Source of the DNA: Escherichia phage vB_Eco_F25 | DNA: 64,000 bases | Reading direction: 5' to 3' (one strand) | Sequence record: OP870144.1 | Shown: positions 1 through 64,000 of the stretch, one piece after another | How the letters are laid out: every line of letters starts with the position of its first letter | How positions within the stretch are numbered: position 1 is the first letter of the stretch | Program-made: the position numbers and the translations under genes | The notes under the pieces: generated by a model | What the model was told of the DNA's origin: nothing | The model's input: only the letters and a program-made list of their open reading frames with translations | Database searches by the model: none

Positions 1-162
1 TTTTCCTTATTAGGCCGCAAGGGCCTTCATAGTTTTAGCGATTTGGGAAACTTCATCATCACTTAAAGAGTTGCGATAACCGATGAAGTCGGAAACAATA
101 CGGAATTTCTTGGTAAACTCAGCAACCATTTTATCACTATTTTTTGAAGCATTACGTGATAA
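1..162 (-). repeat. Direct repeat copy A: duplicated 3' end of rIIA (identical to 319-480)
   Basis: 162/162 nt identical to 319-480; minus strand encodes the rIIA C-terminus (...[33 protein letters not shown]) plus TAA TAA; left boundary may extend beyond the window. Confidence 0.9.
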
Positions 163-316
163 GTTTAGCTTCTTCAGCATTTTTCAAAACACGACGAATT
201 GTGTCAACCGATACACCTTGCCAATCAGCCAATTCCTGTTGGGTGTAATTACCACTTGAATACAATTTAACAATTTCAGCTTGTTCGTTTTTGGTCAGGC
301 ATTTAATATTGTACAT
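152..316 (-). pseudogene. rIIB: rIIB 5' fragment (start codon + first ~51 codons), truncated at the duplication junction
   Basis: ATG at 314-316 preceded by GGAAAATT; translation [51 protein letters not shown] matches the T4 rIIB N-terminus, then runs out of frame into repeat copy A and stops at 152-154. Confidence 0.6.
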
Positions 317-318
317 AA

Positions 319-480
319 TTTTCCTTATTAGGCCGCAAGGGCCTTCATAGTTTTAGCGATTTGGGAAACTTCATCATCACTTAAAGAGTTGCGATAACCG
401 ATGAAGTCGGAAACAATACGGAATTTCTTGGTAAACTCAGCAACCATTTTATCACTATTTTTTGAAGCATTACGTGATAA
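319..480 (-). repeat. Direct repeat copy B (3' end of intact rIIA)
   Basis: Exact copy of 1-162. Confidence 0.9.
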
Positions 481-2505
481 TTCATCAAAGAGATTAGTTA
501 CCGTCCAGATGTCATGACCGATGGTATCTTTTCCACCATTAAAATATACACCGCGTAATGAACTAACCATATTACCAAGTCGTGTATATTCTTCAGAAAC
601 TTCATCTGTACTAAAGTACTTCATCATAAAATCTAGTTCAGGATACTTGATAATTTTATCAATATATCGTTGAGCTGAACTTGAATAACCTACATACTTA
701 TCATAATCTACATCATCAAAAGCATCTATATATAAATCACGCAAAGCTTCAAAAATACATTGGCACTGACCGAGTTCTTTTACCTTTTTCTGTAAAAGCG
801 GACGAATAACATAAAATTCATTAATGCCAATAAGATTAGCCATACGAATCAAAATATTCGTAGATGGATGACAAAGCGATGTAGTACCATCCATAGAGAA
901 AATATCAGAACGATGCATGTATGCTACATAACCAGTAATTTCATCTGCTTCTGATGTGAGCGTAAACAATTCCTCTTTTTCCCAGCGACCGTCTTTAATT
1001 TCAAACTTAAATGCAGTGGCAGCTTTAGGGCGAGGAGCTGTACTTTTTACTGCCTTTGGAATATAACTTTTAACTAAAGCTTCAATTTCTGATAAATAAT
1101 GAATGTTAACTTCATCACTTTCAAACATTGCCATAATATCAGGAAGCAAATCAATCTGTGATTCTACTTCCGGATTAATAAACAGAAGACGCTCATTGTG
1201 ATGAATATTTAAGGTGTTATTAAATTCGCTATCATCTAATGCACGCGCTAATCCACGGACAATATTAACACGATTTTTAATATTATCAATAACAATATTA
1301 ATTTTTGTCGTATTAATACCAAACAGACGATAACTTGATGCAACGGCTGAAGTTTCATGACTTTGTTTAATGCGTTTCAGTCGAGGGTCAAGATTTACTT
1401 CATACACAACCCCTGCATTGCATAACTTACTGTCAGGTTCAAACATGCTCTGCATCTTCTTATATGACAGATTTTTAGTCGTGAATTTGACCGAATTACT
1501 AATCATATAATCTCGAGCAGAATATCCCATCTTCATCAATTCACGGTATGTATGACGAGGAGATGTAGATTCTTTAAATCGTTTTACATCTTCATTAAAT
1601 GCCTTCTCACTGAGCTCTTTAACACGCTCAATAATATTTTTACGAGTACGATCATCTAGTGAAAGAGCCTCACGCGATGGAGCAATATCAAGTGAACCCA
1701 TTGGAAACTTAATATAATTCACTTCATTGCGAATGCTTAACCAGTTACGGTCTCTAATAACGCCATCAATAGGATAAACAATACCACCATAGATAGCATA
1801 TAATCCACCACGATCTGGCCAGTATCTTTCTGGATTTACGCCGTAATAGTCATCAAAATCCGGAAAATAATCAATTTCGCGGTCAAGACCATTAATGATA
1901 GCCAAATCTTTGAATGGTCGCATGATATAAGAAACTTCATAAGCAAAGTTTCTAAAGTCTTTTTCTTCAACTGGAACTACGATTTCAATACCAGTTTTAT
2001 CGTTTGGACCCATTTCTTTTACGAATGTAGGTTTAATCTGCGGACCGTCACCATCCATATAAGCTACATAACCACGAATTTCGCCTTTATGATATGAAGT
2101 AATACTAAATGTATCAGTATAACTAAACGGAGATTTAGAACCTAAACCAAATCCACCAATGAAATCGTTAGATTCAGCCTTAGATGAACTAAAGTATGAA
2201 TTATACAACCCAGGAGAATTATCATCACCCTGAATATCAAAATCGCTCATACCTGGACCAAAATCTCGGCAAACAAATCGCGGATCTAATCGTCCTGGAA
2301 CTTGAATGATAAATTTTTCAGGATTTCCATTAAGAGCATGGGCATCAATCATGTTGGTAATCAATTCACGAACCACTGCGCGAATCTTGTTTGTATACAA
2401 ATCAGATGACAGAATTTTAAATACTTTAGGAGACGCTGTGATGCTAAATGCTTTTGATTTAGAACCATTACCAAGAATAGTTTCTTTTTCAGTGGTGATA
2501 ATCAT
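328..2505 (-). CDS. rIIA: rIIA membrane-associated protein (GHKL/Bergerat-type ATPase domain)
   Basis: 725 aa; N-terminus [16 protein letters not shown] and [12 protein letters not shown]-binding motif; same length as T4 rIIA; tandem TAA TAA stops. Confidence 0.93.
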
Positions 2506-2515
2506 AATTTCCTCA

Positions 2516-2719
2516 TTAATTCATATTGCGTTTAATAACTTCAGCAACTTCTAGTAGTTCATCTTTAGTTGCGGTGTCGGATTGAATTTTATCTCTAATA
2601 TTCTTAAAGCGGTTTTTAAACTCTTCGGCTTCTCCCATATCGAAAAAGCGTTGAATGATTCTATATTCTCGATGAACTGCTTTATCAAAAAGTTCTAAAT
2701 TTACTTTATATGATTTCAT
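2516..2719 (-). CDS. rIIA.1: rIIA.1-like small protein
   Basis: 67-aa ORF between rIIA and gene 39, ATG start, conserved position. Confidence 0.55.
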
Positions 2720-2744
2720 TTCAATATCCTCATTTGCCCAATTA

Positions 2745-2774
2745 ATTATACCACATCCTTGTGGTAAAGTAAAC
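2745..2774 (-). promoter_or_regulatory. T4-type early promoter (-35 GTTTAC, 18-nt spacer, -10 TATAAT)
   Basis: Minus strand GTTTAC(2774-2769)...TATAAT(2750-2745); overlaps the gene 39 stop; drives rIIA.1/rIIA. Confidence 0.6.
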
Positions 2775-4591
2775 TACTGGCTCATCCATTCTTTACGAAG
2801 GTCAGCATTATCTCCCATGAGCATTTCAAAAAGCTCTTTCCAATTCTCAGGAAGTTTAACAACATCATAAACTGGGTTTTGAATCATCTCACGATATTCA
2901 GATTTTTCCAAAGAGCCAAGTCCTTTAATATAACGGATGCTATGTTTAGGTAGAGCATCTTTGGCACTCTCATATTCAGCGACTGTATAAAACCATTCTT
3001 GTTTTTTACCGACCTGAGCGATGATTACAGGAGTTTTGACAAAGCGAATTCTTCCTTGTTCAAACAATTCTGGCCAATTACTAAAAAATCCGAGCAGAGA
3101 AGGATAAATGCTTCCTAGACCATCGTGGTCAGCATCAGTCATAATTGCAATATTATGATAATTCAAGTTTTCAGCTTTTTCACCAAGAACCAATCCAGTG
3201 ATTGCGCAAATATCAAACAGTTCTTTGTTTTTAAGCATATCAGCATATGACATACCCCAACTGTTGAGAACTTTACCACGCAATGGATAACCACCATGAA
3301 GTTCTTTATCACGAACATCAATAAGATATCCGATAGCAGAATCACCCTCAGTCAAGAAAAGAGTAGTATCAGCATCTTTACCACAAAGATTCGCTTTAAT
3401 ATGTTTATGAACCTTGGCTTTAGAAGCCTTTTTAGCTGCTTTAGTTTCAGCTGCTTTTTCTGCTGCCAATTTACGAGCCAAGGCAGCTTCAATAATTGGC
3501 ATTAAAATTGCTTCATTATTTAAAATAGCACGTGAAATCTTTTTAGCATCAAGCTGAATATGACTACGGATTTCACCAAATGGAGAAGTCAGACGCTCTT
3601 TAGTCTGAGAATCAAATCGCATGTTTTTCATATCACGAACAAACATAACGATAGTCAAACATTCTTTAACACGTGCTTTAGTTACATCAATTTTGAATTT
3701 ACGTTTGATTTGTGGAATAAGGTCTTCACAAATATCATCCATAACACAATCAATATGATGGCCACCATTCTTGGTATGAATGTTATTGACGTATGTTAAT
3801 TGACGAAAACCATCCGGTGAACGACCAACCGCAATAGAACAATTTTCTTGTTCTTGAACGATAGCATGTTCATCATATTGACGTGCATATTTCTTAAAAT
3901 TACCCTGAACCTTTTTACCATTAAAGGTAAATTGAATATCAGGATAAACTACCGCAAGTGTCTGGAGACGATCCAGCGTAATGTCAAGATAAACTTGAGA
4001 TAACTCATTAGTTTCAAATGACATAAAATCGGGAATGAAAGTAACGCGAGTTCCTTTCCATTTTCCAGGAATATCTTCCCATGATTTATTTTCCATGCCG
4101 TTTGAACAACGAACTACAATATTATTTTGACCGTCGCCAGTTTCACCGACAAACATCACAGAAAAAATGTTAGTTAAACTAGAACCAACACCATTCATAC
4201 CGCCAGTGACGCGTTCTTTATCATCACCAAAGTTACCGCCTGCTTTTGGAATAGTCCATGCAGCAACTGGGCCAGGAATTTCTTCACCGGTAGGTGTTTT
4301 AACCATCGCTTGTGGAATACCACGACCGTTATCTTCAACTGTTACTTGATTGTTTTTGATAGTAACATTAATTTTATTTGCGAATTTAAACTTAGTACGA
4401 ATACCTTCATCTACTGAGTTATCGATAATTTCATCAATAAGCTTAACAAGACCAGGTACATACTGAACACTTTCCCATTTACCAAACAGAAAGCGCTCAT
4501 GCATTTCATTAGCAGAAGAGCCAATATACATGCCGCTACGCTTTTTGATATGTTCAATATCGCTCAGAATTTTAATTTCATTCTTAATCAT
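2774..4591 (-). CDS. 39: DNA topoisomerase II large subunit, single 605-aa form (T4 gp39 plus gp60 equivalent)
   Basis: ATG at 4589-4591 (ORF-track start is GTG one codon upstream); MIKNEIKILSDIEHIKKRSGMYIGS GyrB-like ATPase N-terminus; no gene 60 split or mobA insertion. Confidence 0.9.
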   Translation of the reverse strand: MIKNEIKILSDIEHIKKRSGMYIGSSANEMHERFLFGKWESVQYVPGLVKLIDEIIDNSVDEGIRTKFKFANKINVTIKNNQVTVEDNGRGIPQAMVKTPTGEEIPGPVAAWTIPKAGGNFGDDKERVTGGMNGVGSSLTNIFSVMFVGETGDGQNNIVVRCSNGMENKSWEDIPGKWKGTRVTFIPDFMSFETNELSQVYLDITLDRLQTLAVVYPDIQFTFNGKKVQGNFKKYARQYDEHAIVQEQENCSIAVGRSPDGFRQLTYVNNIHTKNGGHHIDCVMDDICEDLIPQIKRKFKIDVTKARVKECLTIVMFVRDMKNMRFDSQTKERLTSPFGEIRSHIQLDAKKISRAILNNEAILMPIIEAALARKLAAEKAAETKAAKKASKAKVHKHIKANLCGKDADTTLFLTEGDSAIGYLIDVRDKELHGGYPLRGKVLNSWGMSYADMLKNKELFDICAITGLVLGEKAENLNYHNIAIMTDADHDGLGSIYPSLLGFFSNWPELFEQGRIRFVKTPVIIAQVGKKQEWFYTVAEYESAKDALPKHSIRYIKGLGSLEKSEYREMIQNPVYDVVKLPENWKELFEMLMGDNADLRKEWMSQ

Positions 4592-4643
4592 CACTTATCC
4601 TCGTTTGGTTTCGGGAATATTATACTCCAGTAATCATAAAGCT

Positions 4644-4661
4644 AAAGGCCCGAAGGCCTTT
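4644..4661 (-). terminator. UUCG-tetraloop hairpin (AAAGGCC-UUCG-GGCCUUU) downstream of lipoprotein gene
   Basis: Inverted repeat aaaggcc cgaa ggccttt read on the minus strand. Confidence 0.5.
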
Positions 4662-4921
4662 TATTTAAAACGAATAGTCGAATCCTTGAAGAAAAGACCA
4701 GAACATACTGTTCCTTCTACTTTCTGCCCGGTAGGTCCAATAGCACGAAATCCAGTATGCTGGAAATCATTTTCAGAGCAACCGAACCAATTATATCCAG
4801 TGATTTCAATATTAGTAAAACCACTTGAAGACAAAACTTTGGTTGCATTATCAGCATCAGTACATCCTACTAAAGATACTGCTAATACTAATGCTGCGAT
4901 AGAACGATTAACATATTTCAT
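4661..4921 (-). CDS. Putative lipoprotein
   Basis: ATG at 4919-4921; signal peptide with lipobox MKYVNRSIAALVLAVSLVGC. Confidence 0.6.
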   Translation of the reverse strand: MKYVNRSIAALVLAVSLVGCTDADNATKVLSSSGFTNIEITGYNWFGCSENDFQHTGFRAIGPTGQKVEGTVCSGLFFKDSTIRFK

Positions 4922-4925
4922 AATT

Positions 4926-5297
4926 TCACTCAAATTTAATGGCTTGAAGGAGACTAATAATTCTCAAGCGACTTCTTTCATCTTTAACTGTAAAAGAAAG
5001 AGGGTCACCAGATTTCATAGTGATAGTGCATTCAAAATCAAAATCTTCTGTAACTTCTTCGAAGAAGTCAAATTCTTCATCATAAATTAGAACATTACTC
5101 TGAAAACTATGAAGAATTTTTCCATCATTTCCAGATGCTGTACTAATCATTGTAACATTATGGCCTTTCATATCTTCAACGATAAATTCGCTTGTAGATA
5201 TTACAGTATTAATAGAACTATTCCTATAAATAGAAGAAAGTAGATATTTCTTTTCTTCACCTTCGCGAACACGATATTTCTTACCGATTTTAAACAT
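4926..5297 (-). CDS. Hypothetical protein
   Basis: ORF with ATG at 5295-5297 (track start at 5303 is GTG). Confidence 0.45.
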   Translation of the reverse strand: MFKIGKKYRVREGEEKKYLLSSIYRNSSINTVISTSEFIVEDMKGHNVTMISTASGNDGKILHSFQSNVLIYDEEFDFFEEVTEDFDFECTITMKSGDPLSFTVKDERSRLRIISLLQAIKFE

Positions 5298-5299
5298 AA

Positions 5300-5476
5300 T
5301 CACCCTTTAAGTAAGTCGTAAAATCCACCATTCACATGCTTAGGAGCAGAAGGCCGACGAGTAGACAAACGATGACATTTAGGGCAAACATCATTTTCTC
5401 GTTCAGAAATCTTTTTAATTTTTTCATATTCATGCCCACAATCTTCGGATTGGCATTTATAATCATACATTGGCAT
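5300..5476 (-). CDS. FmdB-family zinc-ribbon protein (58 aa), below the ORF-track size cut-off
   Basis: Translated by hand: MPMYDYKCQSEDCGHEYEKIKKISERENDVCPKCHRLSTRRPSAPKHVNGGFYDLLKG; CxxC...CxxC zinc ribbon. Confidence 0.6.
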   Translation of the reverse strand: MPMYDYKCQSEDCGHEYEKIKKISERENDVCPKCHRLSTRRPSAPKHVNGGFYDLLKG

Positions 5477-5478
5477 AA

Positions 5479-5898
5479 TTATTCCTTAAAATGTGCTTTC
5501 AACATCTGATACAAAGACCATGCATGTTCATTATTTTCAATAGTAACTTTCATTACCGGGAATTCTGTGAAATCTTCTATTTGTTCTTGCTCTTCCTGCT
5601 CTTGTTCTTCAGCAGCCTGATATGGATTTTCAACTTCATCAAAGAACCCAGCTTCACTTTTTGAAAGCCAAATAAAGTCTTCATCCAAAACATCTTTATC
5701 AGGAGATAGTACTAAATTTCCAGTAGATGACAAAATTTTAATAGGACGCCCAAGAGCGTCCACATCTAAAATTTTAAAAGGATACATACCTAAACGGCGC
5801 GCATAAATTCCGTTATTAATATGGTCTTTAATGAAATTTTCTTGAGCTTGTTTATTTTTAAATTGATACCATTTATTAACTTCAAATCTAATAGCCAT
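5479..5898 (-). CDS. Hypothetical protein with acidic [10 protein letters not shown] tract
   Basis: 139-aa ORF, ATG start, tightly packed. Confidence 0.5.
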
Positions 5899-6113
5899 TA
5901 ATAAATTTCCTTCCAGTAAGTTGTGCCATCTTCAGTAATTTCACGAAATACACCGTAAATTGGTTGTTTATCACCAACCTTTTCATACACATAAACCGAA
6001 GTCAAGTGGGTAAACTTAATGGTGTGTTCCTTTTGAACTACTACCAAATCTGGATCGAATAATACATCTTCAAATTCGTCATTAGTGCAGTTCTGAACAA
6101 TTTTACGTTTCAT
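5898..6113 (-). CDS. Hypothetical protein
   Basis: 71-aa ORF, ATG start overlapping upstream stop. Confidence 0.45.
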
Positions 6114-6126
6114 TACAATTTCCTCA

Positions 6127-6396
6127 TTAATTGAACAGTGGAGCGATGCGTTTCAGAAGAGTAGCAGCACCTTTGGCAAATTTTACATCATGAAAAACAG
6201 TTTCTTCTTCCGTTACAACACGAACTTTAATGTTTTCACAATCCCAATTTTTACGAACAATCTTCAAAAGCTGCAGTAAATCTTTACATTCAGCAATATC
6301 GATAACACATCCACGAGAATCTTCCATTATCGCACGATAACCGTAAGCCATACCATAATCGTTGAAAAATTGCTCGATGATAATTAAGTTTTCCAT
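6127..6396 (-). CDS. Hypothetical protein
   Basis: ATG at 6394-6396 with GGAG Shine-Dalgarno (track start is TTG). Confidence 0.5.
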   Translation of the reverse strand: MENLIIIEQFFNDYGMAYGYRAIMEDSRGCVIDIAECKDLLQLLKIVRKNWDCENIKVRVVTEEETVFHDVKFAKGAATLLKRIAPLFN

Positions 6397-6493
6397 TTTA
6401 TTCTCCAAGTTGTTTTCTGTATCAGTAGTTGATATTGATATAGTACCATAATCAACTACTGATGTATATAGTTTTATGAAAAAATTTTAAACT

Positions 6494-6991
6494 TTATGCA
6501 CAGCGAGCTTTGCTATAGTGTTTAATCCAGCTTTCAGGAATGACTTTGTATGTTCCTAAAAATACCGCGTTGTACAACTTAACGCCATCTTCTACCCATT
6601 GATCGGTAATGTATGCACACATAGCACGAGTACGATGTTTTTGAACAACCCCTTCCTCATCTTCGGTAAATTCGAATTCATAAGGAGCAATGAACTTAAT
6701 AGCCTGACCGAGTTTCCACTTAAAGTCTACACCTACATGCGAAGTATCAATCGTTTCAATTCCTTTAGCAGGAACAGCTTTCAAAAACGCAGATTCAAGA
6801 AATTTCGCACGAACATAGCCAAACTGAGGTTTAGACTTTCCATCTTTAGGAATGATACGCACTTTTACTTCAGAATCTTCATCTTTAACACCGTGTTTAA
6901 GCTGAATGCTTACAATTTCAACCAATTTTCCTGCTGCTTTAGAACGGGATTTATCAGATACACGAGCAATTTCACCAATATTAATAATCAT
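6494..6991 (-). CDS. motB: MotB-like protein
   Basis: 165 aa in the T4 motB position (T4 MotB is about 162 aa); C-terminal ITDQWVEDGVKLYNAVF motif shared with the next gene. Confidence 0.5.
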   Translation of the reverse strand: MIINIGEIARVSDKSRSKAAGKLVEIVSIQLKHGVKDEDSEVKVRIIPKDGKSKPQFGYVRAKFLESAFLKAVPAKGIETIDTSHVGVDFKWKLGQAIKFIAPYEFEFTEDEEGVVQKHRTRAMCAYITDQWVEDGVKLYNAVFLGTYKVIPESWIKHYSKARCA

Positions 6992-7035
6992 AGTTATCTC
7001 TCACTTGTTAAAAAGATTTTATACTCCGCGGGACC

Positions 7036-7065
7036 ATTATACTCTGGTCCCAAGAGTTTGTAAAC
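7036..7065 (-). promoter_or_regulatory. T4-type early promoter
   Basis: GTTTAC(7065-7060), 18-nt spacer, TATAAT(7041-7036) on the minus strand. Confidence 0.55.
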
Positions 7066-7067
7066 TA

Positions 7068-7610
7068 TTAATTTAAAATAGCTACCACCGCACTACGAGG
7101 TACTACACTAAAATCACCTGCATGAACAACGTTCAGAAGTTCAACACCATCTTCAATCCACTGGTCTGTTACCCAACCACAGACCGAAATAAATGGAGTC
7201 TTGATAGCTACCGCACGAGTTAGAAGGTCGGTAGGGTCTTGTTCTTCAACTTCTTGGAACAGGATGAACTCTGCTTCATAAACCAGGATTTTCTCTATTT
7301 TGTTATTGTCTAAACGACGACCGTGGACAATATAAGATTTAGTAAACCATTTACTTTTTTCAAAGTCTTCAACGGTAAATTCGCCTTCGCCAAAAACATC
7401 AGTCAAAGTTTTATGGCCGGAAATCAAGGCATTAGTTTTAATTTCAGGTTCAACCAGTTTGTAGGTTTTGCCGATTTCAATAGCAGTAGTCATAGTAGGT
7501 TCCTTAATTTCCAGTGGTTCAACAGGGCATACATAAGTGCTTACAACATCAAAATCAATCAGTTTAGCTACCGGATTTGGTGTGTATTCAGGATTATAAT
7601 TAAATTTCAT
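7068..7610 (-). CDS. MotB-like paralog
   Basis: 180 aa; C-terminal VTDQWIEDGVELLNVVHAGDFSVVP resembles the C-terminus of the 6494-6991 product. Confidence 0.5.
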   Translation of the reverse strand: MKFNYNPEYTPNPVAKLIDFDVVSTYVCPVEPLEIKEPTMTTAIEIGKTYKLVEPEIKTNALISGHKTLTDVFGEGEFTVEDFEKSKWFTKSYIVHGRRLDNNKIEKILVYEAEFILFQEVEEQDPTDLLTRAVAIKTPFISVCGWVTDQWIEDGVELLNVVHAGDFSVVPRSAVVAILN

Positions 7611-7612
7611 AT

Positions 7613-8113
7613 TTATCTCATTTCAATAAAATCTACGAGTTCAGCATGCGATTTGCGGAACATTACTTGGTGCCCGCCAATGATAACTTCATCTTCAGGA
7701 ACTTCGTATACAGCGAGATAAAATCCTTTAGAAGATAATTCTTCCCGCTCTTCTCGTGTGAACCATCTCATCATATCATATTCACTAGCGAAAGCAAAAT
7801 GATAAAGAGCTATAAACCATCCTGGAATATGATATTCTACTCCAACATAATCTTTCTTGAACTTAGTATTAATTACTATATTAGCGTTTTTAACTAATAA
7901 TTTATCTTCGTGTGGTAAAGGAATTCTTTTATTATTATCGCTATGGTGCATAAAATTAGGTCTGTCATAACCTACGTGTAATAGCCACTCTTCGCTCCAT
8001 GAATCTATTATACTCCTGTACGGCGTTATTTGAACACAAAGATTTCGACGTATTGTTATAGCATCTTCATAATCAAGAATACTAAACGATGATTCAACAC
8101 GATAAATTTTCAT
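7613..8113 (-). CDS. Hypothetical protein
   Basis: ATG at 8111-8113 (MKIYRVESSF...); the track start at 8152 lies inside the promoter. Confidence 0.5.
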   Translation of the reverse strand: MKIYRVESSFSILDYEDAITIRRNLCVQITPYRSIIDSWSEEWLLHVGYDRPNFMHHSDNNKRIPLPHEDKLLVKNANIVINTKFKKDYVGVEYHIPGWFIALYHFAFASEYDMMRWFTREEREELSSKGFYLAVYEVPEDEVIIGGHQVMFRKSHAELVDFIEMR

Positions 8114-8140
8114 TTTATTATCCTCAGTAGCTATGGTGTT

Positions 8141-8170
8141 ATAATACCACAACTAACCGAGGAAGTAAAC
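8141..8170 (-). promoter_or_regulatory. T4-type early promoter (-10 TATTAT)
   Basis: GTTTAC(8170-8165), 18-nt spacer, TATTAT(8146-8141). Confidence 0.5.
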
Positions 8171-8176
8171 AACTTT

Positions 8177-8860
8177 TTATCGTTTTGTTGGAAGAGACAG
8201 AGGATCGCACTCTTCCTCTGATGGAGCATCTTCAAGACCCATAGCATATCGCAAAGCATACTTCATCATCAGGATGTCTTTCGCACAGTCATGAATAGAA
8301 TCATGTGCAACGAATCCATCTAAAGTTCCCTTTGGAAGAGGACACGTGGTCATATCACGAACAAGGAGAAGTGCTTCAATTCTAGTACGAATATCACGCT
8401 GATTCCAGAATTTACATGGTTCTAACTTAAATGTGTCAAGTTCATTCTCAGATACGCCATTAAGACGTTGAATATCGCGAATGAGATCGACTAAAATTGG
8501 AAAATCAAACGACATTCCACGGCACCAGCCTTGAGATTTCCAAGGATCGATGTTATGTGCATTGATGTAATCATTAAATTTTACAATACCATCGATAGTG
8601 CTTACATCTTCATCTGACGGTGCAATATTTTTTCGAGCTTCAGGAGACTGATTTTTCCACCATTCGATAGTGCTTTTAGTAAAAAGACGATGTCCTTTTT
8701 GGCTTTTTAAATCAAATTTGATTTTAATGCCGCGTGAAACTAATTCATCAAACGTTTCAACTACTTCTGGATTAGGGTCAAAGGCAATAACAGCCAAATC
8801 AATAACAGCTGCCTTTTCACCGCTTCCCATTGTTTCAAAATCTATAATAAAATCAAACAT
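8177..8860 (-). CDS. dexA: Exonuclease A (DnaQ-like 3'-5' exonuclease)
   Basis: 227 aa, same as T4 DexA; DFETMG exonuclease motif near the N-terminus. Confidence 0.88.
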   Translation of the reverse strand: MFDFIIDFETMGSGEKAAVIDLAVIAFDPNPEVVETFDELVSRGIKIKFDLKSQKGHRLFTKSTIEWWKNQSPEARKNIAPSDEDVSTIDGIVKFNDYINAHNIDPWKSQGWCRGMSFDFPILVDLIRDIQRLNGVSENELDTFKLEPCKFWNQRDIRTRIEALLLVRDMTTCPLPKGTLDGFVAHDSIHDCAKDILMMKYALRYAMGLEDAPSEEECDPLSLPTKR

Positions 8861-9102
8861 TAAATTTTCCTCGCTAAATCACGAATTTGACCTACAGTAT
8901 AATCTTGGATATAAACTTTATTAATGGGCTCATCAATAAATTTTGCCATAGATTCAATATCTTTTTGTATCTCTTCAAGACTGTATACTATCTTTGAAGC
9001 TTTTTCGCGAATAGTAACATTATCCGGTCCTGGATTTTCCTCAATGACAGCTTTAACATTTGCCATAAGAGATTTAAACTGGTGTAAACTTAATTCAATC
9101 AT
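8860..9102 (-). CDS. Hypothetical protein (dexA.1 position)
   Basis: ORF with ATG at 9100-9102 (track start at 9135 is GTG). Confidence 0.4.
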   Translation of the reverse strand: MIELSLHQFKSLMANVKAVIEENPGPDNVTIREKASKIVYSLEEIQKDIESMAKFIDEPINKVYIQDYTVGQIRDLARKI

Positions 9103-9355
9103 TAATAACCGCCTTATAAAGATGGCTAATTTCACCTAAAATGTAATCACTGATTGTAACAGTTTTCACTTCACCACAAAAGAATTCTAACGCAGTCAAA
9201 TCTCGTTCAATTTCTTCTAGTTGAAGCATTAACTTTCCTGATTCAATTTTTACATTTCTGCGATTTTTACTATAAGCTATTTCATATATTTCGCTCACTT
9301 TATCTTGAAGTAGATAAAACTGGTCTTTAGTTATTTCCACGAATATCTTCCTCAA
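9095..9355 (-). CDS. Hypothetical protein (start uncertain)
   Basis: 86-aa ORF; TTG at 9355 or GTG at 9340 with upstream GAGGA. Confidence 0.4.
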   Translation of the reverse strand: MRKIFVEITKDQFYLLQDKVSEIYEIAYSKNRRNVKIESGKLMLQLEEIERDLTALEFFCGEVKTVTISDYILGEISHLYKAVIND

Positions 9356-9361
9356 ATTTAA

Positions 9362-10681
9362 TCATACATAAAACACATCATAACGACCACGTGTTACACC
9401 AACATAAAGAAGCTGCTGAGCTAGTTCAGCATCTGCATAATGAATGCAAGGTGTATAAATGAAAGCACGATCTACAGACATGCCCTGAGCTTTATGGAAT
9501 GTTGATGCAGGAAGTGCTTTCACTTTACTAAACTGTGATTTAGCATCCCAAAAATCACTCCACGGAGCTTTTCCGCCTTTATTCCAATTTTTATAAGTTT
9601 CTGCCGTTTTACCTAAAAATAAGTTAAACTTATACAGCTCTTCATCAGATGAAATTATTTTAATCTTTTCACGATAATATTCATCATCGCCGTAAGTTTC
9701 TACTGTTAAATCCCAATGACGAATTAGATATTCTCCAGAAACACCACGAGCTTTAACAAATGTTGATGTATACTCTGCTTCTATAATACGAACTAATTGT
9801 CCATTATTAAAAATAATTTCTGACACAGGCTTTCCATCAATTTTATATGTTTTAATTAATGGTTCCTGCATTACAATAATTTCACCAACGATAAAATCTT
9901 TATCAGTTTCAAAAATCTTTTTGCGAATAATGCTATTTAACTTGTCAACAGATTTATTTGTAAATGCCATTACGCGATTTTCAAACAAATCATCTAGTGA
10001 TTTAACGATTGAAAAATAATTTACCATAAAATCGCGTAAAGCGGTATCACCGGTAAATCCATGTACTCCATGTCCGTCAACAATTTTATCATAAATCCAC
10101 TTACCGTTACGAACATCAGTAGCTACATCAATAATAGGAGCATTACTGCGTTTAACTTCAGTGAGTTCACACTGATAAAAATCTTTATGTGTAAAGAATG
10201 GACTGATATAAGCAGTATTTTCTCCTGGGTCAACAGGTCTAATTTGCTTATTATCACCTATTCCAATTATAGTACACCATGGCGGGATAGTTGAAAGCAG
10301 AATTTTAAATAGCTTTCTATCATACATTGACACTTCGTCACAGATTAATACTCTGCATTTAGCCAAATCCGGTACTTCTTTTTGCTCAAAAAGAACGTTT
10401 TCTTCGTATGTTACTGGGTTAATTTTAAGAATACTGTGAATAGTACTCGCTTCTTTCCCTGATAGTTTTGAAAGAATCTTTTTAGCTGCGTGTGTAGGAG
10501 CTGCTAAAATAATTCCAGTTTCGCCCGTAGATATTAAGGCTTCAATGATGAACTTAGTAAGAGTAGTCTTACCGGTACCAGCAGGTCCATTAATAGTTAC
10601 ATGATGTTTCTTTTCTTTGATAGCCCTCATAACGATGTTAAAGGCATTTTTCTGGCCTTCTGTCAAATCATCAAATGTCAT
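9362..10681 (-). CDS. dda: Dda DNA helicase (SF1)
   Basis: 439 aa; MTFDDLTEGQKNAFNIV N-terminus and GPAGTGKTT Walker A; matches T4 Dda. Confidence 0.95.
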   Translation of the reverse strand: MTFDDLTEGQKNAFNIVMRAIKEKKHHVTINGPAGTGKTTLTKFIIEALISTGETGIILAAPTHAAKKILSKLSGKEASTIHSILKINPVTYEENVLFEQKEVPDLAKCRVLICDEVSMYDRKLFKILLSTIPPWCTIIGIGDNKQIRPVDPGENTAYISPFFTHKDFYQCELTEVKRSNAPIIDVATDVRNGKWIYDKIVDGHGVHGFTGDTALRDFMVNYFSIVKSLDDLFENRVMAFTNKSVDKLNSIIRKKIFETDKDFIVGEIIVMQEPLIKTYKIDGKPVSEIIFNNGQLVRIIEAEYTSTFVKARGVSGEYLIRHWDLTVETYGDDEYYREKIKIISSDEELYKFNLFLGKTAETYKNWNKGGKAPWSDFWDAKSQFSKVKALPASTFHKAQGMSVDRAFIYTPCIHYADAELAQQLLYVGVTRGRYDVFYV

Positions 10682-10989
10682 CGTAAATTCCCTGCAATTG
10701 GTATACTAACAATACGCCCAGTATCTAAAATTCGCCGATATAATCTTTGTGTGTCTACATCAGGCTTAACGTGTTTAACTTCTATTTTATTAAACCAAAA
10801 CTTACGTGGAGTCTCAACTAATCTCGGAATTCCCATACCTAAAGCTAGTTGATACTGCTCTTTAAGAGTTGTAAATACTTTATCAGCAATCTCCCTTTCA
10901 AAAAATACAGCAGGGCGATGTTCATCAAGAGGAACAGGCACCGCAAATCCATCTTTATCTCTATACACTATCGCGTATACATAAAACAT
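10678..10989 (-). CDS. Hypothetical protein (dda.1 position)
   Basis: 103-aa ORF overlapping the dda start. Confidence 0.5.
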   Translation of the reverse strand: MFYVYAIVYRDKDGFAVPVPLDEHRPAVFFEREIADKVFTTLKEQYQLALGMGIPRLVETPRKFWFNKIEVKHVKPDVDTQRLYRRILDTGRIVSIPIAGNLR

Positions 10990-10990
10990 A

Positions 10991-11737
10991 TTATCCTCGG
11001 ATAAGTTTAAAAATTGAACAATTTAGCGGGTATCCTCTTTTCAGTTTAAATTTATCAATAAAAGACAAGTTTTGATACCGCTCTACACCTTGAATAATTT
11101 TATCACACATATCATATTGCATTTCTGCTTCTGACAACTTTTTCACAGTTTTCCAATCCGAGCCTTTAAGAAGAACGTTCAATTTAACAACTTCAGCGCC
11201 TTCTGCTATACGAGAACCATCAATACGAGCTTTAAGTGCTATAATCGTTAGCTTAACGTCAGAAGTTTGTTTTGATTTAGAAAGCTGAGAAATGTGCTCA
11301 ATTCGGTTTTCACGTTTTTTCTGTATAGCTTTAATTTGATTATAAGTCTTTTTGATTTTAGCCCATTTCTTTTCATCTAAATTTAGTTTATGAACTTTTT
11401 TCGCAGATGAACGACCAATTCGCAAAGCAAATAAATCACGCTTTTCAATCAGCTCTTCTAAAGTATAATCAGAACGAAATGTATTATACTTTTTCTTTAC
11501 TGCAATAACATTCCCTTTAATGTATCCAACGTTATTATCAAAACGTTCTAACGATAATTTCTCTCCTTCAATATGATTATCAAAAGGTTCTCCTGAGTAA
11601 GCGCAAACTTTCTGATCTAAAATGTTCTTAATGTAATTGAAGTCTAAGTTAAAATCTTTAGAACGTCTTTTAGCTGATGCCTGAGTGTGCTCTAAACGAC
11701 GTGTAATTTTACGAATTTGATTTTTAGACAGTTTCAT
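10991..11737 (-). CDS. srd: Srd-like protein with a degenerate HNH-like segment
   Basis: 248 aa in the T4 srd position; CAYSGEPFDNHIEGEKL...NVGYIKGNVIAV resembles an HNH motif lacking conserved Cys/His. Confidence 0.4.
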   Translation of the reverse strand: MKLSKNQIRKITRRLEHTQASAKRRSKDFNLDFNYIKNILDQKVCAYSGEPFDNHIEGEKLSLERFDNNVGYIKGNVIAVKKKYNTFRSDYTLEELIEKRDLFALRIGRSSAKKVHKLNLDEKKWAKIKKTYNQIKAIQKKRENRIEHISQLSKSKQTSDVKLTIIALKARIDGSRIAEGAEVVKLNVLLKGSDWKTVKKLSEAEMQYDMCDKIIQGVERYQNLSFIDKFKLKRGYPLNCSIFKLIRG

Positions 11738-11852
11738 ATTTTTCTCACGGACGGTTAACTACTTATACTATATCATTTTTACTTCAGCTTGTAAACAACT
11801 TTATGAAAAATGCTTTAAAACTTTCATGGTATAATGAATCTAAGTCCTTCCA

Positions 11853-12455
11853 TTATAGATTAAATCCTTCAAAATCAAGAGTATAGATAGTGTATGTTGA
11901 ATACTTTTTATACTCATATCTATCCGCAATTCTAAATACACTTCCAGCTGGTATCATTACTTCTTGTTCATCTGAAACTAATTCCATATTACGATAGCGA
12001 TGGCTATCCGGAAACTTAAAACTTGGACTGTATTCTTTACAGCGTAGAGCTTTTATAGCATACTCCTGGAAATTAAATACCATAGGAGCTTTGAATTCAA
12101 AAATAACTTGTGTGTTGTATTCTAATCCAGAAGCAAAATGTAGAGCTATATTTTTATCATATGAAGCTGATACTACTTTATCAAATGTAATAATATCAAT
12201 TCCTTGATTTAACACTTGCTTAGTCTCAACTGGAACACCTCTCCAAAGAGGTTTATCGTTTGGTTCCAAACGAGATTTGATTATTTCATTTAACCAAGAG
12301 TGGTCGTCTGGCTTATTAGTAATACAATGAATTAAAAGTTCAATTTCGGATAAATTAAATCCTTCAGAAAGTAATTCTTCACGAATAGAAGCACGCACCG
12401 ATGCATCCATTGATTTGATTTTAAAATCTTTTAATTGCATTGCTGAATATTTCAT
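11853..12455 (-). CDS. modA: ADP-ribosyltransferase ModA
   Basis: 200 aa (same as T4 ModA); order srd-modA-modB; paralogous to the next gene. Confidence 0.75.
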   Translation of the reverse strand: MKYSAMQLKDFKIKSMDASVRASIREELLSEGFNLSEIELLIHCITNKPDDHSWLNEIIKSRLEPNDKPLWRGVPVETKQVLNQGIDIITFDKVVSASYDKNIALHFASGLEYNTQVIFEFKAPMVFNFQEYAIKALRCKEYSPSFKFPDSHRYRNMELVSDEQEVMIPAGSVFRIADRYEYKKYSTYTIYTLDFEGFNL

Positions 12456-13087
12456 TCAACTACCTCAATATCATACACTTTAAATGTTCCAAATGAATCG
12501 TGTAATTTTTCTTTTGAAATAGAAGTTATTTTATACTTTCCAATTGGAATCATCCATTCTTGTTCACGCACAATCATCATTAAGTTATCAGTACGTTCTG
12601 AATCTAATCCATCAGTATCTTCATATGTATACTTAAACTCAGTATTAGGAGAAGAAAGTATAATATCGCTGATATGGTCAGAGTAATTAAAAGCTTTATC
12701 AGTTTTTAAGCGAAGTACTATTTCAGTGAAATATTCAGCATAAGAAAAAGAACACGCTGTATGCAAACTAGTAGTAAATGAATCTACTCTGTTCGTTGAA
12801 AACACTTCTCCAACTTGTAAATCTTTAATGAGTTCTTTTGTCGATTTTGATATACCACGATATAGCTGATAAGGCGATTTAGTTAAATGCTTTTTAATGA
12901 TTTTATTCAACTGCCGATGAAGAGCTTCATTCTTTTTGGCTTCCATACATTGCCAAAGAACTGACTGTTCAAAGTCAGTAAATTTTTCACAGACCTTTTT
13001 ATACATATCATATTGAAAATCAACACTTTCAGCTTTTATAGATAACTGTTCAACATCTGCAAGATTAATAATCATGATAGCCTCCAT
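12452..13087 (-). CDS. modB: ADP-ribosyltransferase ModB
   Basis: 211 aa, overlapping the modA start; T4 ModB is about 207 aa. Confidence 0.7.
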   Translation of the reverse strand: MEAIMIINLADVEQLSIKAESVDFQYDMYKKVCEKFTDFEQSVLWQCMEAKKNEALHRQLNKIIKKHLTKSPYQLYRGISKSTKELIKDLQVGEVFSTNRVDSFTTSLHTACSFSYAEYFTEIVLRLKTDKAFNYSDHISDIILSSPNTEFKYTYEDTDGLDSERTDNLMMIVREQEWMIPIGKYKITSISKEKLHDSFGTFKVYDIEVVE

Positions 13088-13101
13088 ATACTTCAGAAGC
13101 T

Positions 13102-13131
13102 ATCATATCATTGTTAGGAAGGAAAGTAAAC
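13102..13131 (-). promoter_or_regulatory. T4-type early promoter (-10 TATGAT)
   Basis: GTTTAC(13131-13126), 18-nt spacer, TATGAT(13107-13102). Confidence 0.45.
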
Positions 13132-13142
13132 AACTTTTTGAA

Positions 13143-13325
13143 TTATTTTGCCCAGGGAGCCCAGGGCGGAGGGTCAAGATGGTATGAAGCTAGTTCTTCT
13201 AGAAGAGCATCTGGGGCTTCAATTCCATAATTCTGTAATACTATACGGTATTCTTTCTTATAATCACTAGAATCATTCTGGATATTCGTAGAATGATTAT
13301 CTTCTAACATCTCAAATAAATCCAT
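13143..13325 (-). CDS. Hypothetical small protein
   Basis: 60-aa ORF. Confidence 0.35.
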   Translation of the reverse strand: MDLFEMLEDNHSTNIQNDSSDYKKEYRIVLQNYGIEAPDALLEELASYHLDPPPWAPWAK

Positions 13326-13333
13326 ATTAATTC

Positions 13334-13804
13334 CTAGCGATAAAAACCAAAATAACGATTAGTTTCAATAATCTTTCTTTCTTCTTCGGACATTCTCCAG
13401 CGTAGTCCAACATCAAAATGAGCCCAGACCATCTTAACAAATGCATTTATGTCTTTAATATCTTCAATAATGAATGTTTTACTTTTAGAAGGTTGACTCG
13501 CTAATTTAACGTTATCATCTTCAAACAGGTCAAAAAGACCATATTCATGAGCTCTTTTATATCCTTTAATAGTTAAAGCTTCAGAAGAAGAAAATGGTGA
13601 ATCAGTATTCTGCAAAATATCTTCAGTATGCTTTATAATTAGGATAACATTTTCTGGGTATTTTCTTTCTTTTATATCTTTAATTAAAATATCCGGATTT
13701 TCTGCTAAAGGAATAATTAATGAGCACTTTTTATCAAGTGTATTTACTGATTTACCTTCGTTAGACATAAATTCTATTGAATAATGTTTTGCTACTTCAA
13801 TCAT
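13334..13804 (-). CDS. Hypothetical protein
   Basis: 156-aa ORF. Confidence 0.5.
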
Positions 13805-13957
13805 ATGATTTCCTCTTGCCTACTAATGGACCGTCAGGAATTTTGTTTTCCTGGATATATTTCTCATTTTCTTCCATCATTTTACTGCCAATTTTAAGAA
13901 GCAAATCCAATGCTTCATTTGCTTTAGCCTTGGCCTCTTCTAACGTCATATCTCTGT

Positions 13958-14161
13958 TCATGATTTATCCCCATAGATGTCTCTCATCAATTTAAGAGCT
14001 GAGCGTTCTAATTTCTTTTCTTTCTCGGCACTAATCATTGATTTCATCCATTCTTCTGATTCGTTCTGCATTTCTTTATTTGCCTGTTCAACCCAACCGT
14101 CATCAATGTACATTGAGTTTGGTCTACTGAACCATTCAAACATTTTCTTCAGAACTTTCAT
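13958..14161 (-). CDS. Hypothetical protein
   Basis: 67-aa ORF. Confidence 0.4.
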
Positions 14162-14654
14162 TTGTTTTACCTAAAACAACAGTAGGAGCATCGTCAAATT
14201 CATGAATTTTTAGCAAATTTGGATGTAAACTATTCCATACAGAAGAAATAAAATATGATAAAGCATCTTCACCTGCAATTATAAATTTATTTCCTTTATC
14301 TATTTTCCAACTATATAGTGAATCGTACGAATAAAAAGATAAAGGCTTATCATTATATTGTTCTGCGCTAACATTAATGTATTCGGATTTAGTAAATGCT
14401 TCAATTGCTCTAAACGGAATATTTGGTACAGTTTCAATAATACCAATCTTTTTAAGTTTTATTTCAGCATCTTCTGGAACTGGCATTGAAACGAAATTTT
14501 CTACGAGATACATTGGGTCACAATAACCCTTATCAATCATTACTGCTACGGTAATTGGAACGTCTTTAGCAAACGCCATGCTATCGCTATTAATATACAT
14601 TTCAAACAAAATCGCTTCCATAATTTTCCTCAATCGCAAGATGTAGATGAACAA
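14136..14654 (-). CDS. Hypothetical protein
   Basis: 172-aa ORF. Confidence 0.5.
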
Positions 14655-14971
14655 CTAGAATCACAAGAACTTCCACATGAATCGCCCGTCCATACATGAA
14701 CAAGAACATTAGTGTCATATGAATCAGAATTAGACTGTGTATTCTGTGTATTAGATGATGTAGTAGGTGTTGACCAGCGCCAAGGATTTTTATAATATTC
14801 CTGGGCTTCTTCATAAGTCATAGTAACTGCTTCTACTGTTCCATCTCCCATATAAACATATTCAACTACAGTTAAAGGAAGGTAGTCATTTGAAATAGGA
14901 ACTACACCTTCTCCGGGAGTTGTAGAGAAAAAATCCGTAAAGAAATTTTTAAACCAATTAAAGATAAACAT
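14630..14971 (-). CDS. Hypothetical protein with Cys/Ser-rich C-terminal tail
   Basis: 113-aa ORF; tail [15 protein letters not shown]; overlaps neighbour. Confidence 0.35.
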
Positions 14972-15177
14972 TACAAAAAGCCTCTCTTGAATTCAACTTG
15001 CTTCTCGCCATAATCATATCGAATCTCTGCATTAAATTCGACAGAACCATCTGCGTACATCATAAATGAATGCACAACAACTTCTGTAGACCATGGCTGT
15101 AGTTCATATTTCTTCATTACATGTCGTGAAATGATAATATCTAAATCTTCATTTGGTTTAATCCAGCGATTTAACAT
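14971..15177 (-). CDS. Hypothetical protein
   Basis: 68-aa ORF downstream of an early promoter. Confidence 0.4.
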   Translation of the reverse strand: MLNRWIKPNEDLDIIISRHVMKKYELQPWSTEVVVHSFMMYADGSVEFNAEIRYDYGEKQVEFKRGFL

Positions 15178-15203
15178 AGTGCTCTCCTCTATAAGATAAT
15201 TCT

Positions 15204-15233
15204 ATTATACCATACTCATTTTGGAAAGTAAAC
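15204..15233 (-). promoter_or_regulatory. T4-type early promoter
   Basis: GTTTAC(15233-15228), 18-nt spacer, TATAAT(15209-15204). Confidence 0.55.
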
Positions 15234-15243
15234 TGTTTAAATG

Positions 15244-15269
15244 AAAAAAGGACTCCCGAAGGAGTCCTT
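15244..15269 (-). terminator. Rho-independent terminator after soc (UUCG tetraloop + U-run)
   Basis: Minus-strand RNA AAGGACUCC-UUCG-GGAGUCCUU followed by UUUUUU. Confidence 0.7.
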
Positions 15270-15274
15270 GAATT

Positions 15275-15520
15275 TTAACCGCCAGTTACTTTCCACAAAT
15301 CTTCGTTTGCAGCAATCCATTCAGTATGTTGATTTTCTTCATATACAGTAGTATATGCTGCTTTTTCTGAAGGGAATGTCTGGTAATGAGCGCCAGAAAT
15401 TTTGTGAACGTCAGAATAAAGAGGGAAAGCTACAGAAATTTCCTTTCCTTCAATTTTCTTATTTCCATCTAATTTCTGCTCAAACGTTTTGATATTAACA
15501 TAACCGCGAGTACTAGCCAT
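15275..15520 (-). CDS. soc: Small outer capsid protein Soc
   Basis: 81 aa; MASTRGYVNIKTFEQKLDGNKKIEGKEISVAFPLYSDVHKISGAHYQTFPSEKAAY near-identical to T4 Soc. Confidence 0.95.
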   Translation of the reverse strand: MASTRGYVNIKTFEQKLDGNKKIEGKEISVAFPLYSDVHKISGAHYQTFPSEKAAYTTVYEENQHTEWIAANEDLWKVTGG

Positions 15521-15550
15521 GTAATTCTCCTTTTATTTAAATTACATGAT

Positions 15551-15558
15551 TATTTATA
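15551..15558 (-). promoter_or_regulatory. T4 late promoter TATAAATA upstream of soc
   Basis: Minus-strand TATAAATA about 30 nt upstream of the soc ATG (15518-15520). Confidence 0.6.
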
Positions 15559-15602
15559 ATAATTCTCGCGGCTTTTAAGTCGTCGTTTAAATAAACGAGC
15601 TA

Positions 15603-16121
15603 TTAATAACCTCGGTCTTGACGAGCGAAGTTTTCAGCATTTTTCAGATAATAAAGTTTAAAGATTTCTTCAGCCGTAAGACCAAGACCTTGGAACATGT
15701 TCAGAACGAAATGAAGAATATCAATCATTTCGAATTTAATTTCCAACTGGTCTTGTGGAGACAAATCAGTAATCAGAGTTTCACGACGTTCACCATGTTG
15801 AGCTTTCCAAGGCTTCCATACAGCAGATGCATCTTTTTCGCCATTGCTCATACCGCCAAGAGATGTCAGAAGTTCACGGAATTCATCGTCAATATAATCT
15901 TTCTGATTACGTAGCCAATCAACAACTTCACCAGCAGTAGCCAAATCATCAGGATGACGGTTATATTCAGGTTTATCTTTAGCTAAACGAACTTGCAGAG
16001 ATTTTTGCATATCAAGCATAACTTGCAGCGGGTCTTTTTCATCACCGAGAATATCCCAGTATTCATTTTGAGCTTTATCAGCGCCTTCGATCAATTGTGA
16101 ACATTCATTAAAGTATGCCAT
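15603..16121 (-). CDS. 56: dCTP pyrophosphatase (dCTPase/dUTPase)
   Basis: ATG at 16119-16121 (MAYFNECSQLIEG...) with AAAGGAAA Shine-Dalgarno; about 172 aa like T4 gp56; track ORF extends upstream from a non-ATG codon. Confidence 0.88.
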   Translation of the reverse strand: MAYFNECSQLIEGADKAQNEYWDILGDEKDPLQVMLDMQKSLQVRLAKDKPEYNRHPDDLATAGEVVDWLRNQKDYIDDEFRELLTSLGGMSNGEKDASAVWKPWKAQHGERRETLITDLSPQDQLEIKFEMIDILHFVLNMFQGLGLTAEEIFKLYYLKNAENFARQDRGY

Positions 16122-16192
16122 TATTTTTCCTTTCAATTCATGGATTAGTAGATTAATTATACAATAAATATATAAAGCAATAAGGAGGACAT

Positions 16193-16393
16193 ATGGTACA
16201 AAAATTAATGGCACTTGTTAATGCCATCAAAGGTAATAAAAAACGTATAGCTTTTACTATTTCTGCTATGATAGGAATTTTACTTTGGAATTTTGTTTTA
16301 TCACCAGTTGCTATTGCTCATGGCGTTAGTATTCCAGTAATTACTCTTGATACATTCGTGGATTTAGCATTTGCTTTAGTTGGGTTAATTTAA
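16193..16393 (+). CDS. Putative small membrane protein, plus strand
   Basis: 66-aa ORF exactly filling the gene 56-gene 61 gap; AGGAGG 4 nt before ATG; two hydrophobic segments. Confidence 0.4.
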   Translation: MVQKLMALVNAIKGNKKRIAFTISAMIGILLWNFVLSPVAIAHGVSIPVITLDTFVDLAFALVGLI

Positions 16394-17418
16394 ATCTTAG
16401 CATATTTAGATAGCCGCATTTTAGCCATCAACCCTTGGGCAATATTATTTTTCATATATTCCATAATTTGTTCAGGGGTTGCACCTTCCTTTCTAATCAT
16501 ATCATTAACATCTTTTGATTTCCAGGGAGATTTGTCCCAAAACATAACCCTTTCTCCTGCATCAACTAATTTAGTCATTCGTTTAATAGTGTCAGGGTGA
16601 CGAGGTTCATTATCTAAAACCCATACACGTCTATCTTTAAATGGAACAATTTCTAGGTCTAATTGACCGCCTGTAATAGCTATACCATTTTCAATAAAAA
16701 GCGAATCTATAGGTCCTTCTAGAACATATACATCGCCATCTTTAACCCGTTCAACACCATAAATTTTTGTTGCCTCAGGATAAGCTTTGATGGTGATATA
16801 TTTTTGGGGAGCATCTTTCTTTAATGCACGTCCCTGAAAAGACTCAGCTTTTCCATTAGCATTATAAATTGGAATAACAAGACGAGGCTCAGGTATTTCC
16901 TTTTTATATGTTCCTGGTGCTATACTATTAACTAATTTAGGCCATTCAGTTGTAAACCAAAGATATTTCCATTTATCCTTTGGAATACAACGAGCTTTTA
17001 CGTATTTTATAATTGGATGGTCTTCCGCCAGTTTATCTAATCTAATGCATGACGGAAGAGATTTAATTATTTTCTTCTCAGGTTGTTTAGGAAGTTCTTT
17101 AGGTTTTTCTACTGGACGACTTTTACCTTTTTCTTTTCTTATTTCAAAGATATACTCACGATATAAATCAGGTTCAAACTCCTTTAAATATATTCCGATT
17201 GGTGCATGATAGTTACAGTTATAACAATGAATATTTCCTTCATTATTATCACCATAATACCATCCACGGGCTTTATTTTGGTCGGTTTTTGAATCTCCAC
17301 AAACAGGACATCTAAACCGTAATTTAAAAGTTGAACTATTATTTACTTGTGCGAATTTAGGTAAATGAGCTAGCGCACGATATGCAAACTCATTATCAAT
17401 CCAAGGTATTGATGACAT
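16390..17418 (-). CDS. 61: DNA primase
   Basis: 342 aa (same as T4 gp61); zinc ribbon CPVCGDSK...CYNC and TOPRIM region. Confidence 0.95.
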   Translation of the reverse strand: MSSIPWIDNEFAYRALAHLPKFAQVNNSSTFKLRFRCPVCGDSKTDQNKARGWYYGDNNEGNIHCYNCNYHAPIGIYLKEFEPDLYREYIFEIRKEKGKSRPVEKPKELPKQPEKKIIKSLPSCIRLDKLAEDHPIIKYVKARCIPKDKWKYLWFTTEWPKLVNSIAPGTYKKEIPEPRLVIPIYNANGKAESFQGRALKKDAPQKYITIKAYPEATKIYGVERVKDGDVYVLEGPIDSLFIENGIAITGGQLDLEIVPFKDRRVWVLDNEPRHPDTIKRMTKLVDAGERVMFWDKSPWKSKDVNDMIRKEGATPEQIMEYMKNNIAQGLMAKMRLSKYAKI

Positions 17419-17420
17419 TT

Positions 17421-17585
17421 TTACTCTTCTTTTTCTTTAGATTCCTCTTTTTTCTTTTTAGGAATCTGTTCAGGACCTTTATTTACTACAGCGCCTGACG
17501 TTGTTCCAGTAGAGATATTTTCAGGATTACCACCTGAATCTCCAGCTACCATATCTTCTTTAATAAATTCTTTATATGTTTTCAT
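17421..17585 (-). CDS. 61.1: 61.1-like small protein (54 aa)
   Basis: Hand-translated MKTYKEFIKEDMVAGDSGGNPENISTGTTSGAVVNKGPEQIPKKKEESKEKEE; stop 3 nt before the gene 61 ATG; below ORF-track cut-off. Confidence 0.5.
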   Translation of the reverse strand: MKTYKEFIKEDMVAGDSGGNPENISTGTTSGAVVNKGPEQIPKKKKEESKEKEE

Positions 17586-17586
17586 A

Positions 17587-18213
17587 TTAACCTCTATTCA
17601 TAAAAGCATTAAAAATTTGGTCATCAATAGAAACTTTTACTTTAAACTGTTTTTCCGATGGTAATTCATATCCGCATATTACAATTTTGTGATCAATATC
17701 AAAATACACAGAAGCAATATGATTAATGATGTTTTCAGTAAAGTCTAAATCAACATCAATATCTTTTTGACCACAACCCAAAGGATAAATAATGCGAGTA
17801 ATTCGATTATCTTTAACAAAGATTCCACCAATATACTCTGTGCTGCGTTTAAAGTCTACGCGCCGCCGAAATGAAAAATATTCAGGCTCTTTATGAGCTC
17901 GGCTCATAGGACACAACGAGTAACTAGAGTAAGAGATGTCAAATCCTACGCCTTCGATATGAGCCAAAGTGTCACGATTAAACCAATTATAATCGTACGC
18001 CAAGTCCATTAGATTATAATATGTAAAAGGCACCGGATTAACATCACTAGTCACAAGCACGTAATTAGCAACTGCTATAATTTCATTATTTTTAACAAAT
18101 ACAAATCTTGATTGATGCGAATGACCTGGACCTGCGTTTTCACGATTAATGATATAACACTGGGCACCTTTATATTTGTACGTGTCTTTGCACTTGTGCA
18201 TTTGATAAAGCAT
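17587..18213 (-). CDS. 61.2: 61.2-like protein (position of anti-DarT factor AdfA in RB69)
   Basis: 208 aa in the 61.1-61.2-sp order; identity by synteny and size only. Confidence 0.45.
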   Translation of the reverse strand: MLYQMHKCKDTYKYKGAQCYIINRENAGPGHSHQSRFVFVKNNEIIAVANYVLVTSDVNPVPFTYYNLMDLAYDYNWFNRDTLAHIEGVGFDISYSSYSLCPMSRAHKEPEYFSFRRRVDFKRSTEYIGGIFVKDNRITRIIYPLGCGQKDIDVDLDFTENIINHIASVYFDIDHKIVICGYELPSEKQFKVKVSIDDQIFNAFMNRG

Positions 18214-18506
18214 TATTCACCTACCACTTCAGCGATGATATTTTTATTATTGAAGTTTTTATCGCAATACAGAACATAATTATACTGCATTACACCACCA
18301 GACTTAAGCTGTTTTTGTACTTTAGCTTTCATTTCAGGGCGATCACGCTCAACGATATTCATAATATCTGCTTCAATCTGAGTTTCAACCTCAGTCTGAT
18401 CTGCAGTCATAGACCATTCGCACAAATCTTTATCATAACCTGCCATAGCAGGCTGAGCAGCGCAAGAAGCTAAAGCAAAAATTGCAGCAAAAACAAATTT
18501 TTTCAT
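18213..18506 (-). CDS. sp: Spackle periplasmic protein
   Basis: 97 aa; MKKFVFAAIFALASCAAQPAMAGYDKDLCEWSMTADQTEVETQIEADIMNIV near-identical to T4 Sp. Confidence 0.92.
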   Translation of the reverse strand: MKKFVFAAIFALASCAAQPAMAGYDKDLCEWSMTADQTEVETQIEADIMNIVERDRPEMKAKVQKQLKSGGVMQYNYVLYCDKNFNNKNIIAEVVGE

Positions 18507-18563
18507 GATAATCTCCTCAGTAGTTTATGTTTATATAGTATCTCAATTTCTAACAAAAGTAAA

Positions 18564-18818
18564 CTATTTTATTTCCTCAAGTTCGTTAATCAATAAAAGT
18601 TCTCTGACGCTAAAAACAAAGAAAAATGTGTTCCCATCAACCAGAGCATGACCGCTAATAGAACACCCTCTGCGGAATTTAGAAACTTCACAATCTAGAA
18701 CTGTAAAGGGTTTTAATCCTATGACTTTAGCTGTGCGTCTATTCAGTTCACAACCACTTGCGAATTTTTCCAAATCTTCTTCTGATTTAAACTGATATTC
18801 TCTATTAACTAGCATCAT
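18564..18818 (-). CDS. Hypothetical protein
   Basis: 84-aa ORF. Confidence 0.45.
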   Translation of the reverse strand: MMLVNREYQFKSEEDLEKFASGCELNRRTAKVIGLKPFTVLDCEVSKFRRGCSISGHALVDGNTFFFVFSVRELLLINELEEIK

Positions 18819-18881
18819 TTTCTTTTCTCCGCGATTAGCTGATAGAATTACTATAACACAACTCTATCAGCTTGTAAACTA

Positions 18882-19169
18882 CTATTTTACTAGCATCAAT
18901 AACTGTTTCTCTAACTTGACTATTTTACGAAAGTATCTTTTGCATTGGCGAATCTGTCGCTTCGTAGGGCGCACAGCAAACTTAATAAATTCCACTCGAC
19001 CAAATGGAGGACTTTCTTCTGCTGGAATATCTAACACCAATTCCCACGTATCTGCAATAAGTGCTTTGAATTGAGTATTTTTCCTGACGTTATACGGAGT
19101 AGGTTTAAATAAAACCGTATGCATATTACCCTCGCCAATCAGATTCAAAAACTTTTTTATCATTAACAA
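18882..19169 (-). CDS. Hypothetical protein
   Basis: 95-aa ORF. Confidence 0.45.
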   Translation of the reverse strand: MLMIKKFLNLIGEGNMHTVLFKPTPYNVRKNTQFKALIADTWELVLDIPAEESPPFGRVEFIKFAVRPTKRQIRQCKRYFRKIVKLEKQLLMLVK

Positions 19170-19317
19170 ATGCTTTAACTAAAGCTTTATTAACTTCAGC
19201 AAGTTGTGAAGTGACCCATAGAATTTGATCTTTATCAGACACATCCATAGTGATTTCTTTGGTAAACATATTACCATTTTCAAACCAGCCAATAAAAACA
19301 ATCTTTGCTAATTCCAT
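19126..19317 (-). CDS. dmd: Dmd (inhibitor of RnlA/LsoA toxins)
   Basis: 63 aa; MELAKIVFIGWFENGNMFTKEITM...AEVNKALVKAF resembles T4 Dmd; lies immediately upstream of gene 41. Confidence 0.7.
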   Translation of the reverse strand: MELAKIVFIGWFENGNMFTKEITMDVSDKDQILWVTSQLAEVNKALVKAFVNDKKVFESDWRG

Positions 19318-19376
19318 AATAATTTCCCCAATTTAACCAACAAGACTACTATACCATAGTCTTGTCAGATTGTAAA

Positions 19377-20804
19377 CTAAAATTTTAATTCGTTTGCTAA
19401 AGCATCTAACTGGGCTCGAGTAGATTCATTTCTTTGATAGCGATTCTGCTCAGCTTGTATCTGTTGCGAACCTGCTACTTCGTTAACTTCAGTTGGAGTA
19501 GAATCTTGTTCAATTTCTACCCATTTCTGATTTCCTTTTTGAACACCCATCAAAAACTTATTCCATTTATTCTTATCACCATATCGTGATTTGATTTGCT
19601 TAATGAGTTGTTGTTCAGCAGCTGCTAACTCCTCGGTTTCAATGACCGCAAGCATAAAATCGGCTGTTGCTGGAAGACCGGCAGATTCTGCAATATCGCT
19701 CATGTTAACATCAGAAGAATCCCAAGCTTGCTTACCAACCTGTGCTGCAGTCCAAAGAACAGTTTCGGTTTCAACAGCCAGAGCACGCAATTCCTCTGCG
19801 ATAGCTTTAACAGTTGTGTAACTATTTTCTGAGTAAACTCTGATGCGGCAAGATTTACAAATACCTAGATAGTCGACAATAATGATCGTTGGAACAAAAT
19901 TCTTCTTGAGCTTCAATTCGTTTAAAAGCGATCGAAATGTATTAGCGTCTGCTCCACCAGTAGGATACTGTTTAACGATTAAACGGCCGAGAGTAGATTT
20001 CTCACGCCATTTTTCCATTTTTCCTTTATATTCAGCGTAAGAAATATGCCCATCATCAATGTCATCAAGAGAAACATCGAGCATATTAGCGTCAATACGT
20101 TTAGCACAGACTTCTTCTGCCATTTCCATGGAAATGTAAAGAACATTATGTCCGAGCTGCAAATAATCTGCTGCCAATGAACACAGACCTAATGACTTAC
20201 CAACGTTAACACCAGCCATTAAAACGTTCAGTGTTCCAGTTTCAGCTCCGCCTTTAGTAATTTTATTTAGAATTTTGAGTCTAAATGGAACCTTACGAGC
20301 TTTATTCATATAAGATAGCCAACGTGCTTCGTAGTCATCCATCCAATCATGGCCAACGTAGCTATCAAATGAAATTGATAATGCTTGGCGCATGATGTCA
20401 GGAATAGCACCTACATCTGGCATTTTCTTATTTCGTTTTTCTGGAGGAAGCTCAGCATTGGTTTGAATTTCAATTATTTTAGATGTGGCGTTAAACATCG
20501 CCCTTTGCTGAACATATTTTTCTGTTTCTTTTACTAACCAGCTATGGTCTTCCGGAGAATCGGTTAGTTTTGAAATAAGTGTTTTTACACCAGAATATTC
20601 TGTTTCAGTAAATGAACTATTTTCTAATGCAACATTTAACGCATTAATAGATGGAACGCTATGGTACTCATTAACATGAGATTTAATTAATTTGAATGTA
20701 TTTTTAGCTGGACCACTTTCAAAATATTCTGAATCCATATATGGCCAAACTTTTGAAAAATAAGCTTGATCAAATATGAGATGAGAAAGAATAATTTCTA
20801 CCAC
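19377..20804 (-). CDS. 41: Replicative DNA helicase (DnaB-like)
   Basis: 475 aa, same as T4 gp41; MVEIILSHLIFDQAYFSKVWPYMDSEYF N-terminus. Confidence 0.95.
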   Translation of the reverse strand: MVEIILSHLIFDQAYFSKVWPYMDSEYFESGPAKNTFKLIKSHVNEYHSVPSINALNVALENSSFTETEYSGVKTLISKLTDSPEDHSWLVKETEKYVQQRAMFNATSKIIEIQTNAELPPEKRNKKMPDVGAIPDIMRQALSISFDSYVGHDWMDDYEARWLSYMNKARKVPFRLKILNKITKGGAETGTLNVLMAGVNVGKSLGLCSLAADYLQLGHNVLYISMEMAEEVCAKRIDANMLDVSLDDIDDGHISYAEYKGKMEKWREKSTLGRLIVKQYPTGGADANTFRSLLNELKLKKNFVPTIIIVDYLGICKSCRIRVYSENSYTTVKAIAEELRALAVETETVLWTAAQVGKQAWDSSDVNMSDIAESAGLPATADFMLAVIETEELAAAEQQLIKQIKSRYGDKNKWNKFLMGVQKGNQKWVEIEQDSTPTEVNEVAGSQQIQAEQNRYQRNESTRAQLDALANELKF

Positions 20805-20813
20805 ACTTACTCC

Positions 20814-21170
20814 TTAAAAGAATTTAAATTTTTTCTTTGACCTTTTATTAAATGCATCTTGTAGTTGCATTGTAATACATTTTTCTACATGAGGAGCTAA
20901 CTCAGCTTTTCTTTCTTGGTCAAGAACAGCAAAGTCCATTACGACTTTTCCATCAACCCAATCTAATTTTGTCACATACACAATGTGTGTAGAACCATCT
21001 TCTAGTTTAATGATAATCTCCTGGATAACATTTTCCATGGCAGATTTAATTATCTTAAGAGATTCATTAAAAAGACGTTCTTTTCTTTCTTCTTCCCCCT
21101 CCGAAGAGGGGGATTCGTCGATAATTTCTAAATCTAAATCATCTTTATTCATTAAATTCTTCCATATCAC
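20814..21170 (-). CDS. 40: gp40-like head assembly protein
   Basis: 118 aa between 41 and uvsX as in T4. Confidence 0.55.
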   Translation of the reverse strand: MIWKNLMNKDDLDLEIIDESPSSEGEEERKERLFNESLKIIKSAMENVIQEIIIKLEDGSTHIVYVTKLDWVDGKVVMDFAVLDQERKAELAPHVEKCITMQLQDAFNKRSKKKFKFF

Positions 21171-22326
21171 TTAACTGATCTAGGTCAGTTTCTAAATCAG
21201 CTGCTGATTTACTTTTACTTTCTGGAGATTTAAATTTTTCAACCTTTGAGTTAATTAATTCATCAACTTCGGCTTCAACAATTTCATTACTATCAATAGC
21301 ACCTAATTGATAAGCGCGTTTAATAGCATCTCGGAATGGTTGATGCTTAAATAAAGGACCCCAGAATGTAGTGCAGTTGGTATCTTTTGCACGCCAAGAT
21401 TTTTCTTCGCGAATCATCTCGCCTGTTTCTTCGTCAAGAAATTCACGAGCATACCAGCCATTTTTAGGTTTTACTACAAATCCTAATTCAAGAGCCATAT
21501 CTAACAATCCAGAATAAGGATCGATACCACCGTCAAATTTAACATCAATAAAGAATTTACTTTTTTCTTTAACGGTACGAGATTTTTCTACATTTAGAAC
21601 AAATTGATACCCCTGAAGATCAGAACCATCTTTAATCTGGCGCTTACCGATAATGAATACAGTATCAGCCGAATACATTACGCCTGTACCACCTGTCATC
21701 ACGGTTTTACTAAACATTTCAATTGTTTCAATTGTATGGTTAACCGCAACGCATGGAATATTTTTAATACTAAAATAAGGAGTAACAATACGGAATAATG
21801 ACTTCAGCGATTTAGCACGAGTCATATCTGCCACAGATTTTTCATTCAAGGCATCTTCCGTTTCTTTCTTAGAAGCCATATTACCGATTGAGTCGATGAA
21901 TACAATAACCTTTTCACCACGCTCAATAGCTTCAAGCTGATTCACCATATCAATTTTCAGTTGTTCAACTGACTGAATTGGTGTATGAATTACTCGTTCC
22001 GGGTCAACTCCCATGGATCGCAAATAAGCTGGAGTGATACCAAATTCGCTATCATAAAATAGACAAACTGCATCAGGATATTTGTTCAAATACGCCGCAA
22101 CCATAGTCAAAGACATATTTGATTTAAAGTGTTTAGAAGGACCTGCAAAAATGGTTAAACCAGACTGCATACCACCATCAATCGCACCGGAAATAGCAAT
22201 ATTAAGCATTGGGATTTTTGTACGGATTACATCCTTTTCATTAAAGAATTTAGATGTAGTCAGTTCAGCAGTCATTTTAGAAGTGGAAGCTTTAATCAAA
22301 CGGGATTTTAAATCTGCAATAGACAT
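21145..22326 (-). CDS. uvsX: UvsX recombinase (RecA-like)
   Basis: 393 aa; conserved position and length. Confidence 0.93.
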   Translation of the reverse strand: MSIADLKSRLIKASTSKMTAELTTSKFFNEKDVIRTKIPMLNIAISGAIDGGMQSGLTIFAGPSKHFKSNMSLTMVAAYLNKYPDAVCLFYDSEFGITPAYLRSMGVDPERVIHTPIQSVEQLKIDMVNQLEAIERGEKVIVFIDSIGNMASKKETEDALNEKSVADMTRAKSLKSLFRIVTPYFSIKNIPCVAVNHTIETIEMFSKTVMTGGTGVMYSADTVFIIGKRQIKDGSDLQGYQFVLNVEKSRTVKEKSKFFIDVKFDGGIDPYSGLLDMALELGFVVKPKNGWYAREFLDEETGEMIREEKSWRAKDTNCTTFWGPLFKHQPFRDAIKRAYQLGAIDSNEIVEAEVDELINSKVEKFKSPESKSKSAADLETDLDQLSDMEEFNE

Positions 22327-22403
22327 TCATTTTTTCCATAGGCATCATTATATTTTCCTCACCGGTTAAAGATAGAGTAATTATAACACAATAAATTTAG
22401 GCA

Positions 22404-23252
22404 TTAATCAACTACTATTGGATGAATAGCATTAAACTTATGAAACGCTTCTGATTTTTCTTTGCGCGAAACACACATGCGAAGAACCTTTAATGGCTCA
22501 TCTTCTTCACCCAACGATTTTCTCTTTTCAATATTCGATGTTTTCCAACGAGCTTGCTCTGGAAATTCTCTATTGATTTGCTCAAGCGCTCTATTATGTT
22601 TAGAATTGCTACGAATTGAACTACATCCACCGGGGGCTTGTGCTTTTCCGGATACAACCAGATATTTGAACAAGGCCAAATGCGGATAACCTTGATTAAT
22701 TAAATTGAGAAATGCATACATATCTTCGCATAAATCAATTTTTCCATACCCAATTTGTTCTGTTGTAAGTTTTCCAAGGTCATACCATGTATTCGTGAAT
22801 CCATATGAATTTTCACGATAATTACCCCAAGATGAAGTAATTTTAAAAATAGGTAGACGAGCATGGCCATGATAATACCCGCAATCCATGGCATCTTCAA
22901 CGTATTGAATCAATTCATAGAACTGTTCACGAGTTAATTGATTAATTTTATCTACGCAGCGACGATCATCTTTCTTTCGCATTGAACTCATACGAATAGT
23001 AGTATCATCATCGATCATCCAAATTCGTTGACCTGCATACATATCAGTAATTGCTTTACGAGTTCCAGCAATTCCATTTACATCATCGGGAATAACTACA
23101 ATTTTAGCTCTAGACCCGTAAGCGTCATAATAAGCTTTTTCTTCGTGTTCACGTACTACAATATGAGGTTCATAATCAGTCGGAAACATATCAAGGGCAG
23201 AAACTGCCCCTACGCGTTGATAGCTTGGAATTACGAATTGAATCATTTCCAC
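22404..23252 (-). CDS. DXD-motif glycosyltransferase in the beta-gt slot (candidate beta-glucosyl-HMC alpha-glucosyltransferase of T2/T6 type)
   Basis: 282 aa; WMIDDD motif; occupies the uvsX-42 interval but is unlike T4 beta-gt (351 aa). Confidence 0.55.
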   Translation of the reverse strand: MEMIQFVIPSYQRVGAVSALDMFPTDYEPHIVVREHEEKAYYDAYGSRAKIVVIPDDVNGIAGTRKAITDMYAGQRIWMIDDDTTIRMSSMRKKDDRRCVDKINQLTREQFYELIQYVEDAMDCGYYHGHARLPIFKITSSWGNYRENSYGFTNTWYDLGKLTTEQIGYGKIDLCEDMYAFLNLINQGYPHLALFKYLVVSGKAQAPGGCSSIRSNSKHNRALEQINREFPEQARWKTSNIEKRKSLGEEDEPLKVLRMCVSRKEKSEAFHKFNAIHPIVVD

Positions 23253-23983
23253 TCACCGTTATAATCTTTTTTCGCAATATGAGTTTCGCCAGTTTTCCAC
23301 CAATGGTCAACCAAATAAAAATGACGAGAATACACATGAAGGCTTCCAACATTCCATATAATGGAACCTGCTTTATACTGACGAGTTGAATCACCTGCAT
23401 TCAAATCAGATACTAATTTATCTAGTACGTATTTTTGCCATGCATAATCATTACGGAATCCAAAGACCACGTCATTTGAACGCATGCTTACTACTGCATT
23501 GACTTTCTTATCACGAATCAGGTACTGTACTGTATTCGTACACATGAAATCTGACATACCATCTTTGTTGTAGTCAAACTGCATGGATGGACGAGTATAA
23601 ATCATGATACCGCGGCGAGAATCAGGATTTTGACCAAGTTCAGCTAAACACATATCATACTGGGCATAGTTATCTTCTGACCAGATAGCCCAACCATAAT
23701 TCGAGTTAATTTCACCTTTAGAAGATGCTACCTGTTGCCAAATCTTTGGCGTTTCGCCTGGAATATCTTTAACAAACAAACTTTTAGATTTATACCATTC
23801 AAGTTCACGTTGAATGTATTCATCATTAAGAGCACCAAAAATAAAAGGTTCATCTGCTACAAATGATGCGCCAATAATTTCAATAGTTTTAACACCAGTT
23901 TTATCAACTACGAAATCTTTTTCCTTTAATGCAATTCCCAAATGAAGACGGGTTTCTTCAACTGTCATAGAGTCATTAATCAT
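23243..23983 (-). CDS. 42: dCMP hydroxymethylase
   Basis: 246 aa (same as T4 gp42); thymidylate-synthase-like; MINDSMTVEETRLHLG N-terminus. Confidence 0.93.
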   Translation of the reverse strand: MINDSMTVEETRLHLGIALKEKDFVVDKTGVKTIEIIGASFVADEPFIFGALNDEYIQRELEWYKSKSLFVKDIPGETPKIWQQVASSKGEINSNYGWAIWSEDNYAQYDMCLAELGQNPDSRRGIMIYTRPSMQFDYNKDGMSDFMCTNTVQYLIRDKKVNAVVSMRSNDVVFGFRNDYAWQKYVLDKLVSDLNAGDSTRQYKAGSIIWNVGSLHVYSRHFYLVDHWWKTGETHIAKKDYNGEWK

Positions 23984-23990
23984 TTAAACC

Positions 23991-24140
23991 TCAATTGATA
24001 CATTCATATTTAACTTGTAACAGTAATAAGCTCCAGCCTAAAATAATAGTTGGAATCATACAAGGAACTGCTACGCTATAGTATATACTTATTATAATCA
24101 TCAAGATTAAAAGCAATACTGCTAAAATTTTGCTTTTCAT
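23991..24140 (-). CDS. imm.1-like small membrane protein (49 aa)
   Basis: Hand-translated hydrophobic ORF; ATG overlaps imm stop (ATGA); below ORF-track cut-off. Confidence 0.45.
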   Translation of the reverse strand: MKSKILAVLLLILMIIISIYYSVAVPCMIPTIILGWSLLLLQVKYECIN

Positions 24141-24388
24141 TCCTTCTCTCTGATGATAATTACTTGATTTTGCTGTACAGATTTTTTAGTTTCACCCGCA
24201 ATTGACCAAATAAATGTAATAAACCAACCAATGATTGACCAGTTAAACAGTAAAGATGTGAAAAAGATTCCTACTGTCGATTTTGACCCACGCATCAAGG
24301 CGATGAACCACGGAAGCATGTATATAATAATAGCCAACACACCTGAAACTAAAACCATAAAAATTGAACCTGCTACTAAAGTTTCCAT
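24137..24388 (-). CDS. imm: Immunity protein Imm (superinfection exclusion)
   Basis: 83-aa membrane protein immediately upstream of gene 42, as in T4. Confidence 0.85.
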   Translation of the reverse strand: METLVAGSIFMVLVSGVLAIIIYMLPWFIALMRGSKSTVGIFFTSLLFNWSIIGWFITFIWSIAGETKKSVQQNQVIIIREKE

Positions 24389-24395
24389 GTTTTCC

Positions 24396-24776
24396 TCACT
24401 TAGTCAAATTTTTTACACATGAATTATAAGAATTCACTACATACTCCATCGGAGCATTTTTACCAGTACGCCATTGGTAATTATTAGCCCAATTAGCCCA
24501 AATTTCGGCGCAGTAGTTTTCAATTTTTTCTTCGCGTGTAATTACATCAGAATTACGATATGCTTGAGCAGATTCATCTGGACGAATAGCTTCGTCAAAA
24601 TTCGCCTGCATTTGTTCTACTGTTTGCTTTGGAGCTTCTTTATAACACTTGACATTAGGATTATAAAATTTGCTTGAACAGTTTACAATTTTTCCTACAT
24701 CAGATTGATTTACTACCGGTCCTTGAGCTACACAACCAGTAAGACCCAATGCAATAACCAAAATAGCGATTTTCAT
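24396..24776 (-). CDS. Putative lipoprotein
   Basis: ATG at 24774-24776 with GGAG Shine-Dalgarno; MKIAILVIALGLTGC lipobox; track ORF extends upstream. Confidence 0.6.
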   Translation of the reverse strand: MKIAILVIALGLTGCVAQGPVVNQSDVGKIVNCSSKFYNPNVKCYKEAPKQTVEQMQANFDEAIRPDESAQAYRNSDVITREEKIENYCAEIWANWANNYQWRTGKNAPMEYVVNSYNSCVKNLTK

Positions 24777-24810
24777 TTCATTCTCCAAATCCGCATCAGT
24801 TGATAGTTGT

Positions 24811-24840
24811 ATAGTACCACGGAAGAACAGAGATGTAAAC
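24811..24840 (-). promoter_or_regulatory. T4-type early promoter (-10 TACTAT)
   Basis: GTTTAC(24840-24835), 18-nt spacer, TACTAT(24816-24811). Confidence 0.5.
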
Positions 24841-24923
24841 AGTTTTGTGAAAAAACTTTTAATGAATTCCAGAGGTCCAGAATCATCTATTTTTCCTAAG
24901 TATAGATTTATATTACTTGTATG

Positions 24924-24944
24924 AAAAAGGGACCCGGAGGTCCC
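24924..24944 (-). terminator. Terminator hairpin after gene 43
   Basis: Minus-strand GGGACC-UCCG-GGUCCC followed by UUUUU. Confidence 0.65.
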
Positions 24945-24957
24945 TAGATTTATTCTA

Positions 24958-27654
24958 TCAGCCAAACAGGAAGTCTAACGAAGCTTTTTCTTCATAGTCC
25001 ATACCCGCCGATTCACACATACCCGCAAGCGGTTTAACAAACGATTTTTGGAACAAAGTTGAGTAGTCAATCCAAGACAGTACATCAGAACGAATTTCTT
25101 TTGGAAGTTCCGTACCCGATGGCCAAGCAATACACTTGTCACCAAATGGATTTCCCTCACGTAATGGAAGAACCATTACTTTATTTCCATCCAAAATTGG
25201 AGCTACACCTAAACCGCTAACAGCTCGACGATAAGTTAGCACCCCACGAATGTGGAACGGGCATTTAAATCCTGGCCAACCTTTATCGTCATATTTCGCT
25301 ATATCGTTTGCGGTTTTTACTTCAGCAATAACTTTATAGTCAAGTTGACGATATTCTTTCTCAAAGTTCTTATAGTATTCTTGGACAGACTCTTCGCCTT
25401 CCTGAAGAATGCGACGAATACTTTCTTCGAGAGCTTCTTGTACTGCTTTTGGTGTTGAACTCTGCTGAGTTTCCATACCCATGATTTTTAGATGTGGTTC
25501 AGCAAATCGCTTATCTTCCATATCATAAACGTTTAGAGCATAACGTTTTTTCGCTTTCCAAAATCCACCAACACCCTTTGAACCAAGCGGAGGACAAGAA
25601 ATAGCTTCACGGTCCATATGCATCAGATGCTCGCGGTTATTCATATAATCACATAACTCACGATATGCAACATCAATCATAGGTTCCATCTTTTTCTTAC
25701 CGAACTGATTCATGAATTCAACTAAATCATTTTGTTCTTTAAAGCGGTCAAGACCTACTTTTTCAATTACTTTATCTACACAAACATATACCGAATCAGT
25801 ATCACCTGCTGCGATGAAATCTTCACCATCAGTTCCACATACTTTATTCAGATATTCATTAATTTTACGAGCAATCCACTGAATACCAACTTGACCAAAA
25901 ATTGTGATAGCAGTAGCATTTCGCAAATCATAATAGCGGAAATGAATATTGCCAAGAGCACCATAAAGACTGTTAATAAGAATTTTACGGTTCAGCTGAT
26001 TTGTGTTAGCAAGTGTAGCTGCTTTTTCACATTCTTCGATCAGACTATTAAGAACAGATTCGGTGTAATTCGATAATTCATTTAAGAAATCATCATTGAA
26101 CTTAACATATCGTTCAACTTCTGGTTTAGTTGAACAAGACCCTGCACCTTTCATAATAATCTTTTTAATAGCTTCGGCATTCATTTCTTCAGCGAACATT
26201 TTCTTTTTCCAATCTTTACGCTGGAAAAATACTTTAGCGATTTCCTTTGGAATGATACCTTCTTGATGCTTATCATACATCCATCCATTCGGAGAACATG
26301 AATACTCATCACTTGGCTTAGGAGCTGTTCCTGCGATATATTCATGAATTGGATGAACTTTGAACTGTCCGCGAATAGTCTCAGGACTAATGTTAACCTG
26401 ACGAATAATACTTGGATACAGAGACGTCAAGTCAAAACTCATAATGTATCGACGGGCAATCGCTTTAGGTTCAAACACAAATGCACCTGGAAAACTTTGT
26501 TTAACGTGCGAACCTTGTTGAGGAATAACCTTATGTTCACCTTTCAATGAGTTAAAAATAATAGCATCCCAAGTTTTAATAGGACTCATTACACCAGAAA
26601 AAGGCATTTTAGCATAATAAGACATACTTAAAACTAGATCGATAAACCCACGAATTTTATCAATTGCTTGAACTGATTCTACGTCAATAATATTATAACT
26701 AATGTATCGTTGATGATTAGTCTCACGAAGTTTATTAATAGGACCATCATATGGTAATTTACCTTTTTTGGTTTCATGTTGAGCAACTGATTCCAAAGAG
26801 AATGATGGCAAATTAGTAAATGCGAATTTCTTGTACAAATCTAAATAATCAAGAATAGATACGCCATCAATAGAATAAATTTCTTTGCTACCGTACATAT
26901 TTTGAATTAGTTTAGATTTTACTCGACTGATTGGAGAGAAGCGTTTCATACTACGTTCACCGAGAACCATTTTAACACGATTCATGATATACGGAACGTC
27001 AAATCCCTCAATATTCCAACCGGTAAAAATAGCAGGTCGTTTCTGTTCCCAGAGATTAATATATTCCATGAGCATATCACGCTCATTATCAAATGGCATA
27101 TAAATTACTCGGTCAAGAATTTCTTGAGGAACTTCATCACCACCTTCACAGTCAAGCTTAGCAGCTAACTTTGCATCCCATTTTGATACTGAACCGTACA
27201 TTGAATTCAACAAATCAAAGACGTAAAAACGGTCGTCAATTGAATCATAATGAGTGATAGCATCAATTTCATATTCTGCTTTCATTGGGTCAGGAAATTT
27301 ATCGCCAGTAACCTCAATGTCACAGTTAGCTACACGAACAAATTTTCGGTCATAAACAATTTCTGAACCATATGTATCACTGATATAAGCGAGTTTAAAA
27401 TCGTTCATACCGAGAGCTTCGAGACCGATGTCTTCCATTCGTTTCATCCAATCTCGGGCATCTTTCATTGATGGAAATTTTTGAGGAGCGCAGTTTTTAC
27501 CGTAAATGTCTTTGTATTTTGATTCTTCCTTACAATGTCTAAACATAGTCGGAAGATATTCTACTTCACGAGTACGTTCCTTTCCATTTTCATCAATATA
27601 ACGTTCAACAATATTATTTCCGACTGTTTCGATAGAGATATAAAATTCTTTCAT
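24958..27654 (-). CDS. 43: DNA polymerase (family B)
   Basis: 898 aa, same as T4 gp43; MKEFYISIETVGNNIVERYIDENGKERTREVEY N-terminus. Confidence 0.97.
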   Translation of the reverse strand: MKEFYISIETVGNNIVERYIDENGKERTREVEYLPTMFRHCKEESKYKDIYGKNCAPQKFPSMKDARDWMKRMEDIGLEALGMNDFKLAYISDTYGSEIVYDRKFVRVANCDIEVTGDKFPDPMKAEYEIDAITHYDSIDDRFYVFDLLNSMYGSVSKWDAKLAAKLDCEGGDEVPQEILDRVIYMPFDNERDMLMEYINLWEQKRPAIFTGWNIEGFDVPYIMNRVKMVLGERSMKRFSPISRVKSKLIQNMYGSKEIYSIDGVSILDYLDLYKKFAFTNLPSFSLESVAQHETKKGKLPYDGPINKLRETNHQRYISYNIIDVESVQAIDKIRGFIDLVLSMSYYAKMPFSGVMSPIKTWDAIIFNSLKGEHKVIPQQGSHVKQSFPGAFVFEPKAIARRYIMSFDLTSLYPSIIRQVNISPETIRGQFKVHPIHEYIAGTAPKPSDEYSCSPNGWMYDKHQEGIIPKEIAKVFFQRKDWKKKMFAEEMNAEAIKKIIMKGAGSCSTKPEVERYVKFNDDFLNELSNYTESVLNSLIEECEKAATLANTNQLNRKILINSLYGALGNIHFRYYDLRNATAITIFGQVGIQWIARKINEYLNKVCGTDGEDFIAAGDTDSVYVCVDKVIEKVGLDRFKEQNDLVEFMNQFGKKKMEPMIDVAYRELCDYMNNREHLMHMDREAISCPPLGSKGVGGFWKAKKRYALNVYDMEDKRFAEPHLKIMGMETQQSSTPKAVQEALEESIRRILQEGEESVQEYYKNFEKEYRQLDYKVIAEVKTANDIAKYDDKGWPGFKCPFHIRGVLTYRRAVSGLGVAPILDGNKVMVLPLREGNPFGDKCIAWPSGTELPKEIRSDVLSWIDYSTLFQKSFVKPLAGMCESAGMDYEEKASLDFLFG

Positions 27655-27712
27655 AGATATTCCTTAGTTTATAGCCCGAGTTATTAGGCTCTTGATATAT
27701 TATACTCCAAAT

Positions 27713-27730
27713 AAGGGGCCGAAGCCCCCT
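27713..27730 (-). terminator. UUCG-tetraloop hairpin downstream of regA
   Basis: AAGGGGC-UUCG-GCCCCUU on the minus strand. Confidence 0.5.
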
Positions 27731-27733
27731 TGC

Positions 27734-28102
27734 TTAATTACCAATCGTATATTTAGGAACGAGTTTCCATTCATGTTTTTGCTTAAAAGAAATAACTCGG
27801 AAGTTATTAGTTAAATCTTTCATAAAAGTTCTTTGACCAGGAACGATTTCAATCAGTCCCCAATCTTCTAACAGCCATGCAATCGAATCACGACGAACTT
27901 CATCTTCTTCTGTCATTTCAACCTGGCGACCATCCATACGAAGCATTTCTTTAAAATGAACGATATAGTATAGTCCTTTTTTCTGGAGAATATGACAGGA
28001 TTGATACAGAACTTTATCTTTATTATTAGCAATTCCCATACGAGTCAGAGTTTCTTTAACTTTCAGAAAATCTTCAGGTTTTTTAAGAGTAATTTCAATC
28101 AT
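27734..28102 (-). CDS. regA: Translational repressor RegA
   Basis: 122 aa, same as T4 RegA; position between 62 and 43. Confidence 0.9.
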   Translation of the reverse strand: MIEITLKKPEDFLKVKETLTRMGIANNKDKVLYQSCHILQKKGLYYIVHFKEMLRMDGRQVEMTEEDEVRRDSIAWLLEDWGLIEIVPGQRTFMKDLTNNFRVISFKQKHEWKLVPKYTIGN

Positions 28103-28103
28103 T

Positions 28104-28667
28104 TTACCATTCCAATGCTAGTTTTTTGAGTTGTTTCTGTTCTTTTACGTTCTTAGTCACTTCTTTCAAAAAATCATCCGTGACTAAACCTTTTAGTTCC
28201 TTTAATACTAAAGGAAGTTTTCCATTTTTAGTAAGAATTGATTTATAGTTAATTGCATCATTTGTATTAACTTGATACCGCTTAGCAAGTAACTTAATAA
28301 TCAATACTTCAGTAGAATCTTCGACCAGTTTTGCCCATTTACCATATCTTTTACCACGAGGAACAGCAGCCATCAGATAATTAAAATGGGCTTCATCGCT
28401 TAAACCTGATCCAATTAAATTCATAGCATATACAGCTGGCATGCACTCCGGAAATTGTGATAATGCATTCTCAACCATGTATTTTGAATAATCTTTTTGA
28501 GCAATAGAGCATTTAGTTTTATTATTGATAGCCCCAATTATTTCAAAAAATTCATTTTCAGCTTTTTCTTTAAAAGAATCAGCAGCAGATTGGACAGCTG
28601 TCCAATCTTTTGAATACCAAGCAACTTGATGCTCGTTTAATTGAATATCATCTTCAAATAAGCTCAT
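28104..28667 (-). CDS. 62: Clamp loader small subunit
   Basis: 187 aa, same as T4 gp62. Confidence 0.9.
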
Positions 28668-28668
28668 A

Positions 28669-29643
28669 TCACTTCCACTGCATTTCGCATGCCAATTGAA
28701 TGAAAAGATATGCTAAATGTAACTCAGTATTAGCCGCAATTCCATGATACTGATTATTTTCACCAACAATTTCATACATACGAATAATACTTTGCGGAGT
28801 TACACGTGAATAAATTTCTTCGGCAAGTTTACCTACGAACCACGAATAATCAGCTGCATATTTTGGTGCTAAAGCTCTGAGCTGTTTAACATCTTTATTT
28901 TTGAGAGATTCAAGAACATCATCAATAGCACCACGATCGTTAGTAACCAGTGATAAAATACCAGCATCCAAAACACATTTAGATGAATAACTATCGAGCT
29001 CGCCAATAGTTTTACGAAAATCAGGAAAATTCTTTTTAACCAAAGCTGCTACAACTTTCATATCAGCTATAGCAATTCCTTCACGCTTGCAGATTTCAGT
29101 CAATCGACGAATCATCTGCTTCATCATTTCAATTTTATCTTCATCGGTTGGTTGACCGAACGTAATAACTCGGCAGCGTGACTGAAGCGGTTTAATAATA
29201 CCATCAATATTGTTAGCAGTAATAATAATACTACAGTTTGAACTATAAGCTTCCATAAAGGAACGAAGATGTCGCTGAGACTCTGCTAACCCTGAACGGT
29301 CAAATTCATCAATGACGATTACTTTTTGACGACCATCAAATGAAGCTGCACTAGCAAAATTGGTCAAAGGACCGCGAACGAAATCAATTTTACAATCTGA
29401 CCCATTCACAAACATCATATCAGCATTTACGTCATGACACAATGCTTTTGCTACGGTTGTTTTACCTGTTCCTGGAGAAGGAGAATGAAGAATAATATGT
29501 GGAATCTTACCTTTACTTGTAATAGATTTAAAGGTTTCTTTATCAAAGGCGGGAAGAATACATTCATCGATAGTAGATGGACGATATTTCTGTTCAAGAA
29601 TGTGTTCTTTTTCATTTACAGTAATCATAATTTCCTCATTCAA
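28669..29643 (-). CDS. 44: Clamp loader ATPase subunit (AAA+)
   Basis: 324 aa; [10 protein letters not shown] Walker A. Confidence 0.93.
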
Positions 29644-29660
29644 GTTTTAGTGTAAATTAT

Positions 29661-29678
29661 AAAGGGCCGAAGCCCTTT
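29661..29678 (-). terminator. UUCG-tetraloop hairpin between genes 45 and 44
   Basis: AAAGGGC-UUCG-GCCCUUU; the 22-mer at 29660-29681 is identical to 34370-34391. Confidence 0.5.
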
Positions 29679-29679
29679 A

Positions 29680-30366
29680 TTAAAAATCGTGAGTAGAATC
29701 AGCTTCAAGAGCTACTACATAATTCGCATGTTCACCTTCAAATTTAGCAGCACCTTGTTTACCTTTTGCCCAGAGCAGAAGTTTATAATTTCCTGGTTGC
29801 ATTTTCATATTTGCCATATTGATAATGAAATTAAATGTATTTTCACCATCATAATCACCAAGAGTCAAAGAATATTTAACACGGGTCAAAGCAGAATCTT
29901 CTACTTTATTAAAACCGTTAATTACGATTTTACCTTCTTTTACTGTGATAGCAATTGTATCAATCTGCAGACCGCGAGATACACGCAACAGCTGTTGAAG
30001 GTCTTCAGCTTTAATTTCAGTAACAACAGATGCTACTGGGAATGGAATTGGTTTATTAGGAGCAACTACTGTACTCGGATCGGCTGCTGGCCAAAAAATT
30101 GTTGAACGGGCATCAGCAATTTTAATATTACCATCTTCTGACTGGGAAATTTCTGCATCATCATTAACGAGAGACAGAATACCGAGAAAACCGTTCAAAT
30201 CGTAAATTGCTACATCAAAATCAATAGTGTCAGAAATATTTGCTTCCGCATAAGTTGTACCATTAACCGCGCGAGTCATAATAAATTGACCGGATTTAAG
30301 CATAATACCAGAGTTAATAGTAGCGAAATTTTTAAGCAGAGCAGTAGTATCTTTAGACAGTTTCAT
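29680..30366 (-). CDS. 45: Sliding clamp
   Basis: 228 aa, same as T4 gp45. Confidence 0.9.
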   Translation of the reverse strand: MKLSKDTTALLKNFATINSGIMLKSGQFIMTRAVNGTTYAEANISDTIDFDVAIYDLNGFLGILSLVNDDAEISQSEDGNIKIADARSTIFWPAADPSTVVAPNKPIPFPVASVVTEIKAEDLQQLLRVSRGLQIDTIAITVKEGKIVINGFNKVEDSALTRVKYSLTLGDYDGENTFNFIINMANMKMQPGNYKLLLWAKGKQGAAKFEGEHANYVVALEADSTHDF

Positions 30367-30421
30367 GTAATTTCCTTCAATTCAAATGAGATTTAATTTT
30401 ATAACTAATTTAATAAAGCAA

Positions 30422-30811
30422 TTAACGATTAAAATCAGCAGCAATTGTTTCCGCAACAATTTGAGCAGCAACAATTAGACGTTCATCTGCATTACCGCAA
30501 TAATCATCTTCAAGGCGTTCACCACATGAAGTCATAATAAATTTAGCACCAGCATTTAGAGATTCTGTCGTATGTTTGCGCATTAGTTCAATCCATTTAT
30601 CACTCACTTCACGATCGATAGCTTCATAATACGCATGACGAGCAGGTGCAGATTTAATTTTGTTCTGAATAACTTCCATTGCGTTATTAGAAAGAGACAA
30701 AACCCATGCTCGACGAATTTTATTTTGGTTTTGCGGATTTGATTCAGAACGCACGTGTTTTGGCTGAATATCTTTTACATCAACAGTATAATTCACAGTA
30801 ATTTTAGTCAT
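30422..30811 (-). CDS. rpbA: RNA polymerase-binding protein RpbA
   Basis: 129 aa, same as T4 RpbA; order 45-rpbA-45.2-46. Confidence 0.8.
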
Positions 30812-30820
30812 AATACACCT

Positions 30821-31009
30821 TTAGTCATAATAATCAGTAACAGTCCAAGCTTCATTTCTGTTGGACATTATTTTCGTATATTCTGCTTTAAATGCATTCT
30901 TAAGCATAGATTCAGTAACTATATGCTCTTCATTAGAAAAATTATTTCTCAGAATATATCGTTTTATTTCAGGAATAGTTAATAGATGCTGTCCAGTTGA
31001 ATATTCCAT
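30821..31009 (-). CDS. 45.2: 45.2-like small protein
   Basis: 62 aa, same as T4 45.2. Confidence 0.5.
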   Translation of the reverse strand: MEYSTGQHLLTIPEIKRYILRNNFSNEEHIVTESMLKNAFKAEYTKIMSNRNEAWTVTDYYD

Positions 31010-31064
31010 GTTTTTCCTCCATAGAGATTATACTCTAATAAATTAAAGCATAATCTCTTATAAA

Positions 31065-32747
31065 TTAAACCATTACAGTAAATCGACCAACTTTCTTCAT
31101 TTGAAGATGCTGACCATATGCTTGTGGGTCATGGTCTCTATGTGAAATAACAAAAACATTAGTATTTTTTAAACTATCTAAAATAGTTGAAATAGCTTTT
31201 ACGCCTTCAACATCAGTTGCTGAATCAAAAACTTCATCAAGAATTAGTGTGTTTATTTTAACACCTGAAACTTTTTCAGCAATATCACGCCAAGTAAATA
31301 AAAGAGCAATATCAATTCGTGCTTTTTCACCTTGGCTAAATGAAGCATAACTAAAATCTTCACGACCACGGGATTTAATTGTCTCATTAAATTCTTCATC
31401 TAATGTAAACACATAATCCGCTTCCATTATTTTAAGATAATGGTTAATCTGCTTATTAAATAATGGAATGTACTTTTTAATAATAGCACCTTTAATACCA
31501 GAATCTTTGAGCATATCAGTCAAAATTCCTCTATGGTATTTTTCCATTACTAAATTAGTTTTTGTCTTAACAATTTTATCAAGTTCTTCTTGAAGCAGTG
31601 CTATTTCATCAGCGTGGTCAATAAACTCGGATGATGCTTTTTCTATAGCCGCTTTAACTTTTTTAGCTTTATCTACCGTCGTGATTAGAGATTGCTTTTT
31701 ATTGCGAATATCATTTGCCAACGTCTGCTGGGTTTTAATATTATCTCGGTATTCATCAACAAGAACTTTTAAATTATCACGGTGTGTTGAAAGCTGTTCA
31801 AACGAATGCGTGCATTCAGAAACTTTATCTTTAATTTTAGAAACAACTTTATCACCGGAACTTAATTGTGACAAACAGGTTGGACATAATCCACCTTCGT
31901 GATACATATTAATGACTTTATTATACGAGTCAATTTTTGATTTAATCAAAACTGCTTCTTGACCGATTTTATTAAATGCATCAGTCGGGTCTTCATCTAA
32001 AACAATATTAACTAATCTTTCATTAGCTTCTTCTATTTCCGATTTTAGCGTTCTAGCTTCCTTTGCCAAATCGTCATACATATTCTGTAGACGAGTAAGG
32101 TTGTCACCAGACAATTTTTTCTGTCGTTCAACATTATCGTTATATATTTTAATTTGTTGGATAATACTATCTTTTTTAACATCAAGCACTTGGTTTTGTG
32201 AATTTAATTCACGTATTAGTGCTTTATTAAGCTTATCCATTTCAGCTAATGTTCCTACCTCGAGCAGGTCTTCGACGAGTTTTCTTCTTGCAGGAGTGGA
32301 TAGGCCCATGAAAGGGGTATATCCAGCCGTGCCGAGTACGACGATCTGTTTGAAACTGGCGTATGACATTCCGATAAGCTGTTCAAATTCTGCTTGGAAA
32401 TCTTTACTGCTGGCAGATTCATTAAGACGTGTACCGTTAACGGTGATTTCGAAAACATTTGGTTTTTGTCCTCTTTTGATATAGTACTTTTTCTCATCAT
32501 ATTCCATCCACAGTTCAACTAAAAGCTCTTTCTTATTTGTGCTGTTTATTAATTGGCCTTTCTTTACATCACGAAATGGCTTGCCAAAAAGCCCAAATGT
32601 GATGGCTTCTAACATAGTAGACTTACCACCACCATTTCGTCCAGTAATAAGAGTTTTTTGAACCTTATCTAATTGAATGTCAATAGGATTTCCACCTACT
32701 GACATTATATTTTGATATCTAACTCGGTTTAGTTTAAAATTCTTCAC
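31065..32747 (-). CDS. 46: Recombination nuclease subunit (Rad50/SbcC-like)
   Basis: 560 aa; GGKSTMLEA Walker A; coiled-coil middle with CPTC zinc hook; C-terminal LILDEVFDSA. Confidence 0.92.
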   Translation of the reverse strand: MKNFKLNRVRYQNIMSVGGNPIDIQLDKVQKTLITGRNGGGKSTMLEAITFGLFGKPFRDVKKGQLINSTNKKELLVELWMEYDEKKYYIKRGQKPNVFEITVNGTRLNESASSKDFQAEFEQLIGMSYASFKQIVVLGTAGYTPFMGLSTPARRKLVEDLLEVGTLAEMDKLNKALIRELNSQNQVLDVKKDSIIQQIKIYNDNVERQKKLSGDNLTRLQNMYDDLAKEARTLKSEIEEANERLVNIVLDEDPTDAFNKIGQEAVLIKSKIDSYNKVINMYHEGGLCPTCLSQLSSGDKVVSKIKDKVSECTHSFEQLSTHRDNLKVLVDEYRDNIKTQQTLANDIRNKKQSLITTVDKAKKVKAAIEKASSEFIDHADEIALLQEELDKIVKTKTNLVMEKYHRGILTDMLKDSGIKGAIIKKYIPLFNKQINHYLKIMEADYVFTLDEEFNETIKSRGREDFSYASFSQGEKARIDIALLFTWRDIAEKVSGVKINTLILDEVFDSATDVEGVKAISTILDSLKNTNVFVISHRDHDPQAYGQHLQMKKVGRFTVMV

Positions 32748-33007
32748 AAAAGATTCCTTTTAATGTATCTTTTAGACCATTCTATCATATCATCATAATC
32801 TAAAAAGTATTCATCAAATTCAGCCATGCAAACAACACCTTGTGCTGCTTTTGATGTGATATAAATTATTCCAACATATCTAGAATCTTCTTCGGTGTAA
32901 TCAATATTTGCTATGAATTCATCGTTAATGTCAAATGTCGAAAACTTCACAGTATGCATCCTTAATACAAGATACAGCCATATCTTGTAATGATTTAGGT
33001 GTGTCAT
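32744..33007 (-). CDS. Hypothetical protein (46.1 position)
   Basis: 87-aa ORF. Confidence 0.4.
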   Translation of the reverse strand: MTHLNHYKIWLYLVLRMHTVKFSTFDINDEFIANIDYTEEDSRYVGIIYITSKAAQGVVCMAEFDEYFLDYDDMIEWSKRYIKRNLL

Positions 33008-33194
33008 TATCTAAAATGTTGAAGTTAAAAGATACAGCCCAGTCAGTGCAGACCGTGACCTTTTTAATACAATTATCTTCAACCTCTAACAGTTCAAACC
33101 AATATTCAATAATTTCTTTATGCCCAATATCATCTTTTACTTCACATTCAAAATGCTGACTCATCATAACATTTTTAAATTCATCAAAAGTCAT
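32931..33194 (-). CDS. Hypothetical protein (46.2 position)
   Basis: 87-aa ORF. Confidence 0.4.
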   Translation of the reverse strand: MTFDEFKNVMMSQHFECEVKDDIGHKEIIEYWFELLEVEDNCIKKVTVCTDWAVSFNFNILDNDTPKSLQDMAVSCIKDAYCEVFDI

Positions 33195-34210
33195 TGTGTT
33201 GCCTCTACATATAACTGATTTGCATATTGAATAAGTGCTTCACGGTCAGAATCAGTGATGTCTGGAATTGCATTAATGTATTCTTCCATCAATGTCTGAA
33301 GAGATTGAACTTCAACTTCTTCGCTATCATCTGACTCAACAGAGTTATCAATCTTTGACACAACTCGTAATGAATGCACAACTTTTTCTAGTTCAGATTC
33401 GAACTTCGTTAGATTTTTGTCTACCTCAGTTACTATAACACGTACTGACAGATTTGTAAAATCTTTATAGTCAATTTTTCCCTTAAATGGATATTGAATT
33501 CGACGATGCCAGGTAGTGTTGTTTGGAATAAATTCCATTCGTTCTGTTTCTGTATCAAACATCCAGAACCCGCGAGGGTCATTCTCGTCACCTGCAGTTA
33601 GTGTCCATGGTGTCCCAATATATTTGACGTTAGCAGCCTCAGAGATAGTATGGAAGTGACCAGACCACACTTCTTTATAAGTCTTAAGGAAATCAGGTTC
33701 AAGACCGTGAGATTTCATTCCTTTATAAAAATAAAATCCATTCAGTTCCCAGTGACCAACACAAAAGGAAGCAGATGAAGTTTTAATATGTTCAAGAATT
33801 TCACCGGTATTTTCTTCACACATCCAAGGAATTAAATCAATCAAACATCCGTCAAAATCTACTGTAGTAGGCTTATCATATACTTTAACATTAGGATATT
33901 TAGCCAAAAGCTCAGTAGAAGCATTTGGAGTTAAAGTATTTTTAAAGTGCATATCATGGTTTCCTACAACAGTATGTAGGGTAATACCAGCATCATCAAG
34001 CATTTGAACTATTTCACGTGCGAACTCCATAGTTTTATGCGTGATTGCTTTTCGCACATCAAAAATATCACCGTATTGAATCCATGTAGTAATTCCATTT
34101 TTCTTAGAATATTCTATCGCCTGCTTAATTCCATCCAGCTGGATTGATTGAACCCACTCATCATCGGCTTTAACGCCTAAATGCCAATCACCTAAATTTA
34201 AAATTTTCAT
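33191..34210 (-). CDS. 47: Recombination nuclease subunit (Mre11/SbcD-like)
   Basis: 339 aa; MKILNLGDWHLG phosphoesterase motif. Confidence 0.92.
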   Translation of the reverse strand: MKILNLGDWHLGVKADDEWVQSIQLDGIKQAIEYSKKNGITTWIQYGDIFDVRKAITHKTMEFAREIVQMLDDAGITLHTVVGNHDMHFKNTLTPNASTELLAKYPNVKVYDKPTTVDFDGCLIDLIPWMCEENTGEILEHIKTSSASFCVGHWELNGFYFYKGMKSHGLEPDFLKTYKEVWSGHFHTISEAANVKYIGTPWTLTAGDENDPRGFWMFDTETERMEFIPNNTTWHRRIQYPFKGKIDYKDFTNLSVRVIVTEVDKNLTKFESELEKVVHSLRVVSKIDNSVESDDSEEVEVQSLQTLMEEYINAIPDITDSDREALIQYANQLYVEATQ

Positions 34211-34370
34211 ATATCAAGAACCGTCATTGAAATGCAAAATAAAATTATTGAAATAAATCCATCTGGAGTGCTAAAGAACCCAATCCAACATGCTCTAGTG
34301 AATAGATAAAATGCGAGAAAAAGTATCACATATCCAAGAAATATCATTATATCAAACTCCGTATAAAGCT

Positions 34371-34388
34371 AAAGGGCCGAAGCCCTTT
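34371..34388 (-). terminator. UUCG-tetraloop hairpin overlapping the alpha-gt stop codon
   Basis: AAAGGGC-UUCG-GCCCUUU; identical to the hairpin at 29661-29678. Confidence 0.5.
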
Positions 34389-35589
34389 ATTTTGTAATAA
34401 TGTCAAACTGCTCTTTAAAGCAGAAGCTTGAATCTTGATGCTGATACAAAAATTCATAAGCTTTTTCGCGTTCACGGTCATAAAGAGCTCGGTCAGATGA
34501 CAGTTCTTTAATACGTTCAAATGTTGATTCCATGTCATTTTCATCAAACCAAACGATACCGCTATCGTGCGAAATTAATGGAGTATTATCAACACGGAAT
34601 TTTAAATTTTCGCCAGTAGATTTCCAAAATACTGGAATTGTTCCACATGCACCAAGCTCGAGATGAGTATATTCTAAAGAACGCTGTAGATATTTTTTAT
34701 CTAATTTACTCAGCTGATAACCAAATCCGGATTTACTCATGCGTTCAAGCATTTCGCTATTTACATAACGGTCGAGAATTTGCGTCGGCAAATTAGGAGC
34801 AATTTTAATTTGGTCTACTTGATGAAGACGATAATACTCGTATGGAATTCCTTTTTCTTTAATAGGAATGAACGCTGGAGAACGTTCCAGACCTTCCATA
34901 ATAGTACTTAGTCCTGCAGGTTTAAGATGTTTTTCGTGAAAATCAAACATCTGATAAAAGCCTTTCCATGTAGTAGTACGACCAATCCAACGGTTGATAT
35001 TCATGTTAATTTCAGAAACATCTTTCCAGTAAGTTGATCGAACCTTCGCAATATCCATAGGAGGCTGAAAGTTATATACAGTCGGTGCTTCTTCAATATC
35101 ATCAAACAGTGAAACAGTTTCTGGATACCATTCTTTCATTAAAACTTTATTAAAATCGCCATTATCAGAATGGCTAAAAATAACATCAGCTCGACGAACA
35201 GTTTCTTCTAATCCCAAATTTCGACGCAAAGAAAGAGAAGAATGGTCATGCTGATAAACTACAACACGAACCGAAGGTTTAATGTTATCAATAATTTTTT
35301 TATAGTTATTAATCGTGTCTTCTTCAACTGAAGTAGCAGGAACTGAATTGATAACTAGAATATCACAATCATTTACCAACTTAAGTGTTTTATCGTATTC
35401 TTTTGCCAATAAAACCGGAATTGAAAATGATTTATAATCATGCGCGCAATTACGAGTAAATGATTTATCTTTAGCATAAACCAAAGTTACTTCATGACCA
35501 TTTTTAATAAACCAATCACGCTGCTCAAGAGAAAATTTAGTTACACCGCAACCTTCAAGACCTCGAGCCATAAAAATGCATACTTTCAT
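34387..35589 (-). CDS. a-gt: DNA alpha-glucosyltransferase
   Basis: 400 aa, same as T4 alpha-gt; position after gene 47. Confidence 0.88.
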   Translation of the reverse strand: MKVCIFMARGLEGCGVTKFSLEQRDWFIKNGHEVTLVYAKDKSFTRNCAHDYKSFSIPVLLAKEYDKTLKLVNDCDILVINSVPATSVEEDTINNYKKIIDNIKPSVRVVVYQHDHSSLSLRRNLGLEETVRRADVIFSHSDNGDFNKVLMKEWYPETVSLFDDIEEAPTVYNFQPPMDIAKVRSTYWKDVSEINMNINRWIGRTTTWKGFYQMFDFHEKHLKPAGLSTIMEGLERSPAFIPIKEKGIPYEYYRLHQVDQIKIAPNLPTQILDRYVNSEMLERMSKSGFGYQLSKLDKKYLQRSLEYTHLELGACGTIPVFWKSTGENLKFRVDNTPLISHDSGIVWFDENDMESTFERIKELSSDRALYDREREKAYEFLYQHQDSSFCFKEQFDIITK

Positions 35590-35655
35590 TTAATATCCTC
35601 ATTGTTTTGGTTTATTTTACCAAAAATTTATAAAGCAATATAGGAGCCGAGGCTC

Positions 35656-35829
35656 CTATCCGCATAATACGCCATACAGAGGCTCATTAGAGCTTCTAAA
35701 TTTTATGCGCTTATATGTTATAGTTCCTTCTGCTTTAGCTTTATCATGAGACTCTTTAAAGTGTCTCATCATTTCTACTTTAGAGGAACGAATTTTATTA
35801 TAATCTATTTCAGAAGTCTGGGTGTTCAT
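35656..35829 (-). CDS. Hypothetical small protein (57 aa)
   Basis: Hand-found ORF; ATG 3 nt after the upstream TGA; below ORF-track cut-off. Confidence 0.35.
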   Translation of the reverse strand: MNTQTSEIDYNKIRSSKVEMMRHFKESHDKAKAEGTITYKRIKFRSSNEPLYGVLCG

Positions 35830-35832
35830 CTT

Positions 35833-36036
35833 TCACAGTTGCCACCATTTTTTGACTTGATAAGAATCAACCCACACTTTCATATTAGGGTCTGCTCTTA
35901 CAATAGGAGGATTAACTTCTTTAATTGAACTATCATGGTATTCTTTTTCAGAAATTTTCACACAAAGATGACCGTTCAAAGATTCAGTAAATCCTGCATT
36001 AATTTTAAGACGCTTGAATTTTACGTGTGTAAGCAT
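35833..36036 (-). CDS. Hypothetical protein
   Basis: ATG at 36034-36036 (track start is TTG). Confidence 0.4.
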   Translation of the reverse strand: MLTHVKFKRLKINAGFTESLNGHLCVKISEKEYHDSSIKEVNPPIVRADPNMKVWVDSYQVKKWWQL

Positions 36037-36322
36037 CAATCATATCCTCAATCTGCGATCTAGTAGTCTTCCAAAGAATACTAATGAGTTCATCATTATA
36101 TGGCTGTTTTAGAATATCCCGACTTTTCTTGATAGCATATTCGTATTGAGCAAAATTATTGTTTTCAGCTGCAATTTGAGCGTGTTTATAAAGACGGTTC
36201 AGTTCGCGTTTGTTTTTAGACAATAACTTATTTGCTTTTCTTTCTGCTTCAAGACGGTTCTTTTCTTCAATAGAAGAAATAAGCTTTTCCACTTCATCAT
36301 TAATTTCGGGTTTATCAGTCAT
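36005..36322 (-). CDS. Hypothetical protein
   Basis: 105-aa ORF. Confidence 0.45.
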   Translation of the reverse strand: MTDKPEINDEVEKLISSIEEKNRLEAERKANKLLSKNKRELNRLYKHAQIAAENNNFAQYEYAIKKSRDILKQPYNDELISILWKTTRSQIEDMIDAYTRKIQAS

Positions 36323-36323
36323 A

Positions 36324-36542
36324 TTATTTCTCTAATATAAAATAAAAATCATCATCTGTTAAATGATACCGATAGTTTAATTCTACACCATTAGATTTAA
36401 AAGCGGTATCATACGGATTTTCTGGATCAATATCAATGTCAAGAGCTAAAACTTCCCTGAGATACATTTTAAGTAAATAGGGAATAGCTTCAACTTCAGG
36501 TATTTCTTCCAAGAATCCGGAGAGGTTAATCGTTAGCCTCAT
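36324..36542 (-). CDS. Hypothetical protein
   Basis: 72-aa ORF. Confidence 0.4.
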
Positions 36543-37083
36543 ATAAAAAATCCAAACTAGGAGAATCGTCTACAACACTTTTCTTTTCAGCCCCCGGTGT
36601 TCTATAGGTTGATTCTTCGTAATGCGTCATTTTATCGTAGATGTCTTGAATAAAAGTTTCATCTACTAACGCAACCATATCGTCGTCACGACTGTCATAG
36701 ACATTGTGAACGAAGTAACTATATTTCTTTGCAACTTCCTTACGTTCTTTTTTAATACGTTGGACGAATGCATTAAAACAAGCTTGAGTTATATATGCAT
36801 GTGGGTTTTTATATTTCGTTTCATCAAAATTATGAAGTCCCTTAATAGAAGCTTCTATACCATCTGCAATCATTTCTTGTTTCCAAGACTGGGTGTATCC
36901 TGAAAAGTTGAAACGTTTAGATAAGCCTTCTGCAATAAGCATAATGGCTAATCCGATAGTATCATTCTGACGAACTACTTTATTTGGGTCTTTATTATTT
37001 GCTAATTCTGTTTTCCAATCAATAATAGCTTGTAAAAGCTCTTTATTGTTTACGTAATTATATTTAGGCTTAGTTTCTGACAT
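36526..37083 (-). CDS. 55: Late-transcription sigma factor gp55
   Basis: ATG at 37081-37083; [33 protein letters not shown] matches T4 gp55; about 185 aa. Confidence 0.92.
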
Positions 37084-37161
37084 TTTCACCTCTTAGCTCA
37101 ATTCATAGATCTATTATATCATAATATTTGAAGATCTATCTTAAAGCATAGAGGATATCAG

Positions 37162-37431
37162 TTATCTAAGTAAGCAGTATGCTTGGAATACTTTCTCCAT
37201 CATCTTTTTAAATTCATGAATATCTATATAATGACTAGTTAAATCAGCATGATATAAAAAGTCTAAAAACTTTTCATGTGTGCTAACATATTCGCTTTCA
37301 TTTAATTCAGAAACATGGCTTTCCCAATATCCAACACCAGTCTTATTTGGGAAAAATGAAATTTTCATATATTGGTCAACATAGAAAATTCCATAATTTT
37401 CAATAGTAATAGAAATATTAATAAATTTCAT
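37162..37431 (-). CDS. Hypothetical protein
   Basis: 89-aa ORF. Confidence 0.45.
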   Translation of the reverse strand: MKFINISITIENYGIFYVDQYMKISFFPNKTGVGYWESHVSELNESEYVSTHEKFLDFLYHADLTSHYIDIHEFKKMMEKVFQAYCLLR

Positions 37432-37643
37432 GCATTCATCAACTTAGCCGCTTCAAGAGCTGCATCTAGTGAATCAAATTGATCGACATATTCAATCAAT
37501 TCGCCGTAATTAGCATATAACCACCATTGGCTAAATTCATACTCAAGGATAAATCCATTTCCTTCAATTTGAGTTAAACCAATGCCATTTGTATTTACTT
37601 CATATCCGGCAAGACGCAAATCATTGATAAGAGATTCATTCAT
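37428..37643 (-). CDS. Hypothetical protein
   Basis: 71-aa ORF. Confidence 0.45.
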   Translation of the reverse strand: MNESLINDLRLAGYEVNTNGIGLTQIEGNGFILEYEFSQWWLYANYGELIEYVDQFDSLDAALEAAKLMNA

Positions 37644-37645
37644 AA

Positions 37646-37972
37646 TTATACCTTAGTAATTTTCAGATCAGCAAATTTTTTCTTGCGTTGATTTTTCATA
37701 CGACGAATAGTTTTATCAGAAATTTCATGCTTTTGATAAGCTTTAGATTCTACACCAAAAGCTTTAACATCAAATTCTGACAAGATATATTGAACCAACA
37801 ATTCACGAATAGTATTTCGTCCAATTTTCTGATCATTCTGTTTCATCATCTGATGAAGCTCTTTTTCCCATTTATCCAAAATTTGAGGAGTTACAATATC
37901 GCCTTTTTCTAGCAGAGAAACTACTTTATCATATGCATAAGAATTGATGGCGTTTTTAATTTGAATAGTCAT
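37646..37972 (-). CDS. Hypothetical protein
   Basis: 108-aa ORF. Confidence 0.5.
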   Translation of the reverse strand: MTIQIKNAINSYAYDKVVSLLEKGDIVTPQILDKWEKELHQMMKQNDQKIGRNTIRELLVQYILSEFDVKAFGVESKAYQKHEISDKTIRRMKNQRKKKFADLKITKV

Positions 37973-38005
37973 ACATTATCCTCAATTGCGTTAAAATTTT
38001 ATTAT

Positions 38006-38027
38006 CCAAAAAAGGGCCGAAGCCCTT
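38006..38027 (-). terminator. Rho-independent terminator (UUCG tetraloop + U-run)
   Basis: Minus-strand AAGGGC-UUCG-GCCCUU followed by UUUUUU. Confidence 0.6.
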
Positions 38028-38226
38028 AGCTAAACTGTTTGGCGCCCTTCCAGCCTTCGTACATCATTGCGGCTGATATTAATATTGCTCCTGCGCATTT
38101 TGAATATTTGTGATTCCAAAACCAGTTCAGAAAAACTTCGTCATCAATACCTTGGGCTATCATATTTTCAAAGAACTGACGACGAGCTTCGGCAATTCGT
38201 TGCGATAATTTAGATTCAGGATTCAT
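38026..38226 (-). CDS. Hypothetical protein
   Basis: 66-aa ORF. Confidence 0.45.
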   Translation of the reverse strand: MNPESKLSQRIAEARRQFFENMIAQGIDDEVFLNWFWNHKYSKCAGAILISAAMMYEGWKGAKQFS

Positions 38227-38442
38227 TTAAATTTTCCAGTTACCATTTTCATCAATGAATTTAATCCAGTCATTTACTGACCACTTGGTCGTATCGCCTT
38301 TTGGAGCAACATTTAAAGTGTATAATCCTTGTTTAAAAAGCATTCGTTTGATATTCATATTTTCCTCAGCTGTAACGATAGCACTCGTTTGATTTGCGCT
38401 TAGCAACTCGTTGAGAAGTATTGTAATCAAAATCATCGTCAA
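38227..38442 (-). CDS. Hypothetical protein
   Basis: 71-aa ORF. Confidence 0.4.
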   Translation of the reverse strand: MTMILITILLNELLSANQTSAIVTAEENMNIKRMLFKQGLYTLNVAPKGDTTKWSVNDWIKFIDENGNWKI

Positions 38443-38659
38443 TGTAAACTGATTTTTTCAACTTTCTTACTTCACTACGTAATTGACGATTTAGCTCATC
38501 TTTAACTTCTGAATCAATGCCTTTCATTCTACGCCATTTATCAGAGCGAAAAATGTTTTCAACCATATCTTTATGACTTACACCATCAGGAGCTTTACGC
38601 TTTCCGAAATAGTCATAATCACGCACTTTTAAATCTTTACGACGATACGTTTTACCCAT
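38366..38659 (-). CDS. Hypothetical basic protein (start uncertain)
   Basis: ORF with internal ATG at 38657-38659 (MGKTYRRKDLKVRDYDYFGKRK...); track start is GTG at 38704. Confidence 0.4.
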   Translation of the reverse strand: MGKTYRRKDLKVRDYDYFGKRKAPDGVSHKDMVENIFRSDKWRRMKGIDSEVKDELNRQLRSEVRKLKKSVYIDDDFDYNTSQRVAKRKSNECYRYS

Positions 38660-38834
38660 GGAGTTTAATTTCCTTAGCAACTGAACTAAATACAGCACGA
38701 TCACAAATCATCTGTTTATGTAACTTAAGTATAAGATAATAAACTTCAAAACCGTTTACATAAGTAACACGAACAACATTACCATTAATAAAATAATATT
38801 GTCCCTTTTTAATTTCTTTATCAACCACAACCAT
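38652..38834 (-). CDS. Hypothetical protein
   Basis: 60-aa ORF downstream of an early promoter. Confidence 0.4.
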   Translation of the reverse strand: MVVVDKEIKKGQYYFINGNVVRVTYVNGFEVYYLILKLHKQMICDRAVFSSVAKEIKLHG

Positions 38835-38864
38835 ATCAAATCCTCAAAGGCAATTCATATGTTA

Positions 38865-38894
38865 ATAATACCACAGTTTGAACTTCTTGTAAAC
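38865..38894 (-). promoter_or_regulatory. T4-type early promoter (-10 TATTAT)
   Basis: GTTTAC(38894-38889), 18-nt spacer, TATTAT(38870-38865). Confidence 0.5.
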
Positions 38895-38974
38895 AACTTT
38901 GTGAAAATTATTTTAGGGAATGATAAGAAGTGAATGATAGTTAGAATGGTAATATACAGAATGTGAGAAAGAAA

Positions 38975-38987
38975 GGCCCAAAGGGCC
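38975..38987 (-). terminator. GC-rich hairpin downstream of nrdH-like gene
   Basis: ggccc aaa gggcc inverted repeat followed by a T-rich stretch on the minus strand. Confidence 0.4.
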
Positions 38988-38991
38988 CGTC

Positions 38992-39315
38992 TTAGTCTTC
39001 TATGATATCTCTATCATATCCAAGTGAAATGAGAGTTTCTTTGAAGTGTTTAATGTTCTTTTGTCTAGAATCATTAATGAAAATGACTGGATAACGAATG
39101 TTAAGAGATGTGAATCCAGCGCGTTTAGCAAGAGATACAATCAGTGGACGATCATACTCAATCTTGCCATTATTTGTAAGAACTTTATAGAAAGTAAAAG
39201 GAGCATTGAGCTCCTTTAGAAGTTTTGTAACTGATTGACATCCAGGACAACGACCTACTTCTTCGGGGATGCCATAGATTTCAATCTTATTCTTTAAGTT
39301 CGAGTTTTGTTCCAC
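38992..39315 (-). CDS. nrdH: NrdH-like glutaredoxin (start codon uncertain, possibly GTG at 39313-39315)
   Basis: CPGCQ redox motif in ...KIEIYGIPEEVGRCPGCQSVTKLLKEL...; no in-frame ATG near the domain start; AAGGA lies 10 nt upstream of the GTG. Confidence 0.55.
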   Translation of the reverse strand: MEQNSNLKNKIEIYGIPEEVGRCPGCQSVTKLLKELNAPFTFYKVLTNNGKIEYDRPLIVSLAKRAGFTSLNIRYPVIFINDSRQKNIKHFKETLISLGYDRDIIED

Positions 39316-39598
39316 GAGAAATAATTCCTTGATAAGCCCAGTATGGCGGGTTAACAGAATCATCGCCAGAATTTTCTTCAGGAAAATAAACCTGGATAAC
39401 GAAGCCGGATTCATCAAAGGTGAAATAAGTAGTAGGCAGTTCACCTAACAAATCGGCACGAGCGTTGATTTCTTCGAGGTCTTGTTCACGTCCAGCCCAG
39501 AAGCTTGGGTTCAGACTACATTCATAGAAATAATAGTCATTACCGAACATATCAAAACCATTCCAACTCTCTACTACATACCGCTCAAAACTAATCAT
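39287..39598 (-). CDS. Hypothetical protein
   Basis: 103-aa ORF. Confidence 0.45.
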   Translation of the reverse strand: MISFERYVVESWNGFDMFGNDYYFYECSLNPSFWAGREQDLEEINARADLLGELPTTYFTFDESGFVIQVYFPEENSGDDSVNPPYWAYQGIISRGTKLELKE

Positions 39599-39600
39599 AA

Positions 39601-39816
39601 TTAAGCCTTTTTATCAAGAACAGCATTCAGCTTGTTAGTAATTTTATCCAGACGCACATTGAACTCACTAGAAGATAAGCCCTTTTCTGGAGAAATTAAA
39701 CTAATAACGAAAAATACAACAATAAAAGGAATAAGGAAAATAGCTCCAACTGCCATAAACAAAAAGAATGTTACGGTTGTAAGAAAATCAGCTAAACCTT
39801 TACGAAATTTATACAT
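39601..39816 (-). CDS. Hypothetical membrane protein
   Basis: 71 aa; hydrophobic segment FLFMAVGAIFLIPFIVVFFVISLI. Confidence 0.45.
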   Translation of the reverse strand: MYKFRKGLADFLTTVTFFLFMAVGAIFLIPFIVVFFVISLISPEKGLSSSEFNVRLDKITNKLNAVLDKKA

Positions 39817-39931
39817 ATTTTACCCTTAATTGATTAACCAAGCATTGATAAGCACTAAACTATACTGTGAATAAAATTCTGGACCAAAATGAAAAATCAT
39901 ATCATTTATAGTATCCATAATGTAATTCAAT

Positions 39932-40402
39932 TTAATCATGTGTCCACACCCCATCGGTATTTGACCAAAGTCGCTGATTATCTGATCCTCGCCACAGCTT
40001 TTTAGTCGGAAGATTTTTCTCATACTTCCCATCAATAATAACATCAACATATTTAAGCATTTCTAGTTGTTTAATATCTTCAAACTTATATCCTGTCCAC
40101 AACCAAATGCTTTTATTGGGATAAAGATTTTTAATAGTTTGAACCACAGAGTGAATCACGTCTCTGTTATCAGGATAAAGAGGGTCTCCTCCAGTTATAG
40201 TTAATCCTTCTATATAATCATTATTCAAACATTCAATTAATTGTTCTAATGTTTCACCAGTGAATGGAATACCATTTCTAGCATTCCATGTTGATTTATT
40301 ATAACACCCTTCGCATTTATGCAAACATCCAGTAACGAAAAGAACTGTCCTGCATCCAGGACCATTAACAAAGCAGCACGGGTATATTCTGTCATAATTC
40401 AT
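39932..40402 (-). CDS. nrdG: Anaerobic ribonucleotide reductase activating protein (radical SAM)
   Basis: 156 aa, same as T4 NrdG; MNYDRIYPCCFVNGPGCRTVLFVTGCLHKCEGC. Confidence 0.9.
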   Translation of the reverse strand: MNYDRIYPCCFVNGPGCRTVLFVTGCLHKCEGCYNKSTWNARNGIPFTGETLEQLIECLNNDYIEGLTITGGDPLYPDNRDVIHSVVQTIKNLYPNKSIWLWTGYKFEDIKQLEMLKYVDVIIDGKYEKNLPTKKLWRGSDNQRLWSNTDGVWTHD

Positions 40403-41231
40403 TTATATATTTCCAATTATAGCCTTCAACACTTTTACGTTCGCCATTTAAACATTTTAAAATATTTCCTTTGCTAGAAATATTAAAATATTTTGCTGCG
40501 TCTGGTATATAATTAAATGTTTTTAAAAGAACACCATCTTTATATGCGCCAAATAAATTAAGAGTATATTTTTCTCGAAGACGCTGATGTTTCCTTTTCA
40601 TAACCTCAGGATTTGCATACGCCAACTTCAATGAATTTCTGTGTTTTTCTTTTACTTCAGGTTTTTGCATTGCTAACTTAGTTAGCCTGGAAATTTTATT
40701 TCTAACTTCGTCAGTTTTCATTGCATTTGACAAATTTAATAAAGTTTTATTTCTAACTTCAGGTTTTTGCATTGCTAACTTAGTTAGTTCTCTATGTCTT
40801 TTTCTAAAATCGTCATCCTTCCATATATTTTTCGATAATTTTGACATAGAGCGGTGAAATAATTCCTTTTCACTGGAATACAATTTAAAAATTTCATCCA
40901 ATTCATCCGCATTAAATCTATCGGTATTCAAGTTTATCATTCTATGAAAGGCATAACACATTTTACTATTGCTTGTTTTAGCTAAATAGTAATGAGCTAA
41001 CGCATGGTCATAATATGACAAATTAACAATATTCCATTTATCTGTTTTATATTCAGGAAATATAGATTTGGGAAGCACGTGATGTGCTTCCGTTTTTCCT
41101 TTTATTTTAGGATTATTATAATTTTTTGTTATCAAATCAACATATGACAATAGTAAATCATTATTTTCTTCAAATATTAAAGCTAATTTATCATTCACAA
41201 AATCGCAAGGATAAAATCTATCATAATTCAT
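40392..41231 (-). CDS. HNH homing endonuclease (free-standing) between nrdD and nrdG
   Basis: 279 aa; HNH motif EAHHVLPKSIF...YYDHALAHYYLAK; repeated LTKLAMQKPEV(R/K)NK modules; first 13 codons mimic the nrdG start. Confidence 0.8.
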   Translation of the reverse strand: MNYDRFYPCDFVNDKLALIFEENNDLLLSYVDLITKNYNNPKIKGKTEAHHVLPKSIFPEYKTDKWNIVNLSYYDHALAHYYLAKTSNSKMCYAFHRMINLNTDRFNADELDEIFKLYSSEKELFHRSMSKLSKNIWKDDDFRKRHRELTKLAMQKPEVRNKTLLNLSNAMKTDEVRNKISRLTKLAMQKPEVKEKHRNSLKLAYANPEVMKRKHQRLREKYTLNLFGAYKDGVLLKTFNYIPDAAKYFNISSKGNILKCLNGERKSVEGYNWKYINEL

Positions 41232-43045
41232 TGGTGTTTAACCCTATGCATGATTTCTTTATTTTTGCCGAGATTAAATCCGCGTTCGTTCGGATTCCCC
41301 AAATAACCGCAAGTTCTTCTTATTGTGTTCATCTTTTTAGGATCAGTTTCTCCACAGATAGAACAAACAAATCCGTTTTCAGTAGGAGTCATTTCATGAG
41401 TACTTCCGCATGTAAAACATTTATCTACTGGCATATTAACACCAAAATAATCTAAATGTTGTGCAGCATAATCCCATACGGCCTCAAGACCCTTTAAGTT
41501 ATTTTTCATATCAGGAAGTTCAACATAAGAAATGTGACCACCTGTCGCAATGAAATGATATGGCGCTTCACGAGAAATCTTTTCAAACGGAGTAACATTT
41601 TCTTCTACTGAAACGTGGAAACTGTTAGTGTACCAGCCTTTATCGGTAACATCTTTTACACTTCCATATTTTTCGGTATCGAGTTTACAGAAGCGATAAC
41701 AAAGGTTTTCAGCAGGAGTAGAATACAAGCTAAAAGCAAATCCGGTTCTTTCAGTCCACTGCTTAAGATGAGCATTCATTTTAGTTAAAATTTCTTGTCC
41801 AATGTCACGACCGACAAGAATATTCAATTCATGAATACCAATGTATCCTAAAGACACTGAACTTCTACCGTTTTTAAATAACTCAATTATGTCGTCATCA
41901 GGTTTAAGACGAACCCCGAATGCACCTTCTTGGTAAAGAATAGGAGCAACAGTCGCTTTAACTCCTTTTAAGGAACTAATTCTACACATCAATGCTTCAA
42001 AACATAAATCCATTCGTTCATTGAATAATTCAACAAATTTCTGTTCATTGAACTGTGTTCCAATATAAGAATCTAACGCAATGCGAGGAAGATTTAGTGT
42101 TACAACGCCAAGATTATTACGTCCATCAAGAATTTCATTACCAGTCGAATCTTTCCATACACTCAAGAAACTGCGGCAACCCATTGGAGAAACAGGAATA
42201 GATGAGCCGGTGATAGCTTTATTGTTCTTAGCTGAAATAATATCAGGATACATTCTTTTGCTTGCGCACTCTAGAGCAAGCTGTTTAATATCATAGTTCG
42301 GATCGTCTTTATAAAGATTAACACCTTCTTCAACAAACATAACAAGCTTAGGGAAAATAGGAGTTATCCCATCACGACCAAGACCGTTAATACGATTTTT
42401 CAGAATTGCTTTCTGAATCATTCGTTCAGTCCAGTCAGTTCCCGTACCAAATGTAATTGTTACAAAAGGCGTTTGTCCGTTTGAACTAAAGAGAGTATTT
42501 ACTTCATATTCATAAGCTTGGAATGCATCGTATACATCTTTTTCTGTTTTAGATTGAGCATAATTCAACGCATCAGCGATTTGCCATTTTTCTGCATCCT
42601 CAATATGTTTTGCATAGGTGCGTTTAACATAAGGAGAAAGTACTTTATCTACATTAGCAAAAGTCGTTCCGCCGTATTGATGGGAAGCAACCTGTGCAGT
42701 AATTTGTGCCATAATTGCAGTAGCAACTCCAATTGATTTAGGAGTTTCAATCTGTGCATTACCAAGCTTAAATCCGTTCTCAAGCATTCCTTTTAAATCT
42801 ACTAAACAACAATTAGTAAATGGAAGAGCAGGGGAATAATCAATATCGTGGAAATGAATAATTCCGCTTTCATGCGCTTTCATAATAAAAGACGGGACCA
42901 TATTTTTGGCAATGTGTTTAGACACAATACCAGCCATAAGGTCCCGTTGAGTTGGAAAAACACGAGAATCTTTATTAGCATTCTCGTTTAAAAGGTCTTT
43001 ATTAGTTTTATGAATCAATCCTTCAATTTCTTTTTCAATTGTCAT
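41228..43045 (-). CDS. nrdD: Anaerobic ribonucleoside-triphosphate reductase (glycyl radical enzyme), uninterrupted
   Basis: 605 aa; C-terminal glycyl radical motif RRTCGYLG and CxxC pairs; no intron-like interruption. Confidence 0.93.
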   Translation of the reverse strand: MTIEKEIEGLIHKTNKDLLNENANKDSRVFPTQRDLMAGIVSKHIAKNMVPSFIMKAHESGIIHFHDIDYSPALPFTNCCLVDLKGMLENGFKLGNAQIETPKSIGVATAIMAQITAQVASHQYGGTTFANVDKVLSPYVKRTYAKHIEDAEKWQIADALNYAQSKTEKDVYDAFQAYEYEVNTLFSSNGQTPFVTITFGTGTDWTERMIQKAILKNRINGLGRDGITPIFPKLVMFVEEGVNLYKDDPNYDIKQLALECASKRMYPDIISAKNNKAITGSSIPVSPMGCRSFLSVWKDSTGNEILDGRNNLGVVTLNLPRIALDSYIGTQFNEQKFVELFNERMDLCFEALMCRISSLKGVKATVAPILYQEGAFGVRLKPDDDIIELFKNGRSSVSLGYIGIHELNILVGRDIGQEILTKMNAHLKQWTERTGFAFSLYSTPAENLCYRFCKLDTEKYGSVKDVTDKGWYTNSFHVSVEENVTPFEKISREAPYHFIATGGHISYVELPDMKNNLKGLEAVWDYAAQHLDYFGVNMPVDKCFTCGSTHEMTPTENGFVCSICGETDPKKMNTIRRTCGYLGNPNERGFNLGKNKEIMHRVKHQ

Positions 43046-43515
43046 TTTAAACTCTTTCTAAGCTGCTTCTTAAATGAAGCTATTAACTGTGTTTTGGTGT
43101 CAGATTCATTATATTCAAATCCTCTTTGAAGCATCTCAGCCATCATTTCCTCTTTTCCTAAACGAGAAAATTCCTTTGATTTATCTCCAACAAAGTTAGG
43201 GTGAATATTATTTTGGGTGTAATCGGATTTTAAGTAAGTAAGTAAATTTTCTAACCATTCAAGATAATCAACCCCTTGTCCCTTTAAGCCAGAACGATTA
43301 AATTTATGTTTCATTTGACCTTCTGCGGCATTGCAGAGATTACAAAGCAATCCACGCACCTTTCCTGCTTTTGGTCCATTTAATTCATGGTCATGGTCGA
43401 GGTGATTAGCTTGAACATCAGGATTTAGTTCTCGTTGGCAAATTAAGCATTTACCGTTTTGTGCATCATAAAATTTCTGTTTTTCTTCTTTATATAATTT
43501 GCCAGTCAATAACAT
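43042..43515 (-). CDS. 49: Endonuclease VII (Holliday junction resolvase)
   Basis: 157 aa, same as T4 gp49; CLICQRELNPD...LCNLCN zinc-binding motifs. Confidence 0.9.
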   Translation of the reverse strand: MLLTGKLYKEEKQKFYDAQNGKCLICQRELNPDVQANHLDHDHELNGPKAGKVRGLLCNLCNAAEGQMKHKFNRSGLKGQGVDYLEWLENLLTYLKSDYTQNNIHPNFVGDKSKEFSRLGKEEMMAEMLQRGFEYNESDTKTQLIASFKKQLRKSLK

Positions 43516-43556
43516 AATAAACCCTTACCTTAAATAGATAAGGGTATTTATTATTT

Positions 43557-43733
43557 TCAAGTATTGTAAAACATTCGATGCAATCGTTTATACTGTCGAA
43601 TCATCTTTTTAGTAGGACGAGAATAGATTCCTACGCAAGTAGTCATATGAGGGTCCGTAGAATGTCCTTTAATAAAAAGTTTCCAAACCTTACCGCCATT
43701 TAACTTTTCAGTATAAACCAATTCGGTTTTCAT
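43557..43733 (-). CDS. Hypothetical small protein (58 aa)
   Basis: Hand-translated ORF; ATG overlaps the upstream stop (TAATG); below ORF-track cut-off. Confidence 0.35.
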   Translation of the reverse strand: MKTELVYTEKLNGGKVWKLFIKGHSTDPHMTTCVGIYSRPTKKMIRQYKRLHRMFYNT

Positions 43734-44197
43734 TAAAATGCCCTGTCAGAAAAAGAATTTTGAGTTTCAAGCCATTCAATGTACTCTGCGGCAGCTTGCA
43801 TCAGGTTACCTTCATAGCCATCGTTATTTTCTTGTGCAGCTAATTTAGCTAATGCGTATGAAATACGTTCACCTTGAAAATCGGCTTTAGGCTTCTGAAC
43901 AACTTGATTAGTTCGCTCTACAACTTCTTCAATTTCGCCATTTTCGACTGATTCAGTATTCCACAAACACCAATACGTAATTGGCTTATCATAGATGTTA
44001 ATAATCTTTCCGTCGGAAAGTTCAATTTCAATAATTCCAGTATCAGGCTCTATATCATCTTCACATTCTTTTGCAAGTTCACGAACTTTAAAGACAGCAC
44101 CTGCACTAAGTTCCGGCCAGTAATTACACAGTCCTGTATCAGCACGATTAATTCTAAACCACTTATCTACTGTAATCATGTCCCATCTCCATATCAA
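43733..44197 (-). CDS. Hypothetical protein (T4 pin position)
   Basis: 154-aa ORF upstream of gene 49. Confidence 0.45.
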   Translation of the reverse strand: MIWRWDMITVDKWFRINRADTGLCNYWPELSAGAVFKVRELAKECEDDIEPDTGIIEIELSDGKIINIYDKPITYWCLWNTESVENGEIEEVVERTNQVVQKPKADFQGERISYALAKLAAQENNDGYEGNLMQAAAEYIEWLETQNSFSDRAF

Positions 44198-44301
44198 TTA
44201 AGTCATTTATCGTTGGTTCATTATATACTGTTTCTTCATCAGTGTAAACCGGTTCTTCCAGCTCTGGCTCTACAGTTTCCCATCTAGCCGCCCACCAGGG
44301 T

Positions 44302-44496
44302 TTAACCCCGAAGCTTATTAAGTTCTTCATAATCAATCCAGGATTCTAATCCTGATGGCAAATCAGATTCAATTTCCCAAAGAAGCTCTTCAATTTTCTG
44401 AAGACGATCTAGTTCTTCAGCTGGAATAGTAACCATTGATGGAGTTCTTGATACACTAATATCGTAAATCATATTTACCCCAGTTTGACCATGCAA
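44302..44496 (-). CDS. Hypothetical protein
   Basis: 64-aa ORF; an overlapping alternative small ORF starts at 44328-44330. Confidence 0.3.
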   Translation of the reverse strand: MHGQTGVNMIYDISVSRTPSMVTIPAEELDRLQKIEELLWEIESDLPSGLESWIDYEELNKLRG

Positions 44497-44690
44497 TCAC
44501 CGTATTTCCACTTAGAAATAGACTTTTCACCATTAGAATAATAAACTTCGAGTTTAGCACGGTTATTTTTAATTTGAATAACCTTTGCTGTCATCAAAGT
44601 TCCATACCCATAGTAAACTGCAACTTCATCACCTACATATACCGCGCTTCCACGATAATCATGGATATAATCAGTTCCTTCGAGCATCAT
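44475..44690 (-). CDS. Hypothetical protein
   Basis: 71-aa ORF. Confidence 0.4.
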   Translation of the reverse strand: MMLEGTDYIHDYRGSAVYVGDEVAVYYGYGTLMTAKVIQIKNNRAKLEVYYSNGEKSISKWKYGDCMVKLG

Positions 44691-44950
44691 TTAAAGTATT
44701 CCCGCAATTGGTCAAATCCACCAATATGACTTCCATCAGGAGCAAATACCTGAGGCATTGTCAAGCCGATTTGAGTATCACGACCTAGTTTCGTCAGAAG
44801 CTCAGCGATTTTCTCATCATCAAAAACACCTTTTTCCGGCATAATGTTGATAAATTCAAATGGCTGTTTCTTCACGGTCAAAAGACGTTTTGCATTATCG
44901 CAATACACGCATTTATGGATGTTGCTATCATAACCATATACTTTAAACAT
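44687..44950 (-). CDS. nrdC: Thioredoxin/glutaredoxin NrdC
   Basis: 87 aa, same as T4 NrdC; VYCDNAK redox motif. Confidence 0.8.
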   Translation of the reverse strand: MFKVYGYDSNIHKCVYCDNAKRLLTVKKQPFEFINIMPEKGVFDDEKIAELLTKLGRDTQIGLTMPQVFAPDGSHIGGFDQLREYFK

Positions 44951-44951
44951 A

Positions 44952-45209
44952 TTATTCCTTAATTCCTAGTACTCGTTTAAAAGTCTCGTCGTAATCAAGA
45001 CTTTGGCCCGTTTGTTCTTTATGTTTGTATATAATATCACTTACTTCTGATAGCATATTTTTATATGAACGAGTTAAAGCTGATTTAAGCACGCTGTATC
45101 TATCAGGAAATTTACCATGTTCATTATAATAAGCTATTGCTAATTCACGGACTGCCTTTTCAGCAGTCTCCATATATTCTTTACGCTTTGTCATTTTCTT
45201 CTCGGTCAA
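44952..45209 (-). CDS. Hypothetical protein
   Basis: 85-aa ORF. Confidence 0.45.
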
Positions 45210-45495
45210 ATCGGTGTTTACAATGGCGACATTTATAACGAAGATTATTAGTCTGCCAATGGACTAATTGCACCTGTTCAGTTCCACACTCAGGGCAATT
45301 AGGAACGTTTTTAGAAGCCCTTTCGCGACGTTCAACCATGACCATTACAGAATCCCAATTAATAGGGCTGCTATAATCATCACAACCGTGAATCTTTCCA
45401 CGCATTTCCAGATCGTCTTCTTCACCAGCCATAATAATTTTAATTAGACTAGAATTACTTGAAGCTGCAATGTCTTCTAATAGACGCTTTTTCAT
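45181..45495 (-). CDS. Hypothetical zinc-ribbon protein
   Basis: 104 aa; CPECG...CRHC motif. Confidence 0.45.
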
Positions 45496-46421
45496 TTCAA
45501 TACCTCAATAGCATTACGTAAACCATTTGCTTTTGCATTAAGAGCTTTTAACAATTTGGTGTGTTCTGCAATTTGGGCTTCAACTTCAATCAAACGAGCA
45601 TTGAGATATTCACGTTCTTCGCTCAAGTTATCAACCTTTTCTACTTTAGGTTCTTTTACAACTGGCTTATACGTATTAGGGTTCTTCAGTTTAATTAGAA
45701 TGCGTGAACTGTATAACATTGAACCATTATCTTCGGTTTCATCATACATTTCCACTACATCCATGATTTTTAACATCATGCGGAGTTTATAAGACAACGA
45801 ACGAATAGTTTTATTGTGCTTATTAATTTCTCTAGCTGTCATGGTGCCGAGATTACGTGAGTAATAATAAGGAACCTGGATATTAATTAATACTGATGAA
45901 CCTCCTGGCTTGTGTGTTACTTCATCAGCAATAACCCAGTCCTTAACATGAACTGTATTTGTACGGTCATCGCCCGCGGTAAATAGTTTGCGAGCATGCT
46001 TAAAAAGCATATTCACTTGGTCATTGAATTGACAAGCAAATTTATCAGCAAATTTAGTTTCAGGAATGGTAGATAACCAATCAGCCAAGTGGGTCTTTTT
46101 AACATCGTTAACAATAGTAAATTCAACCAAATCGGTTATAGATGTCGCAGTTTTAATGAATCTCGGCTTCATAAAGTTTTTAATGTTATCACTAGCTACA
46201 GTAGAAGATAACATACGAGAACGTTTAAACCATTCAAGCAAATTGCCTAACGAATGAGAATAAGCGTTTTGAGTATCTTTACAGATATGATTTTCCTGGC
46301 CAACATATTGAAGGAAATCACGAAGAATATTATTGATTACTGCTCTGTGTCCGATCTGATAATTACGGTGTTTAGTAATAAGACTATCAAAATAATCAAT
46401 ATAATGTTTACGAGTTTTCAT
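45492..46421 (-). CDS. Hypothetical protein with C-terminal coiled coil
   Basis: 309 aa; starts MKTRKHY; heptad-like C-terminus [33 protein letters not shown]. Confidence 0.5.
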   Translation of the reverse strand: MKTRKHYIDYFDSLITKHRNYQIGHRAVINNILRDFLQYVGQENHICKDTQNAYSHSLGNLLEWFKRSRMLSSTVASDNIKNFMKPRFIKTATSITDLVEFTIVNDVKKTHLADWLSTIPETKFADKFACQFNDQVNMLFKHARKLFTAGDDRTNTVHVKDWVIADEVTHKPGGSSVLINIQVPYYYSRNLGTMTAREINKHNKTIRSLSYKLRMMLKIMDVVEMYDETEDNGSMLYSSRILIKLKNPNTYKPVVKEPKVEKVDNLSEEREYLNARLIEVEAQIAEHTKLLKALNAKANGLRNAIEVLK

Positions 46422-46473
46422 GTTCTTCTCACTTGGTTAATGATTTATACTCCGAGCCATCCTTGGCTTTAAA

Positions 46474-47475
46474 TTACTTAATTAACTGTAAAGCTTGTTC
46501 AAGACGATCCAGGCGATTAGCAGATTCTTCCCAAATCCTTTTAGCCTGCTCATATTCTTTCTGCGCTTTATTAGAAATTTCTAGAGCTTCTTTATAAGCT
46601 TTTTCTAATGCAATAACTTCTGGACGAATTTCTACCGATTCAGGCGAATCGTCAAGACATTCCATTAGTTCCTCAAGGGTAGTTTCTTCTTTAGGAGTAT
46701 TCACAATTTCATCACATTTTTGTTGATAAATTTCTTTATCAGTAGGCGAATATGCACATTTCACTTCACGAAGACTAATTACAATTTTATATCCTTCCCA
46801 GCCGCACATATTCTTAAAAGGATATGTATGAATATTTTCTACTGTTTCCATACAAAGTAATGCGGTCTCTAATTGACGAGTTATAGTGCTAGCAATTGAG
46901 AAAAATTTATTAATGTTCTTTTGATTAGCTTCTGGTGTAAAAAATTCATAATTCACAAAAATAGCTACTTTATTTTTATCAAGTTCATATTCTTTTATGA
47001 TAATCATATCAGAAGCCAAAGGATGAATTTGACGATAATCGCCATAACATAATTTAGAAGCTGATTTTAGAATTTGTCCTCTGAAAAGTCTGAAATTACT
47101 AATCCAACGACGAGTAAAAATATTCTCAGGGTCTTCTTTGACATTAAGATGATAAGAATTAACATCACCGAACCAATTATATCCTACTACATCTTTGGTT
47201 CGTTTAATTTCTTTCCCAAAATTACCAAGAATATCCCGATTAACCAAATATGAAAGAAGACGAGACTCTTTAAAGGTTTTCTTGATAACATCTTTATCTA
47301 CACGGCTAGAAATTTTACGAATTTCATGAATAAATTTAGCAGAAGAAACAATACCTGCATCAACACTATTGAGCCACTGATTGATAATAGAAAGAACGCT
47401 ATTTTGGCCAAACATCGGTATAGCTTTATCATCAATAACGCTATTGAATGATTTGATATATTCGTTGCGAGTCAT
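46474..47475 (-). CDS. Hypothetical protein with C-terminal coiled coil
   Basis: ATG at 47473-47475 (MTRNEYIK...), downstream of the early promoter; C-terminus EYEQAKRIWEESANRLDRLEQALQLIK. Confidence 0.5.
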   Translation of the reverse strand: MTRNEYIKSFNSVIDDKAIPMFGQNSVLSIINQWLNSVDAGIVSSAKFIHEIRKISSRVDKDVIKKTFKESRLLSYLVNRDILGNFGKEIKRTKDVVGYNWFGDVNSYHLNVKEDPENIFTRRWISNFRLFRGQILKSASKLCYGDYRQIHPLASDMIIIKEYELDKNKVAIFVNYEFFTPEANQKNINKFFSIASTITRQLETALLCMETVENIHTYPFKNMCGWEGYKIVISLREVKCAYSPTDKEIYQQKCDEIVNTPKEETTLEELMECLDDSPESVEIRPEVIALEKAYKEALEISNKAQKEYEQAKRIWEESANRLDRLEQALQLIK

Positions 47476-47503
47476 AATAATCTCCTCAGTAGAAAGTAAG
47501 AAC

Positions 47504-47533
47504 ATTATACCACATCCTTGTGGCAAAGTAAAC
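47504..47533 (-). promoter_or_regulatory. T4-type early promoter, near-identical to 2745-2774
   Basis: GTTTAC(47533-47528), 18-nt spacer, TATAAT(47509-47504); about 31-bp core shared with the rIIA.1 promoter. Confidence 0.6.
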
Positions 47534-48537
47534 TAATTTAGTGCATTTAATGCATTGTTCAGTTTAGAACGTTGCTTTGTCAGATTTTGAACCCTTGACT
47601 GAGCTTGTTCTAACACCTTTTCAGCTTCTAGCATTTCATTGGTTGCTTTAACTAATTCATCATCTACTGCCTTGATAGACTTCTCAATAGCCTCGGCATG
47701 CCATTTTTCGACAGGTTTAAAATTTGAATTTTCAGTAGGAAGAAAACTCACTTTATTAAGTTTACATGCATCTATATTGCTTGAGCTATACATCCAAAAT
47801 TTAGAATCGTTTGATGAGTAGTTATCTTGCACTTCCTGCTTTTTCTCTTGCGGGACTTCGTCCTTTCTCAAAAAATCGTATTTAAATGAAACGATCATAT
47901 CAAGTTCATATGTTGTTGTGTCTAATTTAAATCGCTCAAAACGAGGTAAAATCTTAGACTGAACAGCGGAAACAACATCCATATACTTAAATGCTTCTGT
48001 CAACTGCGATTTAAGGCATTCGCAAATTGAAAGAGAATTTTTTGTATTAGGTTTAAAGCTAATTCGTGCAGTTCTGTTATTTTCTTTTAATGGTCTTACT
48101 TCCATCTGAAGAGTATAACCATCAAATTTCAGGTTCTTTAAGTTAATGTCAGAACCTTTTAATCGACTAGCCGTCGACAAAATTTGCTTTAATTGTTTAC
48201 GGAATAGAGCAATAAATCTCCATTCAATACGATAATGATTTGGATTAAAAAATCCAGATGATAAATCAACCTTACTCTGACCAACGCCTTGAACAAATAG
48301 AGGATTTTTATAATCAATAGTTTTACAGAAATCGGTGAGCTGCTCACGAGCCGTCATTTGTGTAATATACCCCGCTTTACTAAAATGACGTAACCATTCA
48401 CTGCTATTCATATATTTAAAGTGAATATCACGATTAACTTTATCAGGGTCTAAATTATTTTGGCACAAAAATGTCATAACATCACGAGTATAACTGGCAT
48501 TACGAACCATATCTTCAATTTGAGAACGAGTTTTCAT
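47533..48537 (-). CDS. Hypothetical protein with C-terminal coiled coil
   Basis: 334 aa; starts MKTRSQIEDM; C-terminus LEAEKVLEQAQSRVQNLTKQRSKLNNALNALN. Confidence 0.5.
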   Translation of the reverse strand: MKTRSQIEDMVRNASYTRDVMTFLCQNNLDPDKVNRDIHFKYMNSSEWLRHFSKAGYITQMTAREQLTDFCKTIDYKNPLFVQGVGQSKVDLSSGFFNPNHYRIEWRFIALFRKQLKQILSTASRLKGSDINLKNLKFDGYTLQMEVRPLKENNRTARISFKPNTKNSLSICECLKSQLTEAFKYMDVVSAVQSKILPRFERFKLDTTTYELDMIVSFKYDFLRKDEVPQEKKQEVQDNYSSNDSKFWMYSSSNIDACKLNKVSFLPTENSNFKPVEKWHAEAIEKSIKAVDDELVKATNEMLEAEKVLEQAQSRVQNLTKQRSKLNNALNALN

Positions 48538-48545
48538 GGTGTTCC

Positions 48546-49460
48546 TTAAGATTTAAGTAAATCGACAATTTTAATTAACTTTTCACGCTCAGATTTAGCT
48601 TTACTACTCAGTCCAGATAGTCTGAAAATTTCATCATCATATTGTTGAATAGAAATATTTAGCTCTTCAATCTGTTTATTAAAATAATCAATTTGTTCAG
48701 AATGTTTTTCGTTACTACGAAATGGTACAGGTTTTGTAGGCAATTTAGTTGAACTGGATTCATCCGGGCGATAAATTAAAATGCAATTTGAACCAATCGG
48801 ACATTTAGCACCAGATGAATATTCTAATGTTCCGGCTTCTTTTAAAACTTCAAAAGCTAAACAGAGATGATGCCCCATATTAACATAATCTGTAGAGCGA
48901 GCTCTGATGTAATAATCATCGCCACGAATACTAAATTTAAAGCATTTAAGGTCTTCTGTATTATTAGTTTTAAAAATCATTTGTTTATCTAGACCTTTAG
49001 CCAATCGAGCACCTAATGCTAATAATCGTCGTTGATTTTCCCGCAAATCCGCAATCATTTGGTCGAATGATAATTTCGGCATTAGTCGGCCATAAAGGTC
49101 ATATCCTTTATTATAATTACGAAGGATTTCACTCGCGTTAATACGAGACAACGCTCCAATTTTATTAAGGGCTTTCATAATGCGATTAGATAAACTCATT
49201 CCAGACCCATTTGTTCGCTGTAAATGTTTTTCTAATCCAAACCCAATATCAACTTTAAATTTATCTAAAATTTCGGTGTGAACGTCTCTGTCAATAGCAT
49301 TCAAATCCAAAGTTGGGTTAAATCTATGAAAAAATTTATCTGGCTCTCCACGACGAAGTACAGTCCATTCATTCATCATTTTTTTATTAACTAAAGATTT
49401 AATTACTGCATTGACATTATTAATTGCTACTGACATATTTTCCTCACTCAATTTTACCAA
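48546..49460 (-). CDS. Hypothetical protein with C-terminal coiled coil
   Basis: 304 aa; C-terminus QIDYFNKQIEELNISIQQYDDEIFRLSGLSSKAKSEREKLIKIVDLLKS. Confidence 0.5.
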   Translation of the reverse strand: MVKLSEENMSVAINNVNAVIKSLVNKKMMNEWTVLRRGEPDKFFHRFNPTLDLNAIDRDVHTEILDKFKVDIGFGLEKHLQRTNGSGMSLSNRIMKALNKIGALSRINASEILRNYNKGYDLYGRLMPKLSFDQMIADLRENQRRLLALGARLAKGLDKQMIFKTNNTEDLKCFKFSIRGDDYYIRARSTDYVNMGHHLCLAFEVLKEAGTLEYSSGAKCPIGSNCILIYRPDESSSTKLPTKPVPFRSNEKHSEQIDYFNKQIEELNISIQQYDDEIFRLSGLSSKAKSEREKLIKIVDLLKS

Positions 49461-49845
49461 TTACGCGGAATAAGATTGAACAGACTATATAAGTACCACA
49501 TATAGATTGAACTAATGCCATTCCAAAGAACCAAACAATATTATCAAACCATGTCTGTTTTACGTCGAAAGGACGTAAACTTACAGTAATATTATCACCT
49601 TTTTCTATTGAAGAATACATCTCTGGGGAAATATATTCACTAAATCTATAACCGTCTTTTAGTTCATATACGGCAATAAATGATAAACTAGACCCTTTTC
49701 CTTGTGTTCCTGTAATGGTATTAACTACAGTAACATCATAATCTTTATAATGCATATAATCATTAATTGCGTAATAACCATATGCAACTACTACACATAA
49801 ACAACATATCAATAAATTCAATCTTTTAATTATCAACTGTTTCAT
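49444..49845 (-). CDS. Hypothetical membrane-anchored protein
   Basis: 133 aa; N-terminal hydrophobic LLICCLCVVVAYGYYAI. Confidence 0.45.
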   Translation of the reverse strand: MKQLIIKRLNLLICCLCVVVAYGYYAINDYMHYKDYDVTVVNTITGTQGKGSSLSFIAVYELKDGYRFSEYISPEMYSSIEKGDNITVSLRPFDVKQTWFDNIVWFFGMALVQSICGTYIVCSILFRVIGKIE

Positions 49846-49900
49846 AATAATCTCAATTAAAAGGGCTTAAAACCATTATACCATCCTTGGTATAAAGCGG

Positions 49901-50428
49901 TTATGCGAGTACCGTCTTTAACCGTTCTTCAAACTTCCGAAGAGTATTTTGGCGTTCAGCTCTTTGCTTTTTGTAAGTTTCAATACGCTCTGAAATGAGA
50001 GTGTATCGTTCATTTACTGATTCTTTCATAAAATCAGGAATTTCACGAGAAGCTTTAATCTCGTCAAATTTATCAATAACAGCTTGCTCTTCAGCAATTA
50101 AGTTATCATACATTAAAATATCTTTCTTGATGAACTCAATATCTTCTTGAGTTACACGAGATAATTTAGATGCTTTATCCTTTTTGTACTGTTCATTAGT
50201 ATCACGAGACCAGTGTAATGTACGATTTTTATTCGTATTCTTGTAAATTTCTACAATACCAATCTCATCAATAATAACGATCCAATTCCAACGGGATTTG
50301 TAAATTTGTCCTCCATCAACTGTGATTTCACCTCCGATTGAGATGTCATTAAAGAACTTGCTTTGTGCTTCTGATTTAAATTTACCATCGTTGTAATTTA
50401 CCAGGTTGAAAATATCTTTAGCGTTCAT
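49901..50428 (-). CDS. Hypothetical protein
   Basis: 175-aa ORF directly downstream of an early promoter. Confidence 0.5.
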   Translation of the reverse strand: MNAKDIFNLVNYNDGKFKSEAQSKFFNDISIGGEITVDGGQIYKSRWNWIVIIDEIGIVEIYKNTNKNRTLHWSRDTNEQYKKDKASKLSRVTQEDIEFIKKDILMYDNLIAEEQAVIDKFDEIKASREIPDFMKESVNERYTLISERIETYKKQRAERQNTLRKFEERLKTVLA

Positions 50429-50456
50429 TTTGTGTTCCTCCGTAGTTGATAGTTGT

Positions 50457-50486
50457 ATAGTACCACAGAGGAACAGTCTTGTAAAC
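50457..50486 (-). promoter_or_regulatory. T4-type early promoter (-10 TACTAT) with conserved leader ACAACTATCAAC
   Basis: GTTTAC(50486-50481), 18-nt spacer, TACTAT(50462-50457). Confidence 0.5.
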
Positions 50487-50488
50487 CA

Positions 50489-50803
50489 CTAAAAGAAACT
50501 TCTTTCACAATTTTTTCCACTGAACCATGCACTTACCGCTTTCTTAGTCTCAGGAGCAGTGTTATCCATAAACCATTCAAAGGCAGCCTTTTTATGATTC
50601 TGGAGGGCTTCTCGGGCTTTAATCTGCTCACGGTCTATTAACACTAACATATGAGCCTTTCTTGTCACCAGGGGCTTCTTATGATTCTTGGAGTATTCCC
50701 AGTCATTTGTCCAACGCATTGTCGTTGCGAACTGATGAACCGCGTCTTTAATTTTAGTTTCGTAAATTTCACGAGCCTTTGAGTATAACATCACTACCTC
50801 CAT
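50489..50803 (-). CDS. Hypothetical protein
   Basis: 104-aa ORF. Confidence 0.45.
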   Translation of the reverse strand: MEVVMLYSKAREIYETKIKDAVHQFATTMRWTNDWEYSKNHKKPLVTRKAHMLVLIDREQIKAREALQNHKKAAFEWFMDNTAPETKKAVSAWFSGKNCERSFF

Positions 50804-50873
50804 TTACCAGTTTAATTCTAGTCATCTTTTTGATGGCAGTCCATATAATCTATTTCTGAACTGCCTTTTTGTC

Positions 50874-51593
50874 TTAGGATTCTTCTAAATGTCTTTTCTG
50901 AAAAGTTGATACCATACTACGATACGGTTCATTTGGATATCCGTGTTTTATAGCTTCCTTTGTAAATTTTCTCCATCCGCATTTAGTTTCTTTCCAAAGC
51001 TCGAATAATTCATCTTCATACTGCCATATAGTTAAATGAGAACGCTTTGCAGCTTTAATTCCATTAATATGCTTTTCTTTTACTGCAGGATTGCTTAGTT
51101 TCTTTTTAATAATATTACTAACTTTTCTAACAAAAACCGGGTCCTTATATCGTTGCGAAGTTTTTATTGAAGTGTTTAATTTAGCTTCCGGCGTGGATGT
51201 GACCTCTTTCATCTTTTTCTTCATATGCTGTATATGATTAGGATTTTTCCATAAATTTATAGAATGCTTTTTGCATTTTATCCTAGTTTCATCTGCAACC
51301 TTTCCTCCTTCACCCCCGTATGACAGGTTAACACAGTTTTTTCCATATTTCAATTTACCTGCCATGATATATAATATTTCAGCTTGTACCATTTTATCAT
51401 AATTATCAAAAACTTCTAAAACCGTTTTTGATAATATGTGGTCATTTGACACTTTTACACGTTCTATATAATTTCCACTACCAACATACGAATCATTGAT
51501 GTTATTAGTTATATGTCGACCATAATAGTATTTCTTAATACCTGTCTTTAAATTTAATATTTCAGTTTTATAGATAGTAAAATATTTTTTCAT
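50874..51593 (-). CDS. GIY-YIG family homing endonuclease (Seg-like)
   Basis: 239 aa; N-terminal FTIYKTEILN...KYYYGRH GIY-YIG-type motif; C-terminal basic repeats SNPAVKEKH. Confidence 0.6.
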   Translation of the reverse strand: MKKYFTIYKTEILNLKTGIKKYYYGRHITNNINDSYVGSGNYIERVKVSNDHILSKTVLEVFDNYDKMVQAEILYIMAGKLKYGKNCVNLSYGGEGGKVADETRIKCKKHSINLWKNPNHIQHMKKKMKEVTSTPEAKLNTSIKTSQRYKDPVFVRKVSNIIKKKLSNPAVKEKHINGIKAAKRSHLTIWQYEDELFELWKETKCGWRKFTKEAIKHGYPNEPYRSMVSTFQKRHLEES

Positions 51594-52558
51594 TTTAATA
51601 ATACCGTTTCAGCAATTTCTTCCCAATGGTTTTTGTCGGTCATAATAAAGTCAGCAAGATAAAGAGCAGTACGCAGTGAAACATTACGTAAACGGTTAAC
51701 ATTGACTTTCATCCATGATAATGCTTTATAAGTTTCTTCATCAGAAAGACCGCGTTTTTGCATCATGTCAGTTGAAAGAATAACATCTTCAACCCTAACC
51801 ATAATTTCTTCATTAGTGTGAACACCCAAATCTAAATAAACTGAGCGGGACACTAATGCTTGTAAATGTGGAGCAAGTTTAGTACCACGGTCTAATTCGC
51901 GGTCAATATCAACGTTTGTGATAAAAACAATCGTTCCTTTAAATTCAAACTCACGCTCAATGCCTTTTTCTTCTAAGTAAGAAGATGCAGTGCTCCAGCA
52001 GACTTTACGGGTCTCTCCAGTGTCCAGAGCAGCTTTCAGAAGATTAAGAATGTCCATATCAGAGAAAACATCCACATCATCAATCAAAAGGACAGAATTC
52101 TCTTCACGATTATTCCAGAGCTGTTCATAAAGACCGATACCAGAGATTTTACCATTAATGCTTTTATACTCAATGTATCCAATATCATTTGCTTTATTTA
52201 AAGCTTTATCTAAAGAATACGTTTTACCAATACCTGCCGCACCAGAGATAATTAATGAACGAATGTTTCCGTTAATAATACCATTCGTCATCATTCCCAT
52301 AACATTAAATCTTTTATTAATGCGGGTTTTCATATCTTCATATGATTCTTTAACTTCTTCAACTTTTACACCATCATATGAAATGTCTGATTTGTAAACC
52401 CAAACACCGCGACGCTTACCGTCAATTTCAACAAAAACTTTACCATCTCCTTGTGCATCTACCGGAGCATTATCTGGGAACCACTCACCTAAGAGCTCAA
52501 AAGTTCCAGAGATTTCTTTACCGAAGTAGATACCCTTATTGATAGTTACAGTTTTCAT
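51590..52558 (-). CDS. P-loop ATPase (AAA-like) with N-terminal extension
   Basis: ATG at 52556-52558 with GGAG Shine-Dalgarno; Walker A GAAGIGKTYSL and Walker B VLLIDDVD. Confidence 0.6.
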   Translation of the reverse strand: MKTVTINKGIYFGKEISGTFELLGEWFPDNAPVDAQGDGKVFVEIDGKRRGVWVYKSDISYDGVKVEEVKESYEDMKTRINKRFNVMGMMTNGIINGNIRSLIISGAAGIGKTYSLDKALNKANDIGYIEYKSINGKISGIGLYEQLWNNREENSVLLIDDVDVFSDMDILNLLKAALDTGETRKVCWSTASSYLEEKGIEREFEFKGTIVFITNVDIDRELDRGTKLAPHLQALVSRSVYLDLGVHTNEEIMVRVEDVILSTDMMQKRGLSDEETYKALSWMKVNVNRLRNVSLRTALYLADFIMTDKNHWEEIAETVLLK

Positions 52559-52592
52559 TTTATTCTCCAAATCCGTATCAGTTGATAGTTGT

Positions 52593-52622
52593 ATAGTACC
52601 ATAAAGCTTTATGCTTGTAAAC
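52593..52622 (-). promoter_or_regulatory. T4-type early promoter (-10 TACTAT)
   Basis: GTTTAC(52622-52617), 18-nt spacer, TACTAT(52598-52593). Confidence 0.5.
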
Positions 52623-52645
52623 CGTTTTGTGAAAAATTTTTGAAA

Positions 52646-52670
52646 TAAAAAAGGGAGCCCGAAGGCTCCC
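52646..52670 (-). terminator. Rho-independent terminator (UUCG tetraloop + U-run)
   Basis: Minus-strand GGGAGCC-UUCG-GGCUCCC followed by UUUUUU. Confidence 0.65.
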
Positions 52671-52672
52671 TA

Positions 52673-53683
52673 TCATTTATAATAACTTTGGTGGTTTTCA
52701 AGATAAACCTTCTCAAGGAAGTCATCCCAGAAACCCATGTCTACTTTTTGCTGCATACCGTTCTTAGAAGCTTCAGTAGATGCTGCTTCTACTTGATCGA
52801 CCACATCTTCCAAAAACTCTTGAACCGTTTTAAATGGATGTTTACCCAACTTCACGTCGAGAATAAATGGAGCATCTTGAAGTGGATAGACTAAGTCACC
52901 AGTTTTGTAAATTTCCAATAGTTGGAGTCCACCACGACAAGCATGACTCAGAGCTTTCCAGTCAATGCCCTCATTCGCTTCAGCCTTACGAGCGCGTTCG
53001 CCGTATTCAGCATCAAGTTTATTCAAAGACTGCTTAAGCTCAATAAGAGAAAGCGTTGTTTGATATTTACGACCCAACACAGTGTAGAACGTTTGTGGGC
53101 CTGTTTTCTCATGATTATGAAATACCCATTCACAGAATTCATTCTCTGGAAGACGATGCTTAATATCTTCAACTTTAGTGCGACGCTGCTTAATAGAACC
53201 ATCTTCTTGGTAATCAACCCATTGCTCAGGGATTTGATTAACTACTTTCAATACATCACGTAATGCAGCCAAACGAGAACCCTTGACACCATATTTAGAG
53301 GCTTGTTTACGAACATACCCTAAATAGGATTTCATATTAGTTGTATAGAAACGAGATCGGTTGTCTTGAATAAACTTCCACACATCAGGCAAATCAGATT
53401 TAACCACTAGTTCAGGTGGAGTGTGAAGCATATCTAATGCTACAGTTTCACCATCTGCTGCTAATTTAAAGAAATACTTAAGACTGTATAGTTCATGGTC
53501 AATATCATCTTTAGTGTTTTTAGATGATGTGTTGTTAGTGTTTTTACTCATATGCTCTTTAACATTTCCGATAAGAATATCGCGAGCAGGAGGAACAAAG
53601 ATTTCTTTAAAATCTACATCAGATTCTGGGGTAGAAGTTCCATAAAGATGACTACCAAAATAAGACTTAACTACAGTTTTCAT
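52673..53683 (-). CDS. Polymerase-beta superfamily nucleotidyltransferase-like protein
   Basis: ATG at 53681-53683; N-terminal YFGSHLYGTSTPESDVDF (GS...D.D) and downstream DDIDHE; long helical C-terminal region. Confidence 0.55.
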   Translation of the reverse strand: MKTVVKSYFGSHLYGTSTPESDVDFKEIFVPPARDILIGNVKEHMSKNTNNTSSKNTKDDIDHELYSLKYFFKLAADGETVALDMLHTPPELVVKSDLPDVWKFIQDNRSRFYTTNMKSYLGYVRKQASKYGVKGSRLAALRDVLKVVNQIPEQWVDYQEDGSIKQRRTKVEDIKHRLPENEFCEWVFHNHEKTGPQTFYTVLGRKYQTTLSLIELKQSLNKLDAEYGERARKAEANEGIDWKALSHACRGGLQLLEIYKTGDLVYPLQDAPFILDVKLGKHPFKTVQEFLEDVVDQVEAASTEASKNGMQQKVDMGFWDDFLEKVYLENHQSYYK

Positions 53684-54446
53684 TATTAGACCTTTCATAA
53701 TCTTCATTAAATTGTACAATCAATCGATGATAATTAGATTTTGGATATCCTAATTTACTTATATAAGTTCCGAATGACCCACGTTTAGGTCTATTTAATT
53801 TAATCCATAACTTATAAAGTAAGTCATAGTCTTGCCAATGTTTACCAGTTCTTTGTCTAATTTTAGATGAATTTGATTGTTTCTTTTTAGTTTCAAAATT
53901 ATTCAAAGATTTTTTGACTGCAGCAGAGTGTTTTTCTTTAACTCCCGGTCGTTTAAAAGCAGCTTTCACCCCTTTAGATATTTTTTCTTTAACTTCCGGT
54001 TTGTTTTGTGCTTCTAACTGGGATTCTGAAATTTTAGCCCTTATTTCAGGAAGACTTAATGTTATCGAACGTTTTTCTCTGTATTCATTAGACTTCCACA
54101 TTTCTTTCATTGTATTAGAATGTATTTTTGAAAATTTTTCTCTAACTAACTGATATCCTCTTGAAGTTAATTTGAGATTTCTTCCTAAAGAATCTTCTCC
54201 AAAATTATAAAATGACCACCATGCATAAATTAATCCAGGCGAATTATAATGAATTTTAGCTAAAAGCCAATGGGCTATAAAATGCTCTCTAGCTGTTAAT
54301 AAAACTAGATTATCAGAATCATCATTACCACCAATACAAGATGGAATAATATGATGCTTTTCCGTATAAAAATTTAATTTAGATTTATCTAATTTTCTGA
54401 GTTTTCCTTTCTTAATTAAATTATTATATACTTTAGTATAATTCAT
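53667..54446 (-). CDS. HNH homing endonuclease (MobD-like)
   Basis: 259 aa; EKHHIIPSCIGGNDDSDNLVLLTAREHFIAHW HNH motif; C-terminal KPEVKEK/RPGVKEK repeats. Confidence 0.75.
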   Translation of the reverse strand: MNYTKVYNNLIKKGKLRKLDKSKLNFYTEKHHIIPSCIGGNDDSDNLVLLTAREHFIAHWLLAKIHYNSPGLIYAWWSFYNFGEDSLGRNLKLTSRGYQLVREKFSKIHSNTMKEMWKSNEYREKRSITLSLPEIRAKISESQLEAQNKPEVKEKISKGVKAAFKRPGVKEKHSAAVKKSLNNFETKKKQSNSSKIRQRTGKHWQDYDLLYKLWIKLNRPKRGSFGTYISKLGYPKSNYHRLIVQFNEDYERSNNENCS

Positions 54447-54520
54447 TGGTTCTTCGTCTCATTTAATTTTGCTTTGCATTTATAACACATGTCTGTTCCA
54501 CTTGAAATAAACATATTTCC

Positions 54521-55087
54521 TCACTTTGAAATCATAGTTGGAATGACAGAATCAAGATAAGTCTTTAGCGCAATAGCTTCGTCTTTTGTAAATGTAACAA
54601 TATGTGCTCGAAAATCGTCAATTTGGCGAATAGTTAAGACATCTCCTTCTTCATAACATTTTGATACATTTAAAACAGTTTCATCATTCTGATCGCACTG
54701 ATCGCAAGCGTTAGTAATAATAGCATTGCAATTTTTGAGCCATTTTAAACTATGTTTTCTTTCATTAGAATAATAAAAATATTTAATCTTAGCTATAAAA
54801 CTATCCCAATGGATAACTGATAAACACATTGACTCACTTTTAATATTAAATCCTGGGCATGAAGAATAAAAATGAATTTTGTGCTCATCATTGATGCTTA
54901 CTATTTTATCAGTATAAGGATATTCAATTTGGATTAAATGAACGATTTCACTAGGCGTAAAATATAGCATATCGTCTTCTTGCGTCAAACGATACATGTT
55001 ATTTACTTTTTCTATAGCCAATTCACCAAAAAGCGGACTAACTTCTAATACTAATCGTTTCATATTGATTCTCTTCGACTCACTCAC
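54521..55087 (-). CDS. Hypothetical protein
   Basis: 188-aa ORF; possible start at an internal Met. Confidence 0.45.
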   Translation of the reverse strand: MSESKRINMKRLVLEVSPLFGELAIEKVNNMYRLTQEDDMLYFTPSEIVHLIQIEYPYTDKIVSINDEHKIHFYSSCPGFNIKSESMCLSVIHWDSFIAKIKYFYYSNERKHSLKWLKNCNAIITNACDQCDQNDETVLNVSKCYEEGDVLTIRQIDDFRAHIVTFTKDEAIALKTYLDSVIPTMISK

Positions 55088-55254
55088 AATTACATACTCC
55101 TTTGAATAATATCAATAATGTTGTTCACCAGATTATAAGTAAACATTGGGTAATTATATTGAATCATCACATACACAATAAACAAAAATTTCATTCTCTT
55201 CTCCTTGGCAGTTGACAAGGTTATGGTATAGTAATCTTGTCAACTTGTAAACCA

Positions 55255-55428
55255 TTAAATGACGTTTTCAATAAAATTCTGAAGCTTTGTGTGAGCATCA
55301 ACCATGATTTTCATTTCTTCTTTGGCAAAAGCTGTGCCTCTTTCACGAGAAGAACATTCATAGTCAGAAACTGCATTAGCATATTCTTCAATTAGTTTCA
55401 TTAAAAACATCTGCTTTTCAGTTTTCAT
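55255..55428 (-). CDS. Hypothetical small protein (57 aa)
   Basis: Hand-translated MKTEKQMFLMKLIEEYANAVSDYECSSRERGTAFAKEEMKIMVDAHTKLQNFIENVI; below ORF-track cut-off. Confidence 0.35.
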   Translation of the reverse strand: MKTEKQMFLMKLIEEYANAVSDYECSSRERGTAFAKEEMKIMVDAHTKLQNFIENVI

Positions 55429-55612
55429 TATTCCACCTAATCATTTCAAGATATTGAACTAACTTAGCTTTAGATTTATCCAAATCTCTTTTAGCTGCTT
55501 CTATACCGTCGTATGAATATCCTTCACAATGCTCAACTGCTAATTGATATGAATCTATTTCAATATCACGTGCTAATTTAATGATTTTTTCAAACTGTTC
55601 GTGTGTTAACAT
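55418..55612 (-). CDS. Hypothetical protein
   Basis: 64-aa ORF. Confidence 0.45.
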   Translation of the reverse strand: MLTHEQFEKIIKLARDIEIDSYQLAVEHCEGYSYDGIEAAKRDLDKSKAKLVQYLEMIRWNNEN

Positions 55613-55614
55613 AA

Positions 55615-55854
55615 TTAAACTCTCGTATTATGATCGATAATTTCATCAAGAAACATATCTAACGCTTCTATAGCATTATCAACTTTAGCTTCAAAGTCTT
55701 TAATGCCTTTATTCGAAATACCCGATGAATACCAAGCAAAGTCAATCAGCTCTTCATCTGCTTTACGAATTGAAGCCACTAATTCCTTGATTTTATCTGC
55801 TTGCTCTATACTAATCATTATTCCACCACATATGACAGAGAGAATATTGCACAC
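55615..55854 (-). CDS. Hypothetical protein
   Basis: 79-aa ORF. Confidence 0.45.
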
Positions 55855-56006
55855 GCCATGTGAGTTGCAACTTCATCACACATATTATAACGTTTCTTAA
55901 GAAGTTCTACAAGTTCTTCACTAGTAACTTCATCCATGTCGACGAAAAAATCACCATTAATGATGACGTAGATATTTCCTTCTTGATTGAGTGCTTCAAT
56001 TTTCAT
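55818..56006 (-). CDS. Hypothetical protein
   Basis: ATG at 56004-56006 ([10 protein letters not shown]...); the track start lies inside the promoter. Confidence 0.4.
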
Positions 56007-56034
56007 GATGTTCTCCTCTTTATCCGATAGTTGT

Positions 56035-56064
56035 ATAGTATCACAGCTCAAATGGAAAGTAAAC
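56035..56064 (-). promoter_or_regulatory. T4-type early promoter (-10 TACTAT)
   Basis: GTTTAC(56064-56059), 18-nt spacer, TACTAT(56040-56035). Confidence 0.5.
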
Positions 56065-56074
56065 CGGTAAAATG

Positions 56075-56097
56075 AAAAAAGTCTCCCGAAGGAGACT
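56075..56097 (-). terminator. Rho-independent terminator (UUCG tetraloop + U-run)
   Basis: Minus-strand AGUCUCC-UUCG-GGAGACU followed by UUUUUU. Confidence 0.65.
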
Positions 56098-56101
56098 AAT
56101 G

Positions 56102-56488
56102 TTATTCGAGGGAAAGAAGATACTTACTCTGGTAAAACATCCCAGTAATATCATCTATCGTGCTTTGAATGGCTGGAGGCATTTCTTTATAAATGCTGTT
56201 AGATTGGTCTAGTATGCGATCAATCATTTTAATTGTGTCGGTAGGAAGTTTACTGGCATCTGGAATTGAAGGCGTGTATTTTCTACCAGAATACCCCAAA
56301 TATTGCTCACCAAATTTATCAATCAAATCTGGCAATTCGGAGAAAATAAAATCGTATGCTTTGTGTCTAGCATAACTTTTAGTTTCAAAATGTGCAGAAT
56401 GAAAATAAGCTTGTGCAGCCATTAATAAACCTAAGTATTCATCTGCCTTTGAAGGTTTTCCACTTTGTGAAAAGTCGCTGAATTTCAT
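56102..56488 (-). CDS. rI.-1: rI.-1-like protein
   Basis: 128 aa immediately downstream of rI. Confidence 0.55.
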
Positions 56489-56778
56489 TCAGTCTCCAAT
56501 TTAATGTTCATAATTCTAGCGTATGATTGTGCCATCTCCGCGCCTCGTTCTATACATTCAAAATCAGAAGAGCACGGGTCATTTTTATAGGTCGTTCTCA
56601 TAAAACTATAGAACTGTTCAGATGATTCTACGCTTTTATTTTCAAAAAGCATATAAACATGTCTAATACCAGATTCCATAAATTTATCAAAATGAGGATC
56701 GACATTCGCTTCAATTGGTAGAGATAAAGCAAATGACAATCCTAGCATGGCAAATAGTGCCGTTGCTTTTAAGGCCAT
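56485..56778 (-). CDS. rI: Lysis inhibition regulator rI (antiholin partner)
   Basis: 97 aa; MALKATALFAMLGLSFALS...NVDPHFDKFMESGIRHVYMLFENKSVESSEQFYSFMRTTYKNDPCSSDFECIERG matches T4 rI. Confidence 0.92.
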   Translation of the reverse strand: MALKATALFAMLGLSFALSLPIEANVDPHFDKFMESGIRHVYMLFENKSVESSEQFYSFMRTTYKNDPCSSDFECIERGAEMAQSYARIMNIKLETE

Positions 56779-56787
56779 AAAGGCCTC

Positions 56788-57003
56788 CTACCATTTTTGT
56801 CCTGTATTTACTTTATGCCGATGCACGGCCTTAACTTTATCAAGGTATTTTTCAAAATTTCGCAATCTAGTATAGTCTGCCGGAGATTGGTTGAGTGATA
56901 CTTCTCGACGCAAAGCTGAAATGATATTTCCAACTTCCCTACGAATTTCATCTAATTGAAGCACAGTAAGATTGCGAAGTTGCTTTTCAGTTAATTGTAG
57001 CAT
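56788..57003 (-). CDS. rI.1: rI.1-like protein
   Basis: 71-aa ORF between rI and tk. Confidence 0.5.
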
Positions 57004-57045
57004 ATATACCCCTTTAGTTAGATAAACCTATTTATAACTTTTGCA

Positions 57046-57627
57046 CTAACCAAGCTTTTTAGTTAATTCATTCCAATGTTTTCTACACAAAGAAACATAA
57101 ATTTCATCACCAATACAGATTTGATTACCTTCTTTAACTGGTGTTCCATCTTCCATTAATCGAGCTGTCATAATCGCTTTTTTGCCACAATGACAAACTG
57201 CCTTTAGTTCAATAAGTTTATCTGCAATCGCTAAAAGTTCTTTAGAACCTTCAAACAATTTTCCAGCGAAATCAGTCCTTAATCCATAAGCCATAACAGG
57301 AACATTATATGTATCAACAATTCGACTCAATTGATGCACTTGTTCAGTTTTTAAAAACTGGGCTTCATCTACAAATACGCAATGAATATCTTTTTGTGCT
57401 TCAGCCCATTTATAGAACTCGAAAATATCCATATCATCTGTAATAATATTCGCTTCCTGTTTAATTCCAATGCGAGAAACAACTTCACAGACAGAATCGC
57501 GAGTATCAATAGCAGGCTTAAGAACTAATACACTCATTCCACGTTCTTTATAATTATGTGCAGCAGTCAAAAGAGAAGCAGATTTTCCAGCATTCATTGC
57601 TGCATAAGTAAAAATTAAACTCGCCAT
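57046..57627 (-). CDS. tk: Thymidine kinase
   Basis: 193 aa, same as T4 Tk; P-loop AAMNAGKSASLL; zinc-binding CHCGKK. Confidence 0.92.
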   Translation of the reverse strand: MASLIFTYAAMNAGKSASLLTAAHNYKERGMSVLVLKPAIDTRDSVCEVVSRIGIKQEANIITDDMDIFEFYKWAEAQKDIHCVFVDEAQFLKTEQVHQLSRIVDTYNVPVMAYGLRTDFAGKLFEGSKELLAIADKLIELKAVCHCGKKAIMTARLMEDGTPVKEGNQICIGDEIYVSLCRKHWNELTKKLG

Positions 57628-57636
57628 ATCACCTTC

Positions 57637-57822
57637 TTAAAGCGTATTCACATAAGCTATTAATTCATTTTCTTTCTTATCAAACCGATCAGCAAATTCT
57701 TCCTGCTGTTCTGGAGATAGCGGGCCGTATTCATCATAAAAGGTGTTTGCTTCTATATGCTCATCTAGAAGTTCATGGATAAGCTCAAACAATTTATCTT
57801 TTTGTTCTTTACTCAGACTCAT
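57637..57822 (-). CDS. Hypothetical protein (tk.1 position)
   Basis: 61-aa acidic ORF. Confidence 0.45.
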   Translation of the reverse strand: MSLSKEQKDKLFELIHELLDEHIEANTFYDEYGPLSPEQQEEFADRFDKKENELIAYVNTL

Positions 57823-57992
57823 ATATTAATTTCCAGGAGTTTTAAAATAATTCGCTTTTGCTTAAATATTTCCATAGTTAAATGACCAGTATCTTTTTGA
57901 CCAATTCCAATGGCAAAACCTTTATTAACAGCGAGTTCAATTAAATTATCAAGCTCACGTAACACTTCGTATTGTAACTCAAAACTATTCAT
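57819..57992 (-). CDS. Hypothetical small protein (57 aa)
   Basis: Hand-translated ORF coupled to neighbours by overlapping ATGA at both ends; below ORF-track cut-off. Confidence 0.35.
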   Translation of the reverse strand: MNSFELQYEVLRELDNLIELAVNKGFAIGIGQKDTGHLTMEIFKQKRIILKLLEINI

Positions 57993-58216
57993 TTTGGTTT
58001 ACCTTCTTTAACGAAATCAGGATAAGGATAAAATCCTGAATAAAATCCTTCACCTTTATGATTGATGCATCCTTTATTAGAACAATAGCACCAATAATCG
58101 AAATCACAAGTCATTTCATCATTACATAAAGCAAAAACAACCGGCCACTTACACTTTTCACAATGGGCATTTTTAAGAATACTAGTTTGGCTCATAACCA
58201 TGTAACCTTTAAGCAA
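57989..58216 (-). CDS. Hypothetical Cys-rich protein
   Basis: 75 aa with many Cys/His (CEKCKW...CYCSNKGCINH). Confidence 0.45.
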   Translation of the reverse strand: MLKGYMVMSQTSILKNAHCEKCKWPVVFALCNDEMTCDFDYWCYCSNKGCINHKGEGFYSGFYPYPDFVKEGKPK

Positions 58217-58404
58217 TATTCTTCTACATGTTGTTTACGACCTTTCTTATCAATAAAGGTATATTCAACGAATGTTCCAATGTAGTCTTTATCTACATCA
58301 TGTGGACTATTAATTGGACATTTAGTACGGCAAATGCGTTCCCATTGACGAATAATTTCCACTTTATTTTTAGGGTCAAATGGATGCGGGTAATGTACTT
58401 TCAT
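58192..58404 (-). CDS. Hypothetical protein
   Basis: 70-aa ORF. Confidence 0.45.
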   Translation of the reverse strand: MKVHYPHPFDPKNKVEIIRQWERICRTKCPINSPHDVDKDYIGTFVEYTFIDKKGRKQHVEEYCLKVTWL

Positions 58405-58855
58405 AATCCACCACTATTAAATCAATATCAGGAGTAAACATGTCGATTAATTTAGAAACCTTATCCCAATCACCGCCAGCAATACCACAACCTATACGTG
58501 GAATGTAAATTACCGGTTTAAACAAAAGGGTTTCTGCCTGTAGATTTAATTCTATCATGCAGTTTACTAAAGCACCATAATCAAGATTAGGACCTGGTTC
58601 GTATTGCGTATACAAGTTATAACATATGCCAAAACCATTAGGTTTATGTTTAAAAACAATAGACATATCGCCTAATTTATCACGAGAACCGTACTCAGTT
58701 GTGGTCTTATCTATTTCTAAAATTTTGGGGTAGGCTCTTGCTAATTGACCCGCTACACCTGAACCCATAGTATGAAAACAGTTACACCCGTGCGCAATAA
58801 TATTACCTTCAAGAAAGAGGGCGACAATATCGCCCTTGATATATTTTACAATCAT
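58376..58855 (-). CDS. Macrodomain protein (TARG1/OARD1/DarG-like ADP-ribose hydrolase family)
   Basis: 159 aa; KGDIV...AHGCNCFHTMGSGVAGQLA and ...IPRIGCGIAGGDWDKV motifs match the TARG1-type macrodomain pattern. Confidence 0.65.
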   Translation of the reverse strand: MIVKYIKGDIVALFLEGNIIAHGCNCFHTMGSGVAGQLARAYPKILEIDKTTTEYGSRDKLGDMSIVFKHKPNGFGICYNLYTQYEPGPNLDYGALVNCMIELNLQAETLLFKPVIYIPRIGCGIAGGDWDKVSKLIDMFTPDIDLIVVDYESTLPASI

Positions 58856-59193
58856 CTAGTACTCAATCCTCGATTATAAGAATCTACCAAACGGTCAACC
58901 ATTGAATGACAAGCGGCTTTATCTTTCTCCTCCGCAACTGAACATTCTAAGGTATTCCACTTTTTAGCATATCGTTTTAACAATGTATCATTTTTGTATC
59001 TGCTTGATTTATCTCTTTCTCCGTCTTTATATGCATATATTAATTTCTGCGCAAATTCAGCTTGGCATGCTTTATTTTTCCCGCAATAATCCGCGGCAGT
59101 ACGGTTTACATACTCTCTAATTTCAGTATATGATGTATTTGCTAACGCAGAAAATGAAATTAATCCTATACATAAAACCAAAATTTTAGTCAT
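58852..59193 (-). CDS. Hypothetical secreted protein
   Basis: 113 aa; N-terminal signal peptide MTKILVLCIGLISFSALA; four Cys. Confidence 0.5.
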   Translation of the reverse strand: MTKILVLCIGLISFSALANTSYTEIREYVNRTAADYCGKNKACQAEFAQKLIYAYKDGERDKSSRYKNDTLLKRYAKKWNTLECSVAEEKDKAACHSMVDRLVDSYNRGLSTR

Positions 59194-59731
59194 TTACTAT
59201 TTCCAGTAGTTTATTATTTTTAAGGTAGTTAGCCTTTTCTAGGACTTCAGAAGCATATTTAGAACCTGCTTTAACATTCCATCCCGAATTATAAGAGGAT
59301 ATTGCCTTTCTTATATCACCCTTATGTATATTTAACCAATAAGAAAGTTCAATGTACGCCCAGGAAGCTGAATTGGACCGTTTATTCAACATTCTTTTTA
59401 TTTCAGCATCGGTCATATTATAACCAAGTTCCTTAACTCTTGCTCGCATTGTCGGCAAATAATTTTGGAACATTCCATAGGCATGATGCTTTGGTTTAGA
59501 TTTTAAATTAACTCCGGCAGAGCTTTCTTGCCATAAAATAGCAGCCATTATATGACCTAATCCGCTCTTGTGGATATTTTTGTGTGTTTTATATTTTCCA
59601 TCCTTAGAAAATTGTTCCCCGAATTGATACGCGTAACGCATGTTATCGAGTTGGACATTACTGAAAGTATGCTCGGAGCTATGTGCCATCATTGAAATGG
59701 CCAATAGACCAGCGAGTAGTGCTTTTCTCAT
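59186..59731 (-). CDS. Putative lytic transglycosylase-like periplasmic protein
   Basis: 181 aa; signal peptide MRKALLAGLLAISMMAHS; SLT-like WQESSAG segment. Confidence 0.5.
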   Translation of the reverse strand: MRKALLAGLLAISMMAHSSEHTFSNVQLDNMRYAYQFGEQFSKDGKYKTHKNIHKSGLGHIMAAILWQESSAGVNLKSKPKHHAYGMFQNYLPTMRARVKELGYNMTDAEIKRMLNKRSNSASWAYIELSYWLNIHKGDIRKAISSYNSGWNVKAGSKYASEVLEKANYLKNNKLLEIVND

Positions 59732-59738
59732 GCTTACC

Positions 59739-60200
59739 TCATTGAGTTTTAATTACTGCTTTAGAAGCCTTTCCCGGTAAACGACGACTGTTGATAATTG
59801 CCATCCTGCACTGAAGTGACGGGTCTTTGAACTTCTCGTTAGGTTTACAAACTGTAAATCCAAGCCAAAGATTTCCATCGGTGATTTCTAAACGCCCAGG
59901 ACGATATTCAACCCCATCAATAAAATCCTCATTAATGTCAGGACGCGGAGGCATACTTAGGAATTCATTAACTTCTAAAACATGGTCTTTTATTTTATGG
60001 AATAATTCAAAAACATATGTCTCATCAATCTCCCGTTGAATTGCACGATCAAGAAGATGTTGAGAATATTTTAGATGAAACGATGAGACCCCTGCTGCTT
60101 TTGATGCCTCACGAATCTCATTGTTAATTTGACGAAACTCCGACTCAAAGTGACGACGGAGCTTATTTCGACGGATAAAAACTTCTATGTTGATAGTCAT
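59739..60200 (-). CDS. regB: Endoribonuclease RegB
   Basis: 153 aa, same as T4 RegB; downstream of a consensus early promoter. Confidence 0.85.
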   Translation of the reverse strand: MTINIEVFIRRNKLRRHFESEFRQINNEIREASKAAGVSSFHLKYSQHLLDRAIQREIDETYVFELFHKIKDHVLEVNEFLSMPPRPDINEDFIDGVEYRPGRLEITDGNLWLGFTVCKPNEKFKDPSLQCRMAIINSRRLPGKASKAVIKTQ

Positions 60201-60227
60201 GTTATTCTCCTCTTAACTGATAGAAAA

Positions 60228-60257
60228 ATTATACCACAGTCAAGAGGAAAAGTAAAC
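60228..60257 (-). promoter_or_regulatory. T4-type early promoter (consensus TATAAT)
   Basis: GTTTAC(60257-60252), 18-nt spacer, TATAAT(60233-60228). Confidence 0.6.
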
Positions 60258-60259
60258 AG

Positions 60260-60580
60260 TTATTCTTTAAATCTAATCAATTTATTCATAGACTTTGTAA
60301 CTTCTGCACGAACCTCATGTAAGTTTTTAAGCTGTTCAAGACGCTGCTCATAGTAAGCAATTTCATCTTCTTCGAGACAGTCCTGTGAATCTTCTTTAAG
60401 ATAACGTGCATAGTCCTGGAAAGCGTTACGAACTACTTCCTGGAAATCATCAAGACTTTGAATTTTCTTAGGAGCAACAGATACACGACGAGGGGCAGTA
60501 TAATACTCATAACCAAACCCTGCGCTTAATTGAGCCATTAATATTTTTCCTCTGGTTGGAACACAGCACGACAAGCCCAC
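60260..60580 (-). CDS. Hypothetical protein
   Basis: 106-aa ORF. Confidence 0.45.
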
Positions 60581-60840
60581 ATACTGGCTTCTTTGAGTTT
60601 CGTTTTAGCAATAGTTAACTGATCGAGGCTTTCAGCATAATTCTTCGTGAATTCACAGTCTTCACAATTATCTAGTGCTTCCCAGAATTCATCATATAAA
60701 GCATCAAAGATAAGCCCTAAACGAACTTCAGCATCTTTAATAGCATTCACTTTACTGATTTTATCGTCAGTATGTGGCTTATAACCCTTAATATCTTCAA
60801 TCATATTTGACTTCCTCACCAGTACATAAATCATATTCAA
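60538..60840 (-). CDS. Hypothetical protein
   Basis: 100-aa ORF. Confidence 0.45.
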
Positions 60841-61018
60841 CTAAACGAATAGGTTCATGAATGCCATATCCTTGAACAGAAATTTCTGTCGTAGGATAAA
60901 TTCCACTAATATCACCCATGTTCCACGCTTCGTTAAATTGCTGTTCGCCTGAATTACTAAACCACTCGGCGAAAGCATTTAGCACATCTTCAGAACCTTC
61001 AATAATTATCTTTGCCAT
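60797..61018 (-). CDS. Hypothetical protein
   Basis: 73-aa ORF. Confidence 0.4.
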   Translation of the reverse strand: MAKIIIEGSEDVLNAFAEWFSNSGEQQFNEAWNMGDISGIYPTTEISVQGYGIHEPIRLVEYDLCTGEEVKYD

Positions 61019-61392
61019 TACAAACTCTCAGTAAAGGTACGAGCAATAACGTCGCGCTGCTGTTCCGGAGTCAGAGAGTTAAAGCGAACTGCATAACCGG
61101 ATACACGGATGGTCAACTGCGGATATTTTTCCGGATGCTTAACTGCATCTTCCAGAGTTTCACGACGCAGAACGTTAACGTTCAGGTGTTGACCACCCTC
61201 GATTTTAACTGTAGGTTGTGTTTCAATTTCAATTTCACGGGCATGCAAACCATAGAAAATTTCTGGGTCTACAAAAGAGTCCTCTTTAAAGGTTTTAGAG
61301 ACAATAATTCGTGCTTGAATACCGTCTTCAAAATAAATAGTACCTTTATGCGTGCCTTCAAGAATTTGATATGCTTTCATATAACCTCTCAA
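61018..61392 (-). CDS. grcA: Autonomous glycyl radical cofactor (GrcA/YfiD-like)
   Basis: 124 aa; C-terminus [61 protein letters not shown] with glycyl radical motif RVSGY. Confidence 0.8.
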
Positions 61393-61718
61393 TTAGAAAA
61401 TAAATTTATCCAAGATTGCTCTTTAATTAAAAATGGCTCAGAATCATATGCCATTAAACTTTGGGTGATTAGTCCTTTAAAAGGTCCATCAATAAATTCC
61501 ATGGTAAAATATGGAATTTTATTCATTAATCTTGCATTAGGAGCAGTGCACAAAACTCTGCATCCTTTGAATACGCCTTTTTGTAATTTGTATTGCTTAG
61601 GATAAAATTCGCTCAAGACATTGTTATTTGCCAAAATTTCAAAATGATTCACCAATTTATTTTTAATAGTTTTTGGCGAAAAATAAAGATATTCGAAAAG
61701 TTGCGTATCTGTCATCAT
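61389..61718 (-). CDS. Hypothetical protein (start likely at internal Met)
   Basis: ORF 61389..61769; probable ATG at 61716-61718 overlapping the upstream stop. Confidence 0.4.
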
Positions 61719-62287
61719 TGCATTCCAATTACGAAAAACTGTGGACGAGTAATACCACCAATGCAACATTTACTATTGCAGCAGTAATGTACAGTGTCAA
61801 TATGGACACTATAAATTTTATCCATATCGGGAGCTTTAACAGGCTCATCAATTATATACAAAATTCGCGAAAGCAATAAACCCCTGAACTTGCTTCCTTT
61901 ATTGCCAATAAAACTGCGCACAGAATCAGTAAATAAGCGGAATCGAATATCATCATTAGAATAACGCGAAAATTCTTTTTTAATGTGGCCCGCAGAAATT
62001 TTAGCGTAAGCTGAAGTATTAGAAAGAACAATAACTGTTCCGCCATCATACAGCCAATTAGCAGCGAAGTTAGTCACAGCAGTTGATTATTTACCGGATT
62101 GACGTCCACCATCTAGTCGAAGTGTGCAATACTGTTTGAGTAAGTCTTCAAATGGTGGGATATAATCGTTTTTACAAATTTCTTCTACTCTAGCATCAGA
62201 ATGGTGTGTAAAAGCATTCATCAGGGATAGATAAGGACCAGTTAAAAATGTTTTCATTTTGTTATCTCTAAATTTGGGCCATTCCAT
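61715..62287 (-). pseudogene. P-loop NTPase gene interrupted by an in-frame TAA inside the Walker A motif
   Basis: ORFs 62087..62287 and 61715..62077 are in the same frame; reads ...LRLDGGRQSGK-TAA-STAVTNFAANW...; putative Walker B LYIIDEP downstream. Confidence 0.5.
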
Positions 62288-62414
62288 GGCGCATGAATTG
62301 TCCGTTTCTGTATTTACCCATTACCGCACTTGGGCTCGACCTTATTACAGGTTGGCGGGAATCCCTCACAGAATCATGAGGTCCAGCTTGTTCCCATGTT
62401 ATTTGAATGTAAAT

Positions 62415-62432
62415 AGGCCTAAGTATAGGCCT
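62415..62432 (-). terminator. Possible hairpin downstream of ipIII
   Basis: aggcct aagtat aggcct inverted repeat. Confidence 0.3.
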
Positions 62433-62434
62433 TA

Positions 62435-63013
62435 TTAATTACCACGGGCTGCATTAGCAACGGCATAAGCGTACTGAACATTAGCGTCCTTAAACGTACC
62501 TTTAGAGGTATCTATTTCTGCCTTAAAGCCGCCTTTAGCCATAACATCGGCAAATTCTTTACGGAAAGCCATTGCATCAAGACCTTTCCATGATGATTTG
62601 TGCTTAGCGAATTCAAGACCAGCGTAGTTGACAGCCTTAGCTAATTTATTATCAATGACCCATTTACCGGCTTTAGGCACAAACTTCGGGCCTTTTTGTT
62701 TAGAGAACAGTTTTAAATTCCAGCGACGAAGATCACTGTCGGCTTTAACAAAAGCTGCGTCTAAGTTACTAGCAACAACATCTTCAATATGAGCAAATTT
62801 AAGTCCGTCAACTTCAATATTTAAATCGGTACGCCAGCGAAGTCCTTCCCAAGCGAAAGCTTTAAAATCGGAAGCTTTTGTAGCTAAGTATCGTTCAATA
62901 GGGGCTGTTTTAGGGTCAAAGCCGTTTCCACCACGATAGTTCCACTCGTCCTTATTAATGCCTTTTGCCTTTACTACAGAAGCTTCAGCAATAAATTCTT
63001 GATACGTTTTCAT
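62435..63013 (-). CDS. ipIII: Internal protein III
   Basis: 192 aa; N-terminal capsid-targeting sequence MKTYQEFIAEA; basic Lys/Ala-rich body. Confidence 0.8.
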   Translation of the reverse strand: MKTYQEFIAEASVVKAKGINKDEWNYRGGNGFDPKTAPIERYLATKASDFKAFAWEGLRWRTDLNIEVDGLKFAHIEDVVASNLDAAFVKADSDLRRWNLKLFSKQKGPKFVPKAGKWVIDNKLAKAVNYAGLEFAKHKSSWKGLDAMAFRKEFADVMAKGGFKAEIDTSKGTFKDANVQYAYAVANAARGN

Positions 63014-63043
63014 TTTTGTTTCCTTGTTTGTTTTGATAGAGTA

Positions 63044-63073
63044 ATTATATCATATTAATACTTAAGCGTAAAC
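63044..63073 (-). promoter_or_regulatory. T4-type early promoter (consensus TATAAT)
   Basis: GTTTAC(63073-63068), 18-nt spacer, TATAAT(63049-63044). Confidence 0.6.
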
Positions 63074-63076
63074 TGT

Positions 63077-63337
63077 TTAAGCTTTACCGCCAGAAATAAT
63101 TCCGAAGTTGTTAAAATCATATCCAATATCGTCAACATCTACTTTAGGGCTTGCTACAACATAAGCAATTTCACTACGTTTTGCATAGGTGTTTATTTCT
63201 CTACCATCGCCGCCTAGGAAAGAATACCCATTACGTTTTAATGAGACAAAATCTTCGGCATCACCAACGAAAGCTTTAACTTTAAATTTGGGGCCTTTGG
63301 CATCTGCTTCAGCGATAAATTCTTGATACATTTTCAT
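63077..63337 (-). CDS. ipII: Internal protein II
   Basis: 86 aa; N-terminal capsid-targeting sequence MKMYQEFIAEA shared with ipIII. Confidence 0.7.
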   Translation of the reverse strand: MKMYQEFIAEADAKGPKFKVKAFVGDAEDFVSLKRNGYSFLGGDGREINTYAKRSEIAYVVASPKVDVDDIGYDFNNFGIISGGKA

Positions 63338-63343
63338 TTTTCC

Positions 63344-63757
63344 TTAGTAAATTGATTTACCATAGTATTTGTACCAAGTAGGGCGTTGAGCAATTTTTTC
63401 ATCTAAGCGAGCTTGACTTATCGCAATGGACGCTTCGGACGGGACATAATTATTACGAAATTCGACAGGGATGTCGGAAATATCCTGGACAGTCGTGTCC
63501 TTGATTTTGAAACCACGTTTCAAGCATTCAGCGATTAGCTCGATTTGACGTAAACGTAAAAATTCGAGTTTGTCGTAAAAGAATGTTACGTGACCTGTGC
63601 CTAAGATAAATGTTGGAGAGATTTTAAAATCCTTTACACGTTTACCGTTTTGAACATGTTTACGGACTGCACCAAATACGCGTGGTAATTCACGATACTC
63701 AGCCATAAGATGTTGGTCGGTCAGTTCAGAAACAAGTGTTAAATTGATACGAGTCAT
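63344..63757 (-). CDS. denV: Endonuclease V (pyrimidine dimer DNA glycosylase)
   Basis: ATG at 63755-63757 with GGAGGAAATT Shine-Dalgarno; [35 protein letters not shown] matches T4 DenV; track ORF starts at an upstream TTG. Confidence 0.92.
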
Positions 63758-63784
63758 AATTTCCTCCAAGTAGTTGATGAATGT

Positions 63785-63814
63785 ATAGTATCAAAGTCCT
63801 TGGAGGAAGTAAAC
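63785..63814 (-). promoter_or_regulatory. T4-type early promoter (-10 TACTAT)
   Basis: GTTTAC(63814-63809), 18-nt spacer, TACTAT(63790-63785). Confidence 0.5.
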
Positions 63815-64000
63815 ACTATTTTTCTGAAGCGCCTGAAATATATTTTCAAGACGTTGTTTCATTAGCGAGCCGTTCTTAGCGATTTCTTCTGGTTTATCGC
63901 ACATACGCAACAAGGCTTCAAGCTTAACGATATCGCTGGTACGTTCAAATTTGCGAGTATCTATCTTACTAGCAAGTTCAGAAATACGTGCTAATAGACT
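63791..64000 (-). CDS. Hypothetical protein, 3' end only (5' end beyond window)
   Basis: Open frame from the window edge to TGA at 63791-63793; C-terminus ...KPEEIAKNGSLMKQRLENIFQALQKNSVYFLQGL. Confidence 0.4.
   Translation of the reverse strand, partial: SLLARISELASKIDTRKFERTSDIVKLEALLRMCDKPEEIAKNGSLMKQRLENIFQALQKNSVYFLQGL

Follow-up and report, generated by a model that had tools for sequence, protein, structure and literature searches.

Tandem duplications arise readily in bacteriophage T4, classically in the rII region (PMC9391042, citing Kumagai et al. 1993). The documented cases, T4 rII tandem duplications and T4 segmental amplifications (Kumagai et al. 1993; Srikant et al. 2022, PMC9391042), were selected, involve whole genes over kilobases and carry a novel junction that connects a downstream point to an upstream one. 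Microhomology at the breakpoints of T4 amplifications and deletions is typically 6–10 bp in one study, and the same source, where it refers to earlier rII duplication work, gives 2–10 bp (PMC9391042). Repeats of similar appearance can also be generated during assembly. A guide to phage annotation recommends that T4-like genomes be opened after rIIB; it also cautions that a contig can be longer than 100% of the genome and advises a check for duplicated regions (PMC8785237). When an untrimmed 'circular' phage contig is re-opened at another point, the redundancy shifts to the inside of the record, where it mimics a tandem duplication.

Here we analyse a repeat at the start of the record of Escherichia phage vB_Eco_F25 (OP870144.1). 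It shares with the T4 cases the locus and the novel downstream-to-upstream junction, whereas its 318-bp unit includes no complete gene and its junction shows 0 bp of microhomology, and its geometry is head-to-tail like that of the T4 rII duplications only if an unseen left copy exists. With assemblies of circularly permuted phages that retain an untrimmed end overlap, being longer than 100% of the genome, and are then re-opened to match a reference, it shares identical copies, a repeat at the chosen origin, a blunt junction and the lack of a second copy in relatives. It differs from them in that their redundancy usually sits at both record ends, whereas here a 162-nt part is at the front and the join of the old contig end to the old start would be internal. 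We conclude that an assembly artefact is likely.

A Tequatrovirus window with the gene order of T4

The window, that is, the whole 64,000-nt stretch of DNA that was analysed, is judged from its sequence to be that of a Tequatrovirus with the gene order of T4, and its nearest relatives in GenBank are ~96–97.5% identical to it. Sequence identity together with synteny with T4 likewise assigns rIIA and rIIB as Tequatrovirus genes. Because the core genes keep their T4 lengths (gp43, 898 aa; gp41, 475; gp46, 560; gp47, 339; Dda, 439; gp45, 228), frameshift-type sequencing errors are not indicated, and a search of the window for frameshifts elsewhere, as a mark of poor assembly, found none.

Anatomy of the repeat at the start of the window

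Self-comparison of the window revealed that positions 1–162 are identical to positions 319–480 at 162 of 162 nucleotides, with a sharp break in identity immediately beyond (G at 163, T at 481). Exact identity over this length led us to reject a chance origin. We refer to the repeated segment as R, present as copies A and B, and to the segment between the copies as Q; their contents and the open reading frames (ORFs) that they carry are collected in the table. Alignment with T4 and with phage JE01 showed that Q followed by R (163–480) is the native order. What is visible in the window is R-Q-R, or 1.5 units, and any Q to the left of copy A would fall outside it.

This anatomy, including the identity of the two copies and the gene assignments, had already been proposed in the initial annotation, and the self-comparison, the ORFs and the T4 alignment all bear it out. 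The same annotation had the rIIB frame ending three codons beyond the junction, and this is indeed what we found, the stop codon lying at 152–154.

Features at the rIIB-rIIA boundary of the window (a caret marks a breakpoint between two adjacent bases)
Feature	Coordinates	Strand	Description
Copy A of segment R	1–162	−	Out of native context; starts at the equivalent of T4 position 3; 1–6, part of the rIIB ribosome-binding region; 7–12, TAA TAA; 13–162, last 50 rIIA codons
56-aa junction ORF	10–180	−	Out-of-frame ATG inside Q, then the rIIA frame through copy A
54-aa ORF	152–316	−	RIIB N-terminal HTH domain (51 aa) plus LIT, then stop
Novel junction	162^163		Internal rIIA point ...ACGTGATAA joined to GTTTAGC..., the first base of rIIB codon 52
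Segment Q	163–318	−	First 51 rIIB codons plus 1 nt (163–316, ATG 314–316), then AA (317–318)
Copy B of segment R	319–480	−	Native context, 3' end of full rIIA; 319–324, 6 nt of the rIIB Shine-Dalgarno/ribosome-binding region; 325–330, TAA TAA (minus strand); 331–480, last 50 rIIA codons
rIIA, intact	328–2505	−	725 aa, length as in T4; annotated RIIA in relatives

The only other direct repeat of at least 30 nt within the 64 kb is one of 32 nt at 40654, a short exact repeat (40654–40685) with an offset of 102 nt. Within R itself, a hairpin, AGGCCGCAAGGGCCT, occurs twice, at 12–26 and at 330–344, as part of the duplicated repeat; it falls within the last rIIA codons, immediately before the start of rIIB. 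It was flagged by a scan as terminator-like on the plus strand, that is, antisense to the genes.

Reading frames created at the junction

The rIIB fragment carried by Q is identical to residues 1–51 of T4 RIIB at all 51 positions and corresponds to the helix-turn-helix (HTH) domain, which scored 28.2 bits with the HTH_7 model against a cut-off of 23.8. The 54-aa ORF that contains it is a by-product of the junction. For the 56-aa junction ORF, no family match was found. Neither of the two exact junction products has an entry in an index of 153 billion genes that includes read-run assemblies; an exact look-up of the rIIA protein of the window in the gene index, read-run assemblies included, also returned no entry.

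The junction is blunt

The rIIA flank reads ...ACGTGATAA^TTCATC (...GTGATAA^TTCATC). For rIIB, the native flank of T4 is ...TTTAGGGC^GTTTAGC, that of S1P5QW and TH09 is ...TTTAGAGC^GTTTAGC and that of JE01 is ...GAGC^GTTCAGC, which can be summed up over these four relatives as ...AG(A/G)GC^GTTTAGC or GTTCAGC. With the rIIB flank taken from these relatives, the phage's own full rIIB lying outside the window, microhomology at 162^163 amounts to 0 bp on either side. Codon 52 of RIIB specifies Arg in all four relatives, and a shared junction base would require a different codon.

The junction itself gave no match in IMG/VR (exact pattern), in GTDB genome contigs or in JGI metagenome contigs (degenerate pattern). 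One IMG/VR contig was returned by an allele-specific rIIA pattern and was discarded, as it belongs to another phage whose sequence starts at the rIIA stop codon.

No second copy seen in relatives

Used as a query, R (window 1–162) matched 497 places in 494 phage records. Two of the three extra places belong to two versions of pSe_SNUABM_01; an end overlap was considered for this double match and rejected, as the record is cleanly opened inside R. A second copy of R was thus not seen in the 494 related records, with one extra place, a copy or partial copy, not traced. The top matches to window positions 1–1500 agree with this count, all of them spanning ~1338 nt, the length expected of a single copy.

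The repeat lies at the conventional origin of T4-like records

Alignment places window position 1 at T4 position 3. The T4 reference begins AATTTTCC / AATTTTCCTTATTAGG and ends at the rIIB start codon (...GTACAT), and the novel junction is only 162 nt from the record origin. A 318-nt query made of Q and R had 706 matched places in the 494 related records, 282 of them unsplit, from which it follows that about 212 of the 494 (43%) are opened at the rIIB-rIIA point (282 + 2 × 212 = 706). In a sample of 60 records, those opened at the origin begin either at T4 position 1 or at the stop codon of rIIA, and not one begins 2 nt after the T4 convention (AA^TTTTCC), as the window does. Given that the start matches the rIIB-rIIA opening of about 212 relatives as well as the advice of the annotation guide, the window almost certainly begins where the record begins, at an origin set by a person or a pipeline. 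The chance that a random 318-bp event would span the record origin was computed to be ~0.002.

Closing and re-opening an untrimmed contig reproduces the repeat

We consider it likely that the repeat is not biological, and that an untrimmed 318-nt end overlap was moved inside the record when the contig was re-opened at the T4 origin. DNA that is circularly permuted in the manner of T4 assembles as an apparent circle. A contig starting at rIIB codon 52 might then over-run its own start by 318 nt, made up of Q (156 nt of the rIIB 5' end) and R (162 nt of the rIIA 3' end); such an over-run would be expected from an assembly seeded at the first gene, or from reads that extend past the two ends of a linear T4-type reference. 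The untrimmed contig, Q-R-S...P-Q-R, would have been circularized and then opened anew between rIIB and rIIA, where T4 records conventionally begin. This step would place the 162-nt tail R in front of the old contig start, giving R^Q-R-S..., and 162^163 would be the point at which the old contig end was joined to the old start. The phage itself would then have one rIIA 3' end and one intact rIIB.

We simulated this procedure on the relative S1P5QW, closing the contig untrimmed and cutting the circle open where the origin motif last occurs. The R-Q-R layout, the junction string TTTTTGAAGCATTACGTGATAA^GTTTAGCTTCTTC and the 54-aa ORF were all the same as in the window, and the simulated sequence differed from the window by one SNP over 480 nt. 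The structure and its position at the origin are observed in the window, and the simulated procedure reproduces this structure exactly. The initial annotation had held that a circular-permutation overlap is unable to give such a junction; because the simulation yields R^Q-R-S exactly, that exclusion was wrong. We infer that this close-and-re-open procedure, or a close variant of it, was used in the actual assembly. Physical terminal redundancy, by comparison, was rejected as the source of the repeat, as in T4 this redundancy extends over kilobases and is not tied to one place.

Weighing an artefact against genuine rearrangements

The initial annotation had named two alternatives, a tandem duplication and an assembly artefact, and these are the right pair of readings to weigh. 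If illegitimate recombination had produced a genuine head-to-tail duplication of 318 bp where rIIB meets rIIA (...P-Q-R-Q-R-S...), both full genes would remain, accompanied by a dead rIIA 3' fragment and by a 54-aa RIIB HTH fragment that has a separate copy of the rIIB translation start region. The sequence is identical to that predicted by such an event, and the window is fully compatible with it; T4 forms duplications of this type at this very locus, the breakpoint spares the whole HTH domain, and the assembly is clean elsewhere. We nonetheless regard a genuine duplication as unlikely. Its junction would have 0 bp of microhomology against the usual 2–10 bp, the second copy and the junction were not seen in the relatives (one extra match untraced) and in the three contig collections, respectively, no complete gene is duplicated and hence no selective advantage is evident, and the event would have to span an arbitrary record origin by chance. 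We would also expect a 318-bp direct repeat to be lost without selection, at roughly the percent level per growth cycle under T4 recombination. The corresponding biological claim, that a natural T-even isolate would express a free-standing 54-aa RIIB HTH domain beside intact rIIA and rIIB from a duplication formed without microhomology, is improbable on the same grounds. A comparison of the 156 nt to the left of the window with 163–318 had been put forward as a discriminating check, and it does not discriminate, as both an overlap and a duplication predict Q there.

It is also conceivable that R was inserted into rIIB (P-R-Q-R-S), in which case the record would end at rIIB codon 52 without a second Q and the phage would be an rIIB mutant, or that copy A is the end of a chimeric read or contig. 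R-Q-R is all that is visible in the window, which suits either version, and the rIIB frame would run for 3 codons into an insert of 162 nt before it meets a stop. An insertion is a more complex event than an overlap or a duplication and would again lack microhomology, and a chimeric end is not expected to start exactly at the conventional origin; we judge this pair of readings very unlikely. The position at the origin, the absence of microhomology and the lack of a second copy or of the junction in relatives and contig collections all lean towards an assembly artefact, which, as set out above, is causally linked to the record origin. There are points against it. The old contig ends must sit within ~160 nt of the conventional origin, which requires that the assembly was seeded or guided by a reference; the artefact reading does not account for the 2-nt offset from the T4 convention; and the rest of the window is clean, which is not what a generally careless assembly would look like.

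Consequences for the record

If the repeat is an artefact, only curation is affected: the record probably exceeds the true length by 318 nt and includes two small ORFs, of 54 aa and 56 aa, that are spurious, and the redundant part should be trimmed off. A real repeat would be a small duplication of natural origin at the classical rII locus, apparently not selected for, with an isolated RIIB HTH domain as its product. Its interest, for the study of rII function and of illegitimate recombination in T-even phages, would be modest.

Other features of the window

Three further loci of the window were compared with their T4 counterparts. On the minus strand at 41228–43045, nrdD is uninterrupted (605 aa) and thus lacks the I-TevII intron of T4. 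Between uvsX and gene 42, the minus strand carries a 282-aa ORF (22404–23252) at the place where T4 has segA and a 351-aa beta-glucosyltransferase; this ORF may encode a different type of glucosyltransferase. The large subunit of topoisomerase II is encoded at 2774–4594 (minus strand) as one 606-aa ORF, whereas its T4 counterpart is split into genes 39 and 60, with a mobA/60.1 insert and a 50-nt translational bypass. An exact look-up of the 606-aa protein returned an identical one in a single relative, Shigella phage Phaginator (OL615012.1).

Follow-up and report, generated by a model that had tools for sequence, protein, structure and literature searches.

The antiholin RI of phage T4 has a membrane-anchored N-terminus and a globular periplasmic C-terminal domain of about 70 amino acids, and it is a non-essential regulator of lysis timing. 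Imm and Sp of T4 are small, non-essential envelope proteins that exclude superinfecting phage. The early and middle transcripts of T4 all have one polarity while late transcripts can have either polarity (PMC2988020). The T4 late promoter sites that have been listed number 50, where 32 carry the perfect TATAAATA and nine carry A at position -13, which is the commonest variant (PMC2988020).

The window analysed in this work is a stretch of 64,000 nucleotides from Escherichia phage vB_Eco_F25 (OP870144.1). The subject is a 66-amino-acid ORF on the plus strand of the window (16193-16393) that lies between gene 56 and gene 61. The closest described sequences are dam.1 (T4T, HM137666), RB69ORF029w, VR7ORF033w, and PHROG 2024, which are one and the same sequence family with the same length, position, and strong Shine-Dalgarno sequence. 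Nothing sets the F25 ORF apart from dam.1, RB69ORF029w, or PHROG 2024, and it is a member of that family. The literature search on the names of the ORF, on dam.1, and on T4 ribosome profiling and transcriptomes found no paper on this gene. The reading that we favour, and consider likely, is that the ORF is a conserved late gene of the dam.1 family that encodes a single-pass membrane protein.

Results

Geometry and coding evidence of the ORF

The ORF starts with ATG at 16193 and ends with TAA at 16391-16393. The Shine-Dalgarno sequence AGGAGG (16183-16188, plus strand) is separated from the ATG by a 4-nt spacer. The divergent neighbour is gene 56 (dCTPase; 15603-16121, minus strand), which starts at 16121, and the convergent neighbour is gene 61 (DNA primase; 16390-17418, minus strand), which ends at 16390. 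The gap between both genes is 268 bp. The stop codons of the ORF and gene 61 overlap in the palindrome TTAA (16390-16393), and the same 4-nt stop overlap is found in RB69, JS09, STP4-a, CF1, KLB31, and the metagenomic relative L013. The start and stop codons, product length, Shine-Dalgarno sequence with its spacer, convergent stop overlap, and gap size are all as given in the preliminary description. That description also regarded the ORF as the sole plus-strand ORF clear of minus-strand genes. This holds among ORFs with a Shine-Dalgarno sequence but not otherwise, as the ORFs at 83-259 (at the window edge) and 55237-55395 (with a TTG start) are also clear of minus-strand ORFs and have no visible Shine-Dalgarno sequence.

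In one metagenomic lineage (L014-L017), the stop codons of the ORF and gene 61 are 7 nt apart. A short GC-rich hairpin (GGGGT-tac-ACCCC) spans this 7-nt gap and the start of the gene 61 3' end in that lineage, with no T-run on either strand.

The probability that a random 66-codon frame is open by chance is about 0.7% when calculated from the composition of the window (GC 0.345). The amino acid identity of the ORF product is 23-50% across many genera, and the substitutions are mostly at third codon positions. The dN/dS values are 0.06-0.2 for most within-genus pairs (mostly 0.07-0.2 in Tequatrovirus), with 0.06 for RB69 and JS09. The pair of VR7 and TH40 from Gaprivervirus runs counter to the reading as a gene, with pN/pS of 0.62. 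In the six-frame control, the ORF's own frame exhibits pN/pS of 0.17 without internal stops, while the other five frames exhibit pN/pS of 0.23-1.55 with two to eight internal stops. The antisense frame with coinciding third positions comes closest (pN/pS 0.23, two stops) and the remaining frames range over 0.47-1.55, so that low pN/pS and an open frame are combined only in the ORF's own frame. A strong Shine-Dalgarno sequence (AGGAGG, AAGGAG, or GGAGG) precedes the ORF in all 14 lineages compared.

The open-frame estimate, the conservation across genera, and the frame control together exclude a chance origin of the open frame at the level of sequence comparison, in agreement with the earlier view that such a frame is unlikely by chance. 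Judged by the same comparisons, the ORF is a genuine protein-coding gene of the dam.1 / RB69ORF029w / PHROG 2024 family.

Taxonomic distribution and synteny of the family

Over 15600-17420, the window matches Escherichia phage vB_EcoM_SP1 (MT682709, Tequatrovirus) at 100% sequence identity, and the SP1 record lists the ORF as a hypothetical protein. The F25 protein is also identical to annotated GenBank proteins such as QLF80988.1. The preliminary description had proposed a search of the product against phage proteomes. The product matched PHROG 2024 ("unknown function") with E=1.9e-30, where residues 2-66 align to profile positions 1-65 of 65, and all distant members tested also match this profile. 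The tblastn search with the product matched 703 phage records, and more were reached through distant members. About 900 phage records list a member of the family as "hypothetical protein".

The profile search of 1.84 billion cluster representatives retrieved nine proteins, where four were new and are distant homologs of 60-68 amino acids from T4-type phages; no member outside T4-type phages was found in that search. The contigs of two new members (P0077 and P0080) were fetched, and both carry the gene at the same locus and in the same orientation beside the primase gene. The family was then extended by tblastn with the P0077 and P0080 members and the loci were fetched, which added Jiaodavirus, Gelderlandvirus, Moonvirus, Kanagawavirus, and Dhakavirus to Tequatrovirus, Mosigvirus, and Gaprivervirus. 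In all eight of these genera the ORF lies beside the primase gene on the opposite strand, and two metagenomic lineages share this position. The IMG/VR scan identified only five close loci. The homologs range from 60 to 69 amino acids, and the ORF is the one opposite-strand gene at every locus examined.

The preliminary description would have been refuted by a lack of conservation in related phages, but the ORF is kept beside the primase gene in at least eight named genera of Tevenvirinae. The loci compared show that the ORF has a fixed place beside gene 61, on the opposite strand, in all of the Tevenvirinae with enterobacterial hosts. The Pfam, NCBIfam, and PDB sequence searches with the product gave no meaningful match, and the Foldseek search against viral structure models gave nothing beyond the family itself.

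VR7 also has an unannotated second copy of the family in tandem (L004, 2701-2970, plus strand), which resembles the subtype of Bp7 and Q7622 (MGxIFYQI.KL...WN[LF]L[IV]VP). This copy extends 70 nt into gene 61 at the 3' end of the latter, and its acidic motif is lost. The equivalent of this copy in TH40 (L005) has an internal deletion.

Relation of the ORF to dam and to the T4 annotation

T4 has the same 66-amino-acid ORF with 94% amino acid identity at T4 17738-17938 (plus strand), between dam and gene 61. The reference record NC_000866.4 places dam at 16846-17625 and gene 61 at 17935-18963, and no feature is annotated in the 309-bp gap between them. The T4 sequence of 1984 (X01416) has only a dam promoter annotated in this gap. 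The T4T record HM137666 gives the ORF the name dam.1, and in a T4 record with automatic annotation it carries the tag phrog 2024. The T4 gene tables of the CRISPRi-ART and HIDEN-SEQ screens go directly from dam to 61 with no entry for the ORF, because the T4 reference annotation lacks it. In a collection of 15 billion proteins, the exact T4 protein is found only in raw-read assemblies, with no NCBI accession listed.

The alignment of T4 with the window exhibits an 881-bp T4 block that consists of dam and its flanks and has no counterpart in the window. This block is located between the conserved middle promoter of gene 56 and the ORF. The dam gene was found in 184 phage records compared to the 703 that match the ORF. 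Of the 703, about 500 reach at least 80% identity, the level of Tequatrovirus. The statement in the preliminary description that no dam-like gene is present between genes 56 and 61 is borne out by tblastn with T4 Dam, which gave no match in the window at E<=1. The question whether dam occurs elsewhere was answered with the matching genome vB_EcoM_SP1, where the rest of the genome also gave no match at E<=1. No second copy of the ORF was found in SP1.

The preliminary description had further placed the ORF where T4 carries dam, which would make it look like an alternative to dam. This part is not supported, because T4 has both the ORF and dam. The genome comparison indicates that dam is accessory, inserted into a slot of variable content, and that the ORF is not a dam substitute. 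What stands is the broader proposal that a true gene for a small membrane protein, encoded on the opposite strand, occupies the space between genes 56 and 61 in a phage without dam.

The variable slot (16122-16192 in the window), flanked by the gene 56 promoter and the ORF, is an insertion hot spot. It contains dam in T4, dam and a 546-nt gene in T2, a homing endonuclease in fPS-2, JE01, and IME340, three small ORFs in the metagenomic relative L013, and a mazG-like gene in KLB31. In Bp7, a homing endonuclease is located between the ORF and the usual position of the primase gene.

Putative late promoter of the ORF

The box AATAAATA (16163-16170, plus strand) lies 22 nt before the ATG and resembles a late promoter of the gp55 type in the variant with A at -13. 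Transcription is predicted to start near 16176, which would give a 17-nt leader that carries AGGAGG. In T4, the RNA 5' end is predicted about 6 nt after GATAAATA, near T4 17,72x.

The box before the ORF is NATAAATA in 12 of the 14 lineages and ATTAAATA in the other two, and it is always located 13-22 nt before the ATG. It is kept even as the gene upstream changes (gene 56, dam, or others). A point against the promoter is that the first base of the box is non-consensus in 10 of the 12 lineages with the ATAAATA core. The perfect TATAAATA precedes the ORF in Bp7 and Q7622.

The window has nine ATAAATA sites compared to 41.3 +/- 6.5 expected from shuffles, which is a 4.6-fold depletion. Four of the nine sites precede a Shine-Dalgarno sequence with ATG, and these belong to the ORF, soc, gene 49, and a 71-amino-acid ORF. 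Genome-wide, 23 of 47 ATAAATA sites are located 12-38 nt upstream of a Shine-Dalgarno sequence with ATG, and the 22-nt distance of the ORF box is within this range of late-gene boxes in the same genome. In the same genome, AATAAATA is also the variant found before gene 49 and the holin gene t.

The 71-amino-acid ORF on the minus strand (56788-57003) has a perfect TATAAATA at 57028-57035, 25 nt upstream, which suggests that it may be another late gene in the early region. The five ATAAATA sites without a downstream ORF (1092, 5226, 17785, and 61333 on the plus strand; 7610 on the minus strand) could be late antisense promoters.

No late promoter is listed in front of RB69ORF029w by Nolan et al. 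(2006). The conservation of the box across lineages and the depletion of the motif were judged to outweigh this absence from the list. According to the same study, novel ORFs seem to share their expression with early genes (Nolan et al., 2006), and the A/T-rich ATAAATA could pass for a weak -10 element. Both points would suit a plus-strand promoter of the host sigma-70 type that drives early or middle expression. We consider this highly improbable, as the promoter scan from gene 56 to the ATG identified no sigma-70-like site on the plus strand and the late-promoter spacing of the box is kept across all lineages. We strongly infer from the sequence signals that the ORF is a gp55-dependent late gene, because all early and middle transcription of T4 is on the strand of the neighbouring genes and the gp55-type box is located 22 nt upstream.

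Opposite-strand signals and antisense reading

The MotA box ATTGCTTTA (16173-16181, minus strand) aligns with the mot-box of X01416 and belongs to the middle promoter of gene 56, which corresponds to T4 P(M)16.53 (oriA). The -10 hexamer TATAAT of this promoter (16156-16161, minus strand) is 11 nt from the MotA box and also has its equivalent in X01416. The late-promoter-like box of the ORF sits inside the spacer between the MotA box and the -10 hexamer, on the other strand.

A hairpin (16230-16205) followed by a T-run (16204-16195) is located downstream of gene 61 on the minus strand (16195-16230 in total, -10.7 kcal/mol) and resembles an intrinsic terminator. Both elements fall within the first 13 codons of the ORF, where the hairpin covers codons 5-13. 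The record of fPS-2 has a terminator annotated at the equivalent place. The hairpin is conserved in T4 and T2 and variable in other genera. From its form, the hairpin looks like the terminator of gene 61. No terminator on the plus strand was found within 3 kb downstream of the ORF.

Before late times, the locus would be read only in antisense as the 3' end of the gene 61 mRNA. The early and middle transcripts of gene 61 would end at the hairpin, which would leave nearly the whole ORF covered in antisense. With no plus-strand terminator after the ORF, the late transcripts would continue past it and enter gene 61 in antisense. A regulatory effect of this late read-through on gene 61 is speculation.

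These signals can also be explained with the ORF as an incidental frame in a region conserved for the gene 61 terminator, the promoters of gene 56 and dam, and a late RNA that is antisense to the primase gene. The terminator-like hairpin inside the ORF, the abutting MotA-box promoter, and the unterminated late transcript that would enter gene 61 in antisense all agree with such an explanation. We find it barely credible. The pairing of low pN/pS with an open frame is particular to the ORF's own frame, and the strong Shine-Dalgarno sequence is present in 14 of 14 lineages. Moreover, the ORF, its length, and the motif W-N-x4-P-x5-G-x3-P-x4-[D/E] are kept down to about 25% identity, whereas the nucleotide sequence and the hairpin are not. 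A protein-coding gene that shares its DNA with opposite-strand signals is the reading that we retain.

Predicted architecture of the protein

The AlphaFold2 model (pLDDT 77, moderate confidence) has helices at residues 2-14, 16-42, and 52-63. Together with the alignment and the Lys/Arg counts, the model divides the protein into three parts. Residues 1-18 (16193-16246, plus strand) form an amphipathic N-terminal helix that ends in the basic cluster KGNKKR and is predicted to be cytoplasmic. Residues 19-42 (16247-16318) form a predicted transmembrane helix with invariant W32 and P38 and near-invariant N33 and A40. Residues 43-66 (16319-16390) consist of a turn at invariant G44, P48, acidic D53, and the helix at 52-63, and are predicted to be a periplasmic or interfacial tail.

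The alignment of 14 lineages exhibits W32, P38, and G44 as invariant, N33, A40, and P48 in at least 90%, and an acidic residue at position 53 in all 14. The F25 protein has the family motif W-N-[FYL]-x3-P-x5-G-x3-P-x4-[D/E], the basic cluster, and one transmembrane helix. Every lineage has four to six Lys/Arg before a clear membrane span, and the tail has none in Tequatrovirus and none or one elsewhere. Beyond R18 the protein carries neither Lys nor Arg, so trypsin would yield a single hydrophobic peptide of 48 residues; as T4 search databases also lack the ORF, the protein would probably be overlooked in shotgun proteomics. The basic cluster places the N-terminus most plausibly in the cytoplasm. 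For RB69ORF029w, a single transmembrane segment has been predicted at residues 21-41 (Nolan et al., 2006).

The preliminary description had assigned two hydrophobic segments to the product. This is correct for the F25 sequence but does not extend to the family, where the second segment contains prolines and an acidic residue and has an insertion energy of +4 to +13 kcal/mol. The C-terminal 20-28 residues of the family carry prolines (often Pro-Pro) and the conserved acidic residue; their insertion-energy sum, from a crude calculation, is unfavourable, and AlphaFold2 gives a C-terminal helix of just 12 residues. The C-terminal segment of Tequatrovirus is hydrophobic (Kyte-Doolittle 1.87) and the protein ends with ...AFALVGLI. 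The second hydrophobic segment is probably not a second membrane span, and for the tail of Tequatrovirus a two-span hairpin is conceivable. The alignment and the model favour a single-pass inner-membrane protein with its N-terminus inside and a periplasmic or interfacial tail of about 23 residues with the pattern G-x3-P-x4-[D/E]. The invariant W...P face of the transmembrane helix together with the tail would be a layout suited to binding another membrane protein.

Labels given to the homologs

The labels in the sampled records are "hypothetical" in all but two. The label "putative head morphogenesis protein" in the T2 record AP018813 was set aside as a transferred PHASTER label, since the same record puts it on the unrelated gene 61.1. 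The label "Holin" belongs to a single homolog from vB_EcoM_OE5505 (UniRef, BFVD) and was also rejected.

Discussion

Apparent dispensability of the gene

In the transposon screen of Bas37, which is from the same study as the HIDEN-SEQ table of T4, the gene bas37_0144 has insertions at 20 of 24 TA sites and is classed as "Non-essential" (bioRxiv 10.1101/2025.11.20.689424). For three of the six host comparisons in that preprint, supplementary files 3 and 8 give no effect for bas37_0144 (bioRxiv 10.1101/2025.11.20.689424). The gene is a 201-nt plus-strand ORF with a 4-nt overlap with the primase gene. Judged from coordinates and geometry alone, it is the apparent ortholog of the ORF, and it is dispensable under laboratory growth conditions.

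Comparison with known systems

The ORF product is similar to RI in that its N-terminus is predicted to be inside and its C-terminus outside, and in being a small, apparently dispensable, membrane-bound accessory protein of T-even phages. However, its tail has only about 23 amino acids, no sequence similarity to RI was seen, and its locus is different. It is similar to Imm and Sp as a small envelope protein of T-even phages, and sp is located about 2 kb away in the same gene block. However, imm and sp are genes of the early strand whereas the ORF is on the late strand, and no homology was detected.

The similarity to holin T is that of a late membrane protein, and the holin gene t shares the AATAAATA promoter variant. 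In contrast to holin T, class II holins, and pinholins, the ORF product probably has a single span and no charged C-terminal tail. The ORF is also not beside the lysis genes, and its apparent ortholog is non-essential. That the product is a small two-span holin or a pinholin-like lysis protein could be argued from the two hydrophobic segments of the preliminary description, its small size, the late-looking promoter of the same type as that of gene t, the hydrophobic C-terminal segment in Tequatrovirus, and the name "Holin" of the vB_EcoM_OE5505 homolog in UniRef and BFVD. We consider this quite improbable. The canonical holin t, spanins, and endolysin are encoded elsewhere in the genome (SP1), and most lineages have the C-terminal Pro-Pro, the conserved acidic residue, and the unfavourable insertion energy. 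The protein ends in a hydrophobic stretch where holins typically have a charged cytoplasmic tail, the apparent ortholog in Bas37 tolerates insertions as a non-essential gene, and the sampled labels are otherwise "hypothetical" apart from the transferred head-morphogenesis label of T2.

The locus also resembles type I toxin-antitoxin systems, in that a small hydrophobic ORF would be almost wholly overlapped by an antisense RNA, which in this case is the 3'-terminal part of the gene 61 mRNA as far as the hairpin (16230-16205). Unlike in those systems, the antisense RNA would be the tail of an mRNA and not a dedicated small RNA. The host of the locus is furthermore a lytic phage with timed promoters, and there is no evidence of toxicity.

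Possible function

For the single-pass membrane protein that we favour, our tentative guess is an accessory role in modulating an envelope process late in infection, with lysis timing, lysis inhibition, and exclusion of superinfecting phage as the most likely candidates. A more specific proposal, which we consider unlikely, is that the dam.1 family is an unrecognised late inner-membrane component of envelope control in T-even phages, again for one of these three processes. Its conserved transmembrane face and periplasmic tail would then act on a membrane protein of the host or on the phage proteins holin T, RI, or the spanins, and its unterminated late transcript would perhaps silence the primase gene in antisense.

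Significance of the conserved locus

The ORF is an already catalogued gene and represents neither a new kind of element nor a substitute for dam. T4 is the reference phage, yet this conserved gene is absent from NC_000866. The ORF is the only plausible late-strand gene in the 64-kb early region, and its place is kept in at least eight named genera. The retention of this place across the genera indicates that selection holds a small membrane protein there, and perhaps also the convergent transcription with the primase gene.

Follow-up and report, generated by a model that had tools for sequence, protein, structure and literature searches.

The stretch of DNA analysed here (the window; 64,000 nt of Escherichia phage vB_Eco_F25, record OP870144.1) contains an HNH-type endonuclease gene between nrdD and nrdG. 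The three genes lie on the same strand, each overlapping the next:

41228..43045, (-) strand: nrdD, anaerobic ribonucleotide reductase large subunit, 605 aa, no intron
40392..41231, (-) strand: open reading frame of an HNH-type homing endonuclease, 279 aa, matching PHROG 655 and PHROG 12434
39932..40402, (-) strand: nrdG, reductase-activating radical-SAM protein, 156 aa
40392..40402, (-) strand: endonuclease/nrdG overlap, 11 nt, ATGAATTATGA, identical in layout to the T4 mobC/nrdG overlap

The flanking genes are recognised by Pfam profiles, nrdD by NRDD (4.8e-171) and Gly_radical (1.4e-25) and nrdG by Fer4_12 (1.4e-48) and Radical_SAM (1.2e-7). The nrdD stop codon and the endonuclease ATG share the tetranucleotide ATGA (41228-41231), whereas the endonuclease stop codon, TGA, is made by nrdG codons 3-4. 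The 11-nt overlap would couple nrdG to the endonuclease by termination-reinitiation. Phage KP01 has a 2-nt insertion, by which a TAA stop comes to lie immediately ahead of the nrdG ATG. A sigma-70 scan for an nrdG promoter inside the endonuclease gene found 15 sites against 17 expected, which is background; T4 middle and late promoters are outside the scope of the tool. An Rfam search of the nrdD-nrdG region gave no match and no intron, and the endonuclease gene is thus free-standing and intron-less. A preliminary description of this DNA, made from the letters alone, is borne out on these points: the coordinates of the three genes and both overlaps agree with the open reading frame list and the sequence, nrdD is an uninterrupted 605-aa frame, the overlaps that permit coupling (ATGA with nrdD, 11 nt with nrdG) are preserved, and the gene is free-standing, being intron-less and present or absent among near-identical phages.

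The endonuclease comprises three recognisable regions:

40980..41096, (-) strand: HNH catalytic core, residues ~46-84, TEAHHVLPKSIFPEY...WNIVNLSYYDHALAH, with invariant residues and an alignment to MobC
40644..40787, (-) strand: two repeated helical modules (..TKLAMQKPEV..), a 42-nt direct repeat, 90% identical, with a spacing of 102 nt
40416..40529, (-) strand: C-terminal NUMOD1/I-HmuI-like helix-turn-helix region, residues ~235-272, sub-threshold in Pfam

The core has the His-His ... Asn ... His motif with correct spacing (EAHHVLPKS..WNIVNL..DHALAH), and residues H50, H51, N67, H76 and H80 are invariant in an alignment of seven homologues reaching down to 27% identity. In BLASTP, it matches the HNH core of T4 MobC (37% over 59 aa, E 5e-7), which in turn matches the HNH region of IscB at 1.4e-6. 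The protein also matches PHROG 655 'homing endonuclease' (2.9e-36) and PHROG 12434 'HNH endonuclease' (1.2e-14). No HNH model in Pfam-A or NCBIfam matches the endonuclease, and a sequence search of the PDB returned nothing relevant. The AlphaFold model contains a strand-strand-helix arrangement at residues 47-51, 68-72 and 73-84 with pLDDT ~90, while the fold-level comparison of the HNH domain is weak; the alignment behind the prediction is shallow because the search for homologous proteins gave only eight clusters. The repeated helical modules, which we take to resemble NUMOD3, are probably part of the DNA-binding region; in P0002, a variant from metagenomic data, a stretch of exactly 34 aa (102 nt) is missing at this position. 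The C-terminal region is matched below the gathering thresholds by PF22083 (2.4e-4; 21.1 bits, cut-off 27) and PF07453 (5.7e-3; 17.3 bits, cut-off 22.8). The final 23 residues align with the C-terminus of T4 MobC with a score of 58, versus 22.7 +/- 4.5 for shuffled sequences. We infer that the protein is an active HNH enzyme.

The beginning of the endonuclease gene closely resembles that of nrdG, as the preliminary description had pointed out. The N-termini, MNYDRFYPCDFVN in the endonuclease and MNYDRIYPCCFVN in NrdG, are identical at 11 of 13 residues, and the 41-nt starts of the two genes match at 31 of 41 positions, in register. An independent repeat search also recovers the pair, listing 40363-40403 and 41192-41232 as direct repeats of 41 nt with a spacing of 829 nt. 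Among all 41-mers on both strands of the 64-kb window, the best other match to the nrdG start has 23 of 41 positions. The similarity of the two starts is far above chance. The probability that it reflects chance, or convergence from shared overlap and coupling signals, is negligible: overlap with a stop codon constrains the first 11 nt (ATGAATTATGA) in both contexts, but no other 41-mer in the window comes near the observed score, and the endonuclease leader is near-identical to endonuclease-free nrdG alleles far past the overlap.

Comparison with endonuclease-free phages shows which of the two copies is resident, and defines the following features:

41192..41231, (-) strand: captured leader, the resident nrdG nt 1-40 (ATG + 13 codons, MNYDRFYPCDFVN), which now forms nt 1-40 of the endonuclease open reading frame
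40363..41191, (-) strand: putative mobile cassette, 829 nt, made up of codons 14-279 of the endonuclease, without a start codon, and replacement nrdG nt 1-40
40363..40402, (-) strand: cassette-borne replacement 5' end of nrdG (MNYDRIYPCCFVN), which supplies the present ATG of nrdG
40373..40391, (-) strand: recoded 'CC' block, nrdG nt 12-30, 8 substitutions; F6I, D10C
40347..40362, (-) strand: inverted repeat GTCCTG-GATG-CAGGAC, coding for the conserved GPGCR motif, directly 3' of the insertion point

Nucleotides 1-40 of the endonuclease gene match the nrdG start of endonuclease-free RB14 (Tequatrovirus) at 39 of 40 positions in the window and at 40 of 40 in phage PST; both also match endonuclease-free loci L007-L013 at 39-40 of 40. 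In the Klebsiella phages Roth67, SmallBear and KP01, the leader matches the endonuclease-free relatives (Roth76 and two IMG/VR contigs, L019 and L025) at 39-40 of 40 positions, versus only 29 of 40 for the nrdG start downstream in the same genome. The local nrdG alleles of the two genera themselves differ at 10 of 40 sites. The replacement start behaves differently. In the window, it agrees with RB14 at only 32 of 40 positions, whereas the remainder of nrdG (nt 41-471) agrees at 426 of 431. Behind the endonuclease, the peptide MNYDRIYPCCFVN is identical in both genera, with 6 of 40 nt differing, all synonymously, a difference that matches the 84.7% nucleotide identity of the endonuclease gene itself. 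We conclude from these comparisons that the first 40 nt of the endonuclease gene are the resident nrdG 5' end, and that the start now used by nrdG is a foreign copy, in both genera. This polarity is opposite to the original one, in which the copy in the HNH gene was considered diverged; it is the present nrdG start that is divergent. Similarly, the earlier proposal that the target-gene start had been duplicated is retained, but not that an nrdG-like leader is carried at the 5' end of the endonuclease gene, the carried copy being 3'.

The original polarity, under which the nrdG-like leader is the mobile 5' end of an element inserted at the junction and the downstream nrdG start is resident, now seems very improbable. 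It draws some support from T4 mobC, which begins with MNYDRIY and whose leader (ATGAATTATGACAGAATCTAT...) exactly matches no sampled local allele. The mobC leader is also the same in T4 and BCPSen_003 despite their different flanks, and therefore may travel with the gene in the mobC element. In the case of the 279-aa gene, however, the leader agrees in each genus with the endonuclease-free allele found there, and it is the downstream nrdG start that is foreign to both backgrounds. The same N-terminal similarity in an HNH gene at another locus had been named beforehand as grounds for refuting the first proposal; relatives at other loci have unrelated N-termini, among them the phage EP01 gene that lies between 47 and 46, P0004, P0007 and P0008. 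An alternative internal start of the endonuclease was also considered and rejected, since the window has GTG at codon 12 where PST has GTT, and there is no ATG ahead of the HNH motif.

The limits of the putative cassette can be read from the spacing of the repeats, which gives 829 nt in the window and 826 nt in Roth67 (Klebsiella phages). Because the sequence TTTGTKAATG is present at both ends, each boundary is placeable only to ~10 nt. At both boundaries the flanks revert at once to the local endonuclease-free type; nrdG nt 41-140 of Roth67, for example, match Roth76 at 95 of 100 positions. The boundaries are identical in the two genera. The insertion point thus defined falls between nt 30 and 41 of the nrdG reading frame, instead of at the nrdD/nrdG junction as first described. 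The cassette itself has no start codon of its own, its reading frame being joined in frame to the first 13 nrdG codons of the recipient. The inverted repeat GTCCTG-GATG-CAGGAC, kept in endonuclease-free alleles of both genera, is likely the right half of the target site.

Copies of the endonuclease gene at this locus are 97-99.6% identical in 21 Tequatrovirus records and ~86% identical in 10 Klebsiella phage records. Carriers are rare: 31 GenBank records versus several hundred that are endonuclease-free, the locus occurring in ~840 GenBank records. Near-identical phages, with 96-98% identity in the flanks, differ in whether they have the gene, and carriers also differ in the nrdD I-TevII intron, which is present in PST and absent in the window. 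Annotations of the endonuclease vary among 'mobC' (PST), 'homing endonuclease' (most records), hypothetical protein and a second 'activating protein'. Between the window phage and Roth67, the endonuclease has a dN/dS of 0.08 (265 codons) and a dS of 0.86, compared with flanking dS values of 1.5 for nrdG and 2.0 for nrdD, and saturation for gene 49. The low dN/dS, together with a dS that is about one half of the flanking values, is consistent with a functional gene that has moved horizontally. The dS of 0.86 implies that the transfer between genera was not recent. Scans of IMG/VR and JGI metagenomes with the endonuclease protein as a query found no new insertion contexts. The matches in these scans were endonuclease-free loci, detected via the 13-residue leader, and one unrelated partial sequence.

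The recoded block in the rebuilt nrdG lowers the homology between the two repeats and is a candidate determinant of cleavage resistance. Both the segH of RB5 and the mobC of BCPSen_003 are also followed by the block, and 3 of ~448 endonuclease-free junctions (U5, ESh24 and ERS-1) have it too. The block may instead represent a linked natural allele and not a protective adaptation. SegH is reported (Sandegren et al. 2005) to cut its own genome as well as endonuclease-free ones; therefore, self-protection need not exist at the nrdD-nrdG locus. A single IMG/VR match to the recoded (Cys-Cys) allele pattern, L046, proved to be an unrelated GC-rich sequence and was discarded as a chance match.

We consider it probable that the locus contains an 829-nt, start-less homing cassette, inserted within the first 40 nt of nrdG and still active, whose recoded copy both rebuilds and protects nrdG. 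Ribosomes terminating on nrdD would reinitiate on the endonuclease gene, making use of the coupling that first served nrdG, and nrdG would in turn be coupled to translation of the endonuclease. The enzyme is predicted to cut endonuclease-free nrdG at or beside the conserved sequence coding for F-V-N-G-P-G-C-R, at ~nt 30-56. Double-strand-break repair from the carrier genome would then copy the cassette in, with almost no co-conversion of the flanks, and its 3' end, the recoded nrdG nt 1-40, would restore the whole of nrdG. The 8 substitutions in nt 12-30 may make the rebuilt nrdG a poor substrate and, by lowering repeat homology, reduce loss of the cassette by recombination.

In an alternative scenario, which we regard as unlikely, the same architecture belongs to an element that has lost its mobility: it has been passed on vertically or has spread through homologous recombination in the flanks, with repeated loss, the enzyme may be inactive or re-purposed, and the recoded block is a linked polymorphism without effect. 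This would be consistent with the rarity of the element and the lack of further copies in the IMG/VR and metagenome scans, with the dS between genera, which speaks against recent transfer, and with the occurrence of the block at segH and mobC loci and in three endonuclease-free phages. T4 mobC, moreover, is without demonstrated activity (PMC2988022). Three observations nevertheless speak against an immobile element. The dN/dS over 265 codons and the invariant catalytic residues suggest that the protein is under selection. The boundaries are the same to ~10 nt in two genera whose flanks are ~70-77% identical, which would be hard to achieve by general recombination. Finally, the dS of the endonuclease is roughly half that of its neighbours.

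The nrdD-nrdG locus is an already known mobC/segH hotspot. T4 mobC encodes a 210-aa HNH protein between nrdD and nrdG, for which a review by Edgell lists the activity as not determined and the target as unknown (PMC2988022). The window gene shares with it the locus, orientation, ATGA overlap and 11-nt nrdG overlap. Both genes start with nrdG-like codons (MNYDRIY in mobC), their HNH cores and last 23 aa are homologous, and the two proteins have the endings ..WKYKDEL and ..WKYINEL; the last 48 nt match at 34 of 48 positions. The differences are substantial, however. The proteins have 210 and 279 aa, and only 59 aa (37%) plus the C-terminal tail can be aligned. The best tblastn match of the window protein in T4 is mobD, not mobC. 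The T4 mobC leader is decayed, requiring a 3-nt gap for alignment, and tracks no local allele, unlike the window leader. T4 nrdG also has a long foreign tract, with nt 101-300 being 88-95% identical to Klebsiella phage Roth76, whereas the boundaries in the window are tight. The identification as a T4 mobC orthologue, given in the PST annotation, was thus rejected: position and overlaps agree, but full-length similarity is absent. To judge from these alignments, the window protein is a positional analogue and distant relative of MobC, not mobC proper.

The second occupant of the hotspot, segH, is a free-standing GIY-YIG gene that some T-even phages have in place of mobC (Sandegren et al. 2005, as cited in PMC2988022). 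In RB5, segH lies in the same nrdD-nrdG gap, and the nrdG start behind it carries the same recoding (MNYDRIYPCC). Its arrangement appears to mirror that of the HNH gene: nrdD codons that have been displaced, ATGCATAGG, open the reading frame, and the C-terminus of nrdD is restored by an insertion of 17 nt. In contrast to the HNH gene, segH belongs to the GIY-YIG family (TIGR01453, 3.6e-13). The insertion point is ~24 nt upstream of the nrdG ATG, in the nrdD tail, whereas the window cassette is inside nrdG. The overlap between the segH stop and the nrdG ATG is 4 nt long and, unlike in the window endonuclease, nrdG codons are not used. The RB5 gene is mislabelled segD in its record, with a truncated start.

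Endonuclease insertions that split a host gene, as summarised in PMC2988022, include Aeh1 mobE in nrdA and T4 mobA with gene 60/39. As in the window, a free-standing HNH cassette lies in conserved coding sequence and extra sequence preserves host function. In the mobE and mobA cases, however, two polypeptides make up the host protein, or ribosomal bypassing is needed, whereas nrdG is rebuilt whole from a 40-nt duplicate and the displaced fragment serves only as the translation start of the endonuclease. The same logic is found in integrative elements targeting tRNA genes, namely, insertion in a gene, a carried copy of the displaced end and a direct repeat. Such elements carry a replacement tRNA 3' end, restore the gene and leave a direct repeat. 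They differ in employing a site-specific integrase instead of break-and-repair homing, in affecting the other end of the gene, and in that the displaced copy is not used as a start codon. A full-text search for a precedent of start capture by a free-standing endonuclease returned nothing relevant, Sandegren et al. 2005 being outside its scope.

According to published descriptions, the free-standing endonuclease genes of T4-like phages occupy intergenic positions and their products often cleave at a distance of hundreds of bases from the encoding gene, while the target of most mob genes is still unknown (PMC2988022). Start capture combined with a rebuilt end of the displaced gene could be a general, undescribed way in which free-standing homing endonucleases invade coding sequence without an intron or intein, with cleavage-resistant recoding, although we propose this only tentatively. 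If true, cassettes without initiation signals would take over the start codon and coupling of their target and pay for it with a recoded duplicate, and the 279-aa HNH gene, T4 mobC with its decayed nrdG leader and segH with its mirror-image capture of nrdD would be variations of one theme. The target of mobC-type enzymes would then lie in nrdG, at ~nt 10-60. The replicates in two genera fix the cassette ends to ~10 nt in conserved coding sequence, and provide a predicted target site that is cheap to test, the FVNGPGCR-coding stretch of nrdG, as well as 8 substitutions within 19 nt as a candidate polymorphism for resistance. Such a cassette design would explain how the endonuclease gene can sit in an operon of overlapping genes with the expression of both neighbours unbroken.

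The region comes from a T4-like Tequatrovirus phage, and a 3.2-kb query from it is 98% identical to phages such as Paracelsus, Jbel and UFV-AREG1. The locus is organized as follows.

Genes of the locus, in gene order
43042-43515, minus strand: gene 49, endonuclease VII
41228-43045, minus strand: nrdD, 605 aa, uninterrupted
40392-41231, minus strand: endonuclease ORF, 279 aa
39932-40402, minus strand: nrdG

The ATG of the endonuclease overlaps the nrdD stop codon (ATGA) and its stop codon is located 11 nt within nrdG. The similarity between the endonuclease and nrdG starts reported in the preliminary description is confirmed at the coordinates given there: the first 41 nt are identical at 31 positions and the peptides at 11 of 13 residues. 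For every other 41-mer in the window, on both strands, the match is 23/41 at most. In a repeat search, the two starts form a direct repeat with a spacing of 829 nt.

The endonuclease matches the profiles PHROG 655 ('homing endonuclease', 2.9e-36) and PHROG 12434 ('HNH endonuclease', 1.2e-14); in Pfam, the only matches are sub-threshold NUMOD ones at the C-terminus. The HNH residues H50, H51, N67, H76 and H80 are invariant among homologues down to 27% identity. The expectation that an nrdG-like N-terminus should not recur in related genes located elsewhere was borne out, since relatives at other loci (the gene 47/46 paralogue, mobD and the homologues P0004, P0007 and P0008) have unrelated N-termini of their own. 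The gene 47/46 paralogue, exemplified by a 284-aa protein of phage EP01 (L003, 2474-3328) with 36% identity, is located between genes 47 and 46 in many Tequatrovirus records, at ~33-35 kb, is truncated or frameshifted in RB51 and RB68, and has no match among T4 records. Within the window endonuclease, a 42-nt direct repeat with a spacing of 102 nt (40644-40787) encodes ..TKLAMQKPEV.. modules; exactly 34 aa are missing from this region in the metagenomic variant P0002, consistent with deletion between the repeats. Annotations vary across GenBank, from 'mobC' in PST to 'hypothetical protein' in Jbel and Ozark. In UTI-K1 the gene is apparently annotated as a second 'activating protein', probably owing to its nrdG-derived leader (the first 40 nt of the ORF).

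Comparison with endonuclease-free phages reverses the proposed polarity, in which the endonuclease-side copy was the diverged one. In Tequatrovirus lacking the endonuclease, namely RB14 (GenBank) and seven IMG/VR contigs (L007-L013), nrdG directly follows nrdD and always starts with ATGAATTATGATAGATTTTATCCTTGCGATTTTGTKAATG followed by GYCCTGG. ATGAATTATGATAGATTTTATCCTTGCGATTTTGTKAATG is also the start of the endonuclease ORF (39/40 in the window, 40/40 in phage PST); past nt 40, ATAAATTA.. replaces GTCCTGG in Tequatrovirus carriers. Behind the endonuclease, the window nrdG starts with ATGAATTATGACAGAATATACCCGTGCTGCTTTGTTAATG followed by GTCCTGG, with eight differences from the local allele, all in nt 12-30, resulting in F6I and D10C; nt 41-471 are identical to RB14 at 426 of 431 positions. 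In Klebsiella phages, a native 77-aa ORF separates nrdD from nrdG, which in the endonuclease-free Roth76, L019 and L025 starts with ATGAATTTCGACAGAATCTACCCTTCTGACTTTGTGAATG followed by GCC (Roth76 differs at one position). In the carriers Roth67, SmallBear and KP01, the endonuclease opens with the 40 nt of ATGAATTTCGACAGAATCTACCCTTCTGACTTTGTGAATG (39-40/40) and continues with ATAAGCTA.., and ATGAACTATGATAGAATATATCCATGTTGCTTTGTGAATG followed by GCC is present behind it. Since the leader is near-identical to local endonuclease-free nrdG starts, it is the recipient's own nrdG start in each genus. The copy preceding nrdG in carriers encodes one foreign peptide, MNYDRIYPCCFVN, in both genera; its 6 differences in 40 sites between them are all synonymous, in line with an endonuclease nucleotide identity of 84.7%.

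With the leader native and the nrdG-side copy foreign, the incoming DNA is a block of 829 nt (826 nt in Klebsiella phages), made up of codons 14-279 of the endonuclease and a substitute for nrdG nt 1-40. The junction has the architecture of an insertion in which a start was captured, nrdG rebuilt and the overlaps conserved. Because TTTGTKAATG is common to both repeats, the position of the insertion is resolved no further than nrdG nt 30-41. Endonuclease insertion was thus the right kind of event, at a site inside nrdG and not at the nrdD/nrdG junction itself. Separately, in KP01 (L055, ~1520-1530) a 2-nt insertion (TA) makes the endonuclease stop a TAA directly before the nrdG ATG, so that the 11-nt overlap is lost and the protein lacks its C-terminal NEL.

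The element is of a known kind and is sited at a known hotspot, the nrdD-nrdG gap occupied by mobC or segH. The Edgell review (PMC2988022) lists mobC as free-standing, its activity as not determined and its target as unknown; according to a 2022 preprint, some genomes have segH in place of mobC. T4 mobC is a different protein (210 versus 279 aa), alignable with the window endonuclease only at the HNH core (37% over 59 aa) and the last 23 aa of mobC; the best T4 match is mobD. Nevertheless, mobC has the same overlaps, begins with nrdG-like residues (MNYDRIY) and, like the window endonuclease, ends in ..WKY..EL*. If a 3-nt gap is allowed, its leader is alignable to nrdG up to GTTAAT, suggesting the same insertion point and a decayed leader. 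T4 nrdG (L005, NC_000866, 4447-4917) has a mosaic structure, in which nt 101-300 share 88-95% identity with Klebsiella phage Roth76 and only 53-59% with other Tequatrovirus alleles, and nt 301-471 are of Tequatrovirus type (98-100%). It looks as if a ~300-nt foreign tract was gained along with mobC. Phage RB5 (L047, KM606995, 861-1726) has between nrdD and nrdG a GIY-YIG gene (segH) labelled 'segD', whose annotated start falls downstream of the GIY-YIG motif; the full ORF begins at ATG 896. Its start lies in displaced native nrdD codons ATGCATAGG (Met-His-Arg), and a 17-nt insertion (GGTAAAACGAGTAAAAC) restores the nrdD C-terminus (..KEMVKRVKHA*); the arrangement looks like a mirror image of that in the window. 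The nrdG annotation of this record is truncated as well, beginning LHKCEG. The junction of Salmonella phage vB_Sen_BCPSen_003 (L048, 860-1620) combines a segH-type rebuilt nrdD tail, a native-tail remnant (GGTTAAACACCA), a T4-type mobC and a recoded nrdG start, which implies that endonuclease occupants have been exchanged here in the past.

The haplotype of eight substitutions in nrdG nt 12-30 (recoded block) is present after segH in RB5 and after mobC in BCPSen_003, and absent from T4. With a 100-nt synthetic endonuclease-free, recoded junction as query, only three records (U5, ESh24 and ERS-1) among ~448 full-length junction matches have the block without an endonuclease. Its linkage to occupied loci is thus strong, although non-exclusive. 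In these three (L049-L051, position ~630), the recoded nrdG start directly follows the native nrdD tail, a structure that is exactly the one expected from crossover in a carrier within the shared ATGAATTATGA. They may be cassette-loss derivatives or, equally, represent the ancestral donor lineage or allele.

The endonuclease is under purifying selection and horizontally distributed. Between the window phage and Roth67, its dN/dS is 0.08 and its dS 0.86, below those of nrdG (1.5) and nrdD (2.0), with gene 49 saturated; it has therefore moved between lineages after their divergence. Of ~840-1000 records with the locus, 21 from Tequatrovirus and 10 from Klebsiella phages have the gene. Carriers are not alike in other features; for example, nrdD has an I-TevII intron in PST and none in the window.

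In the mechanism that we propose, the endonuclease would be translated through coupling to nrdD, and nrdG in turn through coupling to the endonuclease. The enzyme would cut nrdG of endonuclease-free phages close to the conserved stretch coding for FVNGPGCR, and repair would copy the cassette in with minimal co-conversion. We hypothesize that the recoded block guards against cleavage; it may also counteract deletion. Part of the FVNGPGCR stretch, directly 3' of the insertion point, is the inverted repeat GTCCTG-GATG-CAGGAC (40347-40362, minus strand), with perfect 6-bp arms. The repeat and the T-rich run after it fall in nrdG codons 14-22 and were marked as terminator-like in a scan. Since endonuclease-free alleles have the repeat too, it may be an attenuator, a feature of the target or a coincidence of coding. 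The main value of the finding is that it precisely predicts the target of an endonuclease from a class in which few targets are known.

Follow-up and report, generated by a model that had tools for sequence, protein, structure and literature searches.

The tandem genes nrdC.3 to nrdC.6 of a T4-like Escherichia phage: a diverged paralogue family with a candidate counter-defence role

A 64,000-nucleotide stretch of DNA from Escherichia phage vB_Eco_F25 (record OP870144.1), hereafter called the window, carries four consecutive minus-strand genes whose products are similar in size. In the original prediction, which was made from the sequence alone, these products were regarded as a possible family of diverged tandem paralogues ending in C-terminal coiled coils. 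The locus therefore raises two questions: whether the four proteins are related to one another, and what such a set of proteins could do for the phage.

Gene identities and an early-type promoter match

The source phage was found to be a Tequatrovirus with 97.6% identity to phage ECO78 over 5 kb. The four ORFs mapped to nrdC.3, nrdC.4, nrdC.5 and nrdC.6 of the T4 annotation, and their products are referred to as C3, C4, C5 and C6, respectively (Table 1). Three of the reading frames were as first described. The start of nrdC.6, which had been placed at TTG 49460, was moved to ATG 49436 because this codon has a GAGG Shine-Dalgarno sequence, the PHROG profile aligned only from residue 9, and all homologues begin with MS. 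The similar N-termini noted earlier in three of the proteins, MKTRKHY (C3), MTRNEY (C4) and MKTRSQ (C5), aligned as a conserved block across the family. When solubility was checked, neither a transmembrane segment nor a CxxC motif was found in any of the four proteins, and their pI values ranged from 6.2 to 9.4.

The four proteins were already held in three separate database families of unknown function (PHROG 1435, 2351 and 2257; Pfam PF26897, PF23882 and PF26899). C3 and C4 were already merged in phrog_1435, and a chimeric C5/C3 protein also bore the C4 label PF26897. C5 matched PF23882 (DUF7235) over its full length with 373 bits at a cutoff of 30; its similarity to T4 NrdC.5 extended across 100% of the length, and its gene occupied the same slot between nrdC.6 and nrdC.4. 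Because PF23882 gave no match to C3, C4 or C6 at E ≤ 1, membership of this family at the Pfam level was limited to C5. For the neighbouring nrdC.2 product, zinc-ribbon Pfam matches were weak and all below the cutoff.

An early promoter nearly identical to that of rIIA.1 had been proposed for one of the four genes; the site lies upstream of nrdC.4. The two sites indeed agreed at 29 of 31 positions, the second lying at 2744-2774 on the minus strand upstream of the ORF in the rIIA.1 position, with 0 such matches expected by chance. The T4 early-promoter pattern occurred at 11 sites in the window, compared with 0.03 expected. Judging from the consensus match, the site upstream of nrdC.4 is probably an active promoter, and it presumably also serves the downstream genes nrdC.3 and nrdC.2. 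In T4, nrdC.5 was termed an early gene by Srikant et al. (PMC9391042).

Table 1. Genes, C-terminal helices and promoter match at the nrdC.2 to nrdC.6 locus (positions in the window)
Feature	Coordinates	Strand	Details
nrdC.2, neighbour outside the family	45181..45495	-	104 aa; zinc-ribbon-like CPECG...CRHC; downstream of C3
nrdC.3 orthologue (C3)	45492..46421	-	309 aa; phrog_1435; stop overlaps nrdC.2 start by 4 nt
C3 C-terminal amphipathic helix region	45495..45635	-	residues ~263-309; 83% of a/d positions L/I/V/M/A; p=0.07
nrdC.4 orthologue (C4)	46474..47475	-	333 aa; ATG 47475 start; GAGGAG Shine-Dalgarno
C4 single long C-terminal helix	46480..46623	-	residues 285-332, 48-residue helix (AlphaFold2 DSSP); p<0.001
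T4 early-type promoter match	47503..47533	-	GTTTACTTTGCCACAAGGATGTGGTATAATG; GTTTAC, 15-nt spacer, TGGTATAAT; upstream of nrdC.4
nrdC.5 orthologue (C5)	47533..48537	-	334 aa; Pfam DUF7235; 91% identical to T4 NrdC.5
C5 C-terminal helix region	47536..47691	-	residues ~283-334; 92% of a/d positions hydrophobic; p<0.001
nrdC.6 orthologue (C6)	48546..49436	-	296 aa; start corrected
C6 C-terminal helix-turn-helix	48552..48710	-	residues 243-272 and 278-295 (AlphaFold2 DSSP); p=0.016

Relationship among the four proteins

Direct pairwise similarity was as weak as it had appeared by eye, and BLASTP was significant solely for C3 and C4 (26% over 204 aa, E 6e-7). Comparison of profiles by HHalign, which had been proposed as a check, gave 98% for C3-C4 (E 6e-14) and 84% for C4-C5 (E 7.5e-6). 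After removal of the C-terminal helix, these matches were 98% and 78% (E 1.7e-5), respectively, and the latter spanned the N-terminal and middle parts. Direct profile matches of C6 to C3, C4 or C5 did not exceed 14%, and neither C5 nor C6 was reached when the C3/C4 profile was used in a deep HMM search. The restriction of BLASTP significance to one pair, the low direct scores of C6, the three separate Pfam/PHROG families and the failure of the deep search to connect them would suit the explanation that the four genes are unrelated, their similar size and heptad helices having arisen by convergence or compositional bias.

However, this explanation is contradicted by bridging relatives, which are single-copy genes from other T4-like genera (Klebsiella phage Marfa, Kanagawavirus and Pectobacterium PM2) and which occupy the same conserved genomic position. 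In HHalign comparisons, the profile of Marfa gp080 matched C4 at 96.7% and C5 at 95%, and the combined Kanagawavirus and PM2 profile matched C5 at 96.4% and C6 at 95.9% (E 6e-9), so that transitive links of 95-98% were obtained. Support was also found outside the helix: without it, Marfa-C4 remained at 96%, and the link between the Kanagawavirus and PM2 profile and C6 held in two independent segments, at 86% (E 5.5e-6) without the C-terminus and at 84-87% for the C-terminus alone. The C-terminal segment of C5 alone matched Marfa gp080 at 96% and the Kanagawavirus and PM2 profile at 94-95%, whereas without the C-terminus the corresponding values were 5.8% and 15.5%. The bridges to C5 were thus mainly C-terminal, and therefore, outside that segment, C5 was tied to the others only by the 78% match with C4. 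When the C-terminus alone was compared, matches reached 84-96%, whereas reversed-profile controls did not exceed 2.5% and comparisons with the NrdC.8 helix did not exceed 7%. Because the reversed profiles failed, the similarity of the helices between families can be regarded as specific. The family alignment was colinear, with six common blocks.

Structure prediction, also suggested as a check, pointed in the same direction. C4 and C6, modelled independently with AlphaFold2 (pLDDT 81.8 and 78.1, respectively), had an identical order of elements, and their secondary structures, mapped via the sequence alignment, agreed at 66% of positions versus 43 ± 6% in shifted controls. In a Foldseek search of BFVD, the C4 model matched an NrdC.3 homologue (E 1.4e-8) and JS10 NrdC.6 (E 3.3e-5, probability 1.0), and five further matches were common to the C4 and C6 models; no obvious entry of the C5 family was present in the BFVD match lists for these two models. 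Taken together, the profile links, the bridging relatives, the congruence of the C4 and C6 models and the Foldseek cross-matches support the view that C3 to C6 are tandem paralogues that have diverged from one another and belong to a single family confined to T4-like phages. They likewise support joining the three families that the databases keep apart into one superfamily via the bridging single-copy genes. The unrelated-genes explanation is largely refuted and is considered very improbable.

According to the C4 and C6 models, the layout shared by these proteins of about 300-335 aa would consist of a helical N-terminal domain, a small beta-hairpin/helix/beta-hairpin middle part, a variable linker and the C-terminal helix. 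The N-terminal domain would carry two conserved motifs, one of roughly the form FKxS+hLSxxxA+xxLxNFG and the other a helix of the type hLxxASRLxxG, and the conserved amphipathic heptad helix would close the protein with KLxxAhxxLK. A tail-terminator or tail-completion fold (lambda gpU, SPP1 gp17-like, T5 p142) was considered as an identity and rejected: Z was below 8 with 5-10% identity over one domain only, unrelated nitroreductases scored about equally, and the genes lie in a non-structural region behind early-type promoter matches.

The heptad-like character of the C-terminal helix was assessed as a 3.5-residue hydrophobic periodicity over the last 42 residues. As foreseen, it was significant for C4 and C5 (p ≤ 0.001) and for C6 (p = 0.016); for C3 it was marginal (p = 0.07), and for the neighbours nrdC.7 and nrdC.9 it was not significant in the same test. 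Within-family identity reached 71% in the C4 helix versus 46-54% in the rest of the protein and 66% in the C6 C-terminus versus 34-42% elsewhere, and in the C3 family the helix region was the best conserved segment. By these alignments, the C-terminal helix is the best conserved part of the family proteins; it may self-associate as a coiled coil.

Copy number, genomic position and divergence

In F25 and eight other phages (six genera), the family occupied the interval from nrdC to nrdC.10, and one of its members lay immediately upstream of nrdC.2. A single copy adjoining nrdC.2 was present in Marfa, IME523, Kosakonia 305, PEi20 and PM2, three copies were present in JS10, VR20, TH44 and the L006 type, and T-even coliphages carried three to four copies with large allelic jumps. 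In JS10, SP18, VR20, Marfa, IME523, PM2, PEi20 and Kosakonia 305, too, a family gene and the nrdC.2 homologue overlapped by 4 nt. The ancestral state appears to have been one copy whose stop overlapped the nrdC.2 start, and T-even coliphages appear to have expanded it to three or four.

In Tequatrovirus, nrdC.3 fell into three allele classes with about 95% or higher, 76% and 60% identity. Compared with T4, C3 was 61% identical, whereas its neighbours were 95-100% identical; compared with L006, C5 and C6 were only 24% and 33% identical, whereas nrdD, gp49 and nrdC were 90-98% identical. The dN/dS ratios of the four genes were 0.14-0.20, compared with 0.01-0.10 for nrdD, gp49, nrdC, nrdC.1 and nrdC.8 to nrdC.10. 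Since these ratios are far below 1, they carry no direct signature of positive selection, and since nrdC.2 (0.18) and nrdC.7 (0.30) had ratios as high or higher, the elevation is not specific to the four genes. As judged from these comparisons, the four genes are under purifying selection, change much faster than most of their neighbours and have had divergent alleles swapped. They are dispensable in the laboratory: copies that are frameshifted, split or fused are present in phages from nature as well as in reference T4.

Proposed function and comparison with known systems

It was previously shown that T4 nrdC.5 restores plating on cells carrying Dsr1, a SIR2-family defence protein of E. coli ECOR17, and that NrdC.5 alone, supplied from a plasmid, suffices for this rescue (Srikant, Guegler & Laub, eLife 2022; PMC9391042). 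Because NrdC.5 is known to overcome Dsr1, C3, C4 and C6 become counter-defence candidates. We consider it fairly probable that the four tandem paralogues of T4-like phages are early, soluble, cytoplasmic counter-defence (host-range) proteins, each directed against a different immune protein; for C3, C4 and C6 this role is inferred. A family protein made early would bind its immune protein directly and stoichiometrically before the late-protein trigger appears. The N-terminal and middle domains, being variable, would confer specificity, and self-association or a shared contact would be the task of the conserved C-terminal helix. For C3, C4 and C6, no link to a defence system emerged, and searches of PADLOC, NCBIfam and PDB sequences gave nothing usable; the sole PADLOC match was BrxC (E 0.01) on the coiled-coil region of C4, and no model match was significant.

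Alternatively, the proteins could be true paralogues that form an early host-takeover or a nucleic-acid-binding, regulatory family, the effect of NrdC.5 on Dsr1 being indirect or a special case. The basic pI of three of the four proteins (9.2-9.4) would suit nucleic-acid binding. However, the similarity matches were far below the family cutoffs: residues 30-88 of C3 matched the N-terminal SAM-like domain of tyrosine recombinases with 18 bits at a cutoff of 279 (NF001399), and Phage_int_SAM_1 (Pfam) matched C3 with E 0.11, also under its cutoff, so that a recombinase identity was rejected. Moreover, dispensable and often broken or swapped genes fit an accessory host-range role better than core regulation, and the rescue of plating by plasmid-borne NrdC.5 alone also argues against this alternative, which we regard as rather unlikely.

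A more elaborate version of the counter-defence proposal, which is offered only tentatively and is itself unlikely, assumes a modular T-even platform. The C-terminal helix and the tail-terminator-like middle part would serve as a scaffold, and the rapidly evolving N-terminal domain would direct the individual paralogues to different immune sensors, as with NrdC.5 and Dsr1, perhaps through early occupation of the sensor by decoys of late structural proteins. If this were true, the best-studied phage would encode, in nrdC.3, nrdC.4 and nrdC.6, three as yet undiscovered inhibitors of further defence systems. As a separate explanation, the proteins could simply be decoys, made early, that resemble a conserved structural protein of the late phase and fill the sensor domains of host immune receptors without triggering them; this seems quite doubtful. 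Finally, a role as thioredoxin or ribonucleotide-reductase-associated redox proteins has a negligible chance of being correct: "thioredoxin" is the product name in many matching GenBank records, but no thioredoxin or glutaredoxin match was found in Pfam or NCBIfam, CxxC is absent, and the C4 and C6 models do not have the thioredoxin fold. Thioredoxin or glutaredoxin identity was thus refuted at the levels of sequence and model, and the nrdC.N gene names are the most likely origin of the label.

With a counter-defence role remaining the preferred reading, the closest known counterpart is T4 NrdC.5 itself. C5 is its orthologue (91% identity, same position), and C3, C4 and C6 are remote paralogues of the same architecture; the known phenotype, however, is that of the T4 protein, and C3, C4 and C6 do not match DUF7235. 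Neither paralogy nor mechanism was described in that work (PMC9391042). A working analogy for the action of NrdC.5 is provided by DSAD1, a phage protein that binds the sensor domain of the SIR2 NADase DSR2 and thereby inhibits it (PMC10973363, PMC10981675, PMC11087589). In their described roles, both proteins neutralise a defence-associated sirtuin, and by this analogy NrdC.5 may bind Dsr1 directly. DSAD1 differs in its Bacillus-phage origin and in its target, DSR2, whereas the putative binding target of NrdC.5 is Dsr1. The T4 internal proteins IPI, IPII and IPIII resemble the nrdC.3 to nrdC.6 products as variable, dispensable T-even accessory sets that are gained and lost between phages and in which each member acts, or in the nrdC set would act, against a different host barrier: IPI counters GmrSD, and IPIII is required on ECOR17. 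In contrast to NrdC.3 to NrdC.6, with which they share no homology, the internal proteins are packaged and injected via a capsid-targeting sequence, whereas NrdC.3 to NrdC.6 lack such a signal and are encoded behind early-type promoter matches.

Gene content of the nrdC.3 to nrdC.6 block

T4 is the reference phage, and to our knowledge a function is known for few of its accessory early genes. The 45-50 kb part of the window was found to be 97.6% identical to Escherichia phage vB_EcoM_ECO78 and was matched by 741 phage records, nearly all of them from Tequatrovirus. Alignment to the annotated T4 genome identified the four minus-strand ORFs as orthologues of T4 nrdC.3, nrdC.4, nrdC.5 and nrdC.6 (C3, C4, C5 and C6, as are their families), flanked by nrdC, nrdC.1 and nrdC.2 on one side and by nrdC.7 to nrdC.10 on the other. 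As T4 ORFs these genes were known already, with a published phenotype for one of them; new relative to the databases and papers searched is the grouping of all four, together with single-copy nrdC.2-adjacent genes of other genera, into one family with a defined domain plan.

The original prediction gave exact coordinates for three of the four genes but misplaced the start of nrdC.6, which was moved from TTG 49460 to ATG 49436 (296 aa). A GAGG ribosome-binding site precedes this ATG, in the longer form the PHROG model aligns only from residue 9 onward, and the homologues all start with MS. Longer forms of nrdC.4 (343 and 350 aa) were likewise rejected: a GAGGAG Shine-Dalgarno sequence sits before ATG 47475, and the ATG of the 343-aa form falls within the promoter -10 element.

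Coordinates of the block and of related features
Feature	Genome	Coordinates	Strand
nrdC.3	window	45492-46421	-
nrdC.4	window	46474-47475	-
nrdC.5	window	47533-48537	-
nrdC.6	window	48546-49436	-
4-nt overlap of nrdC.3 stop with nrdC.2 start	window	45492-45495	-
Putative early promoter between nrdC.5 and nrdC.4	window	47503-47533	-
Site upstream of the rIIA.1-position ORF	window	2744-2774	-
Early-like site upstream of nrdC.8	window	50457-50485	
239-aa ORF between nrdC.9 and nrdC.10	window	50874-51593	-
58-aa DUF7279 ORF and PinA-domain ORF	window	43557-43733, 43733-44197	-
nrdC.6, annotated as 275 aa	T4 (L002, NC_000866)	12008-12894	
p120 (330 aa), p121 (304 aa)	Acinetobacter phage Acj61 (L020)	3452-4444, 4558-5472	
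nrdC.7-like gene	L006/L007	9253-9666	
nrdC.7-like gene	PM2 (L016)	5531-5950	

Two further features were observed near the block. The 239-aa ORF matched PHROG 314, homing endonuclease (E 4e-30), and no Pfam model; it was missing in T4 and in all other loci compared and is probably a mobile endonuclease insertion. On the other side, an ORF with a PinA protease-inhibitor domain is followed by a separate DUF7279 ORF, whose last ~15 residues match those at the end of the 161-aa T4-type Pin. Thus, the T4-type pin may be a fusion made by deletion, or the window may carry an insertion.

Evidence for homology and a common architecture of the four proteins

Pairwise similarity was as weak as it had appeared by eye, since BLASTP detected only the C3-C4 pair (26% over 204 aa, E 6e-7). 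In PHROGs, C3 and C4 share one family, with a further family for each of C5 and C6; Pfam assigns C4, C5 and C6 each to a separate family. HHalign comparison of the family alignments linked C3 with C4 (98%, E 6e-14), C4 with C5 (84%, E 7.5e-6) and C3 with C5 (49%); direct matches to C6 did not exceed 14%. When the C3+C4 profile was run as a deep HMM search against 1.84 billion representative proteins, it returned 10 matches in total, none of them from the C5 or C6 family. One match, a 315-aa protein of Klebsiella Marfa-like phages (P0235), served as a bridging protein, matching C4 at 96.7% (E 4e-10, 295 columns) and C5 at 95% (E 2.5e-8). A bridge profile made of the single-copy genes of Kanagawavirus (IME523, Kosakonia 305, PEi20) and of Pectobacterium phage PM2 matched C5 at 96.4% (E 1.2e-9, 236 columns), C6 at 95.9% (E 6e-9, 158 columns) and the Marfa protein at 96.4%. 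Widening of the family by tblastn with the PM2 member yielded nothing outside Kanagawavirus.

Because coiled-coil segments can inflate such scores, the comparisons were repeated without the C-terminal helices. The C3-C4 (98%), Marfa-C4 (96%), C4-C5 (78%, E 1.7e-5) and bridge-C6 (86%, E 5.5e-6) links were retained. The Marfa-C5 and bridge-C5 scores dropped to 6-16%; therefore, these two links were carried by the C-terminal segment. The C-terminal similarity between families is specific: forward matches reached 84-96%, whereas reversed-column profiles, a control with unchanged composition and periodicity, gave at most 2.5%, and the terminal helix of NrdC.8 at most 7%. As a candidate truncated member, nrdC.8 itself (175 aa, with a similar-looking C-terminal helix) was rejected, since HHalign gave no more than 2% against every family profile.

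The joint family alignment contained six colinear blocks: the N-terminal M(K)TRxE[YF]I; FKxS+hLSxxxA+xxLxNFG, whose C6 version is ALSRINASEILRNY; a helix hLxxASRLxxG; a helix ALxxMxxV flanked by two beta-hairpins; KP[VI]...E..[HY], leading into the terminal helix; and the terminal KLxxAhxxLK. The similar N-termini noticed earlier (MKTRKHY, MTRNEY and MKTRSQ) proved real, belonging to a conserved block of this alignment. The proposed heptad-like C-terminal helix was supported by a 3.5-residue hydrophobic periodicity over the last 42 residues in C4 and C5 (p<=0.001) and C6 (p=0.016), and less clearly in C3 (p=0.07); in the neighbours nrdC.7 and nrdC.9 the C-terminal periodicity was not significant. 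This helix was the best conserved segment inside each family.

AlphaFold2 models of C4 (pLDDT 81.8, pTM 0.65) and C6 (pLDDT 78.1, pTM 0.66), each predicted from the alignment of its own family, had a common order of elements, namely, a helical N-domain, beta-hairpin, helix, beta-hairpin, linker and terminal helix or helices. C4 ended in a single 48-residue helix and C6 in a helix-turn-helix. When positions were paired via the sequence alignment, DSSP states matched at 66% of 244 positions versus 43 +/- 6% (maximum 56%) in shifted controls. In Foldseek searches of BFVD, the C4 model matched an NrdC.3 homologue (E 1.4e-8) and NrdC.6 of phage JS10 (E 3.3e-5, probability 1.0, TM 0.40/0.46), and the C4 and C6 models matched common proteins from PM2, IME523, Acj9, Acj61 and fHe-Yen9-01. 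The TM scores are modest, probably because the models are flexible and multi-domain. A PDB sequence search with the C4 profile returned designed helical repeats alone (E>=0.003).

The profile links, the bridging genes and the C4 and C6 models support homology, and the suggested tandem family was thus upheld. It is very probable that C3, C4 and C6 are paralogues and only slightly less so that C5 is a paralogue of the other three; convergence of unrelated genes is effectively excluded. Three database families could accordingly be merged into one.

In Acj61, the adjacent genes p120 and p121 lie between nrdC and nrdC.10, and both encode proteins ending in heptad-like helices. Both were Foldseek matches of the C4 model, and p121 (E5E4A2) also of the C6 model. 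HHalign against the family profiles gave no sequence-level signal (at most 2.4%), so the link to the family is structural and syntenic only. The two may represent, within the subfamily Twarogvirinae, an independent tandem pair sharing this fold.

Promoters, copy number and variation

The promoter proposed for one of the genes, said to be nearly identical to that of rIIA.1, shares 29 of 31 positions, spacer included, with the site that precedes the rIIA.1-position ORF. It fits the T4 early-promoter pattern, which was found at 11 sites in the window versus 0.03 expected. Its place between nrdC.5 and nrdC.4 means that nrdC.4 would be transcribed from it, presumably together with the downstream nrdC.3 and nrdC.2. 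Upstream of nrdC.8 there is a second early-like site, and nrdC.7 is preceded by an extended -10 element; all of these are putative promoters assigned from consensus matches only. A simple pattern scan of 44-52 kb found neither MotA-box middle promoters nor late TATAAATA promoters. The two near-identical promoters are ~44.7 kb apart, and their spacer, from which those of the window's remaining early-type promoters differ, holds the palindrome CCACAAGGATGTGG; a regulator site or a recombination footprint might account for the conservation of this spacer.

Phage records matched by tblastn numbered 653 for C3, 553 for C4, 563 for C5 and 741 for C6. Marfa, IME523, Kosakonia 305, PEi20 and PM2 have one family member each, whose stop and the start of the nrdC.2 homologue invariably overlap by 4 nt; nrdC.3 has this position in the window. 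This overlap (in the window and in L010, L012, L013, L014, L015, L016, L017 and L018) holds for whichever member adjoins nrdC.2, in phages from at least six genera. Its retention suggests translational coupling and perhaps functional pairing with NrdC.2, a small, zinc-ribbon-like protein that is itself highly variable (49-97% identity).

In the Dhakavirus and Gaprivervirus phages JS10, VR20, TH44 and SP18, C3 is absent and the block consists of three genes: C6, a short C5-like gene and C4. A Tequatrovirus lineage (L006/L007) carries C3, a C5-like and a C6-like gene, without C4; C5 and C6 of the window are only 24% and 33% identical to those of L006, versus 90-98% for nrdD, gp49 and nrdC. Compared with T4, C3 is 61% identical and its neighbours 95-100%. 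Among close alleles, dN/dS was 0.14-0.20 for the four genes and 0.01-0.10 for nrdD, gp49, nrdC, nrdC.1 and nrdC.8 to nrdC.10; nrdC.2 (0.18) and nrdC.7 (0.30) were as high as or above the family genes. This pattern is one of purifying selection with faster protein change, and positive selection is not demonstrable from it.

Broken copies were common: split forms of nrdC.4 occurred in L004 and in phage G8 (193+158 aa), and SP18 had a split C5-like gene (170+125 aa). In a 167-kb phage contig, a 299-aa fusion protein (P0057) has the middle of NrdC.5 joined, out of register, to NrdC.3's C-terminal half, which implies a deletion that took out nrdC.4. Compared with the window, nrdC.6 of reference T4 carries a 1-nt deletion near codon 260 that costs it the greater part of the C-terminal helices; another frame still encodes the 37 missing residues at 97% identity. 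It therefore appears that the allele of laboratory T4 is a frameshift mutant, or else a sequencing error, and experiments in T4 only could miss nrdC.6 function.

As separate observations, NrdC.6 of Shigella phages Sf25 (P0123, 378 aa) and Sf22 contains an internal tandem duplication of ~82 residues, from the middle domain to the start of the C-terminal helix. An nrdC.7-like membrane protein gene lies on the opposite side of the block, near nrdC, in L006/L007 and PM2, so that the block's neighbours were rearranged between lineages.

Proposed counter-defence role and rival functions

T4 nrdC.5, described as an early gene, overcomes Dsr1, a SIR2-family defence protein of E. coli ECOR17, and a T4 deletion mutant does not plate on ECOR17 or on MG1655 with ECOR17 dsr1 (Srikant, Guegler & Laub, eLife 2022, PMC9391042). 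Recognition of phage major capsid proteins by the Dsr1 TPR sensor was reported in a 2026 preprint. The window C5 is 91% identical to T4 NrdC.5. A literature search found no functional study of nrdC.3, nrdC.4 or nrdC.6, the work of Srikant et al. being the only experimental information found.

Since nrdC.5 alone in the block has a counter-defence phenotype, membership in one family makes nrdC.3, nrdC.4 and nrdC.6 new relatives of a known counter-defence protein and candidates for a similar role. They thereby pass from anonymous ORFs to testable host-range or anti-immunity candidates, a useful lead in a model phage rather than a new kind of system. With a variable N-terminal part and a conserved C-terminal helix, the proteins offer a domain map on which swap and truncation constructs can be based directly.

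The main rival is another early function, for example, nucleic-acid binding, in which case the effect on Dsr1 would be special or indirect; basic pI, a weak XerC/D-like match of the N-domain and the apparent coupling to the zinc-ribbon-like protein NrdC.2 would fit this rival. A decoy model, drawn from a tail-terminator-like domain, is possible but weakly supported. The four proteins have no transmembrane segment and no CxxC motif, and searches of PADLOC, NCBIfam and PDB sequences gave no significant match. An Ocr-type DNA mimic is unlikely, since the proteins are basic or mildly acidic (pI 6.2-9.4), not strongly acidic. Many phage records name nrdC.3 to nrdC.8 homologues 'thioredoxin', but this identity is effectively excluded because thioredoxin domain and CxxC are both absent; the label looks like a misannotation propagated from the gene names.

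Under the favoured, counter-defence reading, the family would comprise accessory cytoplasmic proteins behind early-type promoter matches. The paralogues would have diverged toward other targets, the variable N-terminal and middle domains providing specificity and the conserved terminal helix serving self-association or a shared contact. NrdC.5 neutralises Dsr1; in the simplest model, by analogy with DSAD1, the phage inhibitor of DSR2, it would bind Dsr1 directly and so prevent sensing or NADase activation ahead of the appearance of the late trigger.
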